64,000 nucleotides of DNA from a virus. The notes beneath the pieces are model-generated. The model saw only the letters and a program-made list of their open reading frames with translations. It made no database searches and was not told where the DNA came from. The stretch spans positions 32,001-96,000 of IMG/VR virus record IMGVR_UViG_3300044846_005100. One strand, 5' to 3'. Below, piece after piece: positions 1 through 64,000 of this stretch (positions within the stretch are counted from its first letter, which is position 1; each line of letters opens with the position of its first letter). The position numbers were made by a program, and so were the translations under genes.

Positions 1-130
1 AGTGATGGAGTACCCGTCTCGCTCCAATCTTAACTGCTTTCCCGATTTTTACGGTGCACCGGCAGAGGGTCATGACTATCCTTAGCCTACTTAGCTTGTC
101 GACAGCATAGGTAGAGGCGTCCACTATCTT
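1..130 (-). ncRNA. Unnamed structured RNA candidate, probably truncated by the window edge
   Basis: GC-rich non-coding sequence with several hairpins, starting right after the tRNA-Tyr 3' end. Confidence 0.4.
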
Positions 131-134
131 TTGT

Positions 135-214
135 TGGAAGGGACGGATTCGAACCGCCGTACTCTGAGAGAACAGATTTACAGTCTGCCGGTTTTAGCCA
201 CTCACCCACCTTCC
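135..214 (-). tRNA. tRNA-Tyr(GTA)
   Basis: Cloverleaf GGAAGG..CCTTCC, anticodon loop CTGTAAA, long variable arm, GGTTCGAATCC T-arm. Confidence 0.95.
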
Positions 215-220
215 AATAAA

Positions 221-357
221 TAAGCTGAAGAAAGTTAGAAAGGCATATTTATGTTGCATAAAACGGGGATCGAACCCGTGACCTTTTAAACCCAATTTAA
301 ACGCTCAACCAACTGAGCTATTCACGCGAAGTAACCTTTTCTATTACTATCAGCTTA
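221..357 (-). ncRNA. Y-RNA-like scaffold Y1 with a nested complete tRNA-like module (TGG loop)
   Basis: Terminal stem TAAGCTGA/TCAGCTTA; TAGTAA-N9-TTACTTC motif; internal cloverleaf GCGTGAA..TTTATGC. Confidence 0.8.
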
Positions 358-362
358 ATAAG

Positions 363-506
363 TTAAGACGAGAAAACGAATAGAGTTTTGCTGTTATAAG
401 GCAATTTATGAGATTGCTGTCTTTACCACTTGACTAATTCTCCATGCGGGGAATATAGGATTCGAACCTATGTTTACGAAGTACCTCTAATCTTGCTACG
501 TCTTAA
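363..506 (-). ncRNA. Y-RNA-like scaffold Y2 with a circularly permuted tRNA (T-arm, closed acceptor, D-arm, CAT anticodon arm)
   Basis: Stem TTAAGACG/CGTCTTAA; TAGCAA..TACTTC; ATAGGTTCGAATCCTAT precedes the D-arm TAGTCAAGTGGTAAAGAC. Confidence 0.8.
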
Positions 507-552
507 TAATTCAATGAACTTATTTGTTTTTTAAACCCAGTCGATTAGGTTT

Positions 553-760
553 AAAAAAGAGGCCGGCTTACATTCCATCTTCCGGCCTCTTAGGCTTGAT
601 CTTCATGCTAGCATCTGATCAAAGGTAGAGCTTCGCTTCCAAACTCTTCGCTCTCTAAAAAGGCAGCCGTCTCTTATGGGATCGCCAGCAGGATACCTTA
701 AGTCTTATAGTGAACTTAACAAAACTACTATTAGCTCATAGCTGAGGGAATATCTTCCAA
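553..760 (-). ncRNA. Unnamed structured RNA candidate ending in a terminator-like hairpin
   Basis: GC-rich non-coding sequence; AAGAGGCCGG/CCGGCCTCTT stem followed by a T run on the minus strand. Confidence 0.4.
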
Positions 761-764
761 ATGA

Positions 765-903
765 TAAAGGTAAAGAAAGTTTCCAACCGAGATTTTAGCG
801 CTCTATCCAGCTGAGCTAATGAGGATTACTCCCCATGTTGGATTCGAACCAACGACCTCTCGTTTAACAGACGAAGTAACGGTTTAGATTACTATTACCT
901 TTA
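765..903 (-). ncRNA. Y-RNA-like scaffold Y3 with a circularly permuted tRNA-Asn(GTT)-like module
   Basis: Stem TAAAGGTAA/TTACCTTTA; order is anticodon arm (CTGTTAA), T-arm, acceptor closed by GTAA, D-arm. Confidence 0.8.
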
Positions 904-909
904 ATAAGT

Positions 910-1074
910 TAAGATGAAGAATGTTGCAAATAGTGTTGTTTCTTAACGCGCGTCTACCAGTTCCGCCATTCCCCAATGAGTTGTTTGTAATATAGTCGGG
1001 GAAGAAGGATTCGAACCTTCAATGTACGTGCTCCAAATGCATACGAAGTAACTATTCAGCTTGCTATCATCTTA
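910..1074 (-). ncRNA. Y-RNA-like scaffold Y4 with a permuted tRNA module (T-arm, closed acceptor, Leu-type D-arm)
   Basis: Stem TAAGATGA/TCATCTTA; TAGCAA-N9-TTACTTC; GAAGGTTCGAATCCTTC precedes TGGCGGAACTGGTAGACGC. Confidence 0.8.
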
Positions 1075-1082
1075 TAATAAGT

Positions 1083-1213
1083 TTATCAGGAGAAAGTTGC
1101 AAAGGTGTAACGCTTTCGCGCTTCTGCGGGAATTGAACCCGCGGCCTATTTTGTTTAAGAAAATTGCTCAACCGCTGAGCTAAGAAGTAACCTTTTGCAT
1201 TACTACCCGATAA
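1083..1213 (-). ncRNA. Y-RNA-like scaffold Y5 with D, anticodon (TAA) and T arms fused through the acceptor position
   Basis: Stem TTATCGGG/CCTGATAA; CTTCT/AGAAG replaces the acceptor stem. Confidence 0.8.
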
Positions 1214-1242
1214 TTAATTTTTTCAAAGAACTTGTTTACTTT

Positions 1243-1253
1243 ATTATAATACT
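1243..1253 (-). promoter_or_regulatory. AGTATTATAAT promoter-like motif (also at 6574-6584 and 7087-7097)
   Basis: Identical intergenic 11-mer, three times, about 24-34 nt upstream of an RNA or ORF start. Confidence 0.55.
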
Positions 1254-1294
1254 AAGAATCCCTTTACGTTTAAAATTATTCTTAATATTTTTTG

Positions 1295-1368
1295 TAGTCA
1301 AGACAGGAGTCGAACCTGCAATCTCCCCAACATTCTGTCGGGGCGCGTTACCAATTAGCCACCTGACT
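1295..1368 (-). ncRNA. Atypical tRNA-like RNA (AGTCAGG acceptor family) with an extended anticodon arm
   Basis: AGTCAGG/CTTGACT acceptor, GCAGGTTCGACTCCTGT T-arm, 7-bp anticodon stem with 5-nt loop. Confidence 0.7.
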
Positions 1369-1373
1369 ATAAA

Positions 1374-1464
1374 AAGGATTGCTGGGGGAATACTGTCGAG
1401 AGTATGTTTGGTTTGCGTTTCAGATACAAGAAGTAACTCTGTAACTTGCCACCCAGCAATCTTT
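1374..1464 (-). ncRNA. Y-RNA-like scaffold Y6, minimal, with no tRNA module
   Basis: Stem GATTGCTGGG/CCCAGCAATC; TGGCAA-N9-TTACTTC; begins about 10 nt after the Ro60 stop codon. Confidence 0.75.
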
Positions 1465-1473
1465 ATTTTTTAT

Positions 1474-3102
1474 TTAGATCTTGATCTTTCGAACTTTCTC
1501 TAAGTGATAGTTTGGATTGAATTCGCTTTTCGCGATATCATCGAACATTGAGTATCCGTATCCATAGTAGAAACGAACTTTATCTCCTGCAAGTTGAGTC
1601 GTTCCATAAGCTGCTAGATCCACCGAGTAAACGTATGGGCTTCCGCATGCTTTTGTGTATGACTCGTATGCTTTGTAGCTGCTTCCGCGGTTACACTCAT
1701 TGTCAGATAAGATAAACACTCGGTCATACTGACGTCCAGACATTTGAGCTACTGCCCATGCGGCTGAAAGATTGGTTCCTCCCATATCTCTCTTCATTGC
1801 GCTAGCAATAGAGAATACATCAGAGTTAGCGTTCCATTTTACGTATTCAGCACTTGAACCGAATCGAATAACGTCTCCATTTGTTGCCTTTGCAATGGTT
1901 GCTGCAATTAATGCTGCCTTGTCCATGCATCGGCTAGTGTAACGTTTTCCGCTTCTTGCGCCATCAGTCATTGGAGTACCCATTGATCCAGAGAAATCCA
2001 CCATTACTAGAGTCTTACCAGGAAGCATCTCTGAAAGGTTTGGCACTGCTGCTTCATATCCTTTAAGTAATGCTTGTGCAATCGCTCTGGAGTTAGAATC
2101 AGAAAATTCTGAGATCGTTACCTCGTGAGCTAGGTCAATTTGGTATGGCATAATCTTTCCTTTTCGGATTGCGTCTGGACTAGATAGCAGAGCAGTCAAC
2201 TTAGTAACCGTGTCTCCTTTGTTAACTGTCTTCAATACATTTCTAATATTTCGAAGAGCAGCTAGGATTCCCAGTTTACCGTCAGTTAATAGAGCATCCC
2301 AGTTTTCAGCTTTCGCTTCTTTTAAGATTGTCTCGGCTTCGGACTTGTCGATTTTACCCTCTTTCACAGCTTTCGCAACCTCTTGACCTGCGTCAGATTG
2401 TGCTACTTCCCAAGTATCAGCTGAAACGCTTAAGCCTTTCATGATAGCGGAAAGAACTGGCACTTTTTCTCCATTTACTTCGGCTACTGCACTAGAAGCC
2501 TTTGGATTTGGGTGAACCAGGTTGATCACGTCAACTAGAGAGCTCTTGTATTTAAGTAGTGCATAAGCATCTAAGTTTTCAAGAGCATCCGCGAATCCTT
2601 TTTTCATCGCATTGGTTACCTTTGTTCCATTCAGTGCTGAGAAGCAAGCAACGATTTCTGCCATATCATCTGGACGGAATAGAGTTCCTCCGGATTGAGT
2701 ACGTTTGTTCCATAGGGAATAGAAACGTTTTGCCCATTCTTGACCCGCACAGTGTGGAGCTAGGTAGCTTGCTGCAAGGTGGTTAATTGATCTCATTCCT
2801 TCACCAACACATCTCGAATAAACGATTGATTGAGCTACGAAGTATGCATCTTCTTCTGCACACTCATCGACTAGTCCTTTCAACTCCCTCATCGTTTCTG
2901 TCTCAGAACGATAGAATTGATTTTCTAGCTTTAGTGTGTTTAACATCGTCAGGAGACGAAGCCACTTATCTTGTGAATAAGCTGCATGTCCTTGACGATT
3001 CTTAGTGTCTGGTTTTGGGATTTTCACCGCTTCTACCAGGTTCGCTTGAGGCTGCATTCCAGCTAGCGTCGAACGAAGCTTGTCGTTTCTAAACTTTGTC
3101 AT
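1474..3102 (-). CDS. rsr: Ro60/Rsr-like TROVE-domain RNA-binding protein with C-terminal vWA domain
   Basis: 542 aa; TROVE-like motifs (DTWE, ALRNIRN, MPY), vWA MIDAS DFSGSM, GGTN, LSDNE. Confidence 0.9.
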   Translation of the reverse strand: MTKFRNDKLRSTLAGMQPQANLVEAVKIPKPDTKNRQGHAAYSQDKWLRLLTMLNTLKLENQFYRSETETMRELKGLVDECAEEDAYFVAQSIVYSRCVGEGMRSINHLAASYLAPHCAGQEWAKRFYSLWNKRTQSGGTLFRPDDMAEIVACFSALNGTKVTNAMKKGFADALENLDAYALLKYKSSLVDVINLVHPNPKASSAVAEVNGEKVPVLSAIMKGLSVSADTWEVAQSDAGQEVAKAVKEGKIDKSEAETILKEAKAENWDALLTDGKLGILAALRNIRNVLKTVNKGDTVTKLTALLSSPDAIRKGKIMPYQIDLAHEVTISEFSDSNSRAIAQALLKGYEAAVPNLSEMLPGKTLVMVDFSGSMGTPMTDGARSGKRYTSRCMDKAALIAATIAKATNGDVIRFGSSAEYVKWNANSDVFSIASAMKRDMGGTNLSAAWAVAQMSGRQYDRVFILSDNECNRGSSYKAYESYTKACGSPYVYSVDLAAYGTTQLAGDKVRFYYGYGYSMFDDIAKSEFNPNYHLEKVRKIKI

Positions 3103-3196
3103 TAGTACAAGGAATTAATTTTTGTTTGTGATTAATACTATACAATAATTAAATTGATAGTTTCACGTTTTGCTTAAACTTTTTTCGAAAAAGGTT

Positions 3197-3272
3197 TGGT
3201 GCACCCTACAGGGATCGAACCTGTGACATCTTGCATGTAAAACAAGCGCTCTACCAGCTGAGCTAAAGGTGC
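3197..3272 (-). tRNA. tRNA-Val(TAC), CCA encoded
   Basis: Cloverleaf, anticodon loop TTTACAT. Confidence 0.95.
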
Positions 3273-3339
3273 ATAATAAACTCATTTTTGTTACAATAAA
3301 CAGTATTAGTTTATTGATACAAATTTATGTTTATTGAAT

Positions 3340-3460
3340 TGGTGGGGAAGGGCTTCTTAGGGCCAAATCATTAAATTTACTGTTTAATTGCGATGAAACT
3401 CTTTAATTACTATCATTGCTGAAGAACGGCAAAAGAGCGAATTGTTTTGCATTCTTCCCC
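3340..3460 (-). ncRNA. Inside-out Y-like RNA Y7: acceptor stem plus ACCA enclosing a permuted scaffold motif
   Basis: GGGGAAG/CTTCCCC-ACCA ends; internal CTCTTTTGCCGTTCTTCA-GCAA-TGATAGTAATTAAAGAG. Confidence 0.6.
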
Positions 3461-3465
3461 ATGTG

Positions 3466-3540
3466 TGATCCCGGTGGGGCTCGAACCCACGACTCCCTCA
3501 TTAAAAGTGAGGTGCTCTAAACCAACTGAGCTACGAGATC
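3466..3540 (-). tRNA. tRNA-Lys(TTT)
   Basis: Cloverleaf, loop CTTTTAA. Confidence 0.95.
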
Positions 3541-3593
3541 TCTCGTTTGCGACTCTTGTCGCTCTTGTCACTTTCCATAATCTTTGGATTTTT

Positions 3594-3812
3594 TTAAAGG
3601 TTTGTGATGTATCTGTTTAATAATTTTGCATCCATTAATGGATAAAAATCAGTATCTCCCATGTCTGTAACTGGAACTTGAAATTCAATATCTACTGTTT
3701 TACTTTCATGTTCAATTGGGGCTGAATAATAGGCTACTCCTAATCTGATGAACTTTAATTTTGCAATAGGCTTTTGTTTATAAAGCTCTTTTTTAATTAC
3801 GGTTTTTTCCAT
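3594..3812 (-). CDS. Hypothetical protein within the tRNA array
   Basis: 72-aa ORF with an A-rich leader. Confidence 0.75.
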   Translation of the reverse strand: MEKTVIKKELYKQKPIAKLKFIRLGVAYYSAPIEHESKTVDIEFQVPVTDMGDTDFYPLMDAKLLNRYITNL

Positions 3813-3829
3813 GAGTTTAATTTTTTATT

Positions 3830-3903
3830 TATGGATCACTCTATTTTAATTTGTGGCTCATCAGTCGAATAAAGTGATCCATATTGAATCGACTGATGAG
3901 CCA
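3830..3903 (-). other. H-type RNA pseudoknot
   Basis: 15-bp perfect stem 3854-3868/3889-3903; its loop 3873-3883 is complementary to 3830-3840 (11 bp). Confidence 0.7.
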
Positions 3904-3908
3904 TATTG

Positions 3909-3981
3909 TCTAAGCAGCAGGGATCGAACCTGCGGTCTCGTGGTCCCAAACCACGCGGATTACCAACTTTCCCATGCCTAG
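3909..3981 (-). tRNA. tRNA-Pro(TGG)
   Basis: Cloverleaf, loop TTTGGGA. Confidence 0.92.
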
Positions 3982-4043
3982 TTGTCCACTGTGTAGCATG
4001 CCGAAACAAGACTTTTTATATAGCGCACAGTGGATCGCTTTTG

Positions 4044-4127
4044 AGGAAGCCTGAGGTGTCGATCCCCATACCTTTCAGTACCAACTGTTTTCAAGACAGT
4101 GTTGCAGGCCGCTGCAATTAAACTTCC
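4044..4127 (-). tRNA. tRNA-Ser(TGA), atypical D and T loops
   Basis: Loop CTTGAAA, long variable arm, D-arm TTGCA-GCGGCC-TGCAA, T-loop ATCGACA. Confidence 0.8.
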
Positions 4128-4133
4128 TTATTG

Positions 4134-4204
4134 TTCTCCCCCAAGGATTCGAACCTCGGTCACTTGGCCCAAAACCAAGGGTCCTGCCGCTAGACGAGGG
4201 GAGA
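4134..4204 (-). tRNA. tRNA-Gln(TTG)
   Basis: Cloverleaf, loop TTTTGGG. Confidence 0.92.
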
Positions 4205-4212
4205 ATTTAAAG

Positions 4213-4229
4213 CCAATATGTCAAAGAAC
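4213..4229 (-). promoter_or_regulatory. rrn-type boxA antitermination element (identical copy at 6351-6367; variants at 1222-1231 and 510-519)
   Basis: GTTCTTTGACATATTGG on the minus strand, upstream of tRNAs. Confidence 0.6.
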
Positions 4230-4260
4230 ATTTTTTAGATTGAAGTTCAACAATCTTTTG

Positions 4261-4333
4261 AGCTTTCGACCGGGTTCGAACCGATGGCCACTTGATTACA
4301 AATCAAGAGCTCTACCAACTGAGCTACGAAAGC
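4261..4333 (-). tRNA. tRNA-Thr(TGT)
   Basis: Cloverleaf, loop TTTGTAA. Confidence 0.95.
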
Positions 4334-4341
4334 AATAAAAC

Positions 4342-4373
4342 AAAAAAAACCCGAATCGTTTGGACTCGGGTTT
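4342..4373 (-). terminator. Intrinsic terminator (attenuator 1)
   Basis: AAACCCGAGTC/GATTCGGGTTT stem followed by a T run. Confidence 0.8.
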
Positions 4374-4397
4374 CTTTTAGTTTGATATAGTTAAGAT

Positions 4398-4553
4398 TTA
4401 CATCAATTCCCGAGTATTTTTTAAGTGTTGTTTAGGATCAATAATCGTATTTGAGAAGCGCACAACATTAAAATCACAGTTCGTGTTCCAGCTCATCGGC
4501 GAGCTACTTAACGACTGATACGAAGATTTTAATATGTTGTTAATGTTTTTCAT
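4398..4553 (-). CDS. Putative leader peptide 1 (51 aa)
   Basis: MKNINNILKSSYQSLSSSPMSWNTNCDFNVVRFSNTIIDPKQHLKNTRELM; its 3' end carries ACTCGGG, complementary to the terminator 5' arm. Confidence 0.6.
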   Translation of the reverse strand: MKNINNILKSSYQSLSSSPMSWNTNCDFNVVRFSNTIIDPKQHLKNTRELM

Positions 4554-4668
4554 CGTGTTTATTTATCTTATCAATTTCTAATTTTTAACGCATTGGATCT
4601 TGAGGTTGCTAATATACACCTTTTATTTTAAAATAAAAAATATTTTTAGCTTTTTTTAAATTATTTTT

Positions 4669-4745
4669 TGGTGGTCCTTGCTGGAATCGAACCAGCCACC
4701 TACTGATTATGAGTCAGTTGCTCTAACCGAATGAGCTAAAGGACC
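4669..4745 (-). tRNA. tRNA with CAT anticodon (Ile2 or elongator Met), CCA encoded
   Basis: Cloverleaf GGTCCTT..AAGGACC, loop CTCATAA. Confidence 0.92.
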
Positions 4746-4908
4746 GTGTGCACGTTTTTATATTATCCCCAGAACGTACAAACTGTGCCGACACACGATT
4801 CGGAAGGCGTAGTGCGCATTGATTAAAGAATACCGAAGTATTCTAACTAACGTTCAAGAGGCTATCCCTATCTTCGATCCATACCCAGCGCTAGGCAGAG
4901 GGCTAGTT
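4746..4908 (-). ncRNA. Unnamed structured RNA candidate
   Basis: AGAATAC-TTCG-GTATTCT hairpin and further stems, between tRNA genes. Confidence 0.45.
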
Positions 4909-4909
4909 G

Positions 4910-5008
4910 TAGTCAGGAGGGGAATCGAACCCCTGTTGCCCTTAGTTGCTCTTACTTCTCAGTAAAGTGTGGGATCGAACCACACCTGGACCAAAGCTCC
5001 ACCTGACT
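4910..5008 (-). ncRNA. tRNA-like RNA (AGTCAGG family) with two T-arm-like hairpins
   Basis: AGTCAGG/CCTGACT; GTGTGG-TTCGATC-CCACAC and AGGGG-TTCGATT-CCCCT. Confidence 0.65.
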
Positions 5009-5011
5009 GTA

Positions 5012-5101
5012 AACACACTCTTCAGCTTTCTACTCCCAGCTCCGAGGAATTGTATATAACTTAGCCCATCTCACCGCTGTGTGGGAACTGAAGTTTATGT
5101 G
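5012..5101 (-). ncRNA. Unnamed structured RNA candidate
   Basis: Nested stems CTTCAG/CTGAAG and TCCCA/TGGGA. Confidence 0.5.
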
Positions 5102-5104
5102 ATG

Positions 5105-5219
5105 TAGTCAGGACAGGAATCGAACCTGTAAACCTACTTCCCATCTTCGGTTTTTTAACTCTAATGTTTAGAGTGGGTCAAACCACATTAGAGTACGTAT
5201 ACCATTCCGCCACCTGACT
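5105..5219 (-). ncRNA. tRNA-like RNA (AGTCAGG family) with a greatly expanded anticodon and variable domain
   Basis: Acceptor, D-arm TGGCGGAATGGTATACG, 10-bp ACTCTAATGT/ACATTAGAGT stem, T-arm. Confidence 0.7.
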
Positions 5220-5296
5220 ATGGACGGGCTTTTTGTCGATCTCTCTTAGGCTAGCCCGATACCGCCCTAAGTTCATTCAAGCGCTACTTGACATCG

Positions 5297-5378
5297 TACG
5301 CAAAGAGGGACTCGAACCCTCACACCTTTCGGCACTGGTTCCTAAGACCAGCGTGACTACCAATTCCACCATTCGCGC
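5297..5378 (-). tRNA. tRNA-Leu(TAG)
   Basis: Loop CTTAGGA, long variable arm. Confidence 0.95.
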
Positions 5379-5381
5379 AAA

Positions 5382-5483
5382 TTGAGGTTGAGAAGTCCTC
5401 TGTGTTGTAGTGTACGATTATGTTTTCCATAATTCAAGTAATGTCACTCATCTTTATATTTCCTTTCTCAAGGGAACAACACA
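5382..5483 (-). ncRNA. Kissing-loop RNA element, copy 1
   Basis: GTGTTGT/ACAACAC stem; TGAGAA complementary to the TTCTCA loop; second copy at 5778-5905. Confidence 0.65.
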
Positions 5484-5486
5484 AAA

Positions 5487-5620
5487 ATCATAAACAGAGG
5501 CTATTGGTGGTACCCGCGTCTAGCCATTACCAATCTAACTAGATTTGAGATGATCAAGATCACCTATACTATTTTATTCACGTAGGAATTACCCTTCTAC
5601 CTTTTCCGCGTGTTTATGAT
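5487..5620 (-). ncRNA. Unnamed structured RNA candidate
   Basis: Closing stem ATCATAAAC/GTTTATGAT. Confidence 0.45.
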
Positions 5621-5622
5621 AG

Positions 5623-5774
5623 TGGTTCTAGTAGGAATCGAACCCACCTTGTAAATTACATGCAATATGCCTTAACTTTTTACTCCGATCCTAGTATTAA
5701 GGAGTGTTAAACCAAATTGCCATCATCTACCCACTCGCGACTGCTGGGAGCTACCCACGTTATGCTATAGAACC
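5623..5774 (-). ncRNA. RNA with tRNA-like ends and an insert of about 110 nt
   Basis: GGTTCTA/TAGAACC acceptor, TAGC after the 5' strand, T-arm GTGGGTTCGATTCCTAC. Confidence 0.65.
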
Positions 5775-5777
5775 AAG

Positions 5778-5905
5778 TTGAGGATGAGAAGTCCTCTGTG
5801 TTGTGTGGTGTACCGCCGCCAGCCTTAATACATTATTTGTTGTTTAACCACCCTTAATAATATATCACTGGTACGACCGCACTCTTGTTTCTCAAGAAAC
5901 AACAC
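5778..5905 (-). ncRNA. Kissing-loop RNA element, copy 2
   Basis: Same conserved ends as 5382-5483 with a different insert. Confidence 0.65.
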
Positions 5906-5909
5906 GTAG

Positions 5910-5982
5910 TGGAGCAGGTGGGATTCGAACCCACATCCTCTACCTTGCAAAGGTAGCGCTCAGCCAGTTGAGCTACAACCCC
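5910..5982 (-). tRNA. tRNA-Ala(TGC)
   Basis: Cloverleaf, G3:U70 pair, loop TTTGCAA. Confidence 0.95.
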
Positions 5983-5989
5983 ATTTAAA

Positions 5990-6183
5990 AAACAAGTCTT
6001 CCGTGCTCACCACGGGTTTGGATTTGACTGATGGTTTGTTCCCCATCACCTGTTGACGTGCACATCAGAGCAGGGTCCATTACAGGATACCTTGGGGCAT
6101 TCAAACTCTCAGTAAAGGTTGCGATCCTATGAGAGCCAAGGTTTCTTTCATCCGCGCTATTCGGACTTCTGTAAGACTTGTTT
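5990..6183 (-). ncRNA. Large (about 194 nt) multi-stem ncRNA candidate
   Basis: 11-bp closing stem AAACAAGTCTT/AAGACTTGTTT; internal CCTTGG/CCAAGG, CTCTCA/TGAGAG and TGATGG/CCATCA. Confidence 0.6.
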
Positions 6184-6185
6184 AG

Positions 6186-6259
6186 AGCAGGTAGTCGGAC
6201 TCGAACCGACAACCCTCGCCTTGGAAGGGCGACGCTCTAGCCAATTGAGCTATACCTGC
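6186..6259 (-). tRNA. tRNA-Gly(TCC)
   Basis: Cloverleaf, loop CTTCCAA. Confidence 0.95.
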
Positions 6260-6266
6260 TTATTTG

Positions 6267-6340
6267 TGATCCCGGCACGATTCGAACGTGCGACCTTCGC
6301 CTTAGAAGGGCGTTGCTCTATCCGGCTGAGCTACGGAACC
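6267..6340 (-). tRNA. tRNA-Arg(TCT)
   Basis: Cloverleaf, loop CTTCTAA. Confidence 0.95.
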
Positions 6341-6389
6341 GTTTTTAGATCCAATATGTCAAAGAACTTTGGTACAAAATGTACCGCAG

Positions 6390-6462
6390 TAGCGGGGGCC
6401 AGATTCGAACTGACGTCCTCGGGTTATGAGCCCGCCGAGAATACCATCTTCTCCACCCCGCT
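6390..6462 (-). tRNA. tRNA-Met(CAT), initiator-like
   Basis: GGG/CCC anticodon stem, loop CTCATAA. Confidence 0.9.
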
Positions 6463-6468
6463 ATATTG

Positions 6469-6540
6469 TACTGCCACGGAGAATCGAACTCCGATTTTAT
6501 GGATGAAAACCATAGGTCCTAACCGTTAGACGATGGCAGC
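6469..6540 (-). tRNA. tRNA-Glu(TTC)
   Basis: Cloverleaf, loop TTTTCAT. Confidence 0.93.
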
Positions 6541-6606
6541 ATATTTAAAAAGAACGTTTTCTTTTTTGTTGTCATTATAATACTCTATTTCAAACTATAT
6601 TAAAAC

Positions 6607-6637
6607 AAAAAAACCTCAACTTTTTGGGTTGAGGTTT
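6607..6637 (-). terminator. Intrinsic terminator (attenuator 2)
   Basis: AAACCTCAAC/GTTGAGGTTT stem followed by a T run. Confidence 0.8.
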
Positions 6638-6658
6638 AAATATTCTTATATTCTTGAC

Positions 6659-6742
6659 TCAACTTATTAACCGCACTCTTCCCTCGCCTGCTTCTATCAG
6701 AAGGGCCGCTCTAAGGATTGAGATATTTGTTAATTGTTTCAT
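6659..6742 (-). CDS. Putative leader peptide 2 (27 aa)
   Basis: MKQLTNISILRAALLIEAGEGRVRLIS; GTTGAG across the stop codon pairs with the terminator 5' arm; TATTTTTG -7 box at about 6783-6790. Confidence 0.55.
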   Translation of the reverse strand: MKQLTNISILRAALLIEAGEGRVRLIS

Positions 6743-6820
6743 TGAAAGTATCAATAGTTATTTTGTTGTATTATTTATACTGCAAAAATATAAAAAGTTT
6801 CAATTGTTGAAAAATTTATT

Positions 6821-7063
6821 TTACAATTCATCAAGATTTGCTAGTGTGTCAACACAAACTATTACTTGATCTTTTGGAAAATACCACTTGTCGAGGAAGG
6901 TTCCTCCCTTTTCGTATTCGCCCCAATCGTAATCTTCTTTAAGTGTTTGAAGTACGTGTTCAACGCTTTTTGCCTTCATTTTAAGAAGGTTAGAGTCAGC
7001 TGCTTCTCTGTGAGTTGTTAGTCCAACATTCTCGGTACCGATGATGTAAGTGCGTAATGCCAT
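6821..7063 (-). CDS. Hypothetical protein
   Basis: Co-oriented ORF behind an AGTATTATAAT motif. Confidence 0.75.
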   Translation of the reverse strand: MALRTYIIGTENVGLTTHREAADSNLLKMKAKSVEHVLQTLKEDYDWGEYEKGGTFLDKWYFPKDQVIVCVDTLANLDEL

Positions 7064-7113
7064 TTGGTTAAATTTAAAAGGTTTTAATTATAATACTCTT
7101 TTTAAAGTAAGTT

Positions 7114-7518
7114 TTAAATCAAATTCTTCTTTTTTAGCTCAGCATGTTTTACCATCACACTCTTTCGTATTTTAGAAAAGAGTTTAGGGAATTGGGTGAC
7201 TGTCCACACTAACACTTGTACATGCCACGTAGTTATTAAATTAAAGACTTTAGAAAAGAAGGAGTGTTTCATTTCAGGTTCTATCTTCCAGTCTGGCACA
7301 TTTTCCAAGTAGATCTTAAGTTGTCGATGTAAGACTACTTGATGTTCAAACATGTCATCTGACTGGGTATACTGTCGATATATCCTGACTTTACGTAAGT
7401 ATTCAATTGCATGGTCAACTGCCATCATAGCCTCCTCTTTAGATGGATACATTACTTGCATCTCCTCAATCTTTTTAGGAAAATCTGCTCTACTTCGTAA
7501 GATTATCATCGCTCGCAT
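7114..7518 (-). CDS. Hypothetical protein
   Basis: Operon-packed ORF. Confidence 0.7.
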   Translation of the reverse strand: MRAMIILRSRADFPKKIEEMQVMYPSKEEAMMAVDHAIEYLRKVRIYRQYTQSDDMFEHQVVLHRQLKIYLENVPDWKIEPEMKHSFFSKVFNLITTWHVQVLVWTVTQFPKLFSKIRKSVMVKHAELKKKNLI

Positions 7519-7918
7519 ACTCAGTTTCGATTAATCTTTGAATTCTCATTCTGCCTTTTTCACCAATTGGAATAGGATTTCCCTCTTCATCAATATGTAC
7601 AAATTTGATTTGAGTTTTTAGAACGACTATTTGCTTTCCAGTATAAACGTTATGCGCTCTAGCTTCCATGTATAGAACAATACTAGTATTGCCTAATCCT
7701 GCAGGACCACCATATATCTTTATTAATTGACCCTCTTTTGCAGGTTTCTCAAAGAAACATTTTTCAATAGATACTGTTACCATTCGAGGAGTATCACACA
7801 GTTGCATTGAGTATCCGGCAGCAGCGGCATCGATCCATGCCAGGAGTTTACCCCCAAATAGGTTTCCGTGAAATCCTAGATCAGATTTCTTAATTGGATG
7901 AGTGTTTAATAATTCCAT
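7490..7918 (-). CDS. Hotdog-fold acyl-CoA thioesterase (YciA-like)
   Basis: DLGFHGNLFGGKLLAWID motif; C-terminal FVHIDEEGNP. Confidence 0.85.
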   Translation of the reverse strand: MELLNTHPIKKSDLGFHGNLFGGKLLAWIDAAAAGYSMQLCDTPRMVTVSIEKCFFEKPAKEGQLIKIYGGPAGLGNTSIVLYMEARAHNVYTGKQIVVLKTQIKFVHIDEEGNPIPIGEKGRMRIQRLIETEYASDDNLTK

Positions 7919-8184
7919 TATTCTTTTTCCTTAGTATTGAATTTTACTAATATCTCGTTTCGAAGTTCCAATGCTTTACGTCTTTCAGTAAAGCTTGAAC
8001 CTTTTTCCATGTCTCCAAGTGCAGCTAAGAATACATTTAATTCTTCATCATTTGCTGTTTCTGCAATAAAATCATATTCGTCATCTGTAATATTAAACAG
8101 GACTTTAATTACATTATCAAACATGTCATGGATTCCTCCTCCACTTACAATACATGCCTGTACTTCTGGTCTAAGTATTTTCAT
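7918..8184 (-). CDS. Hypothetical protein
   Basis: Operon-packed ORF. Confidence 0.75.
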   Translation of the reverse strand: MKILRPEVQACIVSGGGIHDMFDNVIKVLFNITDDEYDFIAETANDEELNVFLAALGDMEKGSSFTERRKALELRNEILVKFNTKEKE

Positions 8185-8362
8185 TAATTTTTATTTTTAT
8201 TTCTCGATTCGGTTGATCTGCGTTTTCTCCTAAATCTCTTTTTAATACGCTAACAATCCAGGTTACGGCCCATTCATGTTCACACTCACACATCTTAACA
8301 AATGGATACTCTTCTCCAGTATCTGGATCAATATCTACAAATCCTATGATAAATTTATTCAT
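8171..8362 (-). CDS. Hypothetical protein
   Basis: Operon-packed ORF. Confidence 0.7.
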   Translation of the reverse strand: MNKFIIGFVDIDPDTGEEYPFVKMCECEHEWAVTWIVSVLKRDLGENADQPNREIKIKINENT

Positions 8363-8363
8363 G

Positions 8364-8636
8364 TTAATTTAGATTTTCATCGTGTACCCTTACAAATTGA
8401 CCTTCCTCTAAGTCTTCCTCACACTCAGTCACTACGATCTGGCCTTCTCTACTGAATACTATTACTTTCTGTACTGATTCATCTAGGTGAAACTTTGCAT
8501 CCCCTACAATATCAACCACTAGACCTTCACCCTCTCTTAGGATTAGACTTAGTGTTCTTGCAAAAATTAGGGAAGAGTTTAACCAGTCTTCTGGTTTGTC
8601 CTGATGTTCAGGATCATTTGCATTAGTGTAGTTCAT
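8364..8636 (-). CDS. Hypothetical protein
   Basis: Operon-packed ORF. Confidence 0.75.
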   Translation of the reverse strand: MNYTNANDPEHQDKPEDWLNSSLIFARTLSLILREGEGLVVDIVGDAKFHLDESVQKVIVFSREGQIVVTECEEDLEEGQFVRVHDENLN

Positions 8637-8637
8637 A

Positions 8638-8961
8638 TTAATATGTGTTTATTTTATTTAGGATACGTCCCTTTAATTCAGTGTCCTGTAGATTTTCAGA
8701 ATTGATAATTTCTTCAAGTAGATCTTTCATCTCCTCTTTGGATTTTTCTTTTGCTCTTAGTCTATTTCTAAGTTCAACTTGATAGAGATGATATGCAACT
8801 TCATCAACTTCTCGAAGCTTATTAAAGTATTTTTCAACTCTCTGATCAAGACGTCTGCTTTTTTCCATACTAGTCACATTGGGCAAGGCTTTATGTAATT
8901 CATCAAGTCTTCCTTTAAGATATTGAATCTCTCCAAATTTTTGAATTTCTTGTGAAGTCAT
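8638..8961 (-). CDS. Hypothetical coiled-coil protein
   Basis: Operon-packed ORF. Confidence 0.75.
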   Translation of the reverse strand: MTSQEIQKFGEIQYLKGRLDELHKALPNVTSMEKSRRLDQRVEKYFNKLREVDEVAYHLYQVELRNRLRAKEKSKEEMKDLLEEIINSENLQDTELKGRILNKINTY

Positions 8962-8967
8962 CTTAAA

Positions 8968-9504
8968 TTAATTTTTTACATGGATCTTAAATTCCTTGCA
9001 ATCAGAATCGCTATCTCGAGTCACAGTAATATTAAGGCCAGTTGAACTAGTCCAATTGACAGTTTCTCCCTCGTCCAAGTTAAATCTATCCCCTACGATA
9101 GGAGAAGGTATAACTACTTCAATTGGGTTATCGTAAAACACTACATATGGATAACCTACTTGAGGGTTATTTACGGTAACTAGTACAGGATCATGCTTTG
9201 GATGGTCGATCTCCGCGCTCACGTCCTTAAGAATACCCTGTTGATACATCATCAGCCAGGCAAGATTTGAAGTCTCCTTAAATGGATTAAATATCTCAAA
9301 TGGGCTTAGTCCATATGTTCCGCTCATTGAATTTGATTCGCCGCCTTTAAGTGTTACTTGTCTTTCTTCGTATGGACTTATAGTCAACATATTTAAAGTA
9401 ATTGGAGGTGCAGCTAATCCTCCATCAGGCATAGGAGAAGTTTTTTCCCTAATTATAGTCATTCGACTATCTTTGTAAAACCAATTTCTAAGTGTTTTTT
9501 TCAT
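8968..9504 (-). CDS. Hypothetical protein
   Basis: 178-aa ORF. Confidence 0.75.
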   Translation of the reverse strand: MKKTLRNWFYKDSRMTIIREKTSPMPDGGLAAPPITLNMLTISPYEERQVTLKGGESNSMSGTYGLSPFEIFNPFKETSNLAWLMMYQQGILKDVSAEIDHPKHDPVLVTVNNPQVGYPYVVFYDNPIEVVIPSPIVGDRFNLDEGETVNWTSSTGLNITVTRDSDSDCKEFKIHVKN

Positions 9505-9520
9505 AAGTGTTTAATTATTT

Positions 9521-10744
9521 TTAATTTGAAAGCGGTGCTTTAATATGTGCGTGTGCTTGATAGTTTTCTACTTGAAAATCTGTTGGGTCTAAATGTGTAA
9601 ATACAGATGCATCTTCACTTAACGCTTTATAGAACTCGTCAGTTTTCATATGTTTTAAAGTTGGTAGTGGATATGGTTCTCTTGTTCGAGTTGGAATATT
9701 ATTTTCGTCTAACTCATCTTTTGTGTAGTATGATTGATAATCATTTGTACTTATTTGAATACCGTTTCTTTCCTCCAAGGTTAATTCTCTACCAATTTGT
9801 TCTTTTGCTTGTTCAATATGGTTTGAATACAAGTGAACATCACCCAAGTTTCCAATCAATTCATCTGGAACCATATTAACTACTTTAGCTATGATTTCCA
9901 ATAACAATCCGTAAGATGCAATATTGAATGGTAAACCTAAGAATGTATCTACTGAACGTTGATTCCACATTAAAGAGATTGCTCTGGTTGGAATGTTGTG
10001 TTTGTTACAAAAATCCTTTCTAAAGTCTTTTATATTATGATGTGGGTTAGTTTCTAATGATATTGACAATTCTTTTTCAAATATCTCTAACAAATTAAGG
10101 GTTTCTATAAATCGTAATCTTTCAGTTAATTTCAACTCTCTTGTATAAACTTGAAATCCATAATGGCATGGTGGAAGTACCATTTGGTCTAATTCTCCTA
10201 CATTCCAAGCACTAACCATTAATCGTCTTGAGTCTGGATTTGTTTTAAGGTCATTGATTAGATTTTGGATTTGGTCTATTTCTTTACTTTCGGTCCATTC
10301 ACCATTTCCTAAATAAGATGTATCTACATTCCATTTACGCCAACCAGCTCCATAAATCGGTCCTAATTCACCCCACTTTCTAGCAAAATTATCATCTGTT
10401 TTGATTTTGTTAATGAACTCTTCTTTTGTTTCTAATCTATCGTGTGGAGGATGATTCATTAAAAAATTCTTATAAGCATCCCCATTCCAAATATGGCAAT
10501 CATTATCCACTAAATACTTAATGTTTGTATCACCACGAAGGAACCATAACAATTCAGTTACCATTGTCTTAAATGCCATTTTCTTGGTAGTTAACAATGG
10601 GAATCCTTCTTTCATATTATGTCTTATTTGTCTACCAAATACTGAAATAGTACCAGTACCTGTTCTATCTTTCTTTTCTACTCCATTATCCAAGATGTCT
10701 TGAAGCAATGCTTGATAATCTTTATCTAATTTATTCATAATCAT
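9521..10744 (-). CDS. thyA: Thymidylate synthase with insertions
   Basis: DRTGTGT, LPPCH, NQRSVD, GLPFNIASY, DVHLYSNH. Confidence 0.97.
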   Translation of the reverse strand: MIMNKLDKDYQALLQDILDNGVEKKDRTGTGTISVFGRQIRHNMKEGFPLLTTKKMAFKTMVTELLWFLRGDTNIKYLVDNDCHIWNGDAYKNFLMNHPPHDRLETKEEFINKIKTDDNFARKWGELGPIYGAGWRKWNVDTSYLGNGEWTESKEIDQIQNLINDLKTNPDSRRLMVSAWNVGELDQMVLPPCHYGFQVYTRELKLTERLRFIETLNLLEIFEKELSISLETNPHHNIKDFRKDFCNKHNIPTRAISLMWNQRSVDTFLGLPFNIASYGLLLEIIAKVVNMVPDELIGNLGDVHLYSNHIEQAKEQIGRELTLEERNGIQISTNDYQSYYTKDELDENNIPTRTREPYPLPTLKHMKTDEFYKALSEDASVFTHLDPTDFQVENYQAHAHIKAPLSN

Positions 10745-10940
10745 CTAAATTTATTGTTGATGTTCCATTTTTTTGTGCTTCCTTAGCCTTTTCATACATT
10801 TTATCCCAGCCTATTTTATTAGCTATTTCAATAGCTGTATCAGATATTAAAGGGTATCTAGTTGTTTTATAAAAATTAACAACTGGGCCATTAATAAATA
10901 CATCTAATAAACCTAGTAATATTTCTTTAAATAGTTTCAT
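10731..10940 (-). CDS. Hypothetical protein
   Basis: Overlaps the thyA start. Confidence 0.65.
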   Translation of the reverse strand: MKLFKEILLGLLDVFINGPVVNFYKTTRYPLISDTAIEIANKIGWDKMYEKAKEAQKNGTSTINLDDYE

Positions 10941-10969
10941 CTATTATTAATTATTTTTTTAATTAAAAA

Positions 10970-10989
10970 CCCCCACTTTTCAGTGGGGA
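10970..10989 (-). terminator. Intrinsic terminator
   Basis: CCCCACT/AGTGGGG hairpin with T run on the minus strand. Confidence 0.65.
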
Positions 10990-11189
10990 TTATTTATTTT
11001 AAGTTTACTTTAAAAATTTATCTAGTGCTAATATTACCTTTTCTACAAAAGGATTAAAAATATCCTTGTTAAATAATATGTAAGAAATTAAACCTATTCC
11101 CATCATTATTGTACTTAACGATATAGCTAAAGGAATTAGAATAAATATAAAAAAAGCTCTTTTAAACATATTTTTCATACTTTATATTT

Positions 11190-11423
11190 TTAATTAATAA
11201 TTTGTATTTCATTTTGAGTTTCAATCCAAACCTTAGCTCCACAAGATAGTGGTTTATTTGGACTGTATTTTATTGTAGCAACAATATTACCTTGTTTATC
11301 TAATATATTTACATTATTAGCATAATTATTTGATTTATAATTTTTACAAGTAATAACTGGTAAATTAGCTCCTTTACTATTTGCTTTAATATTGTGTTGA
11401 TTTACATGAATAATATTTTTCAT
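11190..11423 (-). CDS. Small hypothetical phage protein
   Basis: IHVNQHNI...KPLSCGAKVWIET. Confidence 0.75.
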   Translation of the reverse strand: MKNIIHVNQHNIKANSKGANLPVITCKNYKSNNYANNVNILDKQGNIVATIKYSPNKPLSCGAKVWIETQNEIQIIN

Positions 11424-11433
11424 ACTCTATGAT

Positions 11434-13629
11434 TTAAAAGTTAATTTCACATGATCCGCCAGAACAAGCAACTCCAGCTAATTCATCAGCATTTAAATAC
11501 TTTTCTTGGTAATTTACTTTAGAGAAGTCAATAGGCTTATTTTTCAGTACTCTATTAATTTTTACCCATTTGTGGTATAGATGAATATCTTTCAAGCATT
11601 CTGTAGCATTGTTCATGTTATTTTTAAAATAGTTCTTAGCAAACTTTTTAATTCTACTAACAATATCTTTTTTAACCATTACTGTAATTCTATCTCCTGA
11701 CAAAACAAAAGTTCTATCTGTTACTGCAGAACATACATCCCATAGATCATTATTAAAACAATGTAAAGCATCTACAATTAATCCTGAAGCAAATAAGGCT
11801 GCATCTCCATATTTATTTACTAATTGTTCCTGAGTAAGTACTTCTGTAAAAGGAGCTTGCTTATAAATTTTGTCTCCTGAATTTGGTAGAAAAGATAACC
11901 CACAGAAATCTTCTTTATTCTCAAAAATGTAATCAAAAGCTTTATCCCAATCTGATACACTCACTGTGTTAGATACATTATGTGTAATAGTAGCACTATA
12001 CCCAAGTTCTTTATTAGTCCCTGGTAATACCCAATATTTATAGACTAATTGCACTGCTTTTAAAAATTCAATTTCATCTACTTGAGATTTTACAATAGTT
12101 TCAGGAGTTTCTTGCATAGGAATAAAACAAGCGTAATCACTATTGGTTGGGCTCCACACTCCTTCTTCTAACAATTCAGGATAGTTTTCATTCAAAAACT
12201 TAGCCATTGGAGTATCTTTGTTTAATTGTATAGTTCTGAAATAGTTATGTGCATGTGCAGGATGAATCCCTGAAGCTGTCATAGCCAATACAGAAGCATT
12301 TCCCGAAGGTTTTACACAAGTTGTTCTAGCGGCCTGACTAATTCCAATTAATTCTGCAACTATTTTATTAGTTTCTTTAACGATTTCAGCTCCTTTTTCT
12401 AAGATTTCAGGATTCAATAAAATTAAAGGGTTGTTCATAATTCCTGTAATAGAAACTCCTAACAATGCTTCCCAATTAATTAATTCTTCTGTTTCTTTTC
12501 CTAAGAAAGGCATATTAGTGTAAGATGCTTGGAATGTTCCTAATATAGCAGCAGCTTTGCATGCTTCATAGAATTTTTCAGGAGTAGTACATTTTGCCCC
12601 AATAATTTCATTTAAATTACAGAATGACCAACAAGATTTTCCTGTAAAAGGATTGATAGGTTTAAATCCAATTTCAACACAAGGATTCACCATCATATCA
12701 ATATCATCTACTAATACAACACCTGGCTCTCCAAATTGTTTGATAAATTCTTTATAGGCATCCAATTCTTCTTTTGTAATAGAAGATTTTAATATTTTGG
12801 CAGAATTATTAGCTCTTGCTCTCCAAGGAGTATCCATCCACCAATTTCCTGTTTTACAAGAAAGCATATCTTGATCATCTTTATCAAATAAAGAAATTAA
12901 TGCACTTCTTCTAACACCTCCAGATAAAACTGCATCTGATAAAATACAAATAATATCGTGACAGTCTAAAGATTTTAAAACGTATTCTTCTTTAGCTAAT
13001 TTAGCATCTAGTATCTTCTCTATTAGTTCCAAAGATTTTTTTAACCCATCAGGTCCTGGAGCAATAAATTCTCCTGCTATAAGCTCTCCTTTAGCTCTAA
13101 TTTTAGAGTAATCAAATAATACTTTTTGCGTACCATTAAAATAAGAGAATAATAAAGTGTCAATAGCTATTGCCCAACCTTCGATAGAATCATCTATTAC
13201 ATGAACAAAATGAGAGTTTGTGTCTCTCTTCATAATTCTAGGAAGATTTGCAATAAATCTTTTCTCTACTGAGAAACCAACTCCTGCACCACAAAGAAGC
13301 ACATACATAATTTCTTTGAATACTTCAGGTCTATCTACATAAGTAACTGAACAATTGTATAATTTAACATTATGAGCAGTGATATGTTTTTCTCTAAATT
13401 GAAGATTTCTTTGAGAAGCCAATATCTCCATATTATTGTATGCTTGTTTAGCAATGTCAAAATAAGGTTGTATTTGGCCCCAATTTTCTCTTTGAGAGAA
13501 TTTATTATAATGCATTTGCATCACATCATTTACCGACTCTTCCCAAGTCTCTAAACGATTTTCATTTTTTAAGAATTTTGCATAAGATTCTTTAAACTTT
13601 AGCTGTGAAGCTATTTCTTTACCATTCAT
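11434..13629 (-). CDS. nrdJ: Ribonucleotide reductase, class II-like
   Basis: YNC, GGVRRSA, NPCVEI, TCVKPSG, C-terminal CSGGSC; no beta subunit nearby. Confidence 0.85.
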   Translation of the reverse strand: MNGKEIASQLKFKESYAKFLKNENRLETWEESVNDVMQMHYNKFSQRENWGQIQPYFDIAKQAYNNMEILASQRNLQFREKHITAHNVKLYNCSVTYVDRPEVFKEIMYVLLCGAGVGFSVEKRFIANLPRIMKRDTNSHFVHVIDDSIEGWAIAIDTLLFSYFNGTQKVLFDYSKIRAKGELIAGEFIAPGPDGLKKSLELIEKILDAKLAKEEYVLKSLDCHDIICILSDAVLSGGVRRSALISLFDKDDQDMLSCKTGNWWMDTPWRARANNSAKILKSSITKEELDAYKEFIKQFGEPGVVLVDDIDMMVNPCVEIGFKPINPFTGKSCWSFCNLNEIIGAKCTTPEKFYEACKAAAILGTFQASYTNMPFLGKETEELINWEALLGVSITGIMNNPLILLNPEILEKGAEIVKETNKIVAELIGISQAARTTCVKPSGNASVLAMTASGIHPAHAHNYFRTIQLNKDTPMAKFLNENYPELLEEGVWSPTNSDYACFIPMQETPETIVKSQVDEIEFLKAVQLVYKYWVLPGTNKELGYSATITHNVSNTVSVSDWDKAFDYIFENKEDFCGLSFLPNSGDKIYKQAPFTEVLTQEQLVNKYGDAALFASGLIVDALHCFNNDLWDVCSAVTDRTFVLSGDRITVMVKKDIVSRIKKFAKNYFKNNMNNATECLKDIHLYHKWVKINRVLKNKPIDFSKVNYQEKYLNADELAGVACSGGSCEINF

Positions 13630-13720
13630 TTATTTTTTGTTTTAGGGTTAATTAATTTTTTTATTTTTTTAAGGGAGGCAAAGATAAGTAAAAATTATTT
13701 ATTACTAAATAATAAATTAC

Positions 13721-13912
13721 TTATTTTTCAAAAAGATTGTATTCTTCGGCATATTCTAAAATACCACCATGAAAAGTATTTTCACTATAACCCAAAGAAA
13801 GGGAGATTGTTTTAAATACCCTTAAAAGGTCAGTAATATTTATATCTTCTTCTACCTCTATTTTGATTTTAGTGTTAAATCCCTCTGCCTTAATTTTTAT
13901 TTTTTCTATCAT
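13721..13912 (-). CDS. Hypothetical protein
   Basis: Operon-packed ORF. Confidence 0.7.
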   Translation of the reverse strand: MIEKIKIKAEGFNTKIKIEVEEDINITDLLRVFKTISLSLGYSENTFHGGILEYAEEYNLFEK

Positions 13913-13923
13913 AACTATTTAAT

Positions 13924-14853
13924 TTAAAAGTTATTATATTCTGTTTGTAGGACTTTAAATCCAAGATTTCTAGCATAATCTACTACTTGATTCCTGTCAT
14001 CTACCATAAATTGAATATAGTGTGTTTTACAAATTTCTTCCCACATTTCTGCTTTTACCTGCCAATCAGGTCTATTATCTCCAGATTTTCTCATATACAA
14101 ATCATCTTTATGTACATATATACAGTTTTGGTATAACCAATATAAAGTATCTACTTTACATATTTCATCTCTACCACTACAAAATATAATCTTATGGTCA
14201 TCTGAAATTTCTTTTTTAAACTGATCGTAAACATAAGCAATATCTACAATTGAATCTATAGGCTTATCTTCTAACACTCTTCCCCAATCAAAAGGATTTC
14301 TTTTTCCTTTTTCAGCCAAAGTACCGTCAATATCAAATACAATGCATTTAGTTTTTTGGGGATCATTTTCAATGAATTTAATGGTAAAATCTATAGGATT
14401 TTCTTGTAAAGATTTTTTTAAGTTTTGAAATTGAGAATACTGTTTTTTAATTATTTCGTCATCCACTTGTCTAGTTCTTCTTTTATTGTATTCTAAACAT
14501 CTCTCCAAGCTAATATTAAAAAATTCTAAGTTAACCACACAGTTGAAATATTTAAATCTTTCTAAATATTCTCTCTTTAGGTGAGTAGCATCTATGATAG
14601 GAGTTTTTGATGAAGCAAGAGCTTCTTTTATCAATAAATTTTCATACTGAGTAACTTCTTTTTCTCTTTTATTTAGATCTGGTCTTTTGTAATACTCTGA
14701 TATAGTTGATTCAGTATATCCAAACAAAAGTTCTCGTATTTTATCTCTATTGACAGAGATAAACTGATCAGGGGCATTTTGTACTAATGCACAAGCGTGT
14801 GTGCTTTTTCCTGAACCGCTTGGGCCTACCAATACTATTATTTTTCTAGTCAT
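13924..14853 (-). CDS. pseT: Polynucleotide 5'-kinase/3'-phosphatase (T4 PseT-like)
   Basis: GPSGSGKS P-loop, NRD, HAD motif DIDGT, SGR, DDR. Confidence 0.92.
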   Translation of the reverse strand: MTRKIIVLVGPSGSGKSTHACALVQNAPDQFISVNRDKIRELLFGYTESTISEYYKRPDLNKREKEVTQYENLLIKEALASSKTPIIDATHLKREYLERFKYFNCVVNLEFFNISLERCLEYNKRRTRQVDDEIIKKQYSQFQNLKKSLQENPIDFTIKFIENDPQKTKCIVFDIDGTLAEKGKRNPFDWGRVLEDKPIDSIVDIAYVYDQFKKEISDDHKIIFCSGRDEICKVDTLYWLYQNCIYVHKDDLYMRKSGDNRPDWQVKAEMWEEICKTHYIQFMVDDRNQVVDYARNLGFKVLQTEYNNF

Positions 14854-14854
14854 A

Positions 14855-16363
14855 TTATTCTTGATTATCTTCTAAATTTGTTTCTCCTTTTTCTTGAGCA
14901 TCAGATTCTCCTAAAATAAATCTTTTAGATTTTAATTTATATGCTTCATAAGAATACATGTTTTCTTTTCTCAAGATTATTCCTTCTTCTGGAACTTTAT
15001 TATTACACATATAACAATCTTTTTCATTATATTTTATTTCTAAATCAGCTAACATAGGTTCTCTGAAATCTAAAAATCCTGTTAAATTATTTTTTTCTAA
15101 ATAATTCTGAACAGTACCGTAATAAATAAAAGTGTCTTTGTATAACAACCCTACTTTTTCACAATATTCTTCAATTTGTTTATCAGTTAAAAAGATTACT
15201 TTTCCATCAGGATTTACCACTGAAATTTTGTAAACATAAAATTTATGTTGTGGTTTTTTAACTGTTTCTAATTCTTTTAACAAATCTTGAGGAATTGTTT
15301 CAAAAATATCATCCAATCTACCAATAAAAAATTTAAACTTTTCTTCATCGTATAAATTATATTTTTTTAATAAATCTTCTTTTTGCTTTTTATTTAAAGC
15401 TTTCCAAGCTTCTTTATAGGATTTTTTATCATCGCTACCTAAAACAGTACAACCGTAATCATACGCTCCTTGTATTGGGGCCCCTGAAGCAGTGTAACCT
15501 AAAATTTCTCCATAAAGTGTCCAATTTTTAGGAATTAAATGTCCTATTTCTTTGGCCACAACTCCCCAAATATCTTCTCCATAAAATCCTCCTCCTTTTG
15601 TTGGATTCAAATATTGGTTTTTAATTACTTTTCTCGAAGAATAAACAATGTCATAATCTTCTTCCTTAATATTCACTCCTACTTTTTTCAATAATTTTTC
15701 ATACCATGATAAAGGAGTTTTTACTAATACATTTCCAACTACCATTGAAGTACCATGCTTCTTGTAGTGAATACCGATAATATCATCAGGATTGATTTTA
15801 TCCATATTTTTACGAAGATTATCAGTATCTCCATGTAAATAAAATTGGCCTTCAATTAATCTATCAATACCTTTTGGCTGTTTATGGGATTTAGTAGCAT
15901 TACTTCCTCTTTGTTGTACAGGTACAATATATTTTTCACAGAGAGTATTACCATTAATTTCTGTAAATTCATCTCCTATATTTAAAGAGTCAATAGATGA
16001 ACTTTCTAAAAAAGAGTTTAAACTACTTAAAGGCATCAACATTCCATCAGATATTTCTCCTCTGAGTTTGATTGCTTTTACACGTTTTTGTTTAAAACTG
16101 ATAAACCCTTTTTGGGCTGTATCTAAATTTTCTTCAGATTTATCATACAAATTATTTTTTTTACAATAATCTGCATTTAATTTAGTACCAGATACAAAAT
16201 AAAGCATTATATCTCCTTCTTTTACATTTTTGGAACATACTACTGTATTACCATTTACAATAGTTTTTACGATCATATCTGCTCCTTCTATTGGGAGAAT
16301 TTTTTTAACTTCAACTACACTACATGCATAGTTTTTGGAATTTTCATTTACTGATAATGTCAT
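14855..16363 (-). CDS. ATP-dependent RNA ligase (DRB0094/Rnl2-like) with N-terminal OB-type domain
   Basis: PIEGAD, KLRGEISDG, motif I KKHGTS, YGE, EEGIIL, YKLK. Confidence 0.85.
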   Translation of the reverse strand: MTLSVNENSKNYACSVVEVKKILPIEGADMIVKTIVNGNTVVCSKNVKEGDIMLYFVSGTKLNADYCKKNNLYDKSEENLDTAQKGFISFKQKRVKAIKLRGEISDGMLMPLSSLNSFLESSSIDSLNIGDEFTEINGNTLCEKYIVPVQQRGSNATKSHKQPKGIDRLIEGQFYLHGDTDNLRKNMDKINPDDIIGIHYKKHGTSMVVGNVLVKTPLSWYEKLLKKVGVNIKEEDYDIVYSSRKVIKNQYLNPTKGGGFYGEDIWGVVAKEIGHLIPKNWTLYGEILGYTASGAPIQGAYDYGCTVLGSDDKKSYKEAWKALNKKQKEDLLKKYNLYDEEKFKFFIGRLDDIFETIPQDLLKELETVKKPQHKFYVYKISVVNPDGKVIFLTDKQIEEYCEKVGLLYKDTFIYYGTVQNYLEKNNLTGFLDFREPMLADLEIKYNEKDCYMCNNKVPEEGIILRKENMYSYEAYKLKSKRFILGESDAQEKGETNLEDNQE

Positions 16364-16404
16364 TTTAAAAAATTTTAGTGTTAATAATAATGTTATAAGT
16401 AAAC

Positions 16405-16431
16405 AAAAGGGAACATAATTTTGTTCCCTTT
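16405..16431. terminator. Hairpin / terminator
   Basis: AAAGGGAACA/TGTTCCCTTT. Confidence 0.55.
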
Positions 16432-16467
16432 ACTTTTACTTTTTTTAAAATTTACTTGAAGCAAGTA

Positions 16468-16722
16468 TTATTCTTTTTTCTCTTCATTAAAGTTTTTTAT
16501 AAAGTCATTTACTTGTCCTGAAGAAAAAACTTTGTCTCCAAATATGATGATAGGCACCGTTCTTTGGTTTATTCTTCTCATAAAAGGTAGAAAATCTGAC
16601 AATCTATCATCATATTTGATGATTTCATATTGTTCTGGTTGGAGATGTTTCTCCGCTAGCATTGCTGCTGTTTTACATGGGCCACATTTTTCAAGGCCGA
16701 TAATTTGAATTTTTGGAGTCAT
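16468..16722 (-). CDS. Glutaredoxin/thioredoxin-like protein
   Basis: CGPC and RTVP motifs. Confidence 0.85.
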   Translation of the reverse strand: MTPKIQIIGLEKCGPCKTAAMLAEKHLQPEQYEIIKYDDRLSDFLPFMRRINQRTVPIIIFGDKVFSSGQVNDFIKNFNEEKKE

Positions 16723-16724
16723 TA

Positions 16725-18077
16725 TTAAATAATTTTTTCTGTTAATAAAATTTGTTTTACTTTTTCAATAAGTTCTTCAATAGTACCATTATTAATAATT
16801 TCATAATCAAGTTTGTGATTATCAAGACTTGTTTCACTAGGGTGTTCACTTTGAAATGATTTAGAACAACTCATCTTATGTTGATAAATTTCGTTACATT
16901 CAAAACAAGGTCTTTTAACTCCTATAGTAATTCCTCCTCTAGCTTTTACAGCATCATATTCATTGGGGAATCTCATGTCTGTAATGCACCACGAAGGATA
17001 AACTAGATTTTTATTTTCTTCCTGTTCATACAAACCCTCTCTTTCTAAAAATGCTTCCTCATAAGCTTCTGATGCTTCTTCTAATGTATTAAAATAACCT
17101 AAAAATTTAATTTTACCTTTAATTTGAATATTAGCTCTAATTCTATTATTATTTTTCTTATCTAAGCTTACTCCTTTATATCCAGTAGTGTTATCTTTTC
17201 TAATACTTGTATTAATAGCTTGTGTACCATAAGTAACCCATCTACAATTATTTGGGTTATAACCTTCATTATTATCTTTTCTATCTAATGTTAAATTATC
17301 TTTATATCCATTAGAATTTGACCAGTTTATAAAAGATTCAAAAGACTCTTCCCATTCTTTACATAGTTTAATACCTCTTTCACCATAACTAGAATATCTG
17401 GGATGTTTAGGATTATTACATCTTTGTTTAATATTATGGTAAACTCTAAAAATTCTAGTTTTATTATAACCGTGCTTTAATCTACTATCAATAAAAGTAT
17501 TACTTTTCTCTATTTCATTATTTATTGGTTTATACTCACTCATTAAAGCATTTACCCAAATTGAAGGATGTATAATATCTCTACCACATTCTGTACCTAA
17601 TAATTGAAGAAGTAGTCTAGGGGTTAAAACTTCAGATTTTACTTCCCACCACTCAGGAGAGTGTTCTCTTAAGTTTAAACATAGTTCTTCTTTTTTGTTA
17701 AAAGCCTCTTGTTCTGTATTAAAATATTTATTATTATTATCCCAATTAAATGAATCATAAACTGAACTAAAATTTTTAACTTTACCTCTTGTAAGATAAT
17801 ATCTTTTCCATTCTTCCCCTAATTCACTATTCTTAAAATCTTGGTCTTCAAGTTGCTCTCTAGTACAACCTAAAAGTAAACATACAATATCTTTAAGTTT
17901 ATCTGCGAATTTTTTGATTTTCCAACCAGAATCTTCTCTTTGTTCAATTGTACCTGCATCAATTTTAATAGAATTAAAAATTTCTTCACTGTTATGACCT
18001 AAACATAATTCTTTAATAATTTTCCCAACAGTATCCTTTCCAGACGATATACGTCCATTTATACTAATTATACTCAT
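16725..18077 (-). CDS. dNMP kinase with an in-frame HNH-AP2 endonuclease insertion
   Basis: GRISSGKDT, LQLLGTECGR, DMRFPNE; internal KQRC..YGERGI..DRKDN..NCRW and an AP2-like segment. Confidence 0.85.
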   Translation of the reverse strand: MSIISINGRISSGKDTVGKIIKELCLGHNSEEIFNSIKIDAGTIEQREDSGWKIKKFADKLKDIVCLLLGCTREQLEDQDFKNSELGEEWKRYYLTRGKVKNFSSVYDSFNWDNNNKYFNTEQEAFNKKEELCLNLREHSPEWWEVKSEVLTPRLLLQLLGTECGRDIIHPSIWVNALMSEYKPINNEIEKSNTFIDSRLKHGYNKTRIFRVYHNIKQRCNNPKHPRYSSYGERGIKLCKEWEESFESFINWSNSNGYKDNLTLDRKDNNEGYNPNNCRWVTYGTQAINTSIRKDNTTGYKGVSLDKKNNNRIRANIQIKGKIKFLGYFNTLEEASEAYEEAFLEREGLYEQEENKNLVYPSWCITDMRFPNEYDAVKARGGITIGVKRPCFECNEIYQHKMSCSKSFQSEHPSETSLDNHKLDYEIINNGTIEELIEKVKQILLTEKII

Positions 18078-18104
18078 AACTTATCAATTTTATCTTTTGT
18101 TTCT

Positions 18105-18401
18105 TTAATCTTTTCTACTTATAAAAACTTTTAATGTTTTACCAAAATCCTGGATAGATAATTCTACTTTTTCACAATCTTTTTTAACATAAACTCTACC
18201 TGTTTCAGGTGTCTGATGGTCTATTACTTCAAATCTTGTTACTTTAGGTAAATTAATTACTTTATTAAAATTCTCTTCAATAATGTTACTAATAATATCA
18301 ATAATTTCATACGGAACAAGAGTAGTTTTATCTTCCAAATCTTCTCCGATTTGTTTTACTCTATCCATGTAGAGTTTTAATAATAGTTCTTTATTTATCA
18401 T
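18105..18401 (-). CDS. Hypothetical protein
   Basis: ORF with VTRFEVID. Confidence 0.75.
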   Translation of the reverse strand: MINKELLLKLYMDRVKQIGEDLEDKTTLVPYEIIDIISNIIEENFNKVINLPKVTRFEVIDHQTPETGRVYVKKDCEKVELSIQDFGKTLKVFISRKD

Positions 18402-18541
18402 TCTTTAAAGATTTAGTTAATAATAATATTTTATCCTTGAACATTGTAATGACAATTAGATTATCTTTACTAAATACTTCCACAAATAATGTAAAATCTA
18501 AAAAATTAAGTGTGTGTACTATACTTTCTTCAAGTATTTCT

Positions 18542-18763
18542 TTACTGTATTTCATTTTTTTTATTTTTCATTAAAAAATTTCTAGTTTTTCTATCATAAA
18601 AAACATCTTCATCTGGTATAATCTTTACCTCACTAATTAGTATTTTACAAGGTTCATCTAAATACCAAATGTATTCTGGGTCTGTTTCTGAAATCATACC
18701 TCTTTCACAATATTTTTTATTGATTCCTGGAGGTTGAAAGTAAACAAATTTATTAGTTGTCAT
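18542..18763 (-). CDS. Hypothetical protein
   Basis: Operon-packed ORF. Confidence 0.7.
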   Translation of the reverse strand: MTTNKFVYFQPPGINKKYCERGMISETDPEYIWYLDEPCKILISEVKIIPDEDVFYDRKTRNFLMKNKKNEIQ

Positions 18764-18764
18764 A

Positions 18765-19010
18765 TTATTTTATTTTATCTAAAGGATATGCATTTAAAAT
18801 TGAGTCTTTATCTACATATTCATCATAAAATTCAGAACCTGTATTACCAGAGTAATTATATTGAATTTTAGCTTTTTCAGATGCAATTCTCAAAGCTTCC
18901 GTTACGTGCATTTGTGCAAACTCGATCATAAACTCTTCAATGTTTCTTAAAACAAATACTCCATTATTATTTGGAAATTTATTTTCTATTAATTCTATTG
19001 CTTTTATCAT
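18765..19010 (-). CDS. Hypothetical protein
   Basis: Operon-packed ORF. Confidence 0.75.
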   Translation of the reverse strand: MIKAIELIENKFPNNNGVFVLRNIEEFMIEFAQMHVTEALRIASEKAKIQYNYSGNTGSEFYDEYVDKDSILNAYPLDKIK

Positions 19011-19012
19011 AA

Positions 19013-19399
19013 TTATTCTTTTATAGTTAATTCTTTACCTGTAAGTGAAAAATAAAGGTTTTGAAGTTGATGGACGTATTTAAGATCTGAAAAATCTGAA
19101 TAACTTTTAAGACCAATACTCCACCCTTTTTCTCCTAAATAATAAATTAAATCTAAATTACCTACTAAATTTAACGAAAAAGTCCAAATTCCAATTTTTT
19201 CTAATCCAAGTTTCAAAAGCCATTCCTCTGTTAAAGGAATTGGTTTAAAATGAAAACTTTTAGCTTCTATTTTAGGTTCAACAGTTTTTATCCAATAAAT
19301 ACCGTCTTCTCTAAACTCCGTAATATTTTTAAATGTTACTACATCATCTATAATAAATAGTAATTTATTTCCATATCTTAATTCTTGAGCGTTTATCAT
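19013..19399 (-). CDS. Hypothetical protein of a Bacteroidota-phage-type family
   Basis: PIPLTEEWLLKLG..YVHQLQNLYF motif. Confidence 0.8.
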   Translation of the reverse strand: MINAQELRYGNKLLFIIDDVVTFKNITEFREDGIYWIKTVEPKIEAKSFHFKPIPLTEEWLLKLGLEKIGIWTFSLNLVGNLDLIYYLGEKGWSIGLKSYSDFSDLKYVHQLQNLYFSLTGKELTIKE

Positions 19400-19400
19400 A

Positions 19401-20000
19401 TTATTTTAAATTTGAGTATAAAATTGTTGGATTATTTTTCTTAACATCACATTTATAATAGACATCTTGATGAGTCATGAATTGCTGAGTGTTGAACCCT
19501 TTTGTAACAATATGTATTCCGTTTGGAGTAGGAATTGTGGTAATTATATGATCACCTCCTGGCTCACAATCATTAATTATAGTTTTTATCCTAAGAATAT
19601 CATTTTCAGTAACATCTTTATAGTCTATATCTACTATCCAAATCTTTTTTTCAGAAGACATATTACCTATAGCTTTTGTTACTAAACTATTATAAGAATA
19701 CTCTTTATTTTGCATCCTTTGCGAAAGAACTTCAAAAAGTTTAAATCCTAATTTTGTCAGGGAATAAGGTTGAAGTTTTATGTAAACTCTAGCATTAAAT
19801 ACCTCAGCTAAGGTTTTCATTTCATCATATCTTTCTAAAAGACTATCTAAATCTTTAATCATATAAGATTTTATGATTCTTACATTTTGATTATTAACTA
19901 AATGAGGGTTATCTTTTTTTCTTTGAAGCACCATTACTTCATAGAACCAATCTTCTTTAAATTCCAATAAGGGAATTATTCTATCTATATTGTCTGTCAT
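19401..20000 (-). CDS. Hypothetical protein, possible AEP/prim-pol fold
   Basis: IVDID and TPNGIH motifs. Confidence 0.6.
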   Translation of the reverse strand: MTDNIDRIIPLLEFKEDWFYEVMVLQRKKDNPHLVNNQNVRIIKSYMIKDLDSLLERYDEMKTLAEVFNARVYIKLQPYSLTKLGFKLFEVLSQRMQNKEYSYNSLVTKAIGNMSSEKKIWIVDIDYKDVTENDILRIKTIINDCEPGGDHIITTIPTPNGIHIVTKGFNTQQFMTHQDVYYKCDVKKNNPTILYSNLK

Positions 20001-20002
20001 GG

Positions 20003-20221
20003 TTAAGGATTTAAATTGTTTAATAATTGTTCTAATTCTTTTTTTATTAAAAATAATTGATTGAAAACTTCTATACTTAAAGGGTCATTTAATGTTGGTA
20101 GTTCCTTTTCTAAAGCTTTGCTATTATCAATATCTATAATAGCTGCTTTTATAGCCTGAGTTTTATTTAACCCTAAAAAAAGATATTTGTTTACTAAAGT
20201 TTCGGCATTATATTCTAACAT
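20003..20221 (-). CDS. Hypothetical protein
   Basis: ORF, start moved to the internal ATG. Confidence 0.65.
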   Translation of the reverse strand: MLEYNAETLVNKYLFLGLNKTQAIKAAIIDIDNSKALEKELPTLNDPLSIEVFNQLFLIKKELEQLLNNLNP

Positions 20222-20258
20222 GTTTTTTAGGTTAAAGTGCAAAAATAAATATTTTTTA

Positions 20259-20666
20259 CTAAAGAAGTGAAATTAATTTTTTTAATTTACTTATTTTGGG
20301 TTTTATTACAGATATTGTAACAGACGATAGATTCTTTTTCAAATCTTCCTCCAGCTCAAAAAGTTCTAAAATATACTCGGATTTACGAGCATTTCTAAGA
20401 AATAAACTATTTTCTTCAGTACAAACCTGATAAACAGTTTTACCTTCTGAGGTAGATACAGGAACAATAAGACAAAGTTCTTCTAGTTCTTTTAATCTTC
20501 CTGTTACGGAGCACTTATCCTCTAAAGATAAGTGCTTTTTTATTTCTTCGCTATTTAAAGGACCTTTTTGGGTTAAGCAATCATACACTTGTTTTTGTCT
20601 ATTTGCTAAATTTTTTAAAATCTCTTTATAAGCTTCATTTCTATTTGATATACTGATACTATTCAT
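20259..20666 (-). CDS. Winged-helix DNA-binding protein
   Basis: RQKQVYD..SVTGRLKEL; start moved to the internal ATG. Confidence 0.65.
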   Translation of the reverse strand: MNSISISNRNEAYKEILKNLANRQKQVYDCLTQKGPLNSEEIKKHLSLEDKCSVTGRLKELEELCLIVPVSTSEGKTVYQVCTEENSLFLRNARKSEYILELFELEEDLKKNLSSVTISVIKPKISKLKKLISLL

Positions 20667-20673
20667 ATAATCA

Positions 20674-21123
20674 TTATTTTCCACTAGAGCCATAACCCCC
20701 TGCCCCTCTTTCGGTTTCAGAAATTTCATTTACTTCTTTCCATTCAACTTCAGGATAAGGCATTATAATTAATTGGCCTATTCTGTCTCCTACATGATAA
20801 ATTGCATCATTTTTTTGCTCTTCATTTTTTAGGAAATACTGATAATTAGGTTTATATTTAAACATAATTTCGCCTCGGTATCCAGAATCAATAACTCCTA
20901 CAGAGTTTGTAAGAGCTAAAGATTTGTTGGCATTTGAAGATCTGGGGAATAATAAGCCCATAAATCCTTCAGGAATTTCTACCGCCAAACCTGTTTTATA
21001 AACATAATTACCTTGGGCATCTAAATCTACCTCTGTACAAGTAAGGTCCATTCCTGCATCCCCAGGCTTTGAGTAAGAAGGTATCACTGCCTTTTCATTT
21101 AATCTTTTGATTTTTACTATCAT
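20674..21123 (-). CDS. dut: Trimeric dUTPase
   Basis: AGMDL, PRSS, GVIDSGYRGE, RGAGGYGSSG. Confidence 0.97.
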   Translation of the reverse strand: MIVKIKRLNEKAVIPSYSKPGDAGMDLTCTEVDLDAQGNYVYKTGLAVEIPEGFMGLLFPRSSNANKSLALTNSVGVIDSGYRGEIMFKYKPNYQYFLKNEEQKNDAIYHVGDRIGQLIIMPYPEVEWKEVNEISETERGAGGYGSSGK

Positions 21124-21132
21124 ATTTTATTT

Positions 21133-21522
21133 TTAATTTATTAAGGTTCTATAATTTTTTTCATTAATCATGATTTCTCTATAAGAATCTGATACATGTG
21201 GATACACTATTAAAGCCTCCAAATGTTCTTGTCCAAGGTCTTTTATTTTAGTAAATTTTAAAGAATCTGTACCATTGATTCCTCTTGAACCCCATTCACA
21301 AAACTCTCTAATTACATTATGAGGGTCTTGTTCATTTAAGGTTAAAAGAGCAATTTTTTCTACATCTTTTCCTCCAAATCTAACATAATCAAATCCTCCA
21401 TCTAAAAAGGTTTCATTATTACAAGGACATTTAACAAAATCATGTCTATGTCGGGAAACTAATACTGTATTGCAATTTAAACAAGTTGCTTGGCTATATA
21501 CTATTCTATTTTTTTCTTTCAT
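21133..21522 (-). CDS. Zn-binding hypothetical protein
   Basis: CxxC..HRHDFVKCxC..DGG. Confidence 0.75.
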   Translation of the reverse strand: MKEKNRIVYSQATCLNCNTVLVSRHRHDFVKCPCNNETFLDGGFDYVRFGGKDVEKIALLTLNEQDPHNVIREFCEWGSRGINGTDSLKFTKIKDLGQEHLEALIVYPHVSDSYREIMINEKNYRTLIN

Positions 21523-21528
21523 TTTTTT

Positions 21529-22530
21529 TTATTTAAATTCAAAATTTACATTATCTCTTTGGAATTTTTCCTTTATTATCTGCATTAAAGCACCAATACC
21601 CAAATCTTTTATTACATCAGAAGGGTCAGTTTGTTGCATATCTGAAGGATTGTTTATATATTTTAGTCTTTTATCAATCTCAAGGGTTAATAAACGAGAA
21701 AATTTCTTCCCTGCATCATCATTGTTTAGATAAACATAAATGTGTTCATATTTGGAAAATAAATCTTCTATAATAGGTAAAAGAATTTTATAACTATTTT
21801 CACTAGGCAGATTAAAAGCATCAAACCCTCTTTCATGTAGACACATTGTATCCTTTAAAGAAGATGTAATAAACAATACATTGGAGGTATATTCTAATTG
21901 TTTATACCCTTCCAAAACAGCTTTTATTGTTCTCCATTTCTGCATTTTTATTCCTATAGGATTGTATATTTTATATGGAAGACCTTCATCACAATAAGCA
22001 AATATTGGATTATATTCACTGCTGGAATAGTTTAACACTCCATTTCTGAATACAAATTTCACAGGCATTACATTATACTTTTTAAGTGTTTTTTCAGTAA
22101 TAGAGAATTTTTTCCAATAGTCTAAATCATGTTTTTCAAAACCATTTTTTAACTTTGCAGTGTAAACTATTTTTTCTTCTTCACTAGATGAAATGGATTG
22201 TTCTTTTAAAGTAGAAGAAAGGGGTGCTTGTGACACCCCTATATTTTCTCCTGAAAAGCTTCCTTTCACTTTATTAGTATATTTTAAATCGTAATTAATT
22301 TTATTAATAGCTTCTTTGTTGGTTAAATTATACTTTTGTGATACAAAGGAAATACAATCTGTATGTGTAGGATTATTGGCCCAATCAATAAATAATATTT
22401 TATCGTTTATCACTTTAAAATAACATTTCGGAGATTTATCTCTCCTCAAAGGATTGGTAAAGTTGCCTTTAGTATCCCAACTTCCAAAATAGTTTCTCCA
22501 TATATCACTTTGTTGATCTAAAGTGAACAT
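21529..22530 (-). CDS. DNA primase (Toprim, crAss-like)
   Basis: NPLRRD, ITSSLKD, NNDDAG, DPSD. Confidence 0.8.
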   Translation of the reverse strand: MFTLDQQSDIWRNYFGSWDTKGNFTNPLRRDKSPKCYFKVINDKILFIDWANNPTHTDCISFVSQKYNLTNKEAINKINYDLKYTNKVKGSFSGENIGVSQAPLSSTLKEQSISSSEEEKIVYTAKLKNGFEKHDLDYWKKFSITEKTLKKYNVMPVKFVFRNGVLNYSSSEYNPIFAYCDEGLPYKIYNPIGIKMQKWRTIKAVLEGYKQLEYTSNVLFITSSLKDTMCLHERGFDAFNLPSENSYKILLPIIEDLFSKYEHIYVYLNNDDAGKKFSRLLTLEIDKRLKYINNPSDMQQTDPSDVIKDLGIGALMQIIKEKFQRDNVNFEFK

Positions 22531-22541
22531 ATTTATTTGTT

Positions 22542-23384
22542 TTAGAAGGGGAGGTCATCTGAATACTCTGGCATGCTTTCTCCTTCTTGAGAAGAAGTTG
22601 TTTCAGCCTCTAAATCTTCTGAATTAAACTCTTGGAATTTTGAAGTAATAGGAGCAACATTCTTTTTGAATGAAGAATACTCTCCTCTCAAACTATTGAT
22701 AATTTTATCAAAACTTTTGATTCCTGGGTAATCTTTGATGAAAGCTTTTGTGTAAATACTCATATCATAATAAGTCTTACCTTCACTCTCTCTTGAAGTT
22801 ATTCCAACATATACTTTAATTCCTCTGCCTTCCTCAAAAAGAGGGTTTATATCAGAGTAATCTTGTTTAAATAATTTCTCCAATGGAAGAAAAATACCAG
22901 GAATATCTCCTTCTTTTAAAGTATATTTAGACAAATCTGTTTCCCAATTTTTCAAGTTGATAAAGAAATCTACTACTAGGTCTTCTCCTACCATTGCTTT
23001 TCTTTGGTTATCTCCGTAATACCACATTTTGTTTTTGTTCATAACAGAAGGGTCTTCATTATAAGAAGTAAGACCTTGTCCGTTAATATATTTTTGTTTT
23101 CCACTACGAGAAATATCGTGTCTAGCTTCTAACCAAAATGTAATTTTAGTTTTTGTGTCTTCAGCTTCTGGAAGAACTCCCCAAATATCAAGTTTTAACA
23201 CTCTTACTTGCTTACCCTCTACATCTTTTGTAGTTAAGTATTCAGGATCTTTTTCTAAATCTTTTCCTAGAAATTCTGACAATTGAGCCTTTGTAGGGTT
23301 GATTAATTGAGGTACAAAAGTTGTCACCCCATAAAATAATTTTCTGGCACCTGTGCCTGTTGAAATTTTTACATTACTGTTCAT
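22542..23384 (-). CDS. Single-stranded DNA-binding protein
   Basis: Acidic tail ending DDLPF, within the replication module. Confidence 0.65.
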   Translation of the reverse strand: MNSNVKISTGTGARKLFYGVTTFVPQLINPTKAQLSEFLGKDLEKDPEYLTTKDVEGKQVRVLKLDIWGVLPEAEDTKTKITFWLEARHDISRSGKQKYINGQGLTSYNEDPSVMNKNKMWYYGDNQRKAMVGEDLVVDFFINLKNWETDLSKYTLKEGDIPGIFLPLEKLFKQDYSDINPLFEEGRGIKVYVGITSRESEGKTYYDMSIYTKAFIKDYPGIKSFDKIINSLRGEYSSFKKNVAPITSKFQEFNSEDLEAETTSSQEGESMPEYSDDLPF

Positions 23385-23423
23385 GCTTAATGATTTTAAA
23401 AATTAAAAATATTGTTTTGTGTG

Positions 23424-24155
23424 TTAAATAAAAATCTTTTCCCAATGAGTTACTAGTTTGTCGTCATCAACTAACTCAGAAATCTCAAATTCTTTGTTTC
23501 TTAGGTGCTTACATCTTGTTCCTCCTACAATTTCTTCAGAGTGTATAAATGAAAGCATATTTACATTAGATTTTTCAGTATTTCTGTACATGTAACCTAT
23601 GGCATCTACTCTAAGAGCTAATAAATCTTTTAGTTTTCCTTCAAGATTTAATTCTTTGATAGTTTGGCCTGAAGTAGAAATACTTTTGTCAGCAACGTGT
23701 CCTACAATGATAAGTGTATCACAAAATCTTGTAAAAAATTCCATGATTTTAAAGAGGCCCTCTCTTTTGTAAACTTGTCCTTTTCCATACTCCAATCTGT
23801 CAATGTCAAAATCAGAAGACTCTGCTTTGCCAGTATCTTTGTTGTAAGTTCTAACTGCTAATTGATTAAGCAATTTTTCTTTCAAAGAAGTAACCGTGTC
23901 AAGTGTAATGTACTTGTAATGAGGCTTTTCTTTGTGGAAAAGTTGAGCCAACTCATCAAATTGTTGCAATGAATCAATATTGATTCTCATAGACTCATAA
24001 AAGTCTGCACCATGCTCGAAGTTAATAATAAGGTTTCCTTCCAATTCTGAAAGTGCATGGGTTTTTCCTGTCTTCTTTTGGGAGAAGATAACCATTGTTC
24101 TTGGATTCACCACTGTAGGTGCAATCCTTCCTGTAGGTAATGTTAAACTACTCAT
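23424..24155 (-). CDS. Sak4/AAA_24-like ATPase
   Basis: SQKKTGKT, LDT, IIVGH. Confidence 0.8.
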   Translation of the reverse strand: MSSLTLPTGRIAPTVVNPRTMVIFSQKKTGKTHALSELEGNLIINFEHGADFYESMRINIDSLQQFDELAQLFHKEKPHYKYITLDTVTSLKEKLLNQLAVRTYNKDTGKAESSDFDIDRLEYGKGQVYKREGLFKIMEFFTRFCDTLIIVGHVADKSISTSGQTIKELNLEGKLKDLLALRVDAIGYMYRNTEKSNVNMLSFIHSEEIVGGTRCKHLRNKEFEISELVDDDKLVTHWEKIFI

Positions 24156-25272
24156 CTGTTAAAATTGTTTTTTTATGGGTTAATAAATGATTTAAATTTT
24201 CGGTATCATCATTTCTAGGCATACTAAAAAATGAGAAACCTTTTGGGTTAAAAAATACTGGTTCAGCTATACCTGTTCTTCCAAACCTGTTTTTACAGAT
24301 ATGGACAGTTCTAAAACATTCCTCAAATCCTTCTGTTCTATCAGAATTTAAGATTTGGTATTTGTAATAATTGGTAAGCTTGTGCTTATAAGGGGAGAAT
24401 AATCCAATAATTACTTGATAAGATCTAGCAACTTTTATATTATCTCCGAGTTTTTGTGGTTCGGGTTCTAATTTACCTGCTTTATAGTGATTTAAATCAC
24501 CTGCGGCCATTTGTTGTTGTTGGACACAGCATACATGCCATTTCCAATGCTTAGTAACTTGCTTTCTCATGTAGCTATTTACAAGTTTGTCTATACACCC
24601 TGACAAGTCTAGTGACATTCCCAATTCATTCTTTTCTAGTTCAAGAATGTTTACGTTATCTATAACAACCGTAACAATTTGATTGGGATCTTCTTGAGTG
24701 TAATGACTATACAAGTTTATAACTTTACCATTAGCAAGAGTTTTTTCTTTGTAGTGATGCTCTCCAATTTCTTTAGAGTAATCTTGACAAGATTTATAAA
24801 TACCTGTAGCATGTCCTGTTTGGTCATCAAATTTTGTAAAAGATTTAACCGTATTAAAATACGTTACAACAGGATGAGATTTTATCATAGAGATTATTTC
24901 ATCTGAAATTGGATTTATCCTACTTAATAACTCATCTTGAGTACAGTATTTATTATAATATTTTGAGATGGCATACTGAAGAATACTAATATCAAATTCT
25001 TCTTCGGATTCTTCTAAACCAAACCACAAACATTTGTATTTAAAATTACTAAAAGAAGGGTCATCCAATATGTAATCTGCTACGCTAAATAAATATAAAT
25101 ATTTTGCCAAACTTGTCTTACCTACAGAAGTTTCTGCCGTAACACAAACTAATGCTCCAGGGAATATACCACTAAAAGCTTTTCTAATACCTTTAAAAGG
25201 CATTGGAATACTATTAATGTGTCCTCGGATAAGGGCATCTCTGTTTTCTTCTATCAGATTTATTATTTGCAT
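24148..25272 (-). CDS. DnaB-like replicative helicase
   Basis: AETSVGKT, GLEES, VIDN, KNRFG. Confidence 0.85.
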   Translation of the reverse strand: MQIINLIEENRDALIRGHINSIPMPFKGIRKAFSGIFPGALVCVTAETSVGKTSLAKYLYLFSVADYILDDPSFSNFKYKCLWFGLEESEEEFDISILQYAISKYYNKYCTQDELLSRINPISDEIISMIKSHPVVTYFNTVKSFTKFDDQTGHATGIYKSCQDYSKEIGEHHYKEKTLANGKVINLYSHYTQEDPNQIVTVVIDNVNILELEKNELGMSLDLSGCIDKLVNSYMRKQVTKHWKWHVCCVQQQQMAAGDLNHYKAGKLEPEPQKLGDNIKVARSYQVIIGLFSPYKHKLTNYYKYQILNSDRTEGFEECFRTVHICKNRFGRTGIAEPVFFNPKGFSFFSMPRNDDTENLNHLLTHKKTILTDE

Positions 25273-25766
25273 TAATAGTATAATTTATCTTGTGTTGTAT
25301 AAATACCTAACTTTATTTCATTTATGGTGTCTAAAAGCAGGCTTCCTCCTTCTTTGTCAATAAAATATTGAGCATCTAAAGTATATCGTAAATCTCTAGC
25401 ATTTTCATGGTAGTAATTTACAGCATCTAAAATTTCTTGTTCAGAAACTTTATATTTTTTCATAAAAGTCTCTAATTTTTGTTTTACTTTTGTTTTAGGA
25501 CTAAAAGATTTCTTACATAATCCTTGTAAATTTTCTTTACTAAACAAAAATATATAATTCTCTAAAAACTCTAAAGAAACTAATGGTTCGTATTTTTGAT
25601 TTTCTAATATTGAAAATCCATATTCAGTAATTTCAAAGTTATCTAAATTTGAATCATCTATATTTTCTGTATCAATGTAACGTATAACTCCTTGTTTTAA
25701 AAGGATTTCTGGAAATTTAATTTTAGGTAGTTTTACTACCAATTTCCCTATTTCTTCATAATTCAT
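25272..25766 (-). CDS. Hypothetical protein
   Basis: Adjacent to the helicase. Confidence 0.75.
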   Translation of the reverse strand: MNYEEIGKLVVKLPKIKFPEILLKQGVIRYIDTENIDDSNLDNFEITEYGFSILENQKYEPLVSLEFLENYIFLFSKENLQGLCKKSFSPKTKVKQKLETFMKKYKVSEQEILDAVNYYHENARDLRYTLDAQYFIDKEGGSLLLDTINEIKLGIYTTQDKLYY

Positions 25767-25814
25767 TTTCCTTTGATTTAAAAGTTTACAAAATTAATAC
25801 ATTTTTTTTAATTG

Positions 25815-26231
25815 TCAAGAGTTATGTTTACTTTTTTCAGTAAAAAGTAAATGACAATGTTTACAAAGTACTTCTAATTTAGAAATATCATCAACAAAAA
25901 GCTTGTCATGAAAAGTTTTTATTTCATCGTAGTCTCTTAAACTACCACAAGGTTCTATGTGATTAACTTCTATTTCTTTTTTCGGAAACATTTTTTTACA
26001 ATCATTGCATTGCCATTTTTTTAGTAAACTAGAATAAGCTTGTTTTAACACCTCTTTTCTGAAAGGACAGGAATACATCCACCTTTGTCTTAAAAATGCT
26101 CTAATGGCCCCAAAGAATGCTGATTTGGTCATTGTGCCTCCACAATACTCTCTAGGTACTCTTGGGTTTACTACTTTTTTCTTTTTCTTTGGAGTAGTAG
26201 TGGGTGATTTATTTATTTTTTTTCTTCTCAT
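25815..26231 (-). CDS. HNH-type endonuclease
   Basis: CxxC..EVNHIEP..LCKHCH. Confidence 0.8.
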   Translation of the reverse strand: MRRKKINKSPTTTPKKKKKVVNPRVPREYCGGTMTKSAFFGAIRAFLRQRWMYSCPFRKEVLKQAYSSLLKKWQCNDCKKMFPKKEIEVNHIEPCGSLRDYDEIKTFHDKLFVDDISKLEVLCKHCHLLFTEKSKHNS

Positions 26232-26248
26232 TATTTTAAATTTAATTT

Positions 26249-28279
26249 TTACTTCGCATTATACCATGTATCTGCTACTTTAGCTTCTGCACTCATGAAT
26301 AGAACAGGATTTGTTAAAAACATATTTCCTCCAACTATCATACATTTTTCTAGTATTCTAGCATATTTTTCAGACAAATTATGTTTAGTTTCCATTACAA
26401 TTTCATCATGAATTACATTTGCAATTCTGACATTCCAATAGTCATTATTTTTTTCAATTTCATTAAATAATAATATTGTAGCCATTTTGGTTTGATGAGC
26501 GGCAGTACCTTGAGTAGGTGCATTTAAACAAAGTCTCATATATTGTGATTTTAAACTAAAATAGTCTTTCATCATCAATTTATTGGCATTAAAAGTATTA
26601 TAAGCTTCTTGATTTTCTATAATATAATTATTTCCTTTGGCTAAAGCTTTTTCCGCTTTTTGATGTTCTGCTTTTCCTGCACGATACTTACTCCAAAACT
26701 CTTGCCCAAGATTACTAATTTTATCGTCAAGGGTTTTATATATATCAAACATAGGGAGTTTAAGTTTAAATCCCATAGCATATTGAATATACCCTAAATC
26801 TAAGGCTTCTTTTAATTTAGCATCCCCATAAGAATATACTCCATAATGAAGCTCTTTGAATAACTTTTCTATTCTATTTCCTTCTTCGATCGACAACCCT
26901 TCGTTTTCTGCTAATGTAAACCCTGTTCCTCCAAATTGAAAACAAAATCTTGGGGCCTTGGAAGCATTACGTTTTGATTTATGTTCTTTAATAATTTCTT
27001 CATCGGATAAGTCTAGTAATTCAGGATACAATACCCTTGCAAAAGCACAGTGTAAATCCTTACCATCCACAATGGAAGCAATCATGGCTTCATCTCCTGT
27101 AATATCAGCCCCCACTACTGTTTCTTGTCCAGCATAGTCCGATACTATTATATCAAATCCTTCATTTGCCGTGAAACAATCTCTTGTTTCTTTATTGGAA
27201 GGAAAGTTTAGAAAATTAATTTCTCCTTTTCTTGAAGAAATTCTTGCTGTATCCACAATTGGTTTAAAATGAGTATAAATTCTACCATCCCTTATTTTTG
27301 AATAAATACCTTCTCCAAAAGTAGTAACATTGTGTTCAAATTCTTTAAACTTTAACCATATTTTAACAAATTCATGGTTTGATTTAGAAATTACAGATTT
27401 TTCTAAGCTTTCTTTTACCACTCCTTTTTCTTTAAAAGAAACATTAATACCAAAACTTTTAAAAACTTCTAACATTTGTTTTGGAGAACTTAACATGCAT
27501 GTCACTTTCTTTTCATTTGTGAACATATCCATCTGCAAAACTCTATACTTAGGTAAATTGTCAAATATGTAATTGATAATTTCTCTTTCACATTCTTTGT
27601 ATTGGAAAAAATCTTTATCCATCTTAGCTTTCCATTTATCAGCAGAAATAGGTAGTCCACACAATTCCATATATGTAAGAGCTCTAATATGCTTGCAATG
27701 TAATTTATAAGAATCTAATGCTTGATATTCAATAAGTTTGTCTACTAAATTAGAGTGTAAATCTAAAAGTTTATCAACATCATTAAAGCAATACTCAATA
27801 GTAGAAGCCTGGGAAAGCTGAACTCTAGCTATATTAGCCTGTTCTGTTTTGTCATAAAAAATACCCAACTCTCTTTCCATACAGTTTTTAAAGGAATGCG
27901 ATACCCCAAATTCTCCATTATGGAGAACCATAGAAGCTAACATGGTATCTCCAACTTTTTTAGGAAAATAATTTTTTATAAAAAAGAAACTCAAATCAAA
28001 AGCACTATTGTGAAATATCATGGTTTTATCCATTATATAAGGCATCACTTCTTTTAGTAGAATTTTATTTTCTTTATGGTCTTGAAGATCCATTAGATAA
28101 TTATTCTTACCTGTGCCTATTTGGATGGCAAATATTTCTCCATCAAATGCAGAAAGGGAAGTAGTCTCTGTATCCACAGATATTATTTCAGGTAACACCA
28201 TATCTTCAAGATTGCAGTAGGAATAATTTCCTATATTCTCAAAGAATTTTTTATTTCTAGTTATAATATAATTTGCCAT
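26249..28279 (-). CDS. Family A DNA polymerase with 3'-5' exonuclease
   Basis: DTET, HNSAFD, DYAGQE, DLH, QGTAA, IHDE. Confidence 0.95.
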   Translation of the reverse strand: MANYIITRNKKFFENIGNYSYCNLEDMVLPEIISVDTETTSLSAFDGEIFAIQIGTGKNNYLMDLQDHKENKILLKEVMPYIMDKTMIFHNSAFDLSFFFIKNYFPKKVGDTMLASMVLHNGEFGVSHSFKNCMERELGIFYDKTEQANIARVQLSQASTIEYCFNDVDKLLDLHSNLVDKLIEYQALDSYKLHCKHIRALTYMELCGLPISADKWKAKMDKDFFQYKECEREIINYIFDNLPKYRVLQMDMFTNEKKVTCMLSSPKQMLEVFKSFGINVSFKEKGVVKESLEKSVISKSNHEFVKIWLKFKEFEHNVTTFGEGIYSKIRDGRIYTHFKPIVDTARISSRKGEINFLNFPSNKETRDCFTANEGFDIIVSDYAGQETVVGADITGDEAMIASIVDGKDLHCAFARVLYPELLDLSDEEIIKEHKSKRNASKAPRFCFQFGGTGFTLAENEGLSIEEGNRIEKLFKELHYGVYSYGDAKLKEALDLGYIQYAMGFKLKLPMFDIYKTLDDKISNLGQEFWSKYRAGKAEHQKAEKALAKGNNYIIENQEAYNTFNANKLMMKDYFSLKSQYMRLCLNAPTQGTAAHQTKMATILLFNEIEKNNDYWNVRIANVIHDEIVMETKHNLSEKYARILEKCMIVGGNMFLTNPVLFMSAEAKVADTWYNAK

Positions 28280-29155
28280 TTAAAAAAAAGTTAAAGTTTC
28301 TTCTTCAGGTATTTCTTGCCACCCATTTTCAATGTATTTGTCTATTTTATCTAAAGTTTCTTCTAAAATACGTTTACCTTCCATTTCATCTTTATAAGAA
28401 AGAGGGTAAATTAAAATACTATCCACTTTAGTAGAATTACAAACCACCCAATGAAATGTTTTGAGTACATAATGACTTAAATCATTTTTCTCCATCCAAT
28501 CCTCTACTGCTTTAGTATAAAGAGCTCCTTGTAAATGATAATAATACTTTTGAATACTATCTGGGAATTTAGGAGGATAACTGCTTGATTTCAAATCTGT
28601 TATAATGATTTCTTGTCTTTCATGGTCTACTTTTAAGTAGTCTGCTTTGATAAACATATTAAATCCTCTATAAACAAAACTCCATTCAAACTGTGCTTTA
28701 CCTTTGCTAAACAAGAAATTAGCTTCTCTATCTAATAGAATATTGTTACCAATATTAATACCTAAATCATAATTAGGTTTTAAAAATTTACCTCTAGGAT
28801 TTTTTACATATTCAATATAATCAGGATACTCTAAAACAGTTTGTTGTATCTTAGTAAAATTCTTAGATTTTACATCCAATTCCGTACAAACTTTTTCCAA
28901 ATTTTCGAGAGAAGGATTAAAATCATAATCTTGAGTGAAAATCATTTCAATAATGGCTTTAATTTGTGGCTTCGGAATAGGAATATCTATCACTGTTTCT
29001 GTAATAGGTTCTCCAAATACTACTTTATCTATAATAGATCCTTTCTCTAAAGCATTATTTCTTTTATACACAGGATTTAAAAATCCTTGTACACCCTCTT
29101 TTATTAGTCTCGTGAGGGAACTATAACTGAGACGATCGGTTTCTTTATTAAACAT
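28280..29155 (-). CDS. PD-(D/E)XK exonuclease (RecE/DUF3799-like)
   Basis: LSYSSL, KAD, DLKSS, YHLQGALY. Confidence 0.85.
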   Translation of the reverse strand: MFNKETDRLSYSSLTRLIKEGVQGFLNPVYKRNNALEKGSIIDKVVFGEPITETVIDIPIPKPQIKAIIEMIFTQDYDFNPSLENLEKVCTELDVKSKNFTKIQQTVLEYPDYIEYVKNPRGKFLKPNYDLGINIGNNILLDREANFLFSKGKAQFEWSFVYRGFNMFIKADYLKVDHERQEIIITDLKSSSYPPKFPDSIQKYYYHLQGALYTKAVEDWMEKNDLSHYVLKTFHWVVCNSTKVDSILIYPLSYKDEMEGKRILEETLDKIDKYIENGWQEIPEEETLTFF

Positions 29156-30215
29156 TTTTTTTATTATTTATGGTTACATTAATAATTTTGTCTTTGAATT
29201 TATCCATACCGTTTAACACCCATTTTTCTTCGATAGTTCCTTTAGCTACAATAAAATAAATAAAACTTTCTTCATGTACTGCTATTCTACAAAATCTACC
29301 AATAAGTTGTTCTTTGGATGCTACAGAACTATCAATACCCAGAACAAACCCATATTTAAGTTTAGGAATACTTACTGATTCCTTGAGGATGCCTACATTT
29401 ACCAATTTACCTGAAATAGATTGATAAAATTCATCGTAAATTGTTTTCTTAAACTTTTTTTCCATAGAAGAATTATATTGAGGAAAATTAAAAGATTCCC
29501 CTTGTTCTATACTTCCTGCATAAATTAATAGTTTTTTATCAGAAAACTTTGACTTTATAATTTGGTTTGTTAAATCTACTTTACTTTGTAGATTGTTTAA
29601 ATGTCTTTTTAAAACACTTAGTTCGGGTGGGTATCCATTATATGACCTTGGGGCCAATAAATAGTTTTTATAATGATATTCATGAACGCTTCTTTCTTCG
29701 GCAGTCATATCATATTTAATAATAACCATTTTAAAGTTATTCAAAAGAGAATTATTAATGGCATTATTAATTAAATATGTATAGCAGATAGGAAAAGCTT
29801 GGTGGATAGGATGTGTAGTGCTCGGAGTACCTGTCAAACCTAACACAGAAACTTTAGGATTTATTCTTATAAGCCTTAAACATTGTTCTAATATCAAATC
29901 CTGTTCTTTGTGCATTTCATCTATGATGATTAAATCAAACTTTTCATTATAATTTTTCAAAGATTTATTACAAGTGAAAGTGATATTTTTTTCAGAACAA
30001 TTCCATATCTTCAACTCGTCTTTAAAGTTAACTATATATATTTGACGAGCTCCACTAAACAATATTTTGCAATCAGGGTTAACTTGTCTATAAGTATTAA
30101 TAATATCTATTGAACATTTAGTTTTACCCATCCCTACTGCTAGAGCAATAGTAGCCCTTCTGTCTTTTGAACTAAGAAAGGCTTCAACTGCTTTTTTTTG
30201 AACTTCGGATTTCAT
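29148..30215 (-). CDS. SF2 helicase
   Basis: GMGKT, DEMH, GLTGT, QLIGR. Confidence 0.9.
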   Translation of the reverse strand: MKSEVQKKAVEAFLSSKDRRATIALAVGMGKTKCSIDIINTYRQVNPDCKILFSGARQIYIVNFKDELKIWNCSEKNITFTCNKSLKNYNEKFDLIIIDEMHKEQDLILEQCLRLIRINPKVSVLGLTGTPSTTHPIHQAFPICYTYLINNAINNSLLNNFKMVIIKYDMTAEERSVHEYHYKNYLLAPRSYNGYPPELSVLKRHLNNLQSKVDLTNQIIKSKFSDKKLLIYAGSIEQGESFNFPQYNSSMEKKFKKTIYDEFYQSISGKLVNVGILKESVSIPKLKYGFVLGIDSSVASKEQLIGRFCRIAVHEESFIYFIVAKGTIEEKWVLNGMDKFKDKIINVTINNKKNV

Positions 30216-30448
30216 AAAAAATAATTACAATCTTTTCTAGGATCTTTTAAAACTTCTCCACAAAATTCAGCAGATTGAAATTTATTATCAGGCTTTTTAG
30301 AATCCTCTAAGTATGCTTTTAATCTTTTACAATCCTGAGCCTTGCATGCAATGCAGGTGCATCTTATTACATTTTGAGGTAGAAAGAAAGATTGTTCTAC
30401 CAAATACCCTTCCCCTCCTTCGGGACACTTTTCTATATTATTATCCAT
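30212..30448 (-). CDS. Cys-rich hypothetical protein
   Basis: Operon-packed ORF. Confidence 0.65.
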   Translation of the reverse strand: MDNNIEKCPEGGEGYLVEQSFFLPQNVIRCTCIACKAQDCKRLKAYLEDSKKPDNKFQSAEFCGEVLKDPRKDCNYFL

Positions 30449-30679
30449 TTTTTTATTGTTTTTTTTGTTACTATTTTTTGAAGTTTTTTTGGATTATGGT
30501 CTCTTTATAATCTTTTCATATTTTTCTTTAAAGAACATATAGATTACATAAGGTTTAACCAAAACCCAAGCAATAATTTCCATTAAAATTATTAATATTA
30601 TCCCTAGTATAGAACCTATAAAATATTGTATATTATTAGTTATTTTTTGCATGATTTTGTGTTTTGAATGATTATTCCT

Positions 30680-30862
30680 TTATTCTATTAAACTTGAATA
30701 AGCCTTTGTAATACTCATTAAAACTTTAAGTGAATTACGTTTCATTAGTGCTAAGAAGAATCTGCAAATAATGTAAGGAATTACAAATATGTAAGAAAAA
30801 ATATCTAACAAGGTAAGTATAAAAGCAATAATTGCTAACAAAATAATTTTTAAAATTTTCAT
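30680..30862 (-). CDS. Small membrane protein
   Basis: Hydrophobic ORF. Confidence 0.6.
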   Translation of the reverse strand: MKILKIILLAIIAFILTLLDIFSYIFVIPYIICRFFLALMKRNSLKVLMSITKAYSSLIE

Positions 30863-31077
30863 ATAATTAATTTTATGTGTAAAAAAAAATGCCAGGTCGT
30901 CTCTGTCCCTGGCTTTAATACTTTAAGATATTTCTATCTAAGGTTTTGTCCATTTAAGGGGGCAGGCTGTATCTTACCTTTAACCCGAAGAGATTTAAAA
31001 AAAAATGGCAGACATCGCTTAACTGCCTGGCTTTCGACACCATTGTTCCCATTAGGTACTACGATTTTTAAACCTTT

Positions 31078-31887
31078 TTATTTTACAGGAATACTCATTA
31101 TTGTAGAACCACCTGTTACTGCGGAAGGCATAACACCATTCCATCTATTAATAGCTTTTTCCTTTAGAATTTGATCTGTAAGACCCTTACTACGAATTAA
31201 ATTCTGTTCAGTTACCAATTGTTCTAATTCATTTAATTTCTTTTGTTCAACAATTTCTTGATCTATTACTGAAATATTGGTATTAACTTCATTTCTATTG
31301 TCAATTTTTTTCTTTACTTTATCAGAGAAATCTAATTGGCAACTAAAAGTCATCAACTTCAAGCCTTTTTTCTCAAATTCTTCTCCAATAACTTTTTGTA
31401 CATTTTCCTCAAATTTTAATGAACCTCCATTAGCCATTAATTCATCAGTAGTGTACTTTCTTGATTCTTCTTTCATAACATCATAGATTTTAGTTTCTAA
31501 GATATTGTTTTCTAAAGTTGTCATAAAGTCTTCACCTGCTCCTAAATGTTTATTTTCAAAAACTACATCAACAGCTCTTTTTTCAATAACCATAAATGAA
31601 TAAATAGGTTTAGAAGTAAACTCCGTGTTATCAGAAGCTTTTAAATGAAGAACTTTAGAATCATTGTCATCAAATGAAGCTCTTTGTTCAAATAATGGTA
31701 CTTGAAATAATTCTGTACCTGGAGACCAAGTACTTACTCTTCCTTTTACAAGAGAGAAATCACTTTTTCCATCTTTACCATAATTTTCCATTAATACTCC
31801 TACATAATTAGGTGCAACTCTTTCACAAGAAGTGAATGTCAACGCTATTGTTAAAGCAAATAGCAAGCTCATAAATGTTTTTTTCAT
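31078..31887 (-). CDS. SPFH/band-7 family lipoprotein
   Basis: Lipobox FTSC, coiled coil, RWNGVMP C-terminus. Confidence 0.85.
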   Translation of the reverse strand: MKKTFMSLLFALTIALTFTSCERVAPNYVGVLMENYGKDGKSDFSLVKGRVSTWSPGTELFQVPLFEQRASFDDNDSKVLHLKASDNTEFTSKPIYSFMVIEKRAVDVVFENKHLGAGEDFMTTLENNILETKIYDVMKEESRKYTTDELMANGGSLKFEENVQKVIGEEFEKKGLKLMTFSCQLDFSDKVKKKIDNRNEVNTNISVIDQEIVEQKKLNELEQLVTEQNLIRSKGLTDQILKEKAINRWNGVMPSAVTGGSTIMSIPVK

Positions 31888-32082
31888 TTTGATTTGGGTT
31901 TAATTGTTAAAAAAATTTTTTTTGATATATAAAGACAGAAAGTAGAAATACAATCCTGCCATTAAAAATCCTATCCAAGCGTTGATATGGTTAAATACCC
32001 AGATAGAAAAATATCCTACGATAAGGGATAAAAGGGTTAGTGCTAAAAATTTGTTGGTTGTCATTTTTTATAAAATTTTAAG

Positions 32083-32394
32083 TTAAAAATATCTTTTTCT
32101 TCTTTTTATTTGTTCAGAAACGGATTCTAAATTATTTCTCAAAAATTCACTACCAATAATATCTGATGTGTTACTACGATTTTGCTCATCTTGATATATG
32201 TAATCTAATATACTTTCTAAAGTTTGAGCGGACATATCTTTTCTTTCATTATTGGAAAGTGTTAAGTCTTTTAAATTATTACCTTGTCCAGATCCTGAAG
32301 CACCTGATTCATTACCAGAATCACCTTGTTGAGGGTCTTGAGGAGGATTTACTCTTTTAAAGTAACTGCTGTCTATTGTTATACTTTTTGTCAT
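32083..32394 (-). CDS. Hypothetical protein
   Basis: Coupled to the AAA operon. Confidence 0.7.
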   Translation of the reverse strand: MTKSITIDSSYFKRVNPPQDPQQGDSGNESGASGSGQGNNLKDLTLSNNERKDMSAQTLESILDYIYQDEQNRSNTSDIIGSEFLRNNLESVSEQIKRRKRYF

Positions 32395-33290
32395 AAATTT
32401 GCTATTTTAATAATTCTTTGTACGGTGGAGTCTTCACTTAATTCTTTATTAACCATGTTACCTGAAATTATATCATATCTATCAGATAAATCTTCTATAA
32501 TTTGGGATTCATAGATGAATGATTCTATACTGGAGTCTCTGCCTAAAGCTAAATAAGAGTTGAACAAAGTGTAGTGAAAAAATTCAGGGTGAGAAAAAGC
32601 AAAAATATTAGTTAAATTAAGTTTACAACTAGATTTAGCAACATTTACAATGGTGTAACCCCATCCTCCTCCAAAAGCATTTGTGTCTGAATCAAAAACA
32701 TCAATGTTTAAGCTGATATTTAAAGCTTGGCAAGAAAGAATTAGTTTTAAAATCTTTATAAAAGATGTTTCATAACATTCGTCTGCAAATGTTCCTACTT
32801 GGAAAGCAATATTTAAAGTTTTGCTTTTTTTACCTTGTACTTGTTTATTAAATATTTTATCACTTTGTTTAGCGTATTCAACTATTGATAAGTTACCTGA
32901 AAATTTATCTAAATTATACTTTCTTTTGGCACTTTTACCTTCATGTATAATTTTTAAAAAATCTTTGTCAGCATTTAACTGCTTTCTAGCTTTTTCAAGA
33001 ATTAATTTTTTGTTAGCAGTAATTTCACCTCTTTCTCGAAAATAAGAACGAGGAGTGTTTCCTATATTTTTGTATCCTGTACTTAGTAATACTTCAGGTA
33101 AATTTGCAGGATTATCATAAAAATATAAGTCATATAAATTTTCAAATCTTATTAATCCATTACCACTCGCTAATGTTTCTCTATGAAATTTAGGCTTGTA
33201 ATTTTCAGGATATTTTATATGTGGTTGTTTCTTGCAAAGATCTAGTCTAATTTCGTCTGCTGTAGAGAGCACCCTTGTTCCTAATGTCAT
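32391..33290 (-). CDS. Probable vWA-like partner of the MoxR/CobS ATPase
   Basis: Adjacent to the AAA gene; AFSHPEFF motif. Confidence 0.5.
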   Translation of the reverse strand: MTLGTRVLSTADEIRLDLCKKQPHIKYPENYKPKFHRETLASGNGLIRFENLYDLYFYDNPANLPEVLLSTGYKNIGNTPRSYFRERGEITANKKLILEKARKQLNADKDFLKIIHEGKSAKRKYNLDKFSGNLSIVEYAKQSDKIFNKQVQGKKSKTLNIAFQVGTFADECYETSFIKILKLILSCQALNISLNIDVFDSDTNAFGGGWGYTIVNVAKSSCKLNLTNIFAFSHPEFFHYTLFNSYLALGRDSSIESFIYESQIIEDLSDRYDIISGNMVNKELSEDSTVQRIIKIANL

Positions 33291-33302
33291 ATTAATATTG
33301 AT

Positions 33303-34634
33303 TTACATGTTAGATTTTACAGAATTTTTATCAGTTTCTTCTAATGAACTTAAAAGAGTATCTATACATTCTTCATAAGACTCTCCTGATTTTACCATAT
33401 TGGCTATATCTTCTATATTTCTAGTAGAAAGATATGAACCAATTTTTTGTAAACTCTCTCTTAATTTAGTTACTTTATAGTATTGAACTCCTGATTCATC
33501 ACATAATTTTCTCTCCAAAGGCTCATGGTAATCTACGAAGAATTTACACATTCTAAATCTATCCATTAATGCCATATCCTGAAAATCTCTTCCTGAAAAA
33601 TCTTGTGACCCATTTCCCCATGTATTACCACACATAATGATATAGAAATCTTTATGTTTAACGGCAATAGGATTAGAGTCTCTATGAGGAATAGAGATTG
33701 AAGTAGAGTTATCTGCTACACCATTAAAGAATAAAGACATATCTCCACTCATTGCATCGTACTCATCAACTAAGAATATACCTCCATTCTCATAGCAATT
33801 TAAAAATGTAGTATTCAAATACGTTTCAGATGCAGGTTGTTTGTATCCCATCAAATCATGTACTGAACTATCTCTTGAACAAGAATATTTATAGAATGGA
33901 AGCCCTAATGATTTTGCAAACTCTTGAGCCATAAAAGTCTTTCCTGTACCAGCAGGCCCTACTAACATTAATTTTTTAGAAAAAACTAAAGTTTTTAATG
34001 CTTTTTCATAAATAGGGTGGGCTAAATGGTCTACGTTAGCTGAAACAGTAGTATCTCCCACAGTAATATTAATAATGCTTCTGCCTTTATTAAACTCCTG
34101 TAATAAGTCTTCTTTTATGTTGCTAACTATTCTGGAAGTTTCTGTAAAATAAGCTTCTTTTAATTCCTCAGTCTTTTCTTCTAAAAGTTCTTGGTAAGAA
34201 GAAAGAATATTTGAAGAATTTTCAATGTACTTACCTTGTGTTTCTTGGAACACTTCATCAATTTCTTTAGCTAGTCTTTCCAAATCAAACTCTAAAGGTA
34301 ATTTAACTTCTCCTTGATTTTGATTGTCCATTTGTTGCTCTAAATTTTCTTGTTTTTCCATTTGTTTATTGTTTTTATTTAATGATTGATTTTCTTCTTT
34401 TAAAGAGTATTTTTTTATAAAATCTGTAAAGGTAATATTAGTTTTTGGTGCTGTATCATTCCAATCTGGTTGCAGAGCCCATTCACTACTAATTGATTGT
34501 GACCATGAAATGCAACACCATTTTTCATTATCAAAAGTAAGCTTATCAAAAACAATTTCACCTTTTTTTCTCAAGAACTCTATTATTTCTTTATACTCTT
34601 GTTCAGATCTTAATTGAATAATTTCTTTTCTCAT
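33303..34634 (-). CDS. MoxR/CobS-type AAA+ ATPase
   Basis: GPAGTGKT, LVDEYD, GNTWG, DRF, STR. Confidence 0.85.
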   Translation of the reverse strand: MRKEIIQLRSEQEYKEIIEFLRKKGEIVFDKLTFDNEKWCCISWSQSISSEWALQPDWNDTAPKTNITFTDFIKKYSLKEENQSLNKNNKQMEKQENLEQQMDNQNQGEVKLPLEFDLERLAKEIDEVFQETQGKYIENSSNILSSYQELLEEKTEELKEAYFTETSRIVSNIKEDLLQEFNKGRSIINITVGDTTVSANVDHLAHPIYEKALKTLVFSKKLMLVGPAGTGKTFMAQEFAKSLGLPFYKYSCSRDSSVHDLMGYKQPASETYLNTTFLNCYENGGIFLVDEYDAMSGDMSLFFNGVADNSTSISIPHRDSNPIAVKHKDFYIIMCGNTWGNGSQDFSGRDFQDMALMDRFRMCKFFVDYHEPLERKLCDESGVQYYKVTKLRESLQKIGSYLSTRNIEDIANMVKSGESYEECIDTLLSSLEETDKNSVKSNM

Positions 34635-35179
34635 TTTTTTATTTTTAATTTATCAAAATATTTCTTATCTTCAGCGTAACCTTTGAGAGATGTACCATTA
34701 TAAATTTCATAAATATATCTATCGAAAATACTAAAAATCCAATGGTCATAGTGTCTATAGTCATTTCTAGTTGACTTACATCCAGGTTGAGGTCTTTTAC
34801 CTGCGTTGCGCATTCCTAGCAAATTTTTATTAGTCATTACAAGTTTTGACTTTAAATTATCTGATTCCAATCTATATTGTTGTTTTATAAGATTTTTATC
34901 TTTAAAAGGAAGTTGGTCAATCAACCAATCTACTGTTTTTAAAGTTAGTGGTAAATCTTTAGATTTTGACAAGCTATCTAAATTTGATTTTAAGCACTTA
35001 ATTTCTTTAGCTTGATAACTAATCGTATCTTTTTGTTTCTGTGCATCAGCGTTAAAATAAAGCACCATTACAAGAAAAGTTATCACTACTCCTATGGTTG
35101 CTTTTTTGAAGAAATTGTATTTTATTTGTTTTTCTTCATCCAACTCCCACAAGAGAGTTTCTTTATTAAATTTGTACAT
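34631..35179 (-). CDS. Membrane-anchored glucosaminidase/lysozyme-like protein
   Basis: TM segment, LES..NLLGM..YAEDKKY. Confidence 0.6.
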   Translation of the reverse strand: MYKFNKETLLWELDEEKQIKYNFFKKATIGVVITFLVMVLYFNADAQKQKDTISYQAKEIKCLKSNLDSLSKSKDLPLTLKTVDWLIDQLPFKDKNLIKQQYRLESDNLKSKLVMTNKNLLGMRNAGKRPQPGCKSTRNDYRHYDHWIFSIFDRYIYEIYNGTSLKGYAEDKKYFDKLKIKK

Positions 35180-35301
35180 AATTTTAATTTTTAAATTTTT
35201 AAAAGAACTGTATAAACCCTACAATATACAATTTGTTAACTTTAGATTAATTTGATTTAATGTTCAAGGTTTGTAAGGTTTAAACATCTTCTTAAATAGA
35301 T

Positions 35302-35508
35302 TTAATTTTCAAATGGTGAATCATGTTTAGGTTGAACAAGTTTACTTTTCAATAATTTTTCACTCATATCTTTATTTTTACTTCGTTCCAATACAACAGC
35401 AACCCTACCATGATCCATAGTAGCTGTTACTGATTCAACTCTCCAACCATCATCTATATATTTTTGGATGATTTCTTGATTGTTACTTATTATAAATTTC
35501 TGTTCCAT
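35302..35508 (-). CDS. Hypothetical protein
   Basis: ORF. Confidence 0.7.
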   Translation of the reverse strand: MEQKFIISNNQEIIQKYIDDGWRVESVTATMDHGRVAVVLERSKNKDMSEKLLKSKLVQPKHDSPFEN

Positions 35509-35621
35509 TTAATTTTAATTTAATTTTTTAAAAAGACTACACAAAGACTAAGTTGTTTATTTCAAATATAAGAATAGTGTTATTTGATTAGCCTTTGTGT
35601 ATCATCTTGGGTTATTTCTTT

Positions 35622-36434
35622 TTAAATTGTTTTCCATTTCCAATCACAGCTTGATTCTGATTTTGTTTGGCAAGTAAATATATTATAAGATTCTCTCCAA
35701 TTTGCTAGATAAACAATACCCTCTGGACTTTTTACTAATAATTCAACGTGTATTGGGGGTGTTTCTTCGTAAACTGTTTTCCATCTATCTTGTTCTTGTT
35801 GCCATTTAGCACCTTTAATAAACATTAATTTTTCTCTATCACAATAAGGATGAGTTATACTTTGGCAGTTTAAAATAGCAGCTTCTTCATCTATCTCTTG
35901 TTTATCCCTTTTACTGTTCAACCAATCTGTTAATGATTCTTTAGTTTCTTTAGATAATGCATTGTCTAATTTAGATTCAAGTTTTTCAAGATTTAATGGT
36001 TCTTGTTTAGGTTCTTCTTGTTTACCACAAGCACATCCATATTTACTAATAGCTTGTTTACAATTTTCACAAATTTGTTTAGTTTCTTCTTGTGGGATGA
36101 TTATTTTTCTTTTTAAATTACCATAATATGGTGGAACATCTATATCTTCTTCAAATGTTCTATACATACCATAACGTGGCTCTAATTTAATCTCAACATA
36201 TTCACAACTTGGGTTTTTTACAAACCATTCTAAAAAAGTATCATCAATAGATTGTACGCCATCTTCAATTAGCAAATTATTAGTAGTAAGTATTACTTTA
36301 TAAGCATATTGACCATTTCTATTTTTTAAAATATCTCCTGTAAATGAGCATTTTGCCCATATTCCATTTTGATTAACTTTTTCATTGTTATCTATTATAT
36401 ATAACTCGTCTTGTATTTTGTATAAATTTTTCAT
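35622..36434 (-). CDS. Hypothetical protein of a Flavobacterium-phage-type family
   Basis: DGVQSIDDTFLEWFVKNPSCE motif. Confidence 0.75.
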   Translation of the reverse strand: MKNLYKIQDELYIIDNNEKVNQNGIWAKCSFTGDILKNRNGQYAYKVILTTNNLLIEDGVQSIDDTFLEWFVKNPSCEYVEIKLEPRYGMYRTFEEDIDVPPYYGNLKRKIIIPQEETKQICENCKQAISKYGCACGKQEEPKQEPLNLEKLESKLDNALSKETKESLTDWLNSKRDKQEIDEEAAILNCQSITHPYCDREKLMFIKGAKWQQEQDRWKTVYEETPPIHVELLVKSPEGIVYLANWRESYNIFTCQTKSESSCDWKWKTI

Positions 36435-36994
36435 ATTTTAGGTAAATTAAGGTGTTTCCAATATCTATTTGTTCTAATACCATCTATTGTACTGTAAGAT
36501 ATGTTATAGCTTTCTGACAATTCTTTTGTTGTAGTTCCTCTTTGCAACAAAGAATGTATTTTAATAACATCTACATCTTTTAATTTAGAATTACGATTTT
36601 CTTCTCCTTTTAAGGTTAAATTGTTTTTAATAGCGTGGTCTAAATTCTCTCTATGAGAAACCCATTCTAAATTTTCAATAGCATTATCAGTTTTATCTCC
36701 ATTAATATGGTTTACTTGAAGTTTAGATTCAGTATTATCTATAAAATGTTCTGCTACAAGTCTATGAACAAGTACCATTTTTCTTGTTGCATTTTTTTGT
36801 AAAACAACAGTTAAATAACTTTTACTTTGAGGAGATAATTTAAGTAATCTTTCTTTTCTTGAAAATTCATTTCCTAAAGATTTTACATTTCCAAAATTAG
36901 AAACTTGATAAAATGTTTCATAACCTATAATATCTTTCCAAGTTTCTTTACTAGGTTTTTTCGTTGGTAAAACCCATATATTTTTTTCTTCCAT
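36431..36994 (-). CDS. NUMOD4-HNH homing endonuclease
   Basis: WKDIIGYE..YQVSNFGNVKS, VHRLVA, VNHINGDKTDN..NLEW. Confidence 0.92.
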   Translation of the reverse strand: MEEKNIWVLPTKKPSKETWKDIIGYETFYQVSNFGNVKSLGNEFSRKERLLKLSPQSKSYLTVVLQKNATRKMVLVHRLVAEHFIDNTESKLQVNHINGDKTDNAIENLEWVSHRENLDHAIKNNLTLKGEENRNSKLKDVDVIKIHSLLQRGTTTKELSESYNISYSTIDGIRTNRYWKHLNLPKI

Positions 36995-36999
36995 AATTA

Positions 37000-37263
37000 T
37001 TATTTTAAAATAATTGTTGATTGATTATAATTACTTTTACCACTACTTTGATTTGTTACAATGACTTCAGGAGTTTCTGTATTAGAATCTAATGGAATCA
37101 TAATCCAAACAGCTTTACTATAATTAGATGGAGATATTTGTAAAAACTTATATTGTTTTCCATTAATTTCATATATAGAGTGAGGAGTACTTATTACTTC
37201 TCCTTCATCATAACAAGAAGTTAATAATGCAATTGATGCTAATACTAATAATAATTTTTTCAT
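37000..37263 (-). CDS. Lipoprotein
   Basis: MKKLLL..LTSC lipobox. Confidence 0.75.
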   Translation of the reverse strand: MKKLLLVLASIALLTSCYDEGEVISTPHSIYEINGKQYKFLQISPSNYSKAVWIMIPLDSNTETPEVIVTNQSSGKSNYNQSTIILK

Positions 37264-37273
37264 GATTTTAATT

Positions 37274-37618
37274 TTAATTTTTTTGAAAAATTCCAAATAC
37301 ATTATGTTGTGTTCTATCTAAAATAAGTGTATGTTTTAAAACTTTAAGTCCAACATCACTTGGTTCATATAATCTTACAGTATCTTTATGAGTAAAGTAT
37401 TCAAACTCCAATCCTGTAAATGATATATATCCACTTTCATAATCTCCTTCTTTAATACAAGGATACCAATTAAATCCACTCCAATATTGAATACCAAAAC
37501 TATTCTGATTGAATCTGAATTTTTTATTATTGGTTGAAATGTAATTTTCAATTGGGTTTTCATATACTTTACCACAACTAGACAAAGTAATAATTAAGAT
37601 AACTAATAGTTTTTTCAT
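37274..37618 (-). CDS. Lipoprotein
   Basis: LSSC lipobox. Confidence 0.75.
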   Translation of the reverse strand: MKKLLVILIITLSSCGKVYENPIENYISTNNKKFRFNQNSFGIQYWSGFNWYPCIKEGDYESGYISFTGLEFEYFTHKDTVRLYEPSDVGLKVLKHTLILDRTQHNVFGIFQKN

Positions 37619-38128
37619 GATTTTAATTTTTAATTAAAAAAAATACTCCAACCTATCTACTCGTCAGTAGCATCAGTTGGAGGGTTCTCCGCTTATTTTC
37701 TTCGTCAGAGTGCTAAGACCTATCCGCAGTGAGCATTGCTAAGAGGCTTGACAGGTACTATTCAATAAGAGGTTTCATTGTTTCTAAATAAACAATTACG
37801 TTATTGAAAAAATTCCCTTCCTTTATACGTTGTATAGGGATAACCACTCATTGCAATTTTAAAGAAATTATCTTTACAGCATTGCGAGTATCATTAAAAA
37901 CTTACATAGCCATCAAGACTTGGGATAAAATTTGGATTGTTTAACTGCCTTACTCAAGCTATTCTCACTCAATTGGGGATTCAGCTCCATTTTACCATAC
38001 TCAACAAACATAACACCTCTTGATAGTGTTGTAATGACACTGGGGACAATTTACAGGAATCGAACCATACCCATCTACCAATTCATACATTACTTGTTTG
38101 TCTTTCTCTATGTAAGTCTTTTTTTTTA

Positions 38129-38578
38129 TTACATCAACAATAAAAGATTGTTATTTGGGCTTACCAAAACAGATTTTGTAGGAATAACTTTGTCTTGATT
38201 ATTTTTCAAGTATGTTGAAAATTTGTTATTACCAAATAACATTTCTTCTGCATCTTGAGAGGAATTTGGGATACCTTTAACATAAGCATAAGGGTATCCT
38301 GAACAAATAGCCCCTTCAGAGTAAAAAGTAACTTTTGTTTTATAAAAACCTATTTCTCCACTTCCTCTTTTTTTATAAGCTAATATAACCTTATCTTGAT
38401 ATTCTGGAGGTATGCACGCTGAATAAATATTTCCTTCAAAATCAAATTTAGGTAAGATTACTACAACTATATCCGTTATAGGGTCAAGAGGAAGTTCCTC
38501 TATTCCATGTTCATTAAAAATATTTAGGACTTTTTCAGATGCATCCTGAGCAACTAAATTTACTCTTAATTTTCCCAT
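38129..38578 (-). CDS. Hypothetical protein
   Basis: ORF. Confidence 0.75.
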   Translation of the reverse strand: MGKLRVNLVAQDASEKVLNIFNEHGIEELPLDPITDIVVVILPKFDFEGNIYSACIPPEYQDKVILAYKKRGSGEIGFYKTKVTFYSEGAICSGYPYAYVKGIPNSSQDAEEMLFGNNKFSTYLKNNQDKVIPTKSVLVSPNNNLLLLM

Positions 38579-38584
38579 ATCTTA

Positions 38585-38920
38585 TTATTTTGAAAAGTAT
38601 TTGTTAAAAGTTTCTTGTTTCACTTTTAATTCTACTTCCAAAAGAGCTTTTTGGTATTCAGCATTTATGATTTTTTCAAATCTTTCTTGACACTCCGCTT
38701 TGGTAATAGCTGACTTACCTGAATTTAAGTCTGTTTCTAAAGTAAAGTCTTCCAATTCAAAAATAGTGTCCTCAAGGGTCTCTATTTTAGTCTGAATAGT
38801 GTCTAATACTTCTTTTTGTAAGTCTCTTTTAATAGAGACTTCAAATTTACTTGCTCTTTCTTTTACTGATTTGTTTTGAGACATTAAAGTGTTTGCTCTG
38901 CTCATTATTTCTTTTGCCAT
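38585..38920 (-). CDS. Coiled-coil hypothetical protein
   Basis: ORF. Confidence 0.75.
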   Translation of the reverse strand: MAKEIMSRANTLMSQNKSVKERASKFEVSIKRDLQKEVLDTIQTKIETLEDTIFELEDFTLETDLNSGKSAITKAECQERFEKIINAEYQKALLEVELKVKQETFNKYFSK

Positions 38921-38947
38921 AAAAATTTGTTTTATTTTGTTAATAAA

Positions 38948-39340
38948 TTAAAGTTGTATTCCTAAGATTTCAAGGCTTATTTCATCCCATTTAGTGTCTG
39001 CTCTAAATCGTGTATCTGCTTCACCAGCAAAACATTCAATTTCTTCCTCTAATCCGTTTTCATAGGTTAAAATTAAAGTAGGAGTTGCCCAATTTGAAGA
39101 CAAATAAGTGTAATTATCATTAGTGGGCTTGCCTTTTTCAAAAATTTCACCACCTGTGAAATCCCAATCACCTTCTAAACCTGCCTCTGCTTCTAAAGTA
39201 GGATGCTCCTTAAATCTCTCTTTAATAATAGAGGCGGCTTTATCCCAATCAAAAGCTCTTTGAGGTCTACCTTGTCTCCCTGCAATCTTTGCATTATTTC
39301 CCATGAATCCTTCCGCAAAGGTAAAATTACTTTCTTTCAT
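38948..39340 (-). CDS. Hypothetical phage protein
   Basis: FDWDKAA..AGLEGDW..YLSSNWATP. Confidence 0.8.
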   Translation of the reverse strand: MKESNFTFAEGFMGNNAKIAGRQGRPQRAFDWDKAASIIKERFKEHPTLEAEAGLEGDWDFTGGEIFEKGKPTNDNYTYLSSNWATPTLILTYENGLEEEIECFAGEADTRFRADTKWDEISLEILGIQL

Positions 39341-39710
39341 TGTTTAAATTTTAATATGAATAATTAGCACCCTATTCTACTACTTGCGTTTGCTACCTCG
39401 ACCAGGTTTCCGTAATAGAATAGGGTCACAATAGTTGTGAGTGTGTAGTTTAATCTACCATTTAGTTTCATCTAACTATCTTGCTGATAACTCCCAATAC
39501 CATAGCATTTACATTCCGCTACATTAAACAAGCATATATCATGTATCTTGTGTGTATTCTGCATATTACTATGCAGTTTCAATCAGGGTTTAGATTATTT
39601 TAAGTTAATAATTTTTTTCTATGGGCTACTAAACCTTTTATAGTAGCAAATTTTTTCAAAAAAAAATGTCAATGAACGCTATTCCCCGAAGGGATTTTAT
39701 TTTGATTTGT

Positions 39711-39887
39711 TTAAGACTCTCTCAAACAAATTTCTTTTTTTCTTTCTTCTTGGTAATGATACCAATCTTTTTGTGTTTTTGTTAAAGGCTTTTCTTTTTT
39801 ATCTCTCTCGGAAGCTAAGTATCCTTCATCATAAATCCTTGCATATACTTTAGGAAAAACTTTTTCGATTATTTTTTTTACTACCAT
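39711..39887 (-). CDS. Hypothetical protein
   Basis: ORF downstream of a TAnnTTTG box. Confidence 0.6.
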   Translation of the reverse strand: MVVKKIIEKVFPKVYARIYDEGYLASERDKKEKPLTKTQKDWYHYQEERKKEICLRES

Positions 39888-39949
39888 GATATATTTTTTA
39901 AGGGGTTGCAAAATTAATACTATTTTTTTTTAATCAACGTATTTTTTTT

Positions 39950-40333
39950 CTATTCCTGATAAAATTCAATATAAGTGTCCGAATGCCAAATTCTTATCAT
40001 ACTGATTTTTTTGAAAATTTGTACCTTAATCACTTTGTTCATCTCATCCAAATAACGCTGATAGGTATAAGGTGTTCCGTTTTCAGTAGTTCCTTCTTCA
40101 ATTTCTCCAAAAGGAGTGAATACTTCTGATGCTCCTCCAACTATAACCATCTTTATTTTAGGAGAGCAGTTATAATTCACATAAAACAAAACCTGCTTAT
40201 TTATCATTCTTTTCTCCTCTGTGAGCCTTTTTTGTGCTATAAGGGTAGTTGTGTTCATTAAATACTCATCGCATTGAGAGAAGGCATTAAATGAAGCCAA
40301 AATAGAGATTAATATTATTGTTATTTTTTTCAT
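39950..40333 (-). CDS. Secreted hypothetical protein
   Basis: Signal peptide ending AFSQ. Confidence 0.75.
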   Translation of the reverse strand: MKKITIILISILASFNAFSQCDEYLMNTTTLIAQKRLTEEKRMINKQVLFYVNYNCSPKIKMVIVGGASEVFTPFGEIEEGTTENGTPYTYQRYLDEMNKVIKVQIFKKISMIRIWHSDTYIEFYQE

Positions 40334-40337
40334 CTGA

Positions 40338-40709
40338 TTAGTTTTTAAAACTGATTGTTAAATTTTCTATTGAAACCATATTATTTTCAAAATACTTTGT
40401 TTCTTTGTAGAATCCTTCAAGAAATTCTTTTGTATCTAAAGGTAGAGAATCAAAATGTCTTCTGATTTTAGCCCTTGTCTTTGACTTTTTAAATTTATCC
40501 TTACAATACAAATATTTTTCGGTAAGTCTTTTGTACAAAAATATAGGCTCTACCATTGATAATAATTCTTTTATTGTTTCGGTTTCTTTCAGCTTAACAA
40601 TAAAATCTTTTGCCTGCTCAAAGGTATCAAAGATTTCAGTAGAATATACTACTATTTCTTCTCCGATTTTTTCCAATGCTATAAAGCCGATTGTTTTTAA
40701 TTTTAACAT
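40338..40709 (-). CDS. Early hypothetical protein
   Basis: Packed ORF. Confidence 0.7.
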   Translation of the reverse strand: MLKLKTIGFIALEKIGEEIVVYSTEIFDTFEQAKDFIVKLKETETIKELLSMVEPIFLYKRLTEKYLYCKDKFKKSKTRAKIRRHFDSLPLDTKEFLEGFYKETKYFENNMVSIENLTISFKN

Positions 40710-40719
40710 AATTTTAAAT

Positions 40720-41268
40720 TTAAGAAATTATTGAATGAAACTTTTTTAAACTACACTCTGATAATAAAATATTTTTCTTGTTATTTGCTTCAATATTAAT
40801 GCCTGATGCTGATTCTATTATTAAATAGTCTGCTTCGGTTTGTTGTAAAATATTTTGAAAAGGAATATGTGAAGAACCCGAAGAGATTTCCACTATAAAA
40901 ATAGGTTCTTCATCTCCTTTATAAGAATTATTTTTAACTCTAAATCTTTTTATTGTAAAAGCACTATTGTTTTCTAACATAGTGTATAAGTCGGTAGCGG
41001 ATTTAGTAGTGGTAGCCAAAGGAATATTTAAAGTGAAAATAATTTCTATCTTTACTATTTCCTTATAAGAAGTAATTACAAAATCTAACATGGTGTTTTC
41101 TCCCTCTGCAATAGCTTCTTTCAAGTCAGTTTCACTCCAGCCATACTCGAATATTTCATCGTCAGCTTGTTCATCTTGTTCAGCATCGTCATACTCTTTA
41201 ACAATGTAACCATTAATCTCTGACTTATCATCTTTCCAATATCCTTCTATTTCAAAATACTTACTCAT
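40720..41268 (-). CDS. Early protein with an acidic N-terminal domain
   Basis: Packed ORF. Confidence 0.75.
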   Translation of the reverse strand: MSKYFEIEGYWKDDKSEINGYIVKEYDDAEQDEQADDEIFEYGWSETDLKEAIAEGENTMLDFVITSYKEIVKIEIIFTLNIPLATTTKSATDLYTMLENNSAFTIKRFRVKNNSYKGDEEPIFIVEISSGSSHIPFQNILQQTEADYLIIESASGINIEANNKKNILLSECSLKKFHSIIS

Positions 41269-41275
41269 AATATTA

Positions 41276-41872
41276 TTATTTTATTTCAATTAATTCTCCA
41301 TTTTCATTTTCCATGTATTGAGCATCTTCGGGGTCTTCCCATTCTGTATAGTAATACACTTCGTTTTTGTAAGCCTCTTCAAGCAATTTTTTATCACTAA
41401 CATTGGCTGAATCGGGATTACTTTCTCTCAAATATTCTATCAAATATTTTTCTTCTGAAAAGTATTTTTCCCCATCCATAACACAATATCCCTCATTCAT
41501 ACCTTTACCTGTGGCATCACATTTTCTAGCGAAAAAAGTAGTAGAACCTACAACATCCTCGATAGATAACTCCACACTCTCAAAGTAATCTGAACTATCA
41601 TTTTTGTATTCGGTGTAAATGTAAATACTATTAGAATAAACTATCAATTGGATGATATTTGTTCTCCATTCAGTTTCTTCATCCTCATCATCAAAAAACT
41701 TAACATCCCCATCAATATCAACCCTCATATTACTGATAAAAGGATTTTGTTTTATAAGTTCTTGACAGACAGTTATTCTGCCTTTATCTACATCTGTAAA
41801 GTTGATTCCAATAGAGTGGACATCATAACTATTTCCGTTTTCGGTAGAATACCCTTTTAATACTTTTTTCAT
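41276..41872 (-). CDS. Early acidic two-domain protein
   Basis: ARKCDATGKGMNEGY..YYYTEWE. Confidence 0.75.
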   Translation of the reverse strand: MKKVLKGYSTENGNSYDVHSIGINFTDVDKGRITVCQELIKQNPFISNMRVDIDGDVKFFDDEDEETEWRTNIIQLIVYSNSIYIYTEYKNDSSDYFESVELSIEDVVGSTTFFARKCDATGKGMNEGYCVMDGEKYFSEEKYLIEYLRESNPDSANVSDKKLLEEAYKNEVYYYTEWEDPEDAQYMENENGELIEIK

Positions 41873-41881
41873 GGATGTATA

Positions 41882-42112
41882 TTATTTAGTTAATGTGAAA
41901 AATTCGTGTAAATCATAAATGTCAAATAAATGCTCATCTTCTTGGTCATCTATAATAATAATAGCTTCTTTAGCATAAGGATTTTCAGGTTCAAATCCTA
42001 TAATAGGATATGCTTTCCCTATGGTTAAGGCTTCTTCTCTTGTGCTGTGCATTACACATTTTTGTATTGCATACAAGTTAGTACCTATTTCTAAATCTCC
42101 TCTTTCTATCAT
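41882..42112 (-). CDS. Early hypothetical protein
   Basis: First ORF after a promoter cassette. Confidence 0.75.
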   Translation of the reverse strand: MIERGDLEIGTNLYAIQKCVMHSTREEALTIGKAYPIIGFEPENPYAKEAIIIIDDQEDEHLFDIYDLHEFFTLTK

Positions 42113-42145
42113 AACATTATTGTTTTTGTTGGTTAAAAAATATGA

Positions 42146-42214
42146 TGCAAAATTACTGCTTTTCGTGTTGGGTGTGTTAGCAATTTTGTTGCAAAAACTT
42201 TAAAAATTGTTGCA
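42146..42214 (-). promoter_or_regulatory. Early promoter cassette 1
   Basis: Two TGCAACAA boxes 21 bp apart plus TAnnTTTGCA -7 box. Confidence 0.85.
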
Positions 42215-42223
42215 AAAAAATAT

Positions 42224-44997
42224 TTATATATCTTTTGCAATTTTTACGAGTTCTGCAAATTCCCGATAAGACAATATTTTTCGCTCCATATTGGTTAATC
42301 CTAAATACTTGTAGTCAATATCCTCAAAGCTATACACAAACATTCTCCCGATGGCTTTATATGTAGTGGTTTTAACCAATCTATACCCAAATAATCCTAA
42401 AATAAATTTTATCATAATTTTTTTATTTGTTTTTTAATAATAAATTAATTTGTTCTAATTGTGCTTCTTTTACAAATTGATAATCTTCTGCACCAACTGC
42501 ATTTTCCAATACCTCTTCAATTCCGTCTTCAAATCTATTGTAGCCTACAATTTTTCCGTCTCCTGCATTAATTATTTTTGCACATTCAGCATAATCATCC
42601 TCCCAAAGAGCAAAACACAATTTCTTTCCAAAGGCAATGTTATACACATACTTCGGGCATCTTATTTCTTTTTCAAGGTCAAACAATGCTTGTCCTACTT
42701 CGTCATCGTGCTGAAATAGGTCATATAATTCCATTTTGTTTTTTAATGCTTCAAATTTTTCTTTAATGTTTTTCATTTGCTTTTATCTATTTATTCTAAC
42801 GTGTCCAAAATAAGTTTCTTCTAAATTCTCTATAATTCGGTCATTCACTAAGTCCATAAATGTCGATATTTCATAATAGCCTAAATGCTCCTCTTCATCG
42901 CTTGTCATACCTAAGTTTTTCAACTCATCTATCATTTCGTGGGTATTATCAAATACTTGATTTTCGATTTCTTCTAAAATTCTTCTATTTTCTAATAATA
43001 ATACTATAATTTTCATAATTTTTTATTTAACTAATTCTTTAATTATATCTTCTACTTCTCCTTCTTCTAAAGCATCACAAATGGAATTAAACTCTCTTCC
43101 ATTTTCTTCTTTAGTTATTCCTCTTAGTCTTGCTATCTCATCAAGAAGTCCTATTATTTCCACGTTACTTTGTGGATTAGGAGATAAAAATCTTGATTCA
43201 GTTTCGTTATTTTGAGCTATATATTTTAACAGCTCTTTCCATTTGTCTTCCATAAACTATTGAATTTTACTTGTTTTTAAATTTTCTATTGTTATAAATC
43301 TAATTACATCAATGCTTGAATGTATTTCCTCTTCATTGAAAGCACGTTGGAATCCTTCTAAGGTATAAACTCTACCTTGTCTTTCACATTCATCCATCCA
43401 TTCTTTTTCTGTTAATTCCGTAAATCCTTTGTCGATTGAAATATCTTGACAATCTAAAACATATACTCTAATTTCTTTATTCATATTTTTTTTATTTTAA
43501 TTGTTCTTAATAATTATCCTGCAATCCTTCATACCAAAAGTCAGGGAAGTCACAAGGCTCACTACTGAAACCACAAACACAATTAATTTCTTCATCATCT
43601 GTGTTGCAAAACATAACATCCCCACAACCACCACAATTAACTAAATTTACTCCTATTGCTTGTATTTTCTCTTGGAAGGCTATTTGGCTTATTGCAAACT
43701 CTCTTTTTGTCATAATTTTTAATTTTAATATAAACCACTTTCTTGTTCAAAAATACACTCTGCTATAATCCAATCCGAATCCTCTCCATAAATTTCAATG
43801 ATTTCCTCCACGCTATTATAATAAGAGGAAATGTGTTCTTCTATTTCTTCTTCTGTGTAATTGTCTAAGTTTATATAACTCTCAATAAATTCATCATCCT
43901 CATACTCTGGCAACTCTCTATTTTTTTCTTTAAACTGAAAATATCTTTTATCAAGTTGTCTTCCGTATTGTTGATTATCTAAATCTGTACATTTCCAACC
44001 TAGCTCCTCCATTATTTTTTCTGAATTAAATTCAGCACTATCTTCTAATCCTTCATACCAATAGTCTTGGCAATCGTTGAAATATACTTTTTCTCCACAA
44101 CCAAAACATTCAGTTTCTTCCTCGTTTATATCGTGCATTATGATTGCTGAACATTCATTACATTCTACAATATTTATATTGGCAAATTCTTGGATTCTTT
44201 TTTGCAATTCTATTTGTCTTATTGCTAATTCTCTTCTGTCCATTATTTGATAAGTTTTTAGTTAATACATCCTTTTACAAATTTCTCAATAGCTTCATCC
44301 CAATCTAAATCCTCGTCTTCCCATTTGTGGTCTTCGGGATATATGAAAATAAATCTTTCTGCGATTGTGATAGCGGTATCTATTTGTTGGAAAAAACTAC
44401 CATTAATTTTTTCTTCTAATAATTGGTTGTACATTATGTAACCTACCACTCTTGCTAATTCCTTATTCATATTATTTGATATGTTTTAATGAATATAAAC
44501 TCGTCCAAATATGAGCAAATCCTTTCTCTACACAGAAGTTGTATAAATCTTTGTCTGACATTCCTTCAAAATCATGGTCATCAAACATAGTAGATAATTC
44601 TTCCTCACAATGTGTTCTTTCATCCTCTATATAAAAATTTACTACTGAAATTATTGAGGTACGTTCTTCTCTTCCTATGGTCATAATACTATTGGTTTAA
44701 ATCGTTAAAAAATATTGAATAAATGAATTCGTAGATAGCCACCATATCATCGGTTTCTAAGTCTCCTAAATCCGTTTCTGTGTCATCGGATGTACGGATA
44801 ATAATCAAGTTTCTACGCATTTCTATTTCTTTCACTACTTCGGGGGAATAACAATCTCCCACTACTACAATAGACACATCGTCTTCCTTACTTACTGATA
44901 TGATACTATCTGTTTCAATAATTTCAGAGCAATCTTTTAAAATATTTGCTCTAAGCGTTTGGATAGTTTCATTATAATCTACAAATTGTTTTTTCAT
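42224..44997 (-). other. Run of 10 small early ORFs (42224-42415, 42423-42776, 42783-43016, 43023-43253, 43257-43484, 43507-43713, 43725-44243, 44258-44470, 44472-44684, 44689-44997)
   Basis: Tightly packed, mostly acidic; two are Zn-ribbon paralogs. Confidence 0.75.
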
Positions 44998-45026
44998 ATT
45001 CTTTTTATTTTAAATAATTAATTTAC

Positions 45027-45095
45027 TGCAAAATTACTACCTTTTGGTGTTTGGGTGTTACAACTTTTGTTGCAATTTATTTAATTTTTGTTGCA
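45027..45095 (-). promoter_or_regulatory. Early promoter cassette 2
   Basis: Same architecture as cassette 1. Confidence 0.85.
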
Positions 45096-45157
45096 TTATT
45101 TTGATAATTTTGTTGATACAAAGGCTATCAAGAATAATATGCCCATAATACAAACTC

Positions 45158-45736
45158 CTAACCACATACCACATTTTTTATATATCTTTTTTTCATTGAA
45201 ACAAATATTTCCAAAGTCTTAAATTTAGATACTAAACAATCTTCACTAAATTGTAACTTGCTACCCATGATAGGACTATCTCCATGTCCATTTGTAACTT
45301 TTTGGCAAATCTCTTCTGCTTTTTCAGAAGTGAATTGAGTAGGCTCAATAGACATTGTGGTACAAATTTGTTTATTATTATCCACTCCTAAAGAAATACA
45401 AGTTTCTTTATAATAAACAATAGTGTTACATCGTTCCAAACAAGGATATTTTTTGATATTATCAATTATTTTCTCTAATTGACTTATACTTTTTTCAGTA
45501 AATTCAATTATGGAAGACATTTCCTTGATATTGGTAGCAAAAGGGTCTGCTATATCATGGATGATGATTCCATTTTCAGTTTGTTGGGCAAACTTATTTT
45601 GATTTTCTAATAGTGAATAATATTCTTTTTTGTCCATTGTGTACCCTCCATTATTTGAATAGCCCATATTCTGTGGGAGTTGTCCTACATTTGTTTCTTG
45701 AATCGCATAATCTGCGTTTGTTACTAATTTGTGCAT
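45158..45736 (-). CDS. Early protein with an N-terminal GYSNNGGYTM domain
   Basis: N-terminus is paralogous to 52022-52186. Confidence 0.75.
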   Translation of the reverse strand: MHKLVTNADYAIQETNVGQLPQNMGYSNNGGYTMDKKEYYSLLENQNKFAQQTENGIIIHDIADPFATNIKEMSSIIEFTEKSISQLEKIIDNIKKYPCLERCNTIVYYKETCISLGVDNNKQICTTMSIEPTQFTSEKAEEICQKVTNGHGDSPIMGSKLQFSEDCLVSKFKTLEIFVSMKKRYIKNVVCG

Positions 45737-45755
45737 AATATATAATTTAATTTTT

Positions 45756-46172
45756 TTAATCTAAAAATAATGATGTAATATCTTCTACATGAACAATATC
45801 CTCCTTGCTAAATAGTACTTGATAATCTCCTTCTAAATAATCCTTCACTTCAATTAATAATACTTTAAAATCATGATTGGTTAGCAAAAATTTCAACTCT
45901 TCCTTTATAATCCATTGGTAGAAACATTCAAGGTTTTTATAAGCACAAAATCTACCTTTCATTATTTTATCATCAAATACATCTCTATTTATATATTTTC
46001 CTCCATTAATTCCTGCATCCTTAAAAGGTGCTGGTAATTCCTCATGTAATTTAAGCATATTTTCTGTTTCAGAAGTTTTCCCTAAAACATATCTATCGGA
46101 ATCAATAGCTCTATTGGCTCTAAACATTCCATATCCGTCTGTGTGTTCTACTCTAACTATTTTCTTGTTCAT
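45756..46172 (-). CDS. Early hypothetical protein
   Basis: VRVEH..GYGMF. Confidence 0.75.
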   Translation of the reverse strand: MNKKIVRVEHTDGYGMFRANRAIDSDRYVLGKTSETENMLKLHEELPAPFKDAGINGGKYINRDVFDDKIMKGRFCAYKNLECFYQWIIKEELKFLLTNHDFKVLLIEVKDYLEGDYQVLFSKEDIVHVEDITSLFLD

Positions 46173-46201
46173 ATTTTATTATTATTGGTTAAAAAATATA
46201 G

Positions 46202-46269
46202 TGCAAAATTATGATGTTTTGGGATTCTATCCTAACAATTTTGTTGCAATTAGTTTAAATTTTGTTGCA
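46202..46269 (-). promoter_or_regulatory. Early promoter cassette 3
   Basis: Same architecture as cassette 1. Confidence 0.85.
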
Positions 46270-46460
46270 TTGTTTCTAACTTCGGGATTAACTCTTCAAG
46301 TAACTCTTTTTTACCTAAAAAAAATCCATAAGATTCCGTATCTTCATAATTCATTACATCGGGTGTATTATCTATTATGTTAGAATACTCCTCTAGTCTT
46401 TCTTTTAATTCTTTTATAAGATTTTCCATTTTTTATGCTTTTATTGTGAAATAATTTTGA

Positions 46461-48524
46461 TTATGCTTCTTTTGAGGAATTATACCATTGTACAAATTCA
46501 ACACAAGCGTTATAAACTGCTTCAATTTTAGTATTGCAATCATTTGAAAAAGCAAACCCATTCTCTATATATACATCAATAGCACAACCTTGTGGCGCAA
46601 ATAATACATTTGTAAATTCATTATAGTTTTCTATCTTCTCCACTACTTGCATAAGCCAATTCCAATCGGTGTCGTATTTTGTACAATCTAAAAATCTATC
46701 AGTATGCCATTTTTTATGATTAGGAGTATTTTCAAAACCCCAAAATCCTTCATTATTTTGGTAGCAACCCATAAACTCTGCTAATAACTTATTATTTTCT
46801 ATAATTTGTGTATTCATTTTAACAATAATTTAGTATAAAATTTATTAATTTTTCATCAACTCCTTTAGCCTCCAATTCTCTATAAACATGGTCAGCATCT
46901 AAGCATTCACTTATCCACTTGTTACCATTTATATCTAAAAAGCCTATAACATATCCACTATTCATTTCTCCTTCAACTTCGGGAGTTTTCCAAAAGCCTG
47001 CCATTGAAATTTGTTCGTTTGGGGTGCTTATCGACACACATTTCTTAAAATCTATTTCTTGCATAATTTTAGTTATTTATTTTGATTATAATGTTCAACA
47101 AAAGAAACACAACCATTGAAAACTCCTTCGATATTCAAATCCGCCAATGAATAATAAATTTTTTCATAATCTTCCCCCATAAATTCACTTAATGAATAAC
47201 ATTTTTTTACCACTTCTACAAGCAAATTCCAATCCGAATCGTATTTTAAATATCTTGCAATATTCTCAATTATCTTTTCTTTTTCTATTTCTCGTGTGAA
47301 ATAATAAGGGCTATCACTCCATGAATAATGCCCTCCATGATATGAAAGATTATCAAATACTCCCATAAATTCTGCCAACAATTGTTTTTTTGCTACTATG
47401 TCCGTAATGGAAACTATTTCTTTTAACTCAATTTGAGATAAATCCATATCTATTGTAAATCCTAAGGTAACATCACAACTATTAAAAACATGATTTGCTT
47501 TTTCAAGATTATAAGTAATCTCTTTTTTTGCCATTTCTAAAGCCTCTTCTCTACTATCTGTATATACTACTCCATTATCGAAAGAAGTCCATATTGTGCT
47601 TGTAGTTAAGCTATATTCCCATTTTTTGTTTGATTGATTCATTTTTTTAATTTTTAATAAGTTAAACTATCTAAATAAGTGCTTGGAAATTCCCACGTTA
47701 TATCCTCATAAACTCGTTCTACAAATTCATTGATAAATTTATCATCTATTGTAGGCATAACTCCGTCATAGGATTCTAATAGATATTCCTTTGCTTCTTC
47801 TTTGTTAAGCCAATTAGTAACAACTTCTTTTATTCTATTCCTACTATAAACATCGTCTATATCCTCTGCATTTTCGGGAATATAACAAGGTGCATCGGGG
47901 TTATTTTTGAAATTTTCATCGTTATAATACCCTCCCTCCGCATTGGATTCTAAGCCGTATTTTTCTATTATTGTATTTAAATTTTCCATTTTATATTTAA
48001 AATTGATAAAGATTTTAAAAAATTAATAACTTTTTCTTTTTCTTCTTGTGTAGCCTTCGGGAACATACCATAGTCAGAAGTAAAAAAGCTACTACCTACA
48101 AATCCTAAATTGTTTTCTTCCATTTCAAAAGATATATCTTGTATCTCGTAACAATCAATTGGCTCATCTCCCCAAAATAACTTATTTTCAGCATCCGCCA
48201 TAGTTACTATATGAATATTTCCATTAATGTTTAAAAATTCTATAATTTGCTCCATACTTATTTGTTTAAATGATTATTACCTAATAAAATTATATCTGTC
48301 TCTATTATATCTTCTTTGGTATTAAACTCTTGAAATCTTAAATCAAAATTAAGATTATTATCTACTAATAATTTTATATATTGATTCATTTCTTCAATTT
48401 GCCAAATTTCAAAAAATTCATCGGGTTTTACTCCTGCAATTCCATTTGTTTTATCGCACCAAATAGTATAATAAAATGTATTTTTATCTTTTACTGATTC
48501 TAATAAGTTTTTTAAATTTTCCAT
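46461..48524 (-). other. Run of 6 early ORFs (46461-46817, 46819-47064, 47073-47642, 47654-47989, 47977-48255, 48258-48524)
   Basis: Packed; two share an LLAEFMG..KYD.DWN domain. Confidence 0.75.
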
Positions 48525-48557
48525 TTTTTATGATTTTTACTTGTTAAATAATTTTAC

Positions 48558-48626
48558 TGCAAAGTTACTGCGGATTCTATTCTCAATGTTAGCAATTTTG
48601 TTGCAATTTTATTAATTTTTGTTGCA
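48558..48626 (-). promoter_or_regulatory. Early promoter cassette 4
   Basis: Same architecture as cassette 1. Confidence 0.85.
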
Positions 48627-48634
48627 ACTTTATT

Positions 48635-48952
48635 TTAATTATTTTTTATTGTGTTTGGTTTAGGCTCTGCCATACTATCCTTTGAGGCACTACCTCCTTC
48701 GGGAACAACAAAGTCTTTTTTATCACTATTATAATAATACTTTTCTGCTTCCTCTATCTCGTGTACATAGGCTAATTTCAAATCTATCTCTCCGTTTTCT
48801 ATGCACATGAGTCTAATTAGTTTATCGGGTGCATAGTCTTCGGGTATTACCTCCACTCCCATGATAGGAAAAATTATTTTGGTGCTTTCAGGTACATATA
48901 CCATTGGCGTACCTGCCTTGCAACACTTAATTAATTCTTTTATAGTCTTCAT
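48635..48952 (-). CDS. Early hypothetical protein
   Basis: ORF. Confidence 0.7.
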   Translation of the reverse strand: MKTIKELIKCCKAGTPMVYVPESTKIIFPIMGVEVIPEDYAPDKLIRLMCIENGEIDLKLAYVHEIEEAEKYYYNSDKKDFVVPEGGSASKDSMAEPKPNTIKNN

Positions 48953-48955
48953 ATT

Positions 48956-49636
48956 CTATTGATTTTCTACTTTTTTATAGATACTCTCTCCGTTGCTAAA
49001 CGTTGCTAAACGTCCGTACTCTTCACTTGATTCTTTAAAGGCTTTTTCTACCATTTCAATTGCTTCTGCCTTTGTTTTTTCTACCCATTTAACTATGTTT
49101 TTAGCTTGCATAGCTTTTAAGCCTGCGTTCATTTCTGTAGTATATAAAAACTCCTCTTCCACTCTGTCCTCGTCTATTTCATAGCCGTTTATCATAACAT
49201 CATATTCCCAATCCAATGTAGCACCCTCGTAATAACCTGCCACGAGTTGCATTGTTATTTCAAAGGTACATTCTATATCCCCGAAATTTTTACTTTTTTG
49301 CATTTCAAAGAAATTTGTACAAGGATAATTTCTATCCATATCGCATTTATTTACGCAATAGCCATACCATTTTTTATACAAAGGATTTTCTTTTAATTTC
49401 TCGATAGTACAATCTTTTTGATGTTCTATATCATCTAAATCTATCTCTTCGGTTTCTACTCCCTCTGAAAGCATATTGTGTCCACAACTTTGGCACTCGT
49501 TTAATGTATCTAAATCATATTCCCAATCTCTATGTATTTCCTCACAATCTTGACAAACTTTTGTTTGAATCTCTTGGTTTGTAAGTACTACAAAGTAGTT
49601 GCTTGCGTTTGTTTTTGCGAAATTACTTGCACCCAT
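48956..49636 (-). CDS. Early acidic protein with a Zn ribbon
   Basis: Two CxxC, GYYEGATLDW, FSNGESIY. Confidence 0.8.
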   Translation of the reverse strand: MGASNFAKTNASNYFVVLTNQEIQTKVCQDCEEIHRDWEYDLDTLNECQSCGHNMLSEGVETEEIDLDDIEHQKDCTIEKLKENPLYKKWYGYCVNKCDMDRNYPCTNFFEMQKSKNFGDIECTFEITMQLVAGYYEGATLDWEYDVMINGYEIDEDRVEEEFLYTTEMNAGLKAMQAKNIVKWVEKTKAEAIEMVEKAFKESSEEYGRLATFSNGESIYKKVENQ

Positions 49637-49642
49637 ATTTTT

Positions 49643-49891
49643 TTATTTTTTAGTGTTATTTAATGTTTTTCTGAAATAATATTGTTCAATGTATCTCAAA
49701 GTATCTATAGCTTTAGATGATATTCTATCTTTGCCTATTTCAAACCCTATACTTTTAAGATAGGCTTTCTTTGTTTCTATACTATGAATATCTAAAAGAT
49801 TTTGACTATTTAGCCAATTAAAATAATGTGTATTTTCAATTGGAATACTTGTATCTATATCTTTAATTTTGAATAACGTATTTTTAGCCAT
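49643..49891 (-). CDS. Early hypothetical protein
   Basis: ORF. Confidence 0.7.
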   Translation of the reverse strand: MAKNTLFKIKDIDTSIPIENTHYFNWLNSQNLLDIHSIETKKAYLKSIGFEIGKDRISSKAIDTLRYIEQYYFRKTLNNTKK

Positions 49892-49970
49892 TTTAAGCGT
49901 GTTTATTTTTGTTTTGAATAAGAACGCCCACTCAAGGACGTTCTGTTTAAATTTGCTATATTAGAGTAGC

Positions 49971-50381
49971 TTAATTGATAGTAGGTAGATAGTTTAAAAA
50001 ATAATCTTCATCAAACCATTGCATAGTACCTTTATAATTATCATTGTATATTAATACTCCATTTGATTCAATTGATTCATAGTGTACCAATACGGCTATG
50101 GACTCTTGAAACGTGTCCTTACAAAGTATTTTTGTAGTGTCAAACAATATAGTGGCTAATTCCTCTACAAAAAAGTCTACATAAATTTTAACCACAATTG
50201 TAGGTTCTATTTGTAGCACTCCATTGGATTCATATTTACCTTCTCGCAATTGGCACAATATTTCAGTATTGTTTGCTTTTAAGCCTCCATACAATTCAAT
50301 GATTCTGTCTTTTGTTTTTTCAAAATCTAATTTGCCTAACGTTCCAATATTCATACCAACGTTTAATTCTATTTTACGCAT
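49971..50381 (-). CDS. Probable SAM lyase (T3 gp0.3-like anti-restriction protein)
   Basis: LNVG..G.Y..EPTIVV..LC..QESIAV..G.LI..F...YF pattern; start corrected to MRKIEL. Confidence 0.6.
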   Translation of the reverse strand: MRKIELNVGMNIGTLGKLDFEKTKDRIIELYGGLKANNTEILCQLREGKYESNGVLQIEPTIVVKIYVDFFVEELATILFDTTKILCKDTFQESIAVLVHYESIESNGVLIYNDNYKGTMQWFDEDYFLNYLPTIN

Positions 50382-50414
50382 GTTTTTTTCTTTTTTAATG
50401 ATTAATAAATATGA

Positions 50415-50482
50415 TGCAAAATTACTACCTTTGTGTATTGTGTCCAACAAGTTTTGTTGCAAAAAACACAACTTTTGTTGCA
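50415..50482 (-). promoter_or_regulatory. Early promoter cassette 5
   Basis: Same architecture as cassette 1. Confidence 0.85.
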
Positions 50483-50486
50483 ATTC

Positions 50487-50717
50487 TTAATAAGTTTTAT
50501 TTTTATATAGGCTTGAAATTCTTTGGTTACGCACCCTTGTATTTGTCTTTCTTACTGAAATTCTTATCATTTCAATAAAAGATACTACCAAAAATAAACA
50601 TCCATAAGATACAATAAAGATATAAATATCAAAGTGCAATATATCTAAAATCATTGCGTATGTACTTGATATTATTGTTATTGTGCTAATAGCCAGCACT
50701 AAAATTGTTTTTTTCAT
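50487..50717 (-). CDS. Small membrane protein
   Basis: Two hydrophobic segments. Confidence 0.7.
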   Translation of the reverse strand: MKKTILVLAISTITIISSTYAMILDILHFDIYIFIVSYGCLFLVVSFIEMIRISVRKTNTRVRNQRISSLYKNKTY

Positions 50718-50977
50718 TTTACTTTAATTTAATTTTTTTTATTAATACACGTTTCACATTGGAGGCATAAACCTAATTTATGTTTTTCTACAAAAAATAC
50801 ATTTTTACACGTATTATTTATGCAAAGTATTGGATATTTTTTCATTTTACTTTAATTTAATTTTGTTAAGTTTTTCTAAAATTAATACTATAAAAACTAT
50901 AAATATATACACTAAACAAGGTATAGTTGCTATTTTTAAGTCTGTGAACAAAAGTTCTTTTAATTCTACTATCATTT

Positions 50978-51217
50978 TTAATCTATTATTTCATTACCAA
51001 ACGTGTCTAAATTTTTACCCTCAAGTATATATATCATTGCTTCAAGGCTTTCATCCCCCCCGAATCCTTCTTCTTTTTCATGTACCTGCTTATATCTTAT
51101 CTCTATAGCTTTTTTAGCTTGTTGTTTTGATAGGTATGCACCTAAAAGTAAGCCCACCCCGAAACATATAATAAACATCCCGAATAAATTGTAATAGTTT
51201 AAACTTGTCTTTTTCAT
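50978..51217 (-). CDS. Small membrane protein
   Basis: N-terminal TM segment. Confidence 0.7.
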   Translation of the reverse strand: MKKTSLNYYNLFGMFIICFGVGLLLGAYLSKQQAKKAIEIRYKQVHEKEEGFGGDESLEAMIYILEGKNLDTFGNEIID

Positions 51218-51247
51218 TTTGATTATATTTTAAGTTGTTATTTAATA

Positions 51248-51496
51248 TTAATTTTCTACTATTTCATTTTCAAAAATAGATTGATACTTTTTTGGTAGTT
51301 TTTTATACTTTGTAATTTTGTGTCCACTACTCCATGAATTTATGAACGTCTCAAGGATAACAAACGAATTATTTAAGCCACTTAGCACCCAATGCCCCGA
51401 ACCCAAAACTCCCTCGTTAAATTGGTGCGCTATGCCCCCTTTATCAATATAATCATTGATTAATTTGTCCGCAGTTTGATAATTGTATAATTTCAT
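51248..51496 (-). CDS. Early hypothetical protein
   Basis: EGVLGSG..NSWSSGH..YKKLPKKY. Confidence 0.75.
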   Translation of the reverse strand: MKLYNYQTADKLINDYIDKGGIAHQFNEGVLGSGHWVLSGLNNSFVILETFINSWSSGHKITKYKKLPKKYQSIFENEIVEN

Positions 51497-51533
51497 ATCT
51501 TTATAATTTTAAGTTGTTATTATTTTAAATTTT

Positions 51534-51941
51534 TTATATTGTACTTTTTGAATAATTATTTACCAATTCTTTTATCTGATTTTCACTATATTTTTTGCAA
51601 ACATACTCCAATGCTTCTGAAATACTTGTAGCGTTTGGTACTTTTATAGTGGCTTTTGTTTTTAAATGTAGTGTATTTAATTCGGGTGCATATTTATGTA
51701 CCTCCAATCCAATTACTTTATTTTCAATCAAAGATAGTTTTTTCAATTCAAACGCTAAATTTACCACCTCTATAGTGAAATTAAATTTTTGAATATTTTC
51801 GGACGTTAAAGCCTCTAATTTGTCTATATTTTGAGTATAATAGTCAATCCTTAGCTTTTTAGCTTTTAACCCGAATTTGCCCTTACAATTCACTTTGTAT
51901 ATGCAATTTTTTACTAATTCTAATTTGTGTAATTTATTCAT
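51534..51941 (-). CDS. Early hypothetical protein
   Basis: ORF, start moved to the internal ATG. Confidence 0.7.
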   Translation of the reverse strand: MNKLHKLELVKNCIYKVNCKGKFGLKAKKLRIDYYTQNIDKLEALTSENIQKFNFTIEVVNLAFELKKLSLIENKVIGLEVHKYAPELNTLHLKTKATIKVPNATSISEALEYVCKKYSENQIKELVNNYSKSTI

Positions 51942-52021
51942 ATTTTTTATTTTTACTACTTGCACCCCGAAAGGTGCAACGCTTTTGGCTTAAAGTCTAT
52001 TTATAGTTGCCAAAACAACTT

Positions 52022-52186
52022 TTAGTGTATTATAACTCCATTCGGAGTACGTTCGATTTTTTTGCCTATAGATTCTAAATATCTATAGTATTCGGCTTTA
52101 TTCATAGTATATCCACCATTATTTGAATATCCTACACTACTTGGAACGTTTGACACTTGTGTTTCTTTTTTTTGATTTTGTACCAT
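52022..52186 (-). CDS. 54-aa early protein not in the ORF track
   Basis: MVQNQKKETQVSNVPSSVGYSNNGGYTMNKAEYYRYLESIGKKIERTPNGVIIH. Confidence 0.75.
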   Translation of the reverse strand: MVQNQKKETQVSNVPSSVGYSNNGGYTMNKAEYYRYLESIGKKIERTPNGVIIH

Positions 52187-52219
52187 TTTGATTATAATTT
52201 AAATTTATGAATAATTTGT

Positions 52220-52528
52220 TTAATTTGATTGAATTTTGCCATTTTTTACATCTATAATACCTTTAGGTATTTCCCCCCCTCTAAACATTACTTTTTGCCA
52301 CATTGGATAAAAGCACCCCGAAAAATATCTTACCGCAAAACAAGTACTATCAATTGCAATTAGTTTGTAATAGTTAGCCGAAACTCCAATTTCATTATCC
52401 ATGAATTTTGTAGTATTTGAGAAACCGTTGCCAAACCCCCTGCTATTATCTACAAGTCCATTTTTTTCTAATTGTAGCCAATTTGCTTTTGTTAAATCGT
52501 AAAAAACTAAATTTTTGTTATCTATCAT
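52220..52528 (-). CDS. Early hypothetical protein
   Basis: VRYFSGCFYP. Confidence 0.75.
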   Translation of the reverse strand: MIDNKNLVFYDLTKANWLQLEKNGLVDNSRGFGNGFSNTTKFMDNEIGVSANYYKLIAIDSTCFAVRYFSGCFYPMWQKVMFRGGEIPKGIIDVKNGKIQSN

Positions 52529-52734
52529 TTTAATATAATTTAATTTTGTGAATTTTGTTTTAATTCCTTAATAATAGTTTTAATACCACCTTGTAAATAT
52601 CCTATAGTATAGGCATGAGACACTTTTTTTTCAGTAAATTGTGTTTCACTATCTTGTAAAAGACTTTCCAAAGTTTTTAAAATTGCATTTTTTTGTTGAT
52701 TTTTCATTTTGATTATATTTTAATTTGTGAATAA

Positions 52735-53070
52735 TTAGTTTAATGTTATTAAAAAGTGTCTATCAAATTTATACCCTAATTCCTTAGCTATGTTATTGCA
52801 CGCCTTTAGCCAAAGGCTTGTATATAGCACCATTTTTGGACTTGTAGGATATTGTGTACCTAAATACCACAATATAGTATCTTTATTATCTATTTGACTT
52901 TGCAAACATTTGTATTTGTGCATAGATTCGCTTAACTCGCTTTTTGCCTCGTTTAACGTTTCACAATCTTTGAAAATAACATCCCAAACACTTTGTTCTA
53001 AATTATCATTGCTTTTAATAGCACCGCTTTTAATCATTGCAAATTTTGCTTTTTTACTTAATTTTTTCAT
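52735..53070 (-). CDS. First early gene, hypothetical
   Basis: Downstream of cassette 6; start MKKLSKK. Confidence 0.75.
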   Translation of the reverse strand: MKKLSKKAKFAMIKSGAIKSNDNLEQSVWDVIFKDCETLNEAKSELSESMHKYKCLQSQIDNKDTILWYLGTQYPTSPKMVLYTSLWLKACNNIAKELGYKFDRHFLITLN

Positions 53071-53197
53071 TTTATATTTTTTTAAGTTTTTAAATATTGT
53101 GTTTAACAGGAAACATAGTACACCCATTCACTTTTTGACATACCTCTAGCAGTAGCCTTTTAGTGCTTATGTACCAATCCCTCCCGATTAATAACAA

Positions 53198-53266
53198 TGC
53201 AAATATACAACATTCCGCACCCCTATTCCTACAACTTTTGTTACACAAAATAGTAATTTTGTTGCA
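53198..53266 (-). promoter_or_regulatory. Early promoter cassette 6
   Basis: Same architecture (one box is TGTAACAA). Confidence 0.8.
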
Positions 53267-54162
53267 AAAGTAAAATAATTTCACAAAGGCTTCTATCCCC
53301 TCCCTCCCGAATATTTGCTATAATGGATAATAGAGAGGCAATCCACAGAGAGGCTATAATGGATGAATATACGGAGTTTGTCCTATACCCAACTCTATAT
53401 TCTCCCACTCGATACAAAATCGTGGCTTAGAACGCAAATATGGAGGTCATTATATTTCATCCACTGAAATATTTACACAACTCCCCCGAATTTTCCCCGA
53501 ATCATATCATAATAAACTCCCCTCGATTGGGTTAAGTAATTACCGCCCCCACTTGTGTAGCGTACCGCCCGAACGTCCGCCCCTTGCCCTTTGTATATTG
53601 TACTAATGGAACGCACCGAGTACCCACGTCTATACATTGCCTTATATAACTACCGCCTTATATATGTATAAACTAACTCAAGCCTCCGCCACCACCACCC
53701 ACGCACCCGAACAAGTGCCACGAGTGCCACCCCCTCGTCTCGATTCGTCCGCCTCGATTCGTTCCGAGTGCCTCCGCCACGTCCTCCGCACCTCCTCCGA
53801 GTTATTTTTTTTTGGGTATGCAAAAACTCCACAGAACTTTTCTCAAGGGGGGATTTCAAAATTGGGCTTTGTATGGTGGGCTTCGTAGGGAGGATACCCC
53901 ATTTTTTATCCACACAAACCATTTCGGGTATGTGAGTAAAAAAAATAAAATGGTGATATGGGGGTGATGATTATTTTTTATCCTCATATATGATTTTGGG
54001 TAGAGGGTAAAAAAATTTTAGGGGGTGGGGGTATGGATCTTTTTTTTGGATTTTTTCTGGGTGATTTTTTAGGCTATTTTGGATATTCAAAAACTGCACA
54101 TAAATAAATAAAGAAGGGATAAAAAAAGTGCCCAGTAAAATCAAGGGTTCCGAGAGGGCAAA

Positions 54163-54402
54163 AGTACATTTTTGTACTTTTCGTGTACATTTTTGTACTT
54201 TTGACACGCTGAAACCCGCATTTCTTCGTTGAGGGGTTTTTAAAAAATGGGTGACTTAGGGGGTGACTTAGGGGGTTATAATTTGTAAAGTAAAATGCTT
54301 ATAATTTGTAAAATAATTCTTGCTATTTGTACAAAAGTTTGTATCTTTGTATTTTAAAAAATAGAAAAAATAATTATGTTCACAAAATAATTATGTTCAC
54401 AA
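54163..54402. repeat. Cluster of short duplications
   Basis: GTACATTTTTGTACTTTT x2, GGTGACTTAGGG x2, TTATAATTTGTAAA x2, AAAATAATTATGTTCAC x2. Confidence 0.8.
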
Positions 54403-54485
54403 TCCGTGAACAATAAAGAAAAATGAACAAGTATTAAAAAATGGTTGAAATAATAAAAAATAATAAATAATTTTTATAAAAAAAT

Positions 54486-54499
54486 TTGTATCTTTGTAT
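54486..54499 (+). promoter_or_regulatory. Bacteroidota -7 promoter box (also at about 54340, 56660 and 59043)
   Basis: TAnnTTTG consensus upstream of plus-strand genes. Confidence 0.65.
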
Positions 54500-54515
54500 T
54501 TTAAAATAATAAATA

Positions 54516-54899
54516 ATGAAAATAGCAATGTATGATTTGGAAGGAAACTTCCTAGATATTTTTGAAGTAAAGAGTTTCAAGGAATTGGAAACTTCTTTAG
54601 AGATTCCTAGTGGATCCTTGAGAGCATGTATAGTGGGTAAACAGTTGTCCACTATTAATAGACAATTCAGATTGGTGTCTGATAAAGGAAGATTGATTAA
54701 TAGAATTGGAGACATTTCCAGTCTTACTTCTGATTTTAATAAGCCAGTATTTAAGTTTTATAAGGGAAGGTATATTAATACATATTCTTCTGTGAGAAAT
54801 GCTTCAGAGATCAATGGTATAGATGAGGCAGCTATAAATAGATGCTGTAAAGGTAAGGGAAACTCTGCTGGAGGATTTGAATGGAAATATGCAAAATAA
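54516..54899 (+). CDS. NUMOD1-type DNA-binding protein (homing-endonuclease-derived)
   Basis: YDLEGNF, YSSVRNAS..INRCCKG..SAGGFEWKY. Confidence 0.8.
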   Translation: MKIAMYDLEGNFLDIFEVKSFKELETSLEIPSGSLRACIVGKQLSTINRQFRLVSDKGRLINRIGDISSLTSDFNKPVFKFYKGRYINTYSSVRNASEINGIDEAAINRCCKGKGNSAGGFEWKYAK

Positions 54900-54908
54900 A
54901 TAAGATAT

Positions 54909-55397
54909 ATGAATTATGTAACTTATCATGTTGGGGATGTTTTAGTGTTTGATCCAGAAAGCCCAAGGCCAATGAATGCAAACCCAGGATCTCAAGCAAG
55001 AGTAATACATCATAGTTCAAATTATGATAGTATGGTTGAGGTTGTATGGATTGATGGATTATCAAATGGCCAAGTAAATGGAAAATATTATAAACATAAT
55101 TTCAAAAAAGTTTGTAGTACTTTAGAAGAAAGTAATGGATGGCATTCTATGAGCATACCTAGCAATGGAGCATGGATAGAAGATTGTTCAGGTGTAGATA
55201 GACAAGGACCTTCTACATATTCTATCCCTGCTGACACTTTACCCTGGAATGAAAAAGAAGAAGAAGAAGAACCTGCTTCTAAAGAAGTAATAAAAGGCAG
55301 TTTAAAAAATATTTTAGATTGTATCAAAGAAGCTCCTGAGTTGGTAGATATTCTTGAAAGGATGGCAATCAATTACGTTAAAAACAAAAAGAAATAA
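54909..55397 (+). CDS. Hypothetical protein
   Basis: ORF. Confidence 0.75.
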   Translation: MNYVTYHVGDVLVFDPESPRPMNANPGSQARVIHHSSNYDSMVEVVWIDGLSNGQVNGKYYKHNFKKVCSTLEESNGWHSMSIPSNGAWIEDCSGVDRQGPSTYSIPADTLPWNEKEEEEEPASKEVIKGSLKNILDCIKEAPELVDILERMAINYVKNKKK

Positions 55398-55398
55398 A

Positions 55399-55578
55399 AT
55401 GAAAAAGTATTTAATAAATTTATTAATAATAACAGCAATATTTGCTTGTATGAGATTCTGTATAGAATTTGTATTTGGTTTAACACCTAATGAAGGCTTA
55501 AAATGGTTTTTATTAGTATGTTGGTTTTTTTGTATAGGTTTTGCAACTGCATCCCATTTAATTAGTTTATATGAATAA
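55399..55578 (+). CDS. Small membrane protein
   Basis: Hydrophobic ORF. Confidence 0.65.
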   Translation: MKKYLINLLIITAIFACMRFCIEFVFGLTPNEGLKWFLLVCWFFCIGFATASHLISLYE

Positions 55579-55888
55579 TATGATAGAACAATTAAGAGAA
55601 TATTTTGAAAATACTCCAAGAGAAAAAGTGTTAGAAGACTGGGGTAAAAGTGCTCATTTAGATAATGTGGGACCTACAATGGATGAATTCATGGATAATA
55701 CCTATGAAAATTGCATTAAGCAAGAAGCTTCTATATATGCAGAGGATTGGGAAGAAATCAATCAATTAGATTGGGAAACAATGGTTCCTATTGAAGTTAG
55801 TAAGATTGATTTTATTACAGGAGCCAAATCAGATTCTGCAAAAGCTTATTGGTATAATCAATTTTTAAAAGAAAGGGGAGAGATTTAA
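55571..55888 (+). CDS. Hypothetical protein
   Basis: ORF. Confidence 0.75.
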   Translation: MNNMIEQLREYFENTPREKVLEDWGKSAHLDNVGPTMDEFMDNTYENCIKQEASIYAEDWEEINQLDWETMVPIEVSKIDFITGAKSDSAKAYWYNQFLKERGEI

Positions 55889-55910
55889 AGTATTTCAATA
55901 AAAATATATT

Positions 55911-56096
55911 ATGAAAAATATAGAATTTTATGAGAAACTTTCGGCCCCATGTGATATACATGTCTGTACATGTGAGCAATGTAGGGCTGTGAAGAGAAAA
56001 ACAAAAAACAGATCTTTAAAAAAGAGAATAAAAAGACTTTTAAACAAAAAAAGAAGGAAACAATTTGGTAAAAAGATATGTTATATGTGGGGATAA
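55911..56096 (+). CDS. Small basic Cys-containing protein
   Basis: CTCEQC followed by a K/R-rich tract. Confidence 0.65.
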   Translation: MKNIEFYEKLSAPCDIHVCTCEQCRAVKRKTKNRSLKKRIKRLLNKKRRKQFGKKICYMWG

Positions 56097-56107
56097 AGTA
56101 AAATTAT

Positions 56108-56629
56108 ATGTACGAGAAGGTAATTAAATTAAAACATCACGAGAAAGCAGCTAAAATTAATTTAGAAACTGGAGCAGTGGAAGAAATTGAGGGTAAAGAA
56201 AGGGTTGTTAAGAAGCCAAAAGACCCTACAATGAATTTTTTTATCAGTTCCGAGAGCTATTCTAGGTTTTTTACAAAAGCTTGGTTACTTTTAGAGACTC
56301 AAACTACAGATGTTGAGTTTAAAGTTGCTTATAAGATGTCTATGATGGCCCATGCCTACACAAATAGTCTGGAACCATTAAGACCAGAGAGTACTATGAA
56401 GGAATTAGCGGATTTTTTTAATGTAGACAGAAGAAAAATTCTCACTATAATAGAAAAATTATTTAAATTAGGAGTTATTGGGAAGTTTCAGGTGTATGAT
56501 CGGTTTGAAAATCACCATAACTACTGGGTATTCAACCCATATTTATCTTTTAACGGCAAAATTATTAAAAAAGATGTACAAGGATTATTTGATAAGACAC
56601 ATTATGCTGCTTTAGCAAAGGATTTTTAA
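56108..56629 (+). CDS. RepL-like HTH protein
   Basis: INLETG, ELADFFNV, WVFNPY. Confidence 0.65.
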   Translation: MYEKVIKLKHHEKAAKINLETGAVEEIEGKERVVKKPKDPTMNFFISSESYSRFFTKAWLLLETQTTDVEFKVAYKMSMMAHAYTNSLEPLRPESTMKELADFFNVDRRKILTIIEKLFKLGVIGKFQVYDRFENHHNYWVFNPYLSFNGKIIKKDVQGLFDKTHYAALAKDF

Positions 56630-56687
56630 AAAAAAATAATTTGTATTTAAAAAAATAGTTGTATCTTTGCAAAATAAATATAAAAAT

Positions 56688-56897
56688 ATGTCAAATTCAA
56701 GTAAAAATTCAGGAGGAATAGGAATAGGTTTAATTATATTTCTCATATTCCTTACACTCAAATTAGCAAAAGTAGGAATAGTAGCTAATTGGTCATGGTG
56801 GACAGTAACAAGTCCGTTATGGGGGCCAATTGTAGCGGTGTTTTTGTTGGCTACTATCCTTAGCATTATCAATAAAGTATATGATATTGTAAGTTAA
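56688..56897 (+). CDS. Small membrane protein
   Basis: LKL..WSWWTVTSPLW motif. Confidence 0.75.
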   Translation: MSNSSKNSGGIGIGLIIFLIFLTLKLAKVGIVANWSWWTVTSPLWGPIVAVFLLATILSIINKVYDIVS

Positions 56898-56960
56898 TTT
56901 ATTTAAGTTATCCAGGGAACTATAGCCTTGGCGGTTGGCAACTCCGTATAAGTTGTATTT

Positions 56961-57031
56961 GCCTCTATGACCGAGTGGCTAGGTGTAGGTCTGCAAAATC
57001 TATTACGGAGGTTCGATCCCTTCTGGAGACT
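56961..57031 (+). tRNA. tRNA-Cys(GCA), one acceptor mismatch
   Basis: Loop CTGCAAA, GGTTCGATCCC, U73. Confidence 0.75.
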
Positions 57032-57058
57032 CTTTTTAAAACAAAAAACATTAAAATT

Positions 57059-57340
57059 ATGTATCAAAAATGTCCAATATGTAATGGAGCAGGAAAAATT
57101 ACTGAATTAGGTGTTTCCTACACTACTTGTCCTTCATGTAAAGGAGAAAGAATAATTTCTGAGTTAACAGGGTTGCCGCCAAAAAAACCTACAGAAACAG
57201 CAGTAAATCAAAATACTGATTTTCCTTTTAAACCTTTTATTAAATACAGTTGTTCAGGAGCTTGTTTTTGTGATGGAAGTTGCAAGAAAAATTCAGATAT
57301 TGATATAGATGCTTTAAAACTATTTGCAGGAATATTATAA
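57059..57340 (+). CDS. DnaJ-like Zn-finger small protein
   Basis: CPICNGAG, CPSCKGE. Confidence 0.7.
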   Translation: MYQKCPICNGAGKITELGVSYTTCPSCKGERIISELTGLPPKKPTETAVNQNTDFPFKPFIKYSCSGACFCDGSCKKNSDIDIDALKLFAGIL

Positions 57341-57357
57341 AATAATAACAAAAAAAT

Positions 57358-57672
57358 ATGTGTAGATTAATATGCATCAATGATGCAAACAGACCGAAAG
57401 AAATTCCAAAGAAAAAATGGATTACCAAAGACCAAGAGTACACTTGTATTTGGATTACTATTCACCCCGATCAAGGTAATATCCAGGGTGTAATGCTGGC
57501 CGAAGTTACTTTAGATGAAACCTGTGCTCCTTATGAGACTTATAAGCTGAGTAGATTTGGTATTCATATAGATGATTTGGAAGACTTTATTGCTTTGGCA
57601 AAAGAATGTAGTGGGTTTAGTTCAGATACAATTAAAGAAATTATAGAACAAGAAAATCTAGTAATGGTATAA
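57358..57672 (+). CDS. Hypothetical protein
   Basis: ORF. Confidence 0.75.
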   Translation: MCRLICINDANRPKEIPKKKWITKDQEYTCIWITIHPDQGNIQGVMLAEVTLDETCAPYETYKLSRFGIHIDDLEDFIALAKECSGFSSDTIKEIIEQENLVMV

Positions 57673-57673
57673 T

Positions 57674-57916
57674 ATGAATATAGAATATAGTAGTCCAGAA
57701 AAATACGCAGAACTTATCCTGAAGAATTATTTAAAAACACTTTCTTCTGGAGTTAGTAGAAACTTTGTTCAGCATTATGCAAAACAATGTGCTTTGAATG
57801 ATATTGAAAGCAGCATAAAATTATGGGAAAATATAGCTCCTCCTTATTTATCCTATGAGCCCTCATTAAACTTTTTAAAAGAAACAAAGAATTATATAGT
57901 TTCCTACCAATTTTAG
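57674..57916 (+). CDS. Hypothetical protein
   Basis: ORF. Confidence 0.7.
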   Translation: MNIEYSSPEKYAELILKNYLKTLSSGVSRNFVQHYAKQCALNDIESSIKLWENIAPPYLSYEPSLNFLKETKNYIVSYQF

Positions 57917-57966
57917 TAGGAAACTTTTTTTTATTTATAAACGTTATATACAAAAACACAAAACAG

Positions 57967-58383
57967 ATGGGATTATATAAACAAACAATACAAAAAAGCA
58001 AGAAAGAATGCTTTATGGATAGGGCCAGAGTTTTGTTGGCCACAAAAGGATTATTACTATCCGACAAAACACTAGAAGTATTATATTGGGTACTATACTA
58101 TAAAATAGATTATCCTAAATTACATCCAAACAATGTAGATCAATTTAAGAACATGAATCAAATGCATGTAGTGATTGCAAAACACATGCAGGTATTTTCT
58201 TCTTATATCGGGGCCTATATAAATGATAGGATTGTTCCTTTTAAGATATTAAAAAAAGTAGTATCAAATCCAGTGGATAAGTTTTCTAAGCCAAGAGTAT
58301 TGGATTATGAGATACCAGAATGGCTTGAGAAAATGTACAAAGAAAAAACATTTAACATTAATATAAATTACGTTTATGAATAA
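57967..58383 (+). CDS. Hypothetical protein
   Basis: ORF. Confidence 0.75.
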   Translation: MGLYKQTIQKSKKECFMDRARVLLATKGLLLSDKTLEVLYWVLYYKIDYPKLHPNNVDQFKNMNQMHVVIAKHMQVFSSYIGAYINDRIVPFKILKKVVSNPVDKFSKPRVLDYEIPEWLEKMYKEKTFNININYVYE

Positions 58384-58567
58384 AAGCATAGTAGAAATAA
58401 TAAAAAATTTAAACTCTCCTTTCCGAAAGATTATGATTATGAATCAGGCTACTTACGAAGAATTAAAAAGAGAATTAGGAATGGAGTATTACGAAGAACT
58501 TGTTAAATACAAGAATCTAACCATAGCAATTAGCCTAGATGATAACTTAAAAATATTATTAGTATAA
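58376..58567 (+). CDS. Hypothetical protein
   Basis: Packed ORF. Confidence 0.7.
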   Translation: MNKSIVEIIKNLNSPFRKIMIMNQATYEELKRELGMEYYEELVKYKNLTIAISLDDNLKILLV

Positions 58568-58761
58568 TGGAGATCTTATTTAAACTTTTTTTTACCTGTA
58601 TATTGCTATCATCTATGATATTATTACATTTTAACTCTTTCAGAGAACATGGAAAGTTTCCATATTTGGAAACTAATAACAGTTTTTCTAAATATTTTTT
58701 TAAGATACTATACTTTATTTTCTTAGTATCATTAATCACAGTAATTATTTTAAACTCATAA
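58567..58761 (+). CDS. Small membrane protein
   Basis: Two hydrophobic segments. Confidence 0.65.
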   Translation: MEILFKLFFTCILLSSMILLHFNSFREHGKFPYLETNNSFSKYFFKILYFIFLVSLITVIILNS

Positions 58762-59024
58762 TGACTATTTTTGAAGAAGTAGCTAAAAACCTTGGGAATA
58801 TTTCTCCAGAAGAAGTGCAAAAAATCTATCAAGACTATGTTAAAACAGTTTCAAAAGAAATGAGTGCTTCTCCTGCAAGAGAAATTTACTTTCCTAAATT
58901 TGGAAAATTTTCTCCGAGCGTTATAAAAATAAGAAAAAGACTTAGAATGTTTTTTAAACTACGAGAAGTAGAAAAAACAAAAAAAATGATAAATACTTTA
59001 CGAATATTAAAAAATAAAAAATAA
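58761..59024 (+). CDS. HU/IHF-like DNA-binding protein
   Basis: EVAKNL..IYFPKFGKF. Confidence 0.65.
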   Translation: MTIFEEVAKNLGNISPEEVQKIYQDYVKTVSKEMSASPAREIYFPKFGKFSPSVIKIRKRLRMFFKLREVEKTKKMINTLRILKNKK

Positions 59025-59085
59025 AAATAAAAATTATTTTCGTATATTTGCAAAATATATTTTAAACACACAAAAAAAATTAATT

Positions 59086-59517
59086 ATGACAATTAAAGAA
59101 TTCAAAGATCAAGAAATCCCAAATTTTGGATTTGAGATCAAAAGAGAAAATCACATTTTAGTACAATGTTATGCTAAAAGAAGTGAATTAGCTTCTCAAT
59201 TAGTGGGTATGGAAAACCATAGAAACACTGAAATCAAAAATGCTTTTAAAGTATTAATGGCTAATGGTTCTAAAAACTTCACAGAAGGTGATATTATTTC
59301 TATTGGAGATAATCTAGTAGACAAACCAATTGTAAGTTACAAGCCACCTGTAGGAGGGGATCCTAATGGAGATGCTAGACCTGTATATGGTTTTTATTTA
59401 CAAGGATTGATGCCTTTTACATTCTATTGCCACAAACTAGAAGAAACAGAAAACCCTTTGGAGTTGACATTCTTGATTCCAGAAGATTTGATTACAGTAA
59501 AACACATAATAGACTAA
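59086..59517 (+). CDS. Hypothetical protein
   Basis: ORF behind a -7 box. Confidence 0.75.
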   Translation: MTIKEFKDQEIPNFGFEIKRENHILVQCYAKRSELASQLVGMENHRNTEIKNAFKVLMANGSKNFTEGDIISIGDNLVDKPIVSYKPPVGGDPNGDARPVYGFYLQGLMPFTFYCHKLEETENPLELTFLIPEDLITVKHIID

Positions 59518-59526
59518 AAATATATC

Positions 59527-59799
59527 ATGAAAGAGAAAAATAATAAACAAAATAAGGTTTCTACACCAAAACAAAAGCCATCTACTCCTAAAAGTAAAAA
59601 AAGAACTAGCTCAGGAGTATCTAAAAAAGAAGAAAAAGCTTTCTTAGAAACAAATAAAATTGAGGATAATATTGTAAATGAAACTCCAGTAGTTTATGAG
59701 ACTCCTCAGTGTTCTTTTCCTACAAGAACCGTTCTTAAAAATAAACCAGCAAAATTATCTTTGTGGGAAAGATTTGTAGACTTTATTATTAACCTATAA
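59527..59799 (+). CDS. Basic low-complexity protein
   Basis: ORF. Confidence 0.7.
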   Translation: MKEKNNKQNKVSTPKQKPSTPKSKKRTSSGVSKKEEKAFLETNKIEDNIVNETPVVYETPQCSFPTRTVLKNKPAKLSLWERFVDFIINL

Positions 59800-59809
59800 C
59801 TATAAAAAA

Positions 59810-60130
59810 ATGGAAACCAAAAAAAGCAAAATGACAATCAGTAAAGAGACAGGAGAAGATAGCGAAAAAGTTATTCTTTCTAAAAGAACTGATACTGAGG
59901 ACATTACAAAAACAATCGAAAAGATTTCAAATGGTTATTTACTTACTGTAGAGATTTGGAATTTTAAAGAAAACATGAAATCAAAAAACATGAAAAAGTT
60001 TTTTGAAAAAAACCCTCTTGAAATGGATGAAGAAAACGAAGAAGAAGATTCTGAAGATTCTTCTGAAAATTCAAAGATGAAGGGTACATCAGAATTTATG
60101 GAAAACTGGAATATATTAGAAATAAAATAA
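59810..60130 (+). CDS. Hypothetical protein
   Basis: ORF. Confidence 0.7.
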   Translation: METKKSKMTISKETGEDSEKVILSKRTDTEDITKTIEKISNGYLLTVEIWNFKENMKSKNMKKFFEKNPLEMDEENEEEDSEDSSENSKMKGTSEFMENWNILEIK

Positions 60131-60134
60131 GACA

Positions 60135-60443
60135 ATGTTTGCAAATCCTGATGCAGCTAATCCTGCAAAAATAACTTTTAAAAATGTAAAGAACTACCTC
60201 TCTGCTCAAGTTAGAGAGGCAGGTTTTTTACCAGAATGGGAAAAAGAACAAGTGTTATGGAGAAATGAAGTAGCACAAGCTTGTTCTTTAAATGGAAGTT
60301 GCCTAGAATGTGGATGTGAAACTCCTGATCTTTACTATGGCACTGATGGTTGTAAAAGAAAAGAAAATCCTTGCTTTCCTGATATGATGAATAAAGAAGA
60401 TTGGGAAGCTTATAAAATACAAAACAATATAAAAATAGAATAA
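60135..60443 (+). CDS. Cys-rich protein, crAss-like
   Basis: EQVLWR..C..GSCLECGC..CFPDMM. Confidence 0.75.
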   Translation: MFANPDAANPAKITFKNVKNYLSAQVREAGFLPEWEKEQVLWRNEVAQACSLNGSCLECGCETPDLYYGTDGCKRKENPCFPDMMNKEDWEAYKIQNNIKIE

Positions 60444-60444
60444 T

Positions 60445-60774
60445 ATGTCAGAAAATATAAATCCAAATTTAAAACTCACTACGGTGGTATTTGAACCAGA
60501 GATCATAGTTGTAGAGGGTAAAAGAGATCAAACAGTTGGAGGGTCCGTTATGGTAAAAAATATAGGAGATGAAACCTTTATATGTCAAAGTGTGGCTAAA
60601 AGTTGTGGATGTACAACTCCTTCAGGTGTAACTACTGGAACAATAATAGAACCAGGAGAAAGTAAAGAATTAAGTTTTACTATTAAACTCGGAACTCCTT
60701 CAGATAAGTTTATTTATGTTTACGGAAATGCTACGGCTATTTCTTTAAGAATAGCTAAACGCATATTGGAATAA
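60445..60774 (+). CDS. DUF1573-like Ig-fold protein
   Basis: SCGCTTP..IEPGES. Confidence 0.75.
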   Translation: MSENINPNLKLTTVVFEPEIIVVEGKRDQTVGGSVMVKNIGDETFICQSVAKSCGCTTPSGVTTGTIIEPGESKELSFTIKLGTPSDKFIYVYGNATAISLRIAKRILE

Positions 60775-60776
60775 TT

Positions 60777-61301
60777 ATGATAGAAACTACAGAAATGGTT
60801 TTAGAACCAAAGAAAATAAATTATATTTTTGAAGGAGGATTTGATCTACAAAATATAAACGAAGCTCTTTCTTTTTTAAATGGAAATGATCTTCCTGTTA
60901 ATTTGTTTATTAACACTCCTGGGGGGTATGTAAGTTATGTACATCCTTTTAGTAAAGCCATAGAAGAATATGGAGATATTGTCCTCTATCCTATCGAGGA
61001 ATGTTCTAGTGCAGGATTCTTTTTATTATTAAATACTTCCGTACCTATTTGTCTATTAGACAGATCTATACGATGTTTGATTCATTTTCCTAGAATAGAT
61101 TCTATTTTGGATATGAATAAAAATCACATTTACGATAAAGTTGATTTTAAAAATAAAACAGAACAAAAAGGATTTTCAGAATTACTAAAAAGTCTTCCTT
61201 TACCAAATAAGCAAATGAAAAAATTATTAAAAGGAGAAGATATAGTCTTATACTATAATGATTTATTAGAAATATTTAAAACGAGAATAATACATGAGTA
61301 A
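60777..61301 (+). CDS. ClpP-like protease
   Basis: INTPGG, CSSAG, LIH. Confidence 0.7.
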   Translation: MIETTEMVLEPKKINYIFEGGFDLQNINEALSFLNGNDLPVNLFINTPGGYVSYVHPFSKAIEEYGDIVLYPIEECSSAGFFLLLNTSVPICLLDRSIRCLIHFPRIDSILDMNKNHIYDKVDFKNKTEQKGFSELLKSLPLPNKQMKKLLKGEDIVLYYNDLLEIFKTRIIHE

Positions 61302-61707
61302 TAATAATAATCATTTTGAAATTGTAAAAAACAAAAAATTTAAAGAAGTTATTTCAAATAAGGAATTTTTCACTGGTCAGACAGTCCTATTTATATGTTG
61401 TGAAGAATCTAAAACACCTACTCAACACACAATACAATTAGACACAAATTACCATGTATTAGATCCTATTGTAAAATACATAAAACATTCCTTCGATCCT
61501 AATGTTAGGGTTGAAGGACACTCTTTAGTGGCTATTAGAAAAATAAAGCCAGGAGATGAAATAAAGAGAAACTACTACGAAACAGAAGAGATTATAGTAA
61601 AAGAATTCACAGACAGAGAAACTGGAGAAAGAGTTAATACAAAAAATCTTTATTTATTCAATAATAAAAATACAGAAGATGGATTATTATTTGATGCAGA
61701 ATTTTGA
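61294..61707 (+). CDS. SET-domain protein
   Basis: KHSFDPN..AIRKIKPGDEIKRNY. Confidence 0.75.
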   Translation: MSNNNNHFEIVKNKKFKEVISNKEFFTGQTVLFICCEESKTPTQHTIQLDTNYHVLDPIVKYIKHSFDPNVRVEGHSLVAIRKIKPGDEIKRNYYETEEIIVKEFTDRETGERVNTKNLYLFNNKNTEDGLLFDAEF

Positions 61708-62233
61708 TTATGAGAAGAATAGATATTCTTTCTGGGATGTAAATCCTGAATTTAAATTCACAGAACCTTTTGATGATTATTACAATGCTACTGAAAATAA
61801 AGATTATTCTTCGGAAGTAATGTGGGCCATTTTTTTATTTTGCGATATTAAGTCTCCTAAAATAAGGCTTAGAAAAGACGAAAGAGATCTTGATATTAAG
61901 AAATATTTTCTTAAAGATGAGACTTTTAGTTTTGATTACCATGAAGATTTAGTAGATGCCTACCCAAAAGTAGTAATGACTAAAATACAGAGAGAACTTA
62001 AAGTATGGCAAGATAAGATAGAAGAAAGAAATAAGTTTTTAGAATCAGTTACTTATGATTTAAGTACTTATGAAGCCCTAGACAAGATGATGAAAGACTC
62101 TAAACTTATTTGGGAGTCTTTTGGAAAAATTTATAAAGAATATCAAGACGAAAATATAGAAACCAGAGCTAGAGGTGGAAGAGAAGAATCTTTCACCGAA
62201 AAGCTCGTAAGTAAAGCAAAAAAAGCAAATTAA
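61679..62233 (+). CDS. Hypothetical protein upstream of the terminase
   Basis: SFWDVNP..SSEVMWAI..RGGREES. Confidence 0.75.
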   Translation: MDYYLMQNFDYEKNRYSFWDVNPEFKFTEPFDDYYNATENKDYSSEVMWAIFLFCDIKSPKIRLRKDERDLDIKKYFLKDETFSFDYHEDLVDAYPKVVMTKIQRELKVWQDKIEERNKFLESVTYDLSTYEALDKMMKDSKLIWESFGKIYKEYQDENIETRARGGREESFTEKLVSKAKKAN

Positions 62234-62258
62234 TTATTCACATACAAAACAATAAATT

Positions 62259-62474
62259 ATGTTCCCAGTAAACAAACCAAATCAATACAATCAACCTAAA
62301 GCTAAAGCAAATCCTTTAGAGTTAAAACACGGAAGTTACTTTTGGCTTTCAAGACTTCTTGGCACTTACTCCAAAGAAAGATTCAAAGAGATGCAAGATG
62401 CTTTAGAAAAAATTAAGCAAAATGCTTCAGAACAGCAAGATGCTCCTGAAAAAGCATTTGAACAAATAGACTAG
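62259..62474 (+). CDS. Hypothetical protein
   Basis: ORF. Confidence 0.7.
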   Translation: MFPVNKPNQYNQPKAKANPLELKHGSYFWLSRLLGTYSKERFKEMQDALEKIKQNASEQQDAPEKAFEQID

Positions 62475-62480
62475 AATATT

Positions 62481-62699
62481 ATGATAATAATGATTGACTT
62501 AAAAAACAACTATATTGAGATAGATGGTAATAAAGATCCTGATCTAAATATACAGAATGTTTTAGAAAAAATTTCTCAAAACATAGATAAGTATGATGTA
62601 AAACAAGTCAACATTAGGGAAGAATTAATAAAAATGCTTTCCAAAAAAATTATAATAAGAAACAAAGATATTATACCTAGAGCTCCTATACAAAAATGA
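62481..62699 (+). CDS. Hypothetical protein
   Basis: Overlaps the terminase start. Confidence 0.7.
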   Translation: MIIMIDLKNNYIEIDGNKDPDLNIQNVLEKISQNIDKYDVKQVNIREELIKMLSKKIIIRNKDIIPRAPIQK

Positions 62700-64000
62700 T
62701 AATTAATACAGAAAATATATTTCCAAAAATATATGATAACACCCCTTTTATAAAAAATCATCCTACCTTACACCCTCATAGTACAGCCTATGAGGAATAT
62801 TGGACTAGGGAATTAGAAGAGTTTATATTAGGGGTTTGGGGGGAGGAAGAAACTCCTGAAGGATTACGTTGGAGATATATGAATCCTCAGTTAAATTATT
62901 TCACTAATTATCACACTATTACCATTCAAGATGGTAAACAACGTATTAAATCAAGGCCAAGTTTATTGGATATAAACTGGACCATATTAAATTGTTGGTT
63001 TATTTGTAGAGGTTTTAGTGGATTTGAACAAGATGAAGAATACACTTGTAATTGGACAGTGAAACTAAAAGAGGATAAATTAAACAATCCTCTATCCCCT
63101 GACATTCCTTTAAAATTTTTAAATAACCTATCTGACCATTGTTATAAGCCTGACGGAACCTTTAAAACATATATTGATCCTTTAGAATACTTAAATAAGA
63201 CTCATGATAAGAATTTAGGCAATCCTATTTATGATAACAATGCTTTAAATTTATTTTTATTAGGATCTCGATCGGGAGGAAAATCCTTTATGGCTTCAGC
63301 ATTAATGGAACATGAATGGTTATCGGATGGTGCTAAAACTGTAGAAGATTATCTTTCAGGAAAAAATAAAGTGGAAATTTTTTGTGGATCGGCCAGTTCG
63401 GGAAAATCTTCTCAACTATTAGACAAATTCTCCAACTCTTTGAAAAACTTACCTGGAGAATATTTTGATAGAGAGTATTTCCCTTCTCCTTTTAGTAGAA
63501 CTTTTTCTGGTACACTTAAAGTAGGAAACTCTAAAAATCCTTATAGATTTGAGTATGAAAAGAAAATCGGGAATTCTAATGTAAAAGAAGGTACAGGATC
63601 TCTACTTATCCACGAGACCTACAAAGACAATAAACAAGCAGCCGTTGGAGGCCGTTACAATGTGTTAGTAGTGGAAGAGGTGGGATTGGAAGATAAAATT
63701 CTTACAGTGCATGGTGCCAACGAATCTACACAGGATATGGGGGCAGGTAAGTTTGGATCTTCATTCTACCTTGGAACAGGTGGAGACATGGAAAAAGTTA
63801 TTGAATCTGAGATTATATTTAGAGATCCTGAAGCTTATGACTTTTTAGGGTTTAAAGATATTTATGAAGGAAGAGGAGTAATAGGTTTTTTCCTACCAGC
63901 AATTTATACAAACTTAGCCTACAAAGATGATAATGGCAATACAGATGTAGAGACTGCTTTGAAGTATGAAATGGAGCGAAGAGAAGAGAAAAAACAAGCT
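62696..64000 (+). CDS. terL: Terminase large subunit, 3'-truncated
   Basis: Frame from ATG 62696 appears open to the window edge; Walker A GSRSGGKS, Walker B VVEEVG, GTGG. Confidence 0.85.
   Translation, partial: MIINTENIFPKIYDNTPFIKNHPTLHPHSTAYEEYWTRELEEFILGVWGEEETPEGLRWRYMNPQLNYFTNYHTITIQDGKQRIKSRPSLLDINWTILNCWFICRGFSGFEQDEEYTCNWTVKLKEDKLNNPLSPDIPLKFLNNLSDHCYKPDGTFKTYIDPLEYLNKTHDKNLGNPIYDNNALNLFLLGSRSGGKSFMASALMEHEWLSDGAKTVEDYLSGKNKVEIFCGSASSGKSSQLLDKFSNSLKNLPGEYFDREYFPSPFSRTFSGTLKVGNSKNPYRFEYEKKIGNSNVKEGTGSLLIHETYKDNKQAAVGGRYNVLVVEEVGLEDKILTVHGANESTQDMGAGKFGSSFYLGTGGDMEKVIESEIIFRDPEAYDFLGFKDIYEGRGVIGFFLPAIYTNLAYKDDNGNTDVETALKYEMERREEKKQA

What the first reader, a model, noticed from the sequence alone, without database searches (positions are those of the whole stretch)
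3340..3460. Inside-out seventh element: scaffold motif closed by a GCAA tetraloop inside an acceptor stem ending ACCA
Seen: upstream of Ro60 the two scaffold strands occur in swapped order (CTCTTTTG-CCGTTCT-TCA, GCAA, TGA-TAGTAA-TTAAAGAG-TTTCATC). They are enclosed by a 7-bp GGGGAAG/CTTCCCC stem followed by ACCA, starting 5 nt after tRNA-Lys. Inference: an RNA with real tRNA ends that carries the putative Ro handle internally, which is the topological inverse of Y1-Y6. It could be processed like a tRNA, charged, or act on rsr expression.
Basis: partly seen in the sequence, partly recalled or inferred. Interest (0 to 1): 0.8.

Follow-up and report, generated by a model that had tools for sequence, protein, structure and literature searches.

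The report
tRNA-ended Y-like RNA beside phage Ro60
This phage carries a small RNA gene with the ends of a tRNA and, inside it, the same structured "handle" that six neighbouring Y-RNA-like genes next to a Ro60 gene carry at their ends; this back-to-front layout is conserved in many related phages and I did not find it described in the papers I searched.

Summary
Window 3460..3340 (minus strand) has a 7-bp GGGGAAG/CTTCCCC stem followed by ACCA. It encloses the Y-type handle in swapped strand order, closed by a GCAA tetraloop.

It is not chance. A covariance model built only from six relatives finds the window copy at 58.9 bits (E about 1e-12), and it is the only copy in the 140-kb phage genome. 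I found 25 distinct homologues in uncultured phage contigs. Compensatory changes support the acceptor stem, stem 2, the 3-bp stem 1 under a GNRA loop, an anticodon-arm-like hairpin and, in 21 of the 25, a T arm.

The genes sit like tRNA genes, 0-13 nt from neighbouring tRNAs. T is at position -1 in 19 of 25, and CCA is encoded in 10 of 25. Ro60 lies on the same contig wherever the contig is long enough, always on the same strand but at varying distance.

The window copy belongs to a conserved subfamily that has a 3-bp mini-hairpin in place of the T arm.

My best reading is a Y-RNA-type Ro60 partner in tRNA topology, which would be a new variant of the YrlA kind. Ro60 binding and the RNA ends are inferred, not shown. 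A cis role on rsr, a spliced tRNA intron and a small ORF are all unlikely.

Earlier notes of this scan describe comparable tRNA-shaped Ro60-handle RNAs in other phage genomes.

The parts
3340..3460 (-). Whole predicted RNA, 121 nt: a tRNA-ended Y-like RNA
   Evidence: CM R1, built without this sequence, scores it at 58.9 bits with E about 1e-12. It is the only hit in the genome.
3454..3460 (-). Acceptor 5' strand GGGGAAG
   Evidence: Pairs with 3344-3350. In 25 homologues 99.4% of cells are paired and 5 of 7 pairs show compensatory changes.
3344..3350 (-). Acceptor 3' strand CTTCCCC
3340..3343 (-). Discriminator A plus encoded CCA
   Evidence: CCA is encoded in 10 of 25 family members, against 48 of 287 ARAGORN tRNAs in the same loci.
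3450..3454 (-). GAATG, the possible 5' strand of extra helix X. It shares G3454 with the acceptor stem.
   Evidence: Can pair with CGTTC at 3424-3428. The equivalent pairing covaries between subfamilies but is paired in only 57% of cells overall. An extended alternative hairpin spans 3457-3421.
3432..3437 (-). Stem 2, 5' strand CTCTTT
   Evidence: Pairs with 3399-3404. 98% paired, 3 of 4 core pairs covary. RNAalifold predicts it independently.
3423..3428 (-). CGTTCT: conserved TTCT (3423-3426) plus the possible 3' strand of helix X, CGTTC (3424-3428)
   Evidence: TTCT or TTCC closes the 3' side of the handle in the 127 normal-topology elements, because the search descriptor required it.
3413..3422 (-). 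Stem 1 (TCA/TGA) closed by the GCAA tetraloop
   Evidence: 100% paired, and all 3 pairs covary (TCG/CGA, CTC/GAG, CTG/CAG, CCG/CGG and others). Loops are GCAA, GCGA, GAAA or GTAA. The search pattern did not require complementarity.
3407..3412 (-). TAGTAA, the conserved 5'-side handle motif (TAGYAA)
   Evidence: Same motif and spacing as in the Y-like units at 222-1458.
3399..3404 (-). Stem 2, 3' strand AAAGAG
3390..3398 (-). TTTCATCGC, the counterpart of the TTACTTC that follows stem 2 in all Y-like units
   Evidence: Members with a T loop have GG here or just after. Members without a T loop do not.
3371..3387 (-). Hairpin 3: a 5-bp stem with 7-nt loop CAGTAAA, resembling an anticodon arm
   Evidence: 82% paired, and all 6 pairs covary. 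Relatives show loops such as CTGTAAA, CTCATAA and CTGTCAA.
3351..3364 (-). Mini-hairpin GGC-N8-GCC in the place of the T arm
   Evidence: Conserved in the subfamily. L099 has GGC-N7-GCC. L086 has GCC-GTAA-GGC, with the strands swapped.
3465..3540 (-). tRNA-Lys(UUU), immediately upstream (context)
   Evidence: ARAGORN and Rfam, 69.5 bits.
3197..3272 (-). tRNA-Val(UAC), 67 nt downstream (context)
1474..3102 (-). Ro60/Rsr-like gene, 542 aa (context, proposed partner)
   Evidence: Pfam TROVE E = 3e-7. vWA_Ro60 E = 2e-5, just under its cut-off.
222..1458 (-). Six Y-like units with the same handle formed by their 5' and 3' ends (context)
   Evidence: One has a partial Rfam YrlA match of 33 bits.

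Best explanation
This is a stable non-coding RNA gene of a phage: a Y-RNA-type partner of the phage's Ro60 protein built in tRNA topology.

Proposed steps:
1. It is transcribed as part of the tRNA array.
2. Its ends are made by the tRNA machinery. RNase P cuts at G+1, and 3' trimming leaves the encoded ACCA. In relatives without an encoded CCA, CCA would be added.
3. The 7-bp acceptor helix with a free CCA end protects the RNA and gives it a tRNA-like terminus.
4. Inside lies the same handle that the six neighbouring Y-like RNAs form from their 5' and 3' ends: stem 2, TAGYAA, TTCT and the TTWCWTC tail. Here its outer stem is shortened to 3 bp and capped by a GNRA loop.
5. By analogy with YrlA and the phiLo Yrl RNAs, this handle is the docking site for Ro60.
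6. The rest of the molecule is presented to other factors: the acceptor-CCA end, an anticodon-arm-like hairpin whose loop changes freely between relatives, and a T arm in most relatives.

Shown here (computationally): the conserved family, the helices, the tRNA-gene-like placement, and linkage to Ro60. Inferred: transcription, end processing, Ro60 binding, and any tethering role.
For: Conservation:
- 25 distinct homologues score 49 bits or more, with a clear gap to tRNAs and ordinary Y-like units at 35 bits or less.

Structure:
- 89.8% of cells are paired against 69.6% in shuffles, and 28 of 33 pairs have double changes. None of 500 shuffles reached the observed values. Sliding the 3' partner by 1-3 columns drops pairing to 43-51%.
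- RNAalifold independently returns the acceptor stem, stem 2, stem 1 and the T arm.

tRNA-gene behaviour:
- Neighbouring tRNA genes lie 0-13 nt away on one or both sides in 7 of the 25 members, including the window copy.
- T is at -1 in 19 of 25, against 211 of 287 tRNAs in the same loci. CCA is encoded in 10 of 25.
- 21 of 25 have a canonical T arm.

Same handle as the Y-like units:
- Motif and spacing are identical. The motif occurs 4 times in the window against 0.05 expected.
- 127 distinct normal-topology elements carry it in the related loci.

Linkage to Ro60:
- Scans by RNA pattern alone recovered contigs that encode Ro60 at 36-99% identity. Ro60 was found on 4 of the 5 records checked whole; the fifth is a fragment estimated 39% complete.
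- Ro60 is always on the same strand.

Precedent:
- Bacterial and phage Ro60 bind Y RNAs through a stem-loop-stem module, and YrlA has a tRNA-like domain.
- M. smegmatis YrlA is cut by RNase P and receives CCA (PMC4201824).
- phiLo Ro60 binds two phage Yrl RNAs (PMC12135203).
Against: - There are no expression, end-mapping or binding data, and no cultured relative.
- The handle does not contain the GNCGAAN0-1G (CGAA) motif that marks Ro60 sites in known bacterial and phage Y RNAs.
- Rfam YrlA does not match the element.
- Two complete Ro60-encoding phage genomes lack the element, so Ro60 does not need it.
- Linkage with Ro60 could partly reflect shared ancestry of these phages.
- Stem 1 is only 3 bp here, against 8 bp in the Y-like units. 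If Ro60 reads that stem, binding may differ.
- The window copy lacks a T arm, which is a determinant for RNase P and CCA-adding enzymes.
Confidence: 0.55

Rival explanations
1. The RNA is a tRNA mimic or decoy whose handle is not a Ro60 site. On this reading the handle is a self-contained fold that replaces the D arm, or it docks another phage or host protein. The RNA would then act through its acceptor end and variable anticodon-like loop, for example as bait for tRNA-modifying or tRNA-cleaving enzymes.
For: - The handle lacks the known Ro60 motif (PMC4201824, PMC12135203).
- Hairpin-3 loops look like real anticodon loops and change freely between relatives.
- GG after the handle is present in 20 of 21 members with a T loop and in none of the 4 without one. 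That suggests a D-loop-like contact.
- Two complete Ro60 phage genomes lack the element.
Against: - The handle is known here only from Ro60-encoding phage contigs.
- In normal topology it clusters directly beside rsr, as YrlA genes do.
- No alternative partner is indicated.
Confidence: 0.22
2. It is an intron-containing tRNA gene. The roughly 50-60-nt handle would be spliced out to give a working tRNA, and the permuted Y-like units would be matured through a circular intermediate as in permuted tRNA genes of algae.
For: - Deleting about 46-60 nt in silico lets ARAGORN call a tRNA in 20 of 25 relatives (Cys, Asp, Met, Glu, Ser, Tyr, Arg, His; some with an undetermined anticodon).
- An earlier scan note on another genome read similar inserts as D-loop introns.
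Against: - No deletion gives a tRNA for the window copy, its two subfamily members, or the two L092 copies.
- The supposed tRNAs for eight different amino acids share nearly one acceptor stem, which real isoacceptor sets do not.
- The discriminator base disagrees with the E. coli identity rule for the Cys, Ser and His cases (rule from my own knowledge).
- Many loops are 8-9 nt.
- ARAGORN accepts dozens of different deletion boundaries per member, so the calls mostly reflect the 3' half.
- There is no bulge-helix-bulge motif and no group I core.
- There is no RtcB in the phage genome.
- The handle is under its own strong structural selection.
Confidence: 0.1
3. It is a cis-acting leader or regulator of rsr expression.
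For: In the window it lies 238 nt upstream of the rsr start codon, on the same strand.
Against: - tRNA-Val and a promoter-like site (3166-3137) lie between it and rsr.
- In relatives it lies 0.3-2.4 kb downstream or 0.4-10 kb upstream of rsr, often wedged between tRNAs.
Confidence: 0.03
4. It is a chance resemblance or a small protein-coding ORF. ATG at 3462 opens a 19-codon frame through the 5' half.
For: An ATG directly precedes G+1 in several members.
Against: - The frame relative to the conserved core differs in L004.
- The ATG is absent in L039, L100 and L092.
- The substitutions preserve base pairs rather than codons.
- The model E-value is about 1e-12.
Confidence: 0.01

Closest known systems
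YrlA, the bacterial and phage Y RNA-like RNA (Rfam RF02553; Chen et al. 2014, PMC4201824; Wang et al. 2018, bioRxiv 10.1101/312249)
   Same: - Encoded on the same strand as rsr and near it.
- Combines a stem-loop-stem protein handle with tRNA-like parts (T arm, acceptor helix).
- Several paralogues per genome.
   Different: - YrlA has its 5' and 3' ends in the handle and a closed acceptor helix. Here the acceptor is open with a discriminator and CCA, and the handle is closed by a tetraloop.
- There is no D arm.
- The handle motif is TAGYAA...TTCT, not GNCGAAN0-1G.
- There is no Rfam match.
[quoted passage not shown]
   Same: A Ro60-bound Y RNA that ends up with an open 7-bp acceptor helix and a CCA tail.
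   Different: - That RNA becomes two pieces held together by base pairing, and its handle ends stay open.
- Here one continuous chain is encoded in that topology, often with CCA in the gene.
Thermus phage phiLo Ro60 with Yrl1 and Yrl2 (PMC12135203)
   Same: A phage-encoded Ro60 with phage-encoded partner RNAs next to the gene. Binding and recruitment of host PNPase were shown there.
   Different: - The phiLo Yrls have the ordinary topology (5'-3' stem) and a CGAA bulge.
- No tRNA-ended form is reported.
tRNA (Rfam RF00005)
   Same: - 7-bp acceptor stem, discriminator and CCA.
- T at -1.
- T arm in 21 of 25 relatives.
- 5-6-bp anticodon-like arm followed by a 3-6-nt variable region.
- Packed into tRNA arrays.
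   Different: - The D arm is replaced by a handle domain of about 60 nt, or in L004 followed by it.
- Not called by ARAGORN or Rfam.
- The window copy has no T arm and has A instead of U at position 33 of the loop.
Circularly permuted RNA genes: two-piece tmRNA, and the permuted tRNA genes of Cyanidioschyzon (from my own knowledge)
   Same: The same structural modules are encoded in two circular orders within one RNA family.
   Different: - Those cases permute a whole gene between species, or require splicing.
- Here both orders coexist in one phage genome, and no joining step is implied.

Membership tests
YrlA (RF02553) | Encoded close to rsr on the same strand | tested here: met
   238 nt upstream of rsr in the window. 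Same strand at 0.3-10 kb in relatives.
YrlA (RF02553) | 5' and 3' ends pair to form the Ro60-binding stem, and the tRNA-like acceptor is closed by a loop | tested here: not met
   The topology is the inverse: the handle is closed by GCAA and the acceptor is open with ACCA.
YrlA (RF02553) | GNCGAAN0-1G (CGAA) motif in the handle (PMC4201824, PMC12135203) | tested here: not met
   The corresponding strand reads TGATAGTAAT. The family consensus is TAGYAA.
YrlA (RF02553) | Score at or above the Rfam gathering threshold of 69 bits | tested here: not met
   No YrlA match at E up to 10 on 3273-3464, nor on two relatives with T arms.
YrlA (RF02553) | T arm and D arm of a tRNA-like module | tested here: not met
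   The window copy has neither. 21 of 25 relatives have a T arm, and only L004 has a D-arm-like hairpin.
YrlA (RF02553) | Bound by Ro60/Rsr | not testable with these tools
   There is only genomic linkage.
tRNA (RF00005) | 7-bp acceptor stem, discriminator and CCA end | tested here: met
   GGGGAAG/CTTCCCC followed by ACCA. The stem covaries in the family.
tRNA (RF00005) | Full cloverleaf recognised by ARAGORN or by Rfam at 29 bits or more | tested here: not met
   No call in the window. The best partial match in a relative is 23.6 bits.
tRNA (RF00005) | Anticodon arm with a 7-nt loop, U33 and a purine at 37 | tested here: inconclusive
   The window loop CAGTAAA has A at position 33. About ten relatives have canonical loops and others have 8-9-nt loops.
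Intron-containing tRNA | Removing the insert restores a complete tRNA, and a splicing signal or enzyme is present | tested here: not met
   No deletion restores a tRNA for the window copy. I saw no bulge-helix-bulge or group I features in the sequence. There is no RtcB in the genome.

The most novel reading that the evidence does not exclude
The RNA is a two-headed adaptor with a genuine tRNA acceptor end (CCA-bearing, possibly chargeable or bound by CCA-adding enzyme or EF-Tu) joined in one chain to a Ro60 docking handle. On this reading the phage would use it to bring Ro60, and through it host PNPase, to tRNA-handling machinery. Alternatively it could display a freely changing anticodon loop as bait for host anticodon nucleases. 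The two circular orders of the same modules coexist in one genome, and relatives carry tandem arrays. That would record how Y RNAs arose from tRNAs by handle insertion and permutation.
Probability: 0.2. Interest if true: 0.85.

Novelty: new variant of a known kind. Interest (0 to 1): 0.62.

Why it matters
What the tRNA-like domain of bacterial Y RNAs does is an open question. Here nature offers the same handle in two topologies within one genome:
- six RNAs with a closed acceptor and an open handle;
- one RNA with an open, CCA-ended acceptor and a closed handle.

That makes several questions directly testable with one protein and seven RNAs:
- whether Ro60 reads the handle independently of where the RNA ends lie;
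- whether a free acceptor end changes stability, processing or partners;
- whether such RNAs are charged.

It also warns annotators that long "tRNA-like" genes or "tRNAs with inserts" in phage tRNA arrays may be Ro60 partner RNAs. The family seems confined to uncultured phages, so a covariance model for it would add an RNA class to phage annotation.

Tried and rejected
- **Rfam.** Nothing above noise on the element. On relatives, only a partial tRNA match of 23.6 bits and a weak permuted-tmRNA match across a tandem junction.
- **ARAGORN.** No call for the element.
- **Folding energy.** z = -1.05, not informative.
- **BLAST of the element against the Ro60 loci.** Only the near-identical relatives and L004 were found, so I switched to pattern scans and a covariance model.
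- **Cultured and GenBank phages.** No match to a family member. The nearest Ro60 is 33% identical, in an uncultured 635-kb phage whose Ro60 locus has no family member.
- **Bacterial and archaeal genomes.** 69 pattern hits, which is about the number expected by chance. None passes the model.
- **A 35-bit hit in L029.** It is a tRNA plus the start of an ordinary Y-like unit.
- **Helix X in the 127 ordinary Y-like elements.** No enrichment over shuffled partners, so that pairing is specific to the tRNA-ended form.
- **Shared ancestry of acceptor stems with the closed acceptors of ordinary units.** 49 closed acceptors are very diverse, so no general link.
- **Small-ORF reading.** Rejected.
- **Intron reading.** Tested by exhaustive in-silico deletion and a search for RtcB. 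Judged unlikely.
- **First attempt at classifying closed acceptors.** It failed because of a lazy regular expression and was redone.

Full report
**Observation.**
- GGGGAAG (3460-3454) pairs with CTTCCCC (3350-3344) and is followed by ACCA (3343-3340).
- Inside, in this order, come CTCTTT, CCGTTCT, TCA-GCAA-TGA, TAGTAA, AAAGAG and TTTCATCGC.
- tRNA-Lys(UUU) ends 4-5 nt upstream and tRNA-Val(UAC) starts 67 nt downstream.
- ARAGORN and Rfam report nothing for the element itself.
- Its folding energy is ordinary (z = -1.05), although the MFE fold contains the proposed helices.

**Context.**
- The window is part of a 140-kb virus record judged complete.
- ORF 1474-3102 (minus strand) is a divergent Ro60/TROVE-vWA protein.
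- Downstream of it, at 222-1458, lie six units with one architecture: terminal stem 1, TAGYAA, stem 2, TTACTTC, a cargo, the complementary strand of stem 2, a strand ending in TTCT, and the closing strand of stem 1. The cargo is a complete or permuted tRNA-like module, or nothing.
- One unit gives a partial YrlA match, covering its tRNA-like part only.
- The element under study has the same motifs and spacings, but the two halves are swapped and stem 1 is a 3-bp stem under a GCAA loop.
- ATAGYAA-N8/9-TTNCWTC occurs four times in the window: three units plus this element. Chance expectation is 0.05.

**Relatives.**
- The Ro60 protein retrieved 35 viral loci at 37-99% identity. BLAST found the element only in the closest ones and in L004.
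- An exact 16-mer scan and then a degenerate pattern brought in many more copies. The degenerate pattern left stem 1 free and required only a GNRA loop.
- I built a covariance model from six relatives, not including the window.
- Over 58 loci the model separates 25 distinct members (49-139 bits) from everything else (35 bits or less: tRNAs and ordinary Y-like units). It also found six members that my patterns had missed.
- The window copy scores 58.9 bits and is the only hit in its genome.
- None of 69 pattern hits in bacterial and archaeal genomes passes the model, and no GenBank phage matches.

**Structure.** On the 25-sequence alignment, 89.8% of cells pair against 69.6% after shuffling. 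28 of 33 pairs show double changes. None of 500 shuffles reached the observed values, and sliding the 3' partners drops pairing to 43-51%. By helix:

| Helix | Cells paired | Pairs that covary |
|---|---|---|
| Acceptor stem | 99.4% | 5 of 7 |
| Stem 2 core | 98% | 3 of 4 |
| Stem 1 | 100% | 3 of 3 |
| Hairpin 3 | 82% | 6 of 6 |
| T arm | 100% | 5 of 5 |

- The alignment is fitted to the model, which favours these helices. However, my pattern did not impose stem 1 complementarity, and RNAalifold returns the acceptor stem, stem 2, stem 1 and the T arm on its own.
- A further pairing, helix X, joins the bases after the acceptor 5' strand to the bases just before and within TTCT. In the window this is GAATG with CGTTC.
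- Helix X covaries between subfamilies but is absent in others, and only 57% of cells pair. It would form a pseudoknot with stem 2.
- In the window it can extend into an alternative hairpin (3457-3421) that competes with the acceptor stem.
- It is not enriched in the 127 ordinary units. I leave it as a possible pseudoknot or switch.

**tRNA-gene behaviour.**
- Seven of the 25 members lie 0-13 nt from an upstream tRNA gene, a downstream one or both. Five of these are wedged between two tRNA genes: L039 (4 and 2 nt), L093 (9 and 0), L004 (5 and 5), L099 (12 and 1) and L086 (4 and 1). The window copy has 4 nt upstream.
- The base before G+1 is T in 19 of 25, as in 211 of 287 tRNAs in the same loci. 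CCA is encoded in 10 of 25.
- 21 of 25 have a canonical T arm.
- Hairpin 3 sits 3-6 nt before the T arm. In about ten members it has a 7-nt loop with U33 and a purine at 37.
- The 3' half is therefore that of a tRNA. The 5' half is an acceptor strand followed by the handle domain where the D arm should be. In L004 the handle follows a D-arm-like hairpin.
- Members with a T loop have GG right after the handle tail (20 of 21). The four members without a T loop have none. This hints at a D-loop-like contact, but the events are few and partly share ancestry.

**The window's own subfamily.** The window copy, L086 (Ro60 70% identical) and L099 (37% identical) share three features:
- the 5' linker;
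- an ACCA tail;
- a 3-bp mini-hairpin in place of the T arm. In L086 its strands are swapped and it is capped by GTAA.

This T-arm-less form is therefore maintained across deep divergence and is not a decaying copy.

**Link to Ro60.**
- Contigs recovered purely by RNA pattern encode Ro60 at 36-70% identity within the fetched locus or elsewhere on the record (4 of 5 records; the fifth is 39% complete).
- The element and rsr are always on the same strand. Distance and side vary from 0.3 kb downstream to 10 kb upstream.
- That fits a trans-acting partner RNA and argues against a cis leader.
- Two complete Ro60 phage genomes lack the element, so it is an accessory member of the system.

**Rival readings.**
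- *Spliced intron.* An earlier scan note on another genome suggested this. In-silico deletion lets ARAGORN call tRNAs in 20 of 25 relatives. It does not for the window subfamily or the two L092 copies. The calls tolerate dozens of boundaries per member. The supposed tRNAs for eight amino acids share almost one acceptor stem, and several discriminators do not fit. The phage has no RtcB.
- *Small ORF.* Excluded by frame and start-codon inconsistency.
- *Handle binds something other than Ro60.* This cannot be excluded, because the handle lacks the CGAA-type motif of known Ro60 sites (PMC4201824, PMC12135203).

**Comparison with what is known.**
- YrlA-type Y RNAs have their ends in the Ro60 stem and a closed tRNA-like acceptor.
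- M. smegmatis YrlA is opened by RNase P and receives CCA, giving a two-piece RNA (PMC4201824).
- phiLo Ro60 binds ordinary-topology Yrl RNAs (PMC12135203).
- A survey of jumbo phages notes TROVE proteins with a tRNA-like partner (PMC7824862).
- I found no description of a one-piece, tRNA-ended form in three full-text searches.
- The element fails the topology, motif and score criteria for YrlA membership. It most plausibly works like a YrlA, so I class it as a new variant of a known kind.
- Earlier notes of this scan report comparable tRNA-shaped Ro60-handle RNAs in other phage genomes, with other handle sequences. Those are unchecked AI notes and I did not test them.

**Limits.** Everything here is computational and rests on metagenomic contigs. 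Transcription, the exact ends, Ro60 binding and any charging are inferred.

Noticed in passing
L030:4684-4764 (slot equivalent to window 3340-3460): A phage with 99% identical Ro60 carries a different RNA-like cassette of about 80 nt exactly in this slot between tRNA-Lys and tRNA-Val. It has a 5-bp terminal stem GGGUA/UACCC and an adjoining 4-bp hairpin, and its flanks are identical to the window's. This looks like a precise cassette swap.
   Followed up: partly
L070:593-1013, L095:3659-3940, L100:10304-10584, L092:3315-3597, L097:2699-4637: Relatives carry two or three tRNA-ended elements with different anticodon-like loops. They lie in tandem with spacers of about 35 nt in L070, L095, L100 and L092, and more widely spaced in L097. 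In L095 the spacer holds a small hairpin. Tandem copies are the classical route to circular permutation.
   Followed up: partly
window 3421-3457 (-): An alternative hairpin, GAAGAAUGCAAAA with UUUUGCCGUUCUUC, is mutually exclusive with the acceptor stem, stem 2 and stem 1. The conserved GAAGAA after and within the acceptor strand is complementary to the conserved TTCTTC in most members. It may be a switch or a folding intermediate.
   Followed up: partly
related loci L001-L106: 127 distinct ordinary-topology handle elements lie in the Ro60 loci. 49 of them have a T arm followed by a closed 7-bp acceptor with very diverse sequences. An A-rich AACA usually precedes the 3' strand of stem 2 in both topologies.
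   Followed up: partly
window 911-1073 (-): The closed acceptor of this Y-like unit (UGGGGAA with UUCCCCG) has the same G4A2 core as the open acceptor of the element studied. Other units do not share it.
   Followed up: no
window 6023-6084 (-): A full-length freshwater-1 RNA (Rfam RF02979, 86 bits, above its threshold of 72) sits inside the tRNA array next to tRNA-Ala.
   Followed up: no
window 4341-4435 (-): There is a strong terminator-like hairpin (17 pairs plus a T run) and a weak Thr_leader match (33 bits, below threshold). Both lie just upstream of tRNA-Thr within the array.
   Followed up: no
window 3404-3463 (-): A 19-codon ATG-initiated frame overlaps the 5' half of the element. It is not conserved in frame or start codon among relatives.
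   Followed up: yes

Follow-up and report, generated by a model that had tools for sequence, protein, structure and literature searches.

The closest described systems are the leader-peptide attenuators of enterobacteria, among them thrL (Thr/Ile), ilvGMEDA (Ile/Val/Leu), trpL, hisL, leuL, and pheL. Like these, module 1 of the phage tRNA array described here has a leader with regulatory codons that is predicted to be translated, an intrinsic terminator, and a mutually exclusive antiterminator, the 5' strand of which would be occluded by a ribosome at the leader end. As in the multivalent thrL and ilvGMEDA systems, several amino acids or tRNAs would be sensed at once. The enterobacterial attenuators control biosynthetic enzymes, whereas module 1 precedes phage tRNA genes, and in place of runs of one codon it has rare wobble-read NNG codons naming the downstream tRNAs. 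Module 1 also differs in lacking a clear 1:2 protector helix and in its setting, a Bacteroidota-type host with no Shine-Dalgarno sequences and with TAnnTTTG promoters.

Control of a component of the translation apparatus by charged-tRNA supply is known from the pheM leader attenuator of Escherichia coli pheST. Module 1 resembles it as a charged-tRNA-responsive leader-peptide attenuation of the translation apparatus, but pheM is cellular, senses one amino acid, and regulates an aminoacyl-tRNA synthetase, while here viral tRNA sets themselves would be regulated. T-box riboswitches share with module 1 a choice between terminator and antiterminator that depends on tRNA status. A T-box needs no ribosome, as its RNA itself binds the uncharged tRNA; in contrast, module 1 has no T-box signature and contains a conserved ORF predicted to be translated. 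Phage tRNA genes are usually seen as a fixed supply, either fitted to the codon usage of the phage or making up for host tRNAs that have been cleaved, and to our knowledge the control of their expression is largely unknown. Searches of the full-text literature, with incomplete coverage, gave no account of tRNA genes or phage tRNA arrays being controlled by leader-peptide attenuation.

We analyzed a window of 64,000 nucleotides, positions 32,001 to 96,000 of the 140-kb virus record IMGVR_UViG_3300044846_005100 (~28% G+C). The DNA polymerase of the phage has its closest counterparts, at ~30% identity, in crAss-like Bacteroidota phages and in the cyanophage Leptolyngbya phage Lbo-JY46, and the genes of the window have A-rich leaders without Shine-Dalgarno sequences. 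The phage appears from its sequence to be of the Bacteroidota type. A GenBank search for close phage genomes found none, with scattered tRNA matches only. All tRNA genes of the array are carried on the minus strand. Module 1 is probably a ribosome-mediated leader-peptide transcription attenuator gating the distal tRNA array. By itself it is a middling example, and the strongest evidence for attenuation is comparative. Its features, from the upstream border to the last tRNA behind the terminator, are as follows.

4669-4745, minus strand: tRNA-Met(CAU), upstream border of the module 1 spacer
About 335 nt, minus strand: spacer from tRNA-Met(CAU) to tRNA-Thr(UGU), holding the leader ORF and the terminator
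4554-4668, minus strand: 5' leader part of the spacer, from tRNA-Met to the leader start codon, A-rich and without a Shine-Dalgarno sequence, as for the phage's other genes
4398-4553, minus strand: leader ORF of 51 codons, ATG to TAA, MKNINNILKSSYQSLSSSPMSWNTNCDFNVVRFSNTIIDPKQHLKNTRELM
4482-4526, minus strand: regulatory-codon cluster, codons 10-24 (S S Y Q S L S S S P M S W N T)
4490-4505, minus strand: GC-rich hairpin in mid-ORF, AGCUCG-CCGA-UGAGCU, with one compensatory and several one-sided changes in relatives
4409-4415, minus strand: antiterminator 5' strand ACUCGGG, codons 47 and 48 and the first base of codon 49
4382-4406, minus strand: inner hairpin UUGAUGUA...UAUAUCAA within the antiterminator helix, containing the stop codon UAA (4398-4400)
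4341-4379, minus strand: intrinsic terminator T1, from a terminator scan and folding
4363-4372, minus strand: 5' arm of the T1 core stem, AACCCGAGUC, with CCCGAGU at 4364-4370
4358-4362, minus strand: T1 loop CAAAC
4348-4357, minus strand: T1 3' arm, GAUUCGGGUU
4342-4349, minus strand: T1 U8 tract
3908-4333, minus strand: gated sub-array of Thr, Gln, Ser-like, and Pro genes
4260-4333, minus strand: tRNA-Thr(UGU), called by ARAGORN and Rfam
4133-4204, minus strand: tRNA-Gln(UUG), called by ARAGORN and Rfam
~4036-4126, minus strand: Ser(UGA)-like cloverleaf, type-II fold with anticodon UGA
3908-3981, minus strand: tRNA-Pro(UGG), called by ARAGORN and Rfam

The 51-codon ORF named in the original prediction is present, running from 4553 to 4398 on the minus strand, and its stop codon lies 24 nt short of the terminator (AAACCC starts at 4373). 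It is the longest leader among the 14 modules compared. The original count of its G/C-ending codons was exact, with TCG three times, ACG twice, and CCG, CGC, and CGG once each. Eight codons of the leader contain CG. Windows of 51 codons taken from the phage's own genes (n=555) average 0.47 such codons and never exceed 5. GC3 is 0.47 in the leader versus 0.20 in genes, and its mean ln RSCU lies 5 SD below that of the phage genes. Among codons 10-24 are TCT, TCG (three times), CAG, CCG, and ACG. All of these are decoded by the tRNAs encoded behind the terminator, Ser(UGA)-like, Gln(UUG), Pro(UGG), and Thr(UGU). Over the whole leader, 12 of the 51 codons belong to the Ser, Thr, Pro, and Gln boxes and 7 of these are NNG. 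Half of the Ser codons (4 of 8, three of them inside the cluster) are AGY and unreadable by tRNA-Ser(UGA).

Folded alone, T1 has a free energy of -22.2 kcal/mol (z=-6.5), and with the A-tract/U-tract extension it reaches 17 pairs. From the end of its U-tract to the first base of tRNA-Thr there are 8 nt. ACTCGGG near the end of the ORF, proposed from the start as a partner of the terminator, is the exact complement of CCCGAGT in the T1 5' arm (4370-4364). A ribosome terminating at the stop codon, 9-15 nt further downstream, would have this strand within its footprint. When the T1 3' arm is left out, the minimum-energy fold of the RNA pairs ACUCGGG with CCCGAGU around a small hairpin (-13.5 kcal/mol, z=-3.9); with the 3' arm included, the terminator fold wins over the antiterminator. 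The duplex of the T1 5' arm with the upstream 67 nt has p=0.0005 in 2000 shuffles. The inner hairpin at 4382-4406 is kept in relatives with one G-U change.

A search for a trp-type 1:2 protector helix gave a 4-bp UCCU:GGGA pairing, plus the separate mid-ORF hairpin at 4490-4505, which may be a transcription pause hairpin. No clear helix of this type is apparent in the module 1 sequence and therefore untranslated RNA should default to read-through. Membership in the Rfam family Thr_leader (RF00506) was rejected, as the match reached 33 bits against a gathering score of 55 and its identities are concentrated in the terminator half.

Seven sequence variants of module 1 were collected from viral and metagenomic contigs, with peptide identities of 76-82%. 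The leader frame is open in all seven, across 54 variable columns in AT-rich DNA, and the variable columns number 11, 16, and 27 at codon positions 1, 2, and 3. Pairwise dN/dS is 0.23-0.51 over all informative pairs. Relative L012 has a 6-nt in-frame deletion in the leader, and L002 has a 7-nt insertion 3' of the antiterminator strand that alters the last residues only. Between 11 and 13 codons of the Ser(UCN), Thr, Pro, and Gln boxes are kept in every variant, with single positions swapping among these residues. The leader frame, judged by this pattern of substitution, looks translated. No variation is seen in the antiterminator strand, in either terminator arm, or in codons 38-48. Since the paired bases of terminator and antiterminator do not vary in these seven close relatives, the module 1 helices offer no covariation, and support for the antiterminator pairing therefore comes from non-homologous sister modules. 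The C-terminal IDPKQHLKNTR is near-invariant even at third positions (1 change in 33 nt). The invariance of the C-terminal third suggests an extra constraint at the peptide or RNA level that the attenuator model does not explain. Homologues of the leader peptide form only 4 database clusters, at 76-78% identity, and among 35 Ro60-linked loci a DNA profile of module 1 matched the nearest relatives only. A GCUAA/UUAGC hairpin just after tRNA-Met, seen in a single-sequence fold, was dropped as it is absent from L002, L003, and L005.

T1 was originally placed directly upstream of tRNA-Thr, Gln, Ser, and Pro. The Thr, Gln, and Pro genes stand as called, while the Ser gene is present only as a non-canonical UGA cloverleaf that neither ARAGORN nor Rfam calls. 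Its T-arm, GGGG AUCGACA CCUC, is non-canonical. A canonical tRNA-Ser(UGA) occupies the same place in L002, L010, and L012. As the 8-nt gap leaves no room for a promoter, the Thr, Gln, Ser-like, and Pro genes are reachable by T1 read-through only. In L010 (~3225-3300) and L012 (~3215-3290), the terminator is followed not by the usual tRNA-Thr(UGU) but by a variant of it whose D-arm is highly atypical. The variant retains the UGU anticodon loop and the acceptor stem but is not called by ARAGORN.

Several other elements lie in the array. Between tRNA-Leu(UAG) and tRNA-Met are two tRNA-like sequences on the minus strand, 4910-5008 and 5105-5219, with acceptor ends AGTCAGG/CCTGACT and long odd interiors, also uncalled by ARAGORN. 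A freshwater-1 RNA (RF02979) is found at 6023-6084 on the minus strand as a full-length Rfam match (86 bits against a gathering score of 72), with tRNA-Gly on one side and tRNA-Ala on the other. The space between tRNA-Pro and tRNA-Lys holds a 72-codon ORF (3594-3812, minus strand), and L012 has a called ORF of equal length. With neither a Pfam match nor a terminator behind it, this ORF does not look like a leader.

The first reading of the sequence had also pointed to a second module at the head of the array, and the full layout is present there.

6607-6790, minus strand: sister module 2 at the array head, with -7 box, leader, and terminator, followed by tRNAs
6659-6742, minus strand: module 2 leader of 27 codons, MKQLTNISILRAALLIEAGEGRVRLIS
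6611-6637, minus strand: module 2 terminator, T2

In module 2, GUUGAG spanning the stop codon pairs with the terminator arm CUCAAC. The tRNAs that follow are Glu, Met, Arg, Gly, Ala, and Leu(UAG), and the leader run RAALLIEAGEGR names almost exactly these. A CGG four codons before the stop was considered as a fixed feature of both leaders and rejected, as the module 2 CGG is TTG in L010.

With the Ro60 protein of the phage we also retrieved 35 loci (37-99% identity), in which tRNAs and terminators were then mapped. In relatives sharing Ro60 at 38-83% identity, strong terminators repeatedly stand 1-67 nt ahead of a tRNA block. Every terminator chosen for the test is preceded by an ORF of 17-51 codons that stops 3-32 nt before the stem. 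Thirteen further modules share the layout of module 1; they come from Ro60-carrying relatives and from the cultured Cellulophaga phage phi4:1 (L049, NC_021788.1). In phi4:1, three promoter/mini-ORF/terminator modules split the 22-tRNA array. Of the mini-ORFs, one is annotated (gp075) and two are not. An identical 38-nt promoter segment is found in the first two modules. Examples of these leaders and the tRNAs behind them are given here.

L024: leader MKNLFHTTTSSSTSTSSC..., then Ser, Ser, Thr, Cys, His, Thr
L016: leader ...ILPLSLRPSIRRS..., then Ser, Arg, Pro, Ile, Met, Leu
L018: leader ...FMPQANAPFAQVGIAKW..., then Phe, Pro, Ala, Trp, Gln, Ile
L021: leader ...PTGVKFVSTLKSTGAG..., then Val, Lys, Lys, Thr, Gly, Val
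phi4:1, ~8700-8845, ~9640-9815, and ~11420-11575, reverse strand: its three modules
phi4:1: leader MKIQRLHLQELEQP..., then Pro, Glu, Gln, His, Leu, Leu, Arg
phi4:1: leader ...TKTGITVIDKTKGARAYLGDTVIG, annotated as gp075 hypothetical protein, then Ala, Lys, Ile, Gly, Met, Asp, Thr, Val, Arg
phi4:1: leader MKTNYCTYNNSNWSFSY..., then Tyr, Ser, Asn, Trp, Phe

The leader ORFs of the Ro60-carrying phages mostly start with MKNxxNI(L/S), as in the window and in L016, L018, L019, L021, L024, L026, and L046, regardless of how the peptide continues. The shared start could have been inherited through duplication of modules, or initiation or early elongation may require it.

Leaders were scored by the fraction of their residues, or of their codons under wobble rules, that is served by the first 3, 4, 6, or 8 downstream tRNAs, and the scores were compared with random re-pairings of leaders and tRNA sets using one representative per homologous group. 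With 11 modules, at most 1 in 100,000 permutations reached the observed match (p<=1e-5) for every set size and with both amino-acid and codon scoring. With 14 modules, the match was 0.415 versus 0.242 (z=6.1) and was reached by 0 of 200,000 permutations (p<=5e-6). Module 1 alone ranks 4th-5th of 14 for its own tRNA set, which was scored without the uncalled Ser-like gene. NNG codons in boxes served by downstream U34 tRNAs number 25, with 7.4 expected from the long ORFs of the same phages. NNG codons are the most sensitive to the level of the wobble-reading tRNA.

The complement to the terminator arm recurs as well, with p<0.06 in 9 of 11 modules (Fisher p=1.4e-9). When nascent transcripts are folded, 10 of the 11 modules have the partner strand of the terminator arm at the ORF end, either overlapping the stop codon or finishing 0-17 nt 5' of it. 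Control terminators without following tRNAs (n=31, from the same loci) had a median p of 0.45, with 6% below 0.05 and a Fisher p of 0.33. Antiterminator complementarity is thus specific to terminators that precede tRNAs. The geometry of ribosome-mediated attenuation that was proposed for module 1 holds, and it is backed by three independent comparisons, namely the recurrent layout in 13 further modules, the match of leaders to tRNAs, and the specificity of the antiterminator relative to controls. Sequence and comparison directly show the anatomy and alternative folds of the module, the constraint on its ORF as coding sequence, the correspondence of codons and tRNAs across the family, and the specificity of the complement.

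The one clear promoter box of the array is the canonical Bacteroidota-type -7 box TATTTTTG at 6783-6790 on the minus strand, ahead of module 2. Such a TAnnTTTG box is found 4-69 nt upstream in 10 of the 14 leaders; module 1 is not among them, and no canonical box was found before its leader. Lacking a canonical promoter for its leader, module 1 is probably an internal gate for transcription that started at the array head. The spacer at 4554-4668 holds the invariant motif GGTGTATATTAGCAACC. A conserved GGTGTATATTAGC motif of module 1 resembles the start-site region of the promoter-bearing modules and might be a weak promoter. A scan for sigma-70-type promoters gave no excess over shuffles (20 matches versus 16.2) and none that is convincing for the leader. 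Just 3' of T2, the motif AGAGTATTATAA (6574-6586, minus strand) is nearly invariant in six relatives while the surrounding spacer is variable. Its TATAAT-like -10 match could be a second, terminator-independent promoter for tRNA-Glu onward.

A Ro60 homologue with TROVE and vWA domains is encoded within the array (1474-3102, minus strand). A further Bacteroidota-type -7 box, at 3320-3327 on the minus strand, could drive tRNA-Val and Ro60 on its own, and for this reason read-through from T1 as far as Ro60 is only a possibility. A weak YrlA-like match is found at 797-860. At 14855-16363 on the minus strand, some 8 kb before the array begins, lies the gene of an RNA-ligase-like protein (PHA02142 OB fold and RNA_ligase). 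The RNA-ligase-like protein, Ro60, and the full tRNA set amount to a phage toolkit for RNA repair and quality control.

We infer termination at T1, its dependence on translation, and the physiological signal sensed as follows. Transcription would enter module 1 from upstream, and the leader would be translated as the RNA emerges. A ribosome reaching the stop codon would cover ACUCGGG, so that the terminator forms and RNA polymerase halts at the U-tract, with 8 nt still to go to tRNA-Thr. Stalling would be likeliest at rare Ser, Gln, Pro, and Thr codons, mostly NNG, wobble-read by the U34 tRNAs encoded just downstream; such codons stand at positions 10-24 and again at 36, 40, 42, and 47. An early stall would leave ACUCGGG free to pair with CCCGAGU, no terminator would form, and tRNA-Thr, Gln, Ser-like, and Pro would be transcribed. 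The outcome would be a negative feedback, in which tRNAs are made when the pool decoding their codons runs short. Possible triggers are a poor host tRNA supply, cleavage by an anticodon nuclease, and high demand, such as late in infection. The module was initially described as a sensor of host tRNA depletion. This is one reading, as a stalled ribosome would report the total charged pool, host and phage, for the regulatory codons.

In a broader and more tentative proposal, which we regard as unlikely in its full form, phage tRNA arrays would be chains of codon-matched attenuators, each sensing its own subset, and module 1 would in addition couple a shortage of Thr, Gln, Ser, and Pro decoders to read-through into the Ro60/Y-RNA-like region. 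Such a shortage could follow attack by a host anticodon nuclease. If true, a single ribosomal sensor would switch on tRNA replacement and RNA quality control together.

Module 1 might instead be an ordinary small phage protein gene with its own terminator, the tRNAs being expressed by constitutive leaky read-through and the ACUCGGG complement being incidental. The frame is under purifying selection, the strict conservation of IDPKQHLKNTR is like that of a functional peptide, and MKNxxNI is an N-terminus common to many such ORFs; the lack of any Pfam family matching the leader peptide can be listed on the same side. An ordinary gene does not account for a codon use 5 SD away from that of the phage genes, nor for a complement (p=0.0005) that non-homologous sister modules share and control terminators do not. 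It also leaves aside that leader composition follows the downstream tRNAs over 14 modules, and the peptide family is confined to one narrow lineage, that of the four clusters above. We consider a plain protein gene to be improbable.

If the frame were fortuitous, the element could be a non-coding structured RNA, either an sRNA or a spacer element in tRNA-precursor processing, with the GC-rich codons a by-product of its stems. The excess of variation at third positions (with dN/dS given as <0.5), the in-frame deletion, and a frame that stays open through the 54 variable columns of AT-rich DNA are against this, as is the presence in every non-homologous sister module of an ORF ending at the antiterminator strand. 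The spacer, folded as 333 nt, does fold better than shuffles (z=-4.2), its internal hairpins are conserved, and its CpG-rich codons are atypical of coding DNA here. Sub-threshold Rfam matches to terminator-bearing sRNAs were also obtained; they are driven by the generic terminator, family membership was rejected, and no Rfam family reached its threshold for the element. A non-coding element seems very improbable to us. Even less probable is antitermination independent of translation, in which the leader RNA, acting like a T-box or riboswitch, would stabilize the antiterminator through direct binding of a tRNA or other ligand. A terminator/antiterminator platform is available for it and the regulated genes are tRNAs, which T-boxes sense. 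Yet no T-box or riboswitch match to Rfam was obtained in 4335-4670 even at E<=10, nor a T-box match at E<=1 in 1-8000, and no conserved specifier or T-box sequence was found in module 1. Peptide composition is linked to the downstream tRNAs and the antiterminator strand sits where the ORF ends, both of which favor a ribosomal sensor.

If the modules attenuate transcription, these phages would gauge how fast individual codons are decoded and produce each tRNA subset as needed. Textbook ribosome-mediated attenuation would then extend to a new class of target and to Bacteroidota-type systems. Many of the tiny 'hypothetical' ORFs in phage tRNA arrays, gp075 of phi4:1 for example, would be explained. 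The modules would also be compact natural sensors of tRNA availability, and phi4:1, with its cultured host, would offer a phage-host pair for their direct study.

Follow-up and report, generated by a model that had tools for sequence, protein, structure and literature searches.

Short reading frames that carry a run of regulatory codons are hallmarks of the enterobacterial attenuators, as seen for ilvGMEDA (Ile, Leu, Val), thr (Thr, Ile), trpL, hisL, pheL and leuL. In these systems, a strand at the end of the reading frame competes with an intrinsic terminator, the position of the ribosome acts as the switch, and more than one amino acid can be sensed by a single leader. In the pheM attenuator of E. 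coli pheST, a leader peptide responds to tRNA charging and, by way of a terminator, governs a gene of the translation apparatus. In T-box riboswitches, the status of a tRNA likewise decides between terminator and antiterminator, but here the uncharged tRNA is bound directly and no open reading frame takes part. Phage-encoded tRNAs have been linked to codon demand and to escape from host defences that cleave tRNAs. A full-text literature search that covered few papers from subscription journals returned no account of leader-peptide attenuation of tRNA genes. Here, we describe a locus at the head of a phage tRNA island that combines a short leader reading frame with an intrinsic terminator and in which the leader codons correspond to the tRNA genes that follow. 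We consider it to be a codon-matched, ribosome-mediated leader-peptide attenuator of multivalent character and assign a probability of about 0.65 to this reading.

Genome context and the tRNA island

The window, that is the whole stretch of 64,000 nucleotides analyzed here, corresponds to positions 32001-96000 in a virus record of 140,223 bp that is rated complete. The genome has a G+C content of 32%, and a Shine-Dalgarno-like tetramer was found before only nine of 188 long open reading frames, such that 179 of the 188 genes do without; upstream of the start codons, the sequences are A-rich at positions -14 to -11 and at -3. The phage DNA polymerase finds its nearest counterparts in crAss-like phages (27-30% identity), while a tRNA-Glu is 91% identical to the tRNA-Glu of Cellulophaga phages. 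Judging from the sequence, the host is likely a member of the Bacteroidota. Two further genome features deserve mention. A 26-nt sequence, GTTATATTTACTTATAACTTAAAAAC, occurs in nineteen near-identical copies outside the window (G000:C1:1200-16200), where it resides 10-20 nt upstream of the ATG of small minus-strand genes. It resembles an early promoter class specific to the phage, such as is found in crAss-like phages with a virion RNA polymerase. A 450-aa open reading frame (16725-18077, minus strand) consists of a deoxynucleoside monophosphate kinase part (residues 1-186) and an HNH endonuclease part (residues 188-345), suggestive of a homing endonuclease inserted in, or fused to, a kinase gene.

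The tRNA island is located on the minus strand and comprises 26 called tRNA genes, from position 6540 down beyond the start of the window. The leader locus in focus, termed module 2, sits at its head and is followed by tRNA-Glu (6540-6468) and a tRNA with CAT anticodon (6462-6389). The anticodon stem of the latter contains three G-C pairs, which are a mark of initiator tRNAs, and it is thus initiator-like. Other elements are interspersed with the tRNA genes. The freshwater-1 RNA motif (RF02979) is present at full length in the gap between tRNA-Gly and tRNA-Ala (6023-6084, minus strand; 86 bits, E 1.5e-19, above threshold), and this orphan motif is probably co-transcribed with the phage tRNAs as it lies on the same strand inside the tRNA block. 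A Ro60-like protein with TROVE and vWA domains (Pfam E 3e-7 and 2e-5) is encoded at 1474-3102 on the minus strand and downstream of its gene a weak match to YrlA, a Y-RNA-like RNA, is apparent (797-860, minus strand; 33 bits with a cut-off of 69).

Anatomy and conservation of the module 2 leader

Read in the 5' to 3' direction of the minus strand, module 2 and the tRNA genes behind it are organized as follows:

6783-6790, minus: promoter-like box TATTTTTG, a sequence match to the Bacteroidota -7 consensus TAnnTTTG (putative)
6771-6779, minus: TATAAATAA box, start of the conserved cassette, invariant in the alignment of seven sequences
6659-6742, minus: leader reading frame of 27 codons plus TGA (ATG at 6742, TGA at 6661-6659)
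6677-6715, minus: putative control codons 10-22 (LRAALLIEAGEGR), all cognate to tRNAs encoded between the module 2 terminator and module 1
6665-6676, minus: codons 23-26, a 12-nt spacer including CGG, variable in a comparison of relatives
6658-6663, minus: GTTGAG, candidate 5' strand of the antiterminator across the TGA stop, exact complement of CTCAAC in the 5' arm of the terminator
6638-6653, minus: small A-U hairpin in the antiterminator loop, predicted for the window, with other sequences in relatives
6604-6637, minus: intrinsic terminator with 10-bp stem, 7-nt loop and T run, found by scan and identical in all seven sequences
6574-6585, minus: GAGTATTATAAT box, possible second promoter, conserved in all relatives
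4669-6540, minus: putatively gated block with tRNA-Glu(TTC), CAT tRNA (initiator-like), tRNA-Arg(TCT), tRNA-Gly(TCC), freshwater-1 RNA, tRNA-Ala(TGC), tRNA-Leu(TAG) and a CAT tRNA (ARAGORN and Rfam)

A first-pass annotation of the same DNA had already pointed out a -7 promoter box, a 27-aa reading frame with a terminator 21 nt behind its stop, the pairing of GTTGAG across the stop with CTCAAC in the terminator arm, a separate motif at 6574 and tRNA-Glu and tRNA-Met as the genes that follow. All of these elements were found again, with the box at 6790-6783 being a putative promoter, the reading frame spanning 6742-6659, the terminator stem beginning 21 nt past the TGA, GTTGAG at 6663-6658 being the exact complement of its partner and the separate motif corresponding to GAGTATTATAAT at 6585-6574.

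The cassette is conserved in six further contigs, and four upstream contexts can be distinguished. Contigs L002, L003 and L004 were found via the neighbouring 80-aa gene and L008 via the sequence of the terminator. L012 and L013 were retrieved from metagenomes in a single scan, for which codons 13-22 were turned into a degenerate pattern and which yielded these two true relatives in addition to chance matches. Searches of viral contigs with exact patterns led to one and the same set of four contigs, or in one case to two of these, and to no further relatives, and a scan of genome contigs found no relatives of the cassette. A relationship to a DprA remnant was considered and rejected. Matches to a 10-residue motif reside in high-G+C bacterial DprA-like genes (L009-L011, L014), which are unrelated in base composition and context, and we regard these matches as fortuitous because a short pattern was run against a huge collection.

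Homology among the relatives starts about 50 nt before the ATG at the invariant TATAAATAA box, upstream of which four different sequences are present, and extends downstream through the GAGTATTATAA box, after which it breaks in L002, L004 and L012 at an extra CAT tRNA. The promoter-like TATTTTTG box is kept in L013 (as TAGTTTTG), carries one mismatch in L008 and is missing in L012. All seven sequences share without change the start codon ATG, the frame of 27 codons with its TGA, the motif AGTTGAGT and the terminator, while codons 23-26 (VRLI in the window, ALFR in L008, ILLK in L012 and LLLR in L013) and the spacer behind the stop vary freely. The proposal that a leader is wired to a terminator is supported in that a short leader with an intrinsic terminator heads the tRNA block and that GTTGAG and the terminator are invariant with variable flanks. 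The leader lacks a Shine-Dalgarno sequence, like most genes of the genome, and this is no argument against its translation because genes generally lack one here.

We also considered the leader as a structured RNA and rejected this option: when the terminator is left out, folding is no better than that of shuffled sequences (z -0.33), and the single internal hairpin loses a G-C pair in relatives, uncompensated. The small A-U hairpin at 6638-6653 is weak evidence, since A-T-rich palindromes easily arise, and a pause hairpin is not evident in the leader. In an Rfam scan of positions 1-9000 with E-values up to 1, neither a family covering the leader nor a T-box match was detected, the only overlap with the leader region being a terminator-driven match to L10_leader (24.7 bits with a cut-off of 44, E 0.98).

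Leader codons match the downstream tRNAs

Codons 10-22 of the leader read CTT AGA GCG GCC CTT CTG ATA GAA GCA GGC GAG GGA AGA. Between the terminator of module 2 and that of module 1, seven tRNAs are encoded in the order Glu(TTC), CAT, Arg(TCT), Gly(TCC), Ala(TGC), Leu(TAG) and CAT, and each of the 13 codons falls in a box read by one of them. The match is two-way, as all non-initiator tRNA species of the block are used in the run and all codons of the run are read, assuming that tRNAs with U34 read whole family boxes (GCC, GGC, CTT) and that one CAT tRNA, the candidate being the gene at 4745-4669, is of the Ile2 type and reads ATA. No longer cognate run exists in any of the six frames of the genome (140 kb), and the runner-up comprises 10 codons. 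A run of at least 13 in 26 codons has a simulated P of 1.5e-6 with the phage's own codon usage, whereby the match was spotted after reading the open reading frame and is post hoc, but the set of tRNAs was fixed by the two terminators and not picked to fit. The correspondence between leader codons and downstream tRNAs is a real regularity, which had been overlooked in the first-pass annotation.

The order of the tRNAs in the block is the same in L002, L003 and L004. Substitutions in codons 10-22 of the relatives are synonymous with the exception of Ala12Thr in L002 and L004, Thr being non-cognate. Synonymous changes in L012 and L013 constitute biased evidence at codons 13-22, as these two contigs were found with a pattern that demands the amino acids encoded there; the unbiased relatives add one synonymous change (L008) and the exchange of Ala for Thr at codon 12 (L002, L004).

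Terminator, predicted antiterminator and a possible mechanism

The arms of the terminator (6637-6628 and 6620-6611) form ten pairs, four of which are G-C, and enclose a 7-nt loop; a run of seven T follows. Our terminator scan of positions 1-9000 gave 13 sites compared with 6.5 +/- 2.4 in shuffled sequences. The terminator is predicted to fold with -11.5 kcal/mol, as opposed to about -4.3 kcal/mol for the antiterminator of just 6 bp. In folds of the nascent RNA up to the terminator loop, GUUGAG pairs with CUCAAC in each of the seven sequences (probability about 0.99) and sequesters the loop-proximal half of the terminator 5' arm, where the hairpin must nucleate. The minimum-energy fold of the full-length RNA contains the terminator (-33.0 versus -29.7 with the antiterminator forced). 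In a shuffle control, the arm was sequestered equally well by 10 of 100 shuffled upstream sequences. Covariation in the antiterminator pairing is absent among the relatives, both strands being invariant.

According to published footprint sizes, the stretch shielded by a ribosome extends downstream to about 12-13 nt past the first base in its A site. The 12 nt of codons 23-26 would therefore equal the expected downstream reach of a ribosome from its A site, and a stall anywhere up to codon 22 would leave GUUGAG free, while GUUGAG would be covered once the ribosome had moved on to codons 24-27 or the UGA. We infer that the leader is translated, that ribosomes take these positions and that termination is affected thereby.

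On this basis, the following sequence of events can be proposed. The transcript would enter the 27-codon leader either from a cassette promoter near 6790-6771 or from the upstream gene. Translation of codons 10-22 would require Leu-UAG, Arg-UCU, Ala-UGC, Glu-UUC and Gly-UCC, all encoded downstream, and the ATA codon would be included if one of the CAT tRNAs is of the Ile2 type. Once any of these tRNAs became scarce, the ribosome would stall within the run, at least 13 nt before GUUGAG, which could then pair with CUCAAC, allowing RNA polymerase to read through into the tRNA genes. With fast decoding, the ribosome would arrive at codons 24-27 or at the UGA and cover GUUGAG, the terminator would form and transcription would stop at 6607-6604. 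The phage thus probably makes more of the tRNAs of the block when ribosomes read the leader codons slowly. As a net effect, tRNA supply would feed back on tRNA synthesis, and module 1 would act likewise for the remaining 17 species.

Module 1, a second leader in the same island

That the design recurs within the island had been noted before and holds true, as the same layout is present further downstream:

4341-4553, minus: module 1, with a leader of 51 codons (4553-4398), the putative antiterminator strand ACTCGGG (4415-4409) and a terminator (4379-4341) that adjoins tRNA-Thr

Both leaders start with the motif MK-x-[IL]-x-NI, as the first-pass annotation stated. In the module 1 leader, all 17 tRNA species encoded downstream are represented (P 0.006) and 45 of 50 codons are cognate to one of them, with the caveat for these counts that the tRNA-like Ser(TGA) gene at about 4130-3985 was not called by ARAGORN. 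Only four codons belong to the set of module 2 (P 2e-4), and the joint simulated P for representation of the 17 species and avoidance of module 2 codons amounts to 2e-5. Codons for Ala and Gly, CTN codons for Leu and AGR codons for Arg do not occur in this leader at all. The five non-cognate codons are ATA7, ATG20 and those of the tail CGG-GAA-...-ATG. The pairing ACUCGGG:CCCGAGU comprises 7 bp and has a fold probability of about 1.0. In the relatives L018-L020, the middle part of the leader diverges by S/T/P exchanges, and both ends are identical. The terminator yields a weak match to the Rfam family Thr_leader (33 bits versus a cut-off of 55).

The tRNA-Ser(TGA)-like sequence (3985-4130, minus strand) is flanked by tRNA-Gln and tRNA-Pro and has an odd T arm; neither ARAGORN nor the Rfam tRNA model called it. 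Further along the island, outside the window, a G+C-rich stretch of 220 nt is inserted between tRNA-Ser(GCT) and tRNA-His (L024 2809-3030, corresponding to G000:C1:31308-31529, minus strand). It may represent a structured RNA; at its end, directly before tRNA-His, an 8-bp G-C hairpin is followed by a poor T tail. The unit of 17 species may be split at this hairpin. Two additional leader candidates were rejected. For a 51-aa open reading frame before tRNA-His (L024 2992-2837), no codon match to the following tRNAs was apparent by eye. ORF72 (3812-3594), considered as a third leader for Lys and Val, exhibits weak enrichment (14 of 71 codons, P 0.12) and is not followed by a terminator.

Analogous units in Cellulophaga phage phi4:1

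Once the idea of a codon match had been formed, we examined phi4:1 (L021, NC_021788.1), an unrelated cultured phage. Its tRNA array contains three units, each composed of a promoter-like sequence, a short open reading frame and a terminator, with tRNAs directly after:

4715-4836: unit A, reading frame 4715-4783, encoding QRLHLQELEQP before tRNAs Pro, Glu, Gln, His, Leu, Leu and Arg
5678-5812: unit B, reading frame 5678-5758, before tRNAs Ala, Lys, Ile, Gly, Met, Asp, Thr, Val, Arg and Met
7421-7569: unit C, reading frame 7421-7519, before tRNAs Tyr, Ser, Asn, Trp and Phe and a pseudo-tRNA with GCA anticodon

Units A and B contain cognate runs of 11 and 16 codons, respectively, each of which is the longest in 60 kb of phi4:1 sequence in six frames. 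In unit B, 22 of 25 codons are cognate (P 9e-5). Unit C matches at the amino-acid level (14 of 31, P 0.008), with 13 of 14 residues drawn from N, Y, S, W, F and C, and features an 8-bp equivalent of the antiterminator just past the cognate run. Each of the three leaders fits best to its own tRNA block. Units A and B share a putative promoter of the Bacteroidota type, TTTG...TATGTTTG. In the existing annotation of phi4:1, the middle unit appears as hypothetical protein gp075, starting from an upstream TTG, and the other two are unannotated. In a T5-like tRNA region (L023), tRNA genes alternate with longer protein-coding genes.

Alternative explanations

It is conceivable, albeit unlikely, that module 2 serves for plain insulation. 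The hairpin would then be the terminator of the upstream operon with the 80-aa gene (7063-6821), the tRNAs would be transcribed from GAGTATTATAAT, and the leader reading frame would be irrelevant or an untranslated by-product. This would be in line with the weakness of the antiterminator and with the conservation of the box in all relatives, among which the CAT tRNA of L002, L004 and L012 begins just 7 nt behind it. It also fits that the box recurs 24 nt ahead of the start codon of the 80-aa gene. Insulation, however, leaves unexplained the two-way match of 13 codons (P about 1e-6) and the occurrence of the same rule in module 1 and in the three phi4:1 units. In module 1 and in phi4:1, the tRNAs start right after the terminator, such that there is no gap comparable to that between the module 2 terminator and tRNA-Glu and no room for a promoter. 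It is also at odds with the retention of the reading frame by the cassette in four upstream contexts.

Nor does the box constitute a general promoter class of the genome, an option that we rejected because only three good copies exist genome-wide, all of them on the minus strand and in or beside the tRNA island. They reside before tRNA-Glu (6574-6585), upstream of the 80-aa gene (7087-7098) and before the tRNA-Leu(TAA) at 1253 (1243-1253). The copies form a local repeat, (A)GAGTATTATAAT, which in two of three cases is followed by a second shared motif, (A)CGTTCTTT..AAA. The box does not fit the Bacteroidota -7 consensus, and synteny among the relatives breaks directly behind it. Promoter, processing signal and recombination site are all conceivable roles for it. 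If the AGTATTATAAT box is a promoter, it may bypass the terminator, and the attenuator would then only add to a basal level of tRNAs.

It also appears improbable that the locus is a stand-alone small gene or small RNA that has a promoter and terminator of its own and some other role, with the codon match as a side effect. The conserved succession of promoter-like region, reading frame and terminator and the G+C-rich core with its GNN period would suit such a gene. On the other hand, a small RNA finds no counterpart among Rfam families and would lack significant structure besides the terminator, and a functional peptide is difficult to reconcile with the free variation of its four C-terminal residues. 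A role of the peptide would also not predict five leaders in two phages that each match their own tRNA block.

We further give little credence to the possibility that the leader senses tRNAs with an output other than termination, such as processing or stability of the precursor or recruitment of a rescue factor. A strong codon match next to a weak antiterminator would be compatible with such an output, and tRNA precursors need processing in any case. Yet, every leader examined is followed by a canonical hairpin with a T run, and at least four of the five have a strand, within the reading frame or at its end, that pairs with the terminator arm.

This leaves the CGG codon, on which the first-pass annotation had focused. 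As claimed, CGG precedes the stop by four codons in each of the two leaders in this genome, and it is the rarest Arg codon (0.44 per 1000 codons) and the only codon in either leader that is read by no phage tRNA. Among the relatives of module 2, the claim does not hold: codon 24 is CGG only in the window and three near-identical relatives, whereas L008, L012 and L013 have the Leu codons TTG, TTG and CTG, respectively. CGG looks derived in the clade of the window. In module 2 it begins 10 nt upstream of GTTGAG, so that a ribosome stalled with CGG in the A site would mask GTTGAG instead of freeing it, with the same outcome as reaching the stop. In module 1, CGG simply lies within the pairing partner of the terminator arm. 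The least credible of all readings is thus the one in which rare CGG acts as the sensing codon and reports on host tRNA-Arg(CCG), since Leu replaces it in three divergent relatives and its position is too near to the antiterminator strand. Of the two features on which the earlier proposal had been staked, the 6-bp pairing is kept in all seven sequences and the CGG codon is not conserved.

Possible functions and comparison with known systems

If the interpretation as a codon-matched attenuator is correct, phages gauge decoding capacity for each codon family and tune tRNA synthesis accordingly, and the logic of attenuation would extend from amino-acid genes to the decoders themselves. More tentatively, the two leaders could establish a two-tier, demand-driven tRNA supply, with six species under leader 2 and 17 under leader 1, in which the leaders sense a host defence that targets tRNAs and trigger the synthesis of replacements. 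Each block would be switched on when ribosomes fail on its codons, e.g., upon breakdown of host tRNAs or attack by anticodon nucleases, and the part of the island behind leader 1 also includes the Ro60-like gene with its Y-RNA-like elements. The rule that relates leader codons to the downstream tRNA block is computable and therefore suited for surveys of phage genomes and for annotating small open reading frames that gene callers miss. Leaders of this kind might also be of use as compact sensors of tRNA supply in synthetic biology.

There is no sequence relationship between the leaders described here and the enterobacterial attenuators. Module 2 differs from the latter by lacking an evident pause or anti-antiterminator hairpin, by its short antiterminator of 6 bp and by residing in a phage whose genes are largely free of Shine-Dalgarno sequences. 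Six codon families are represented one to three times each in its regulatory run, and the genes presumably controlled are those for the tRNAs that read the regulatory codons instead of genes for biosynthetic enzymes. The pheM attenuator differs from the phage leaders in that it is part of a cellular genome, responds to a single amino acid and controls a synthetase. A close parallel is found in phi4:1, the leaders of which bear no sequence similarity to those in the window and are followed directly by tRNAs after their terminators, but obey the same rule and share the same anatomy.
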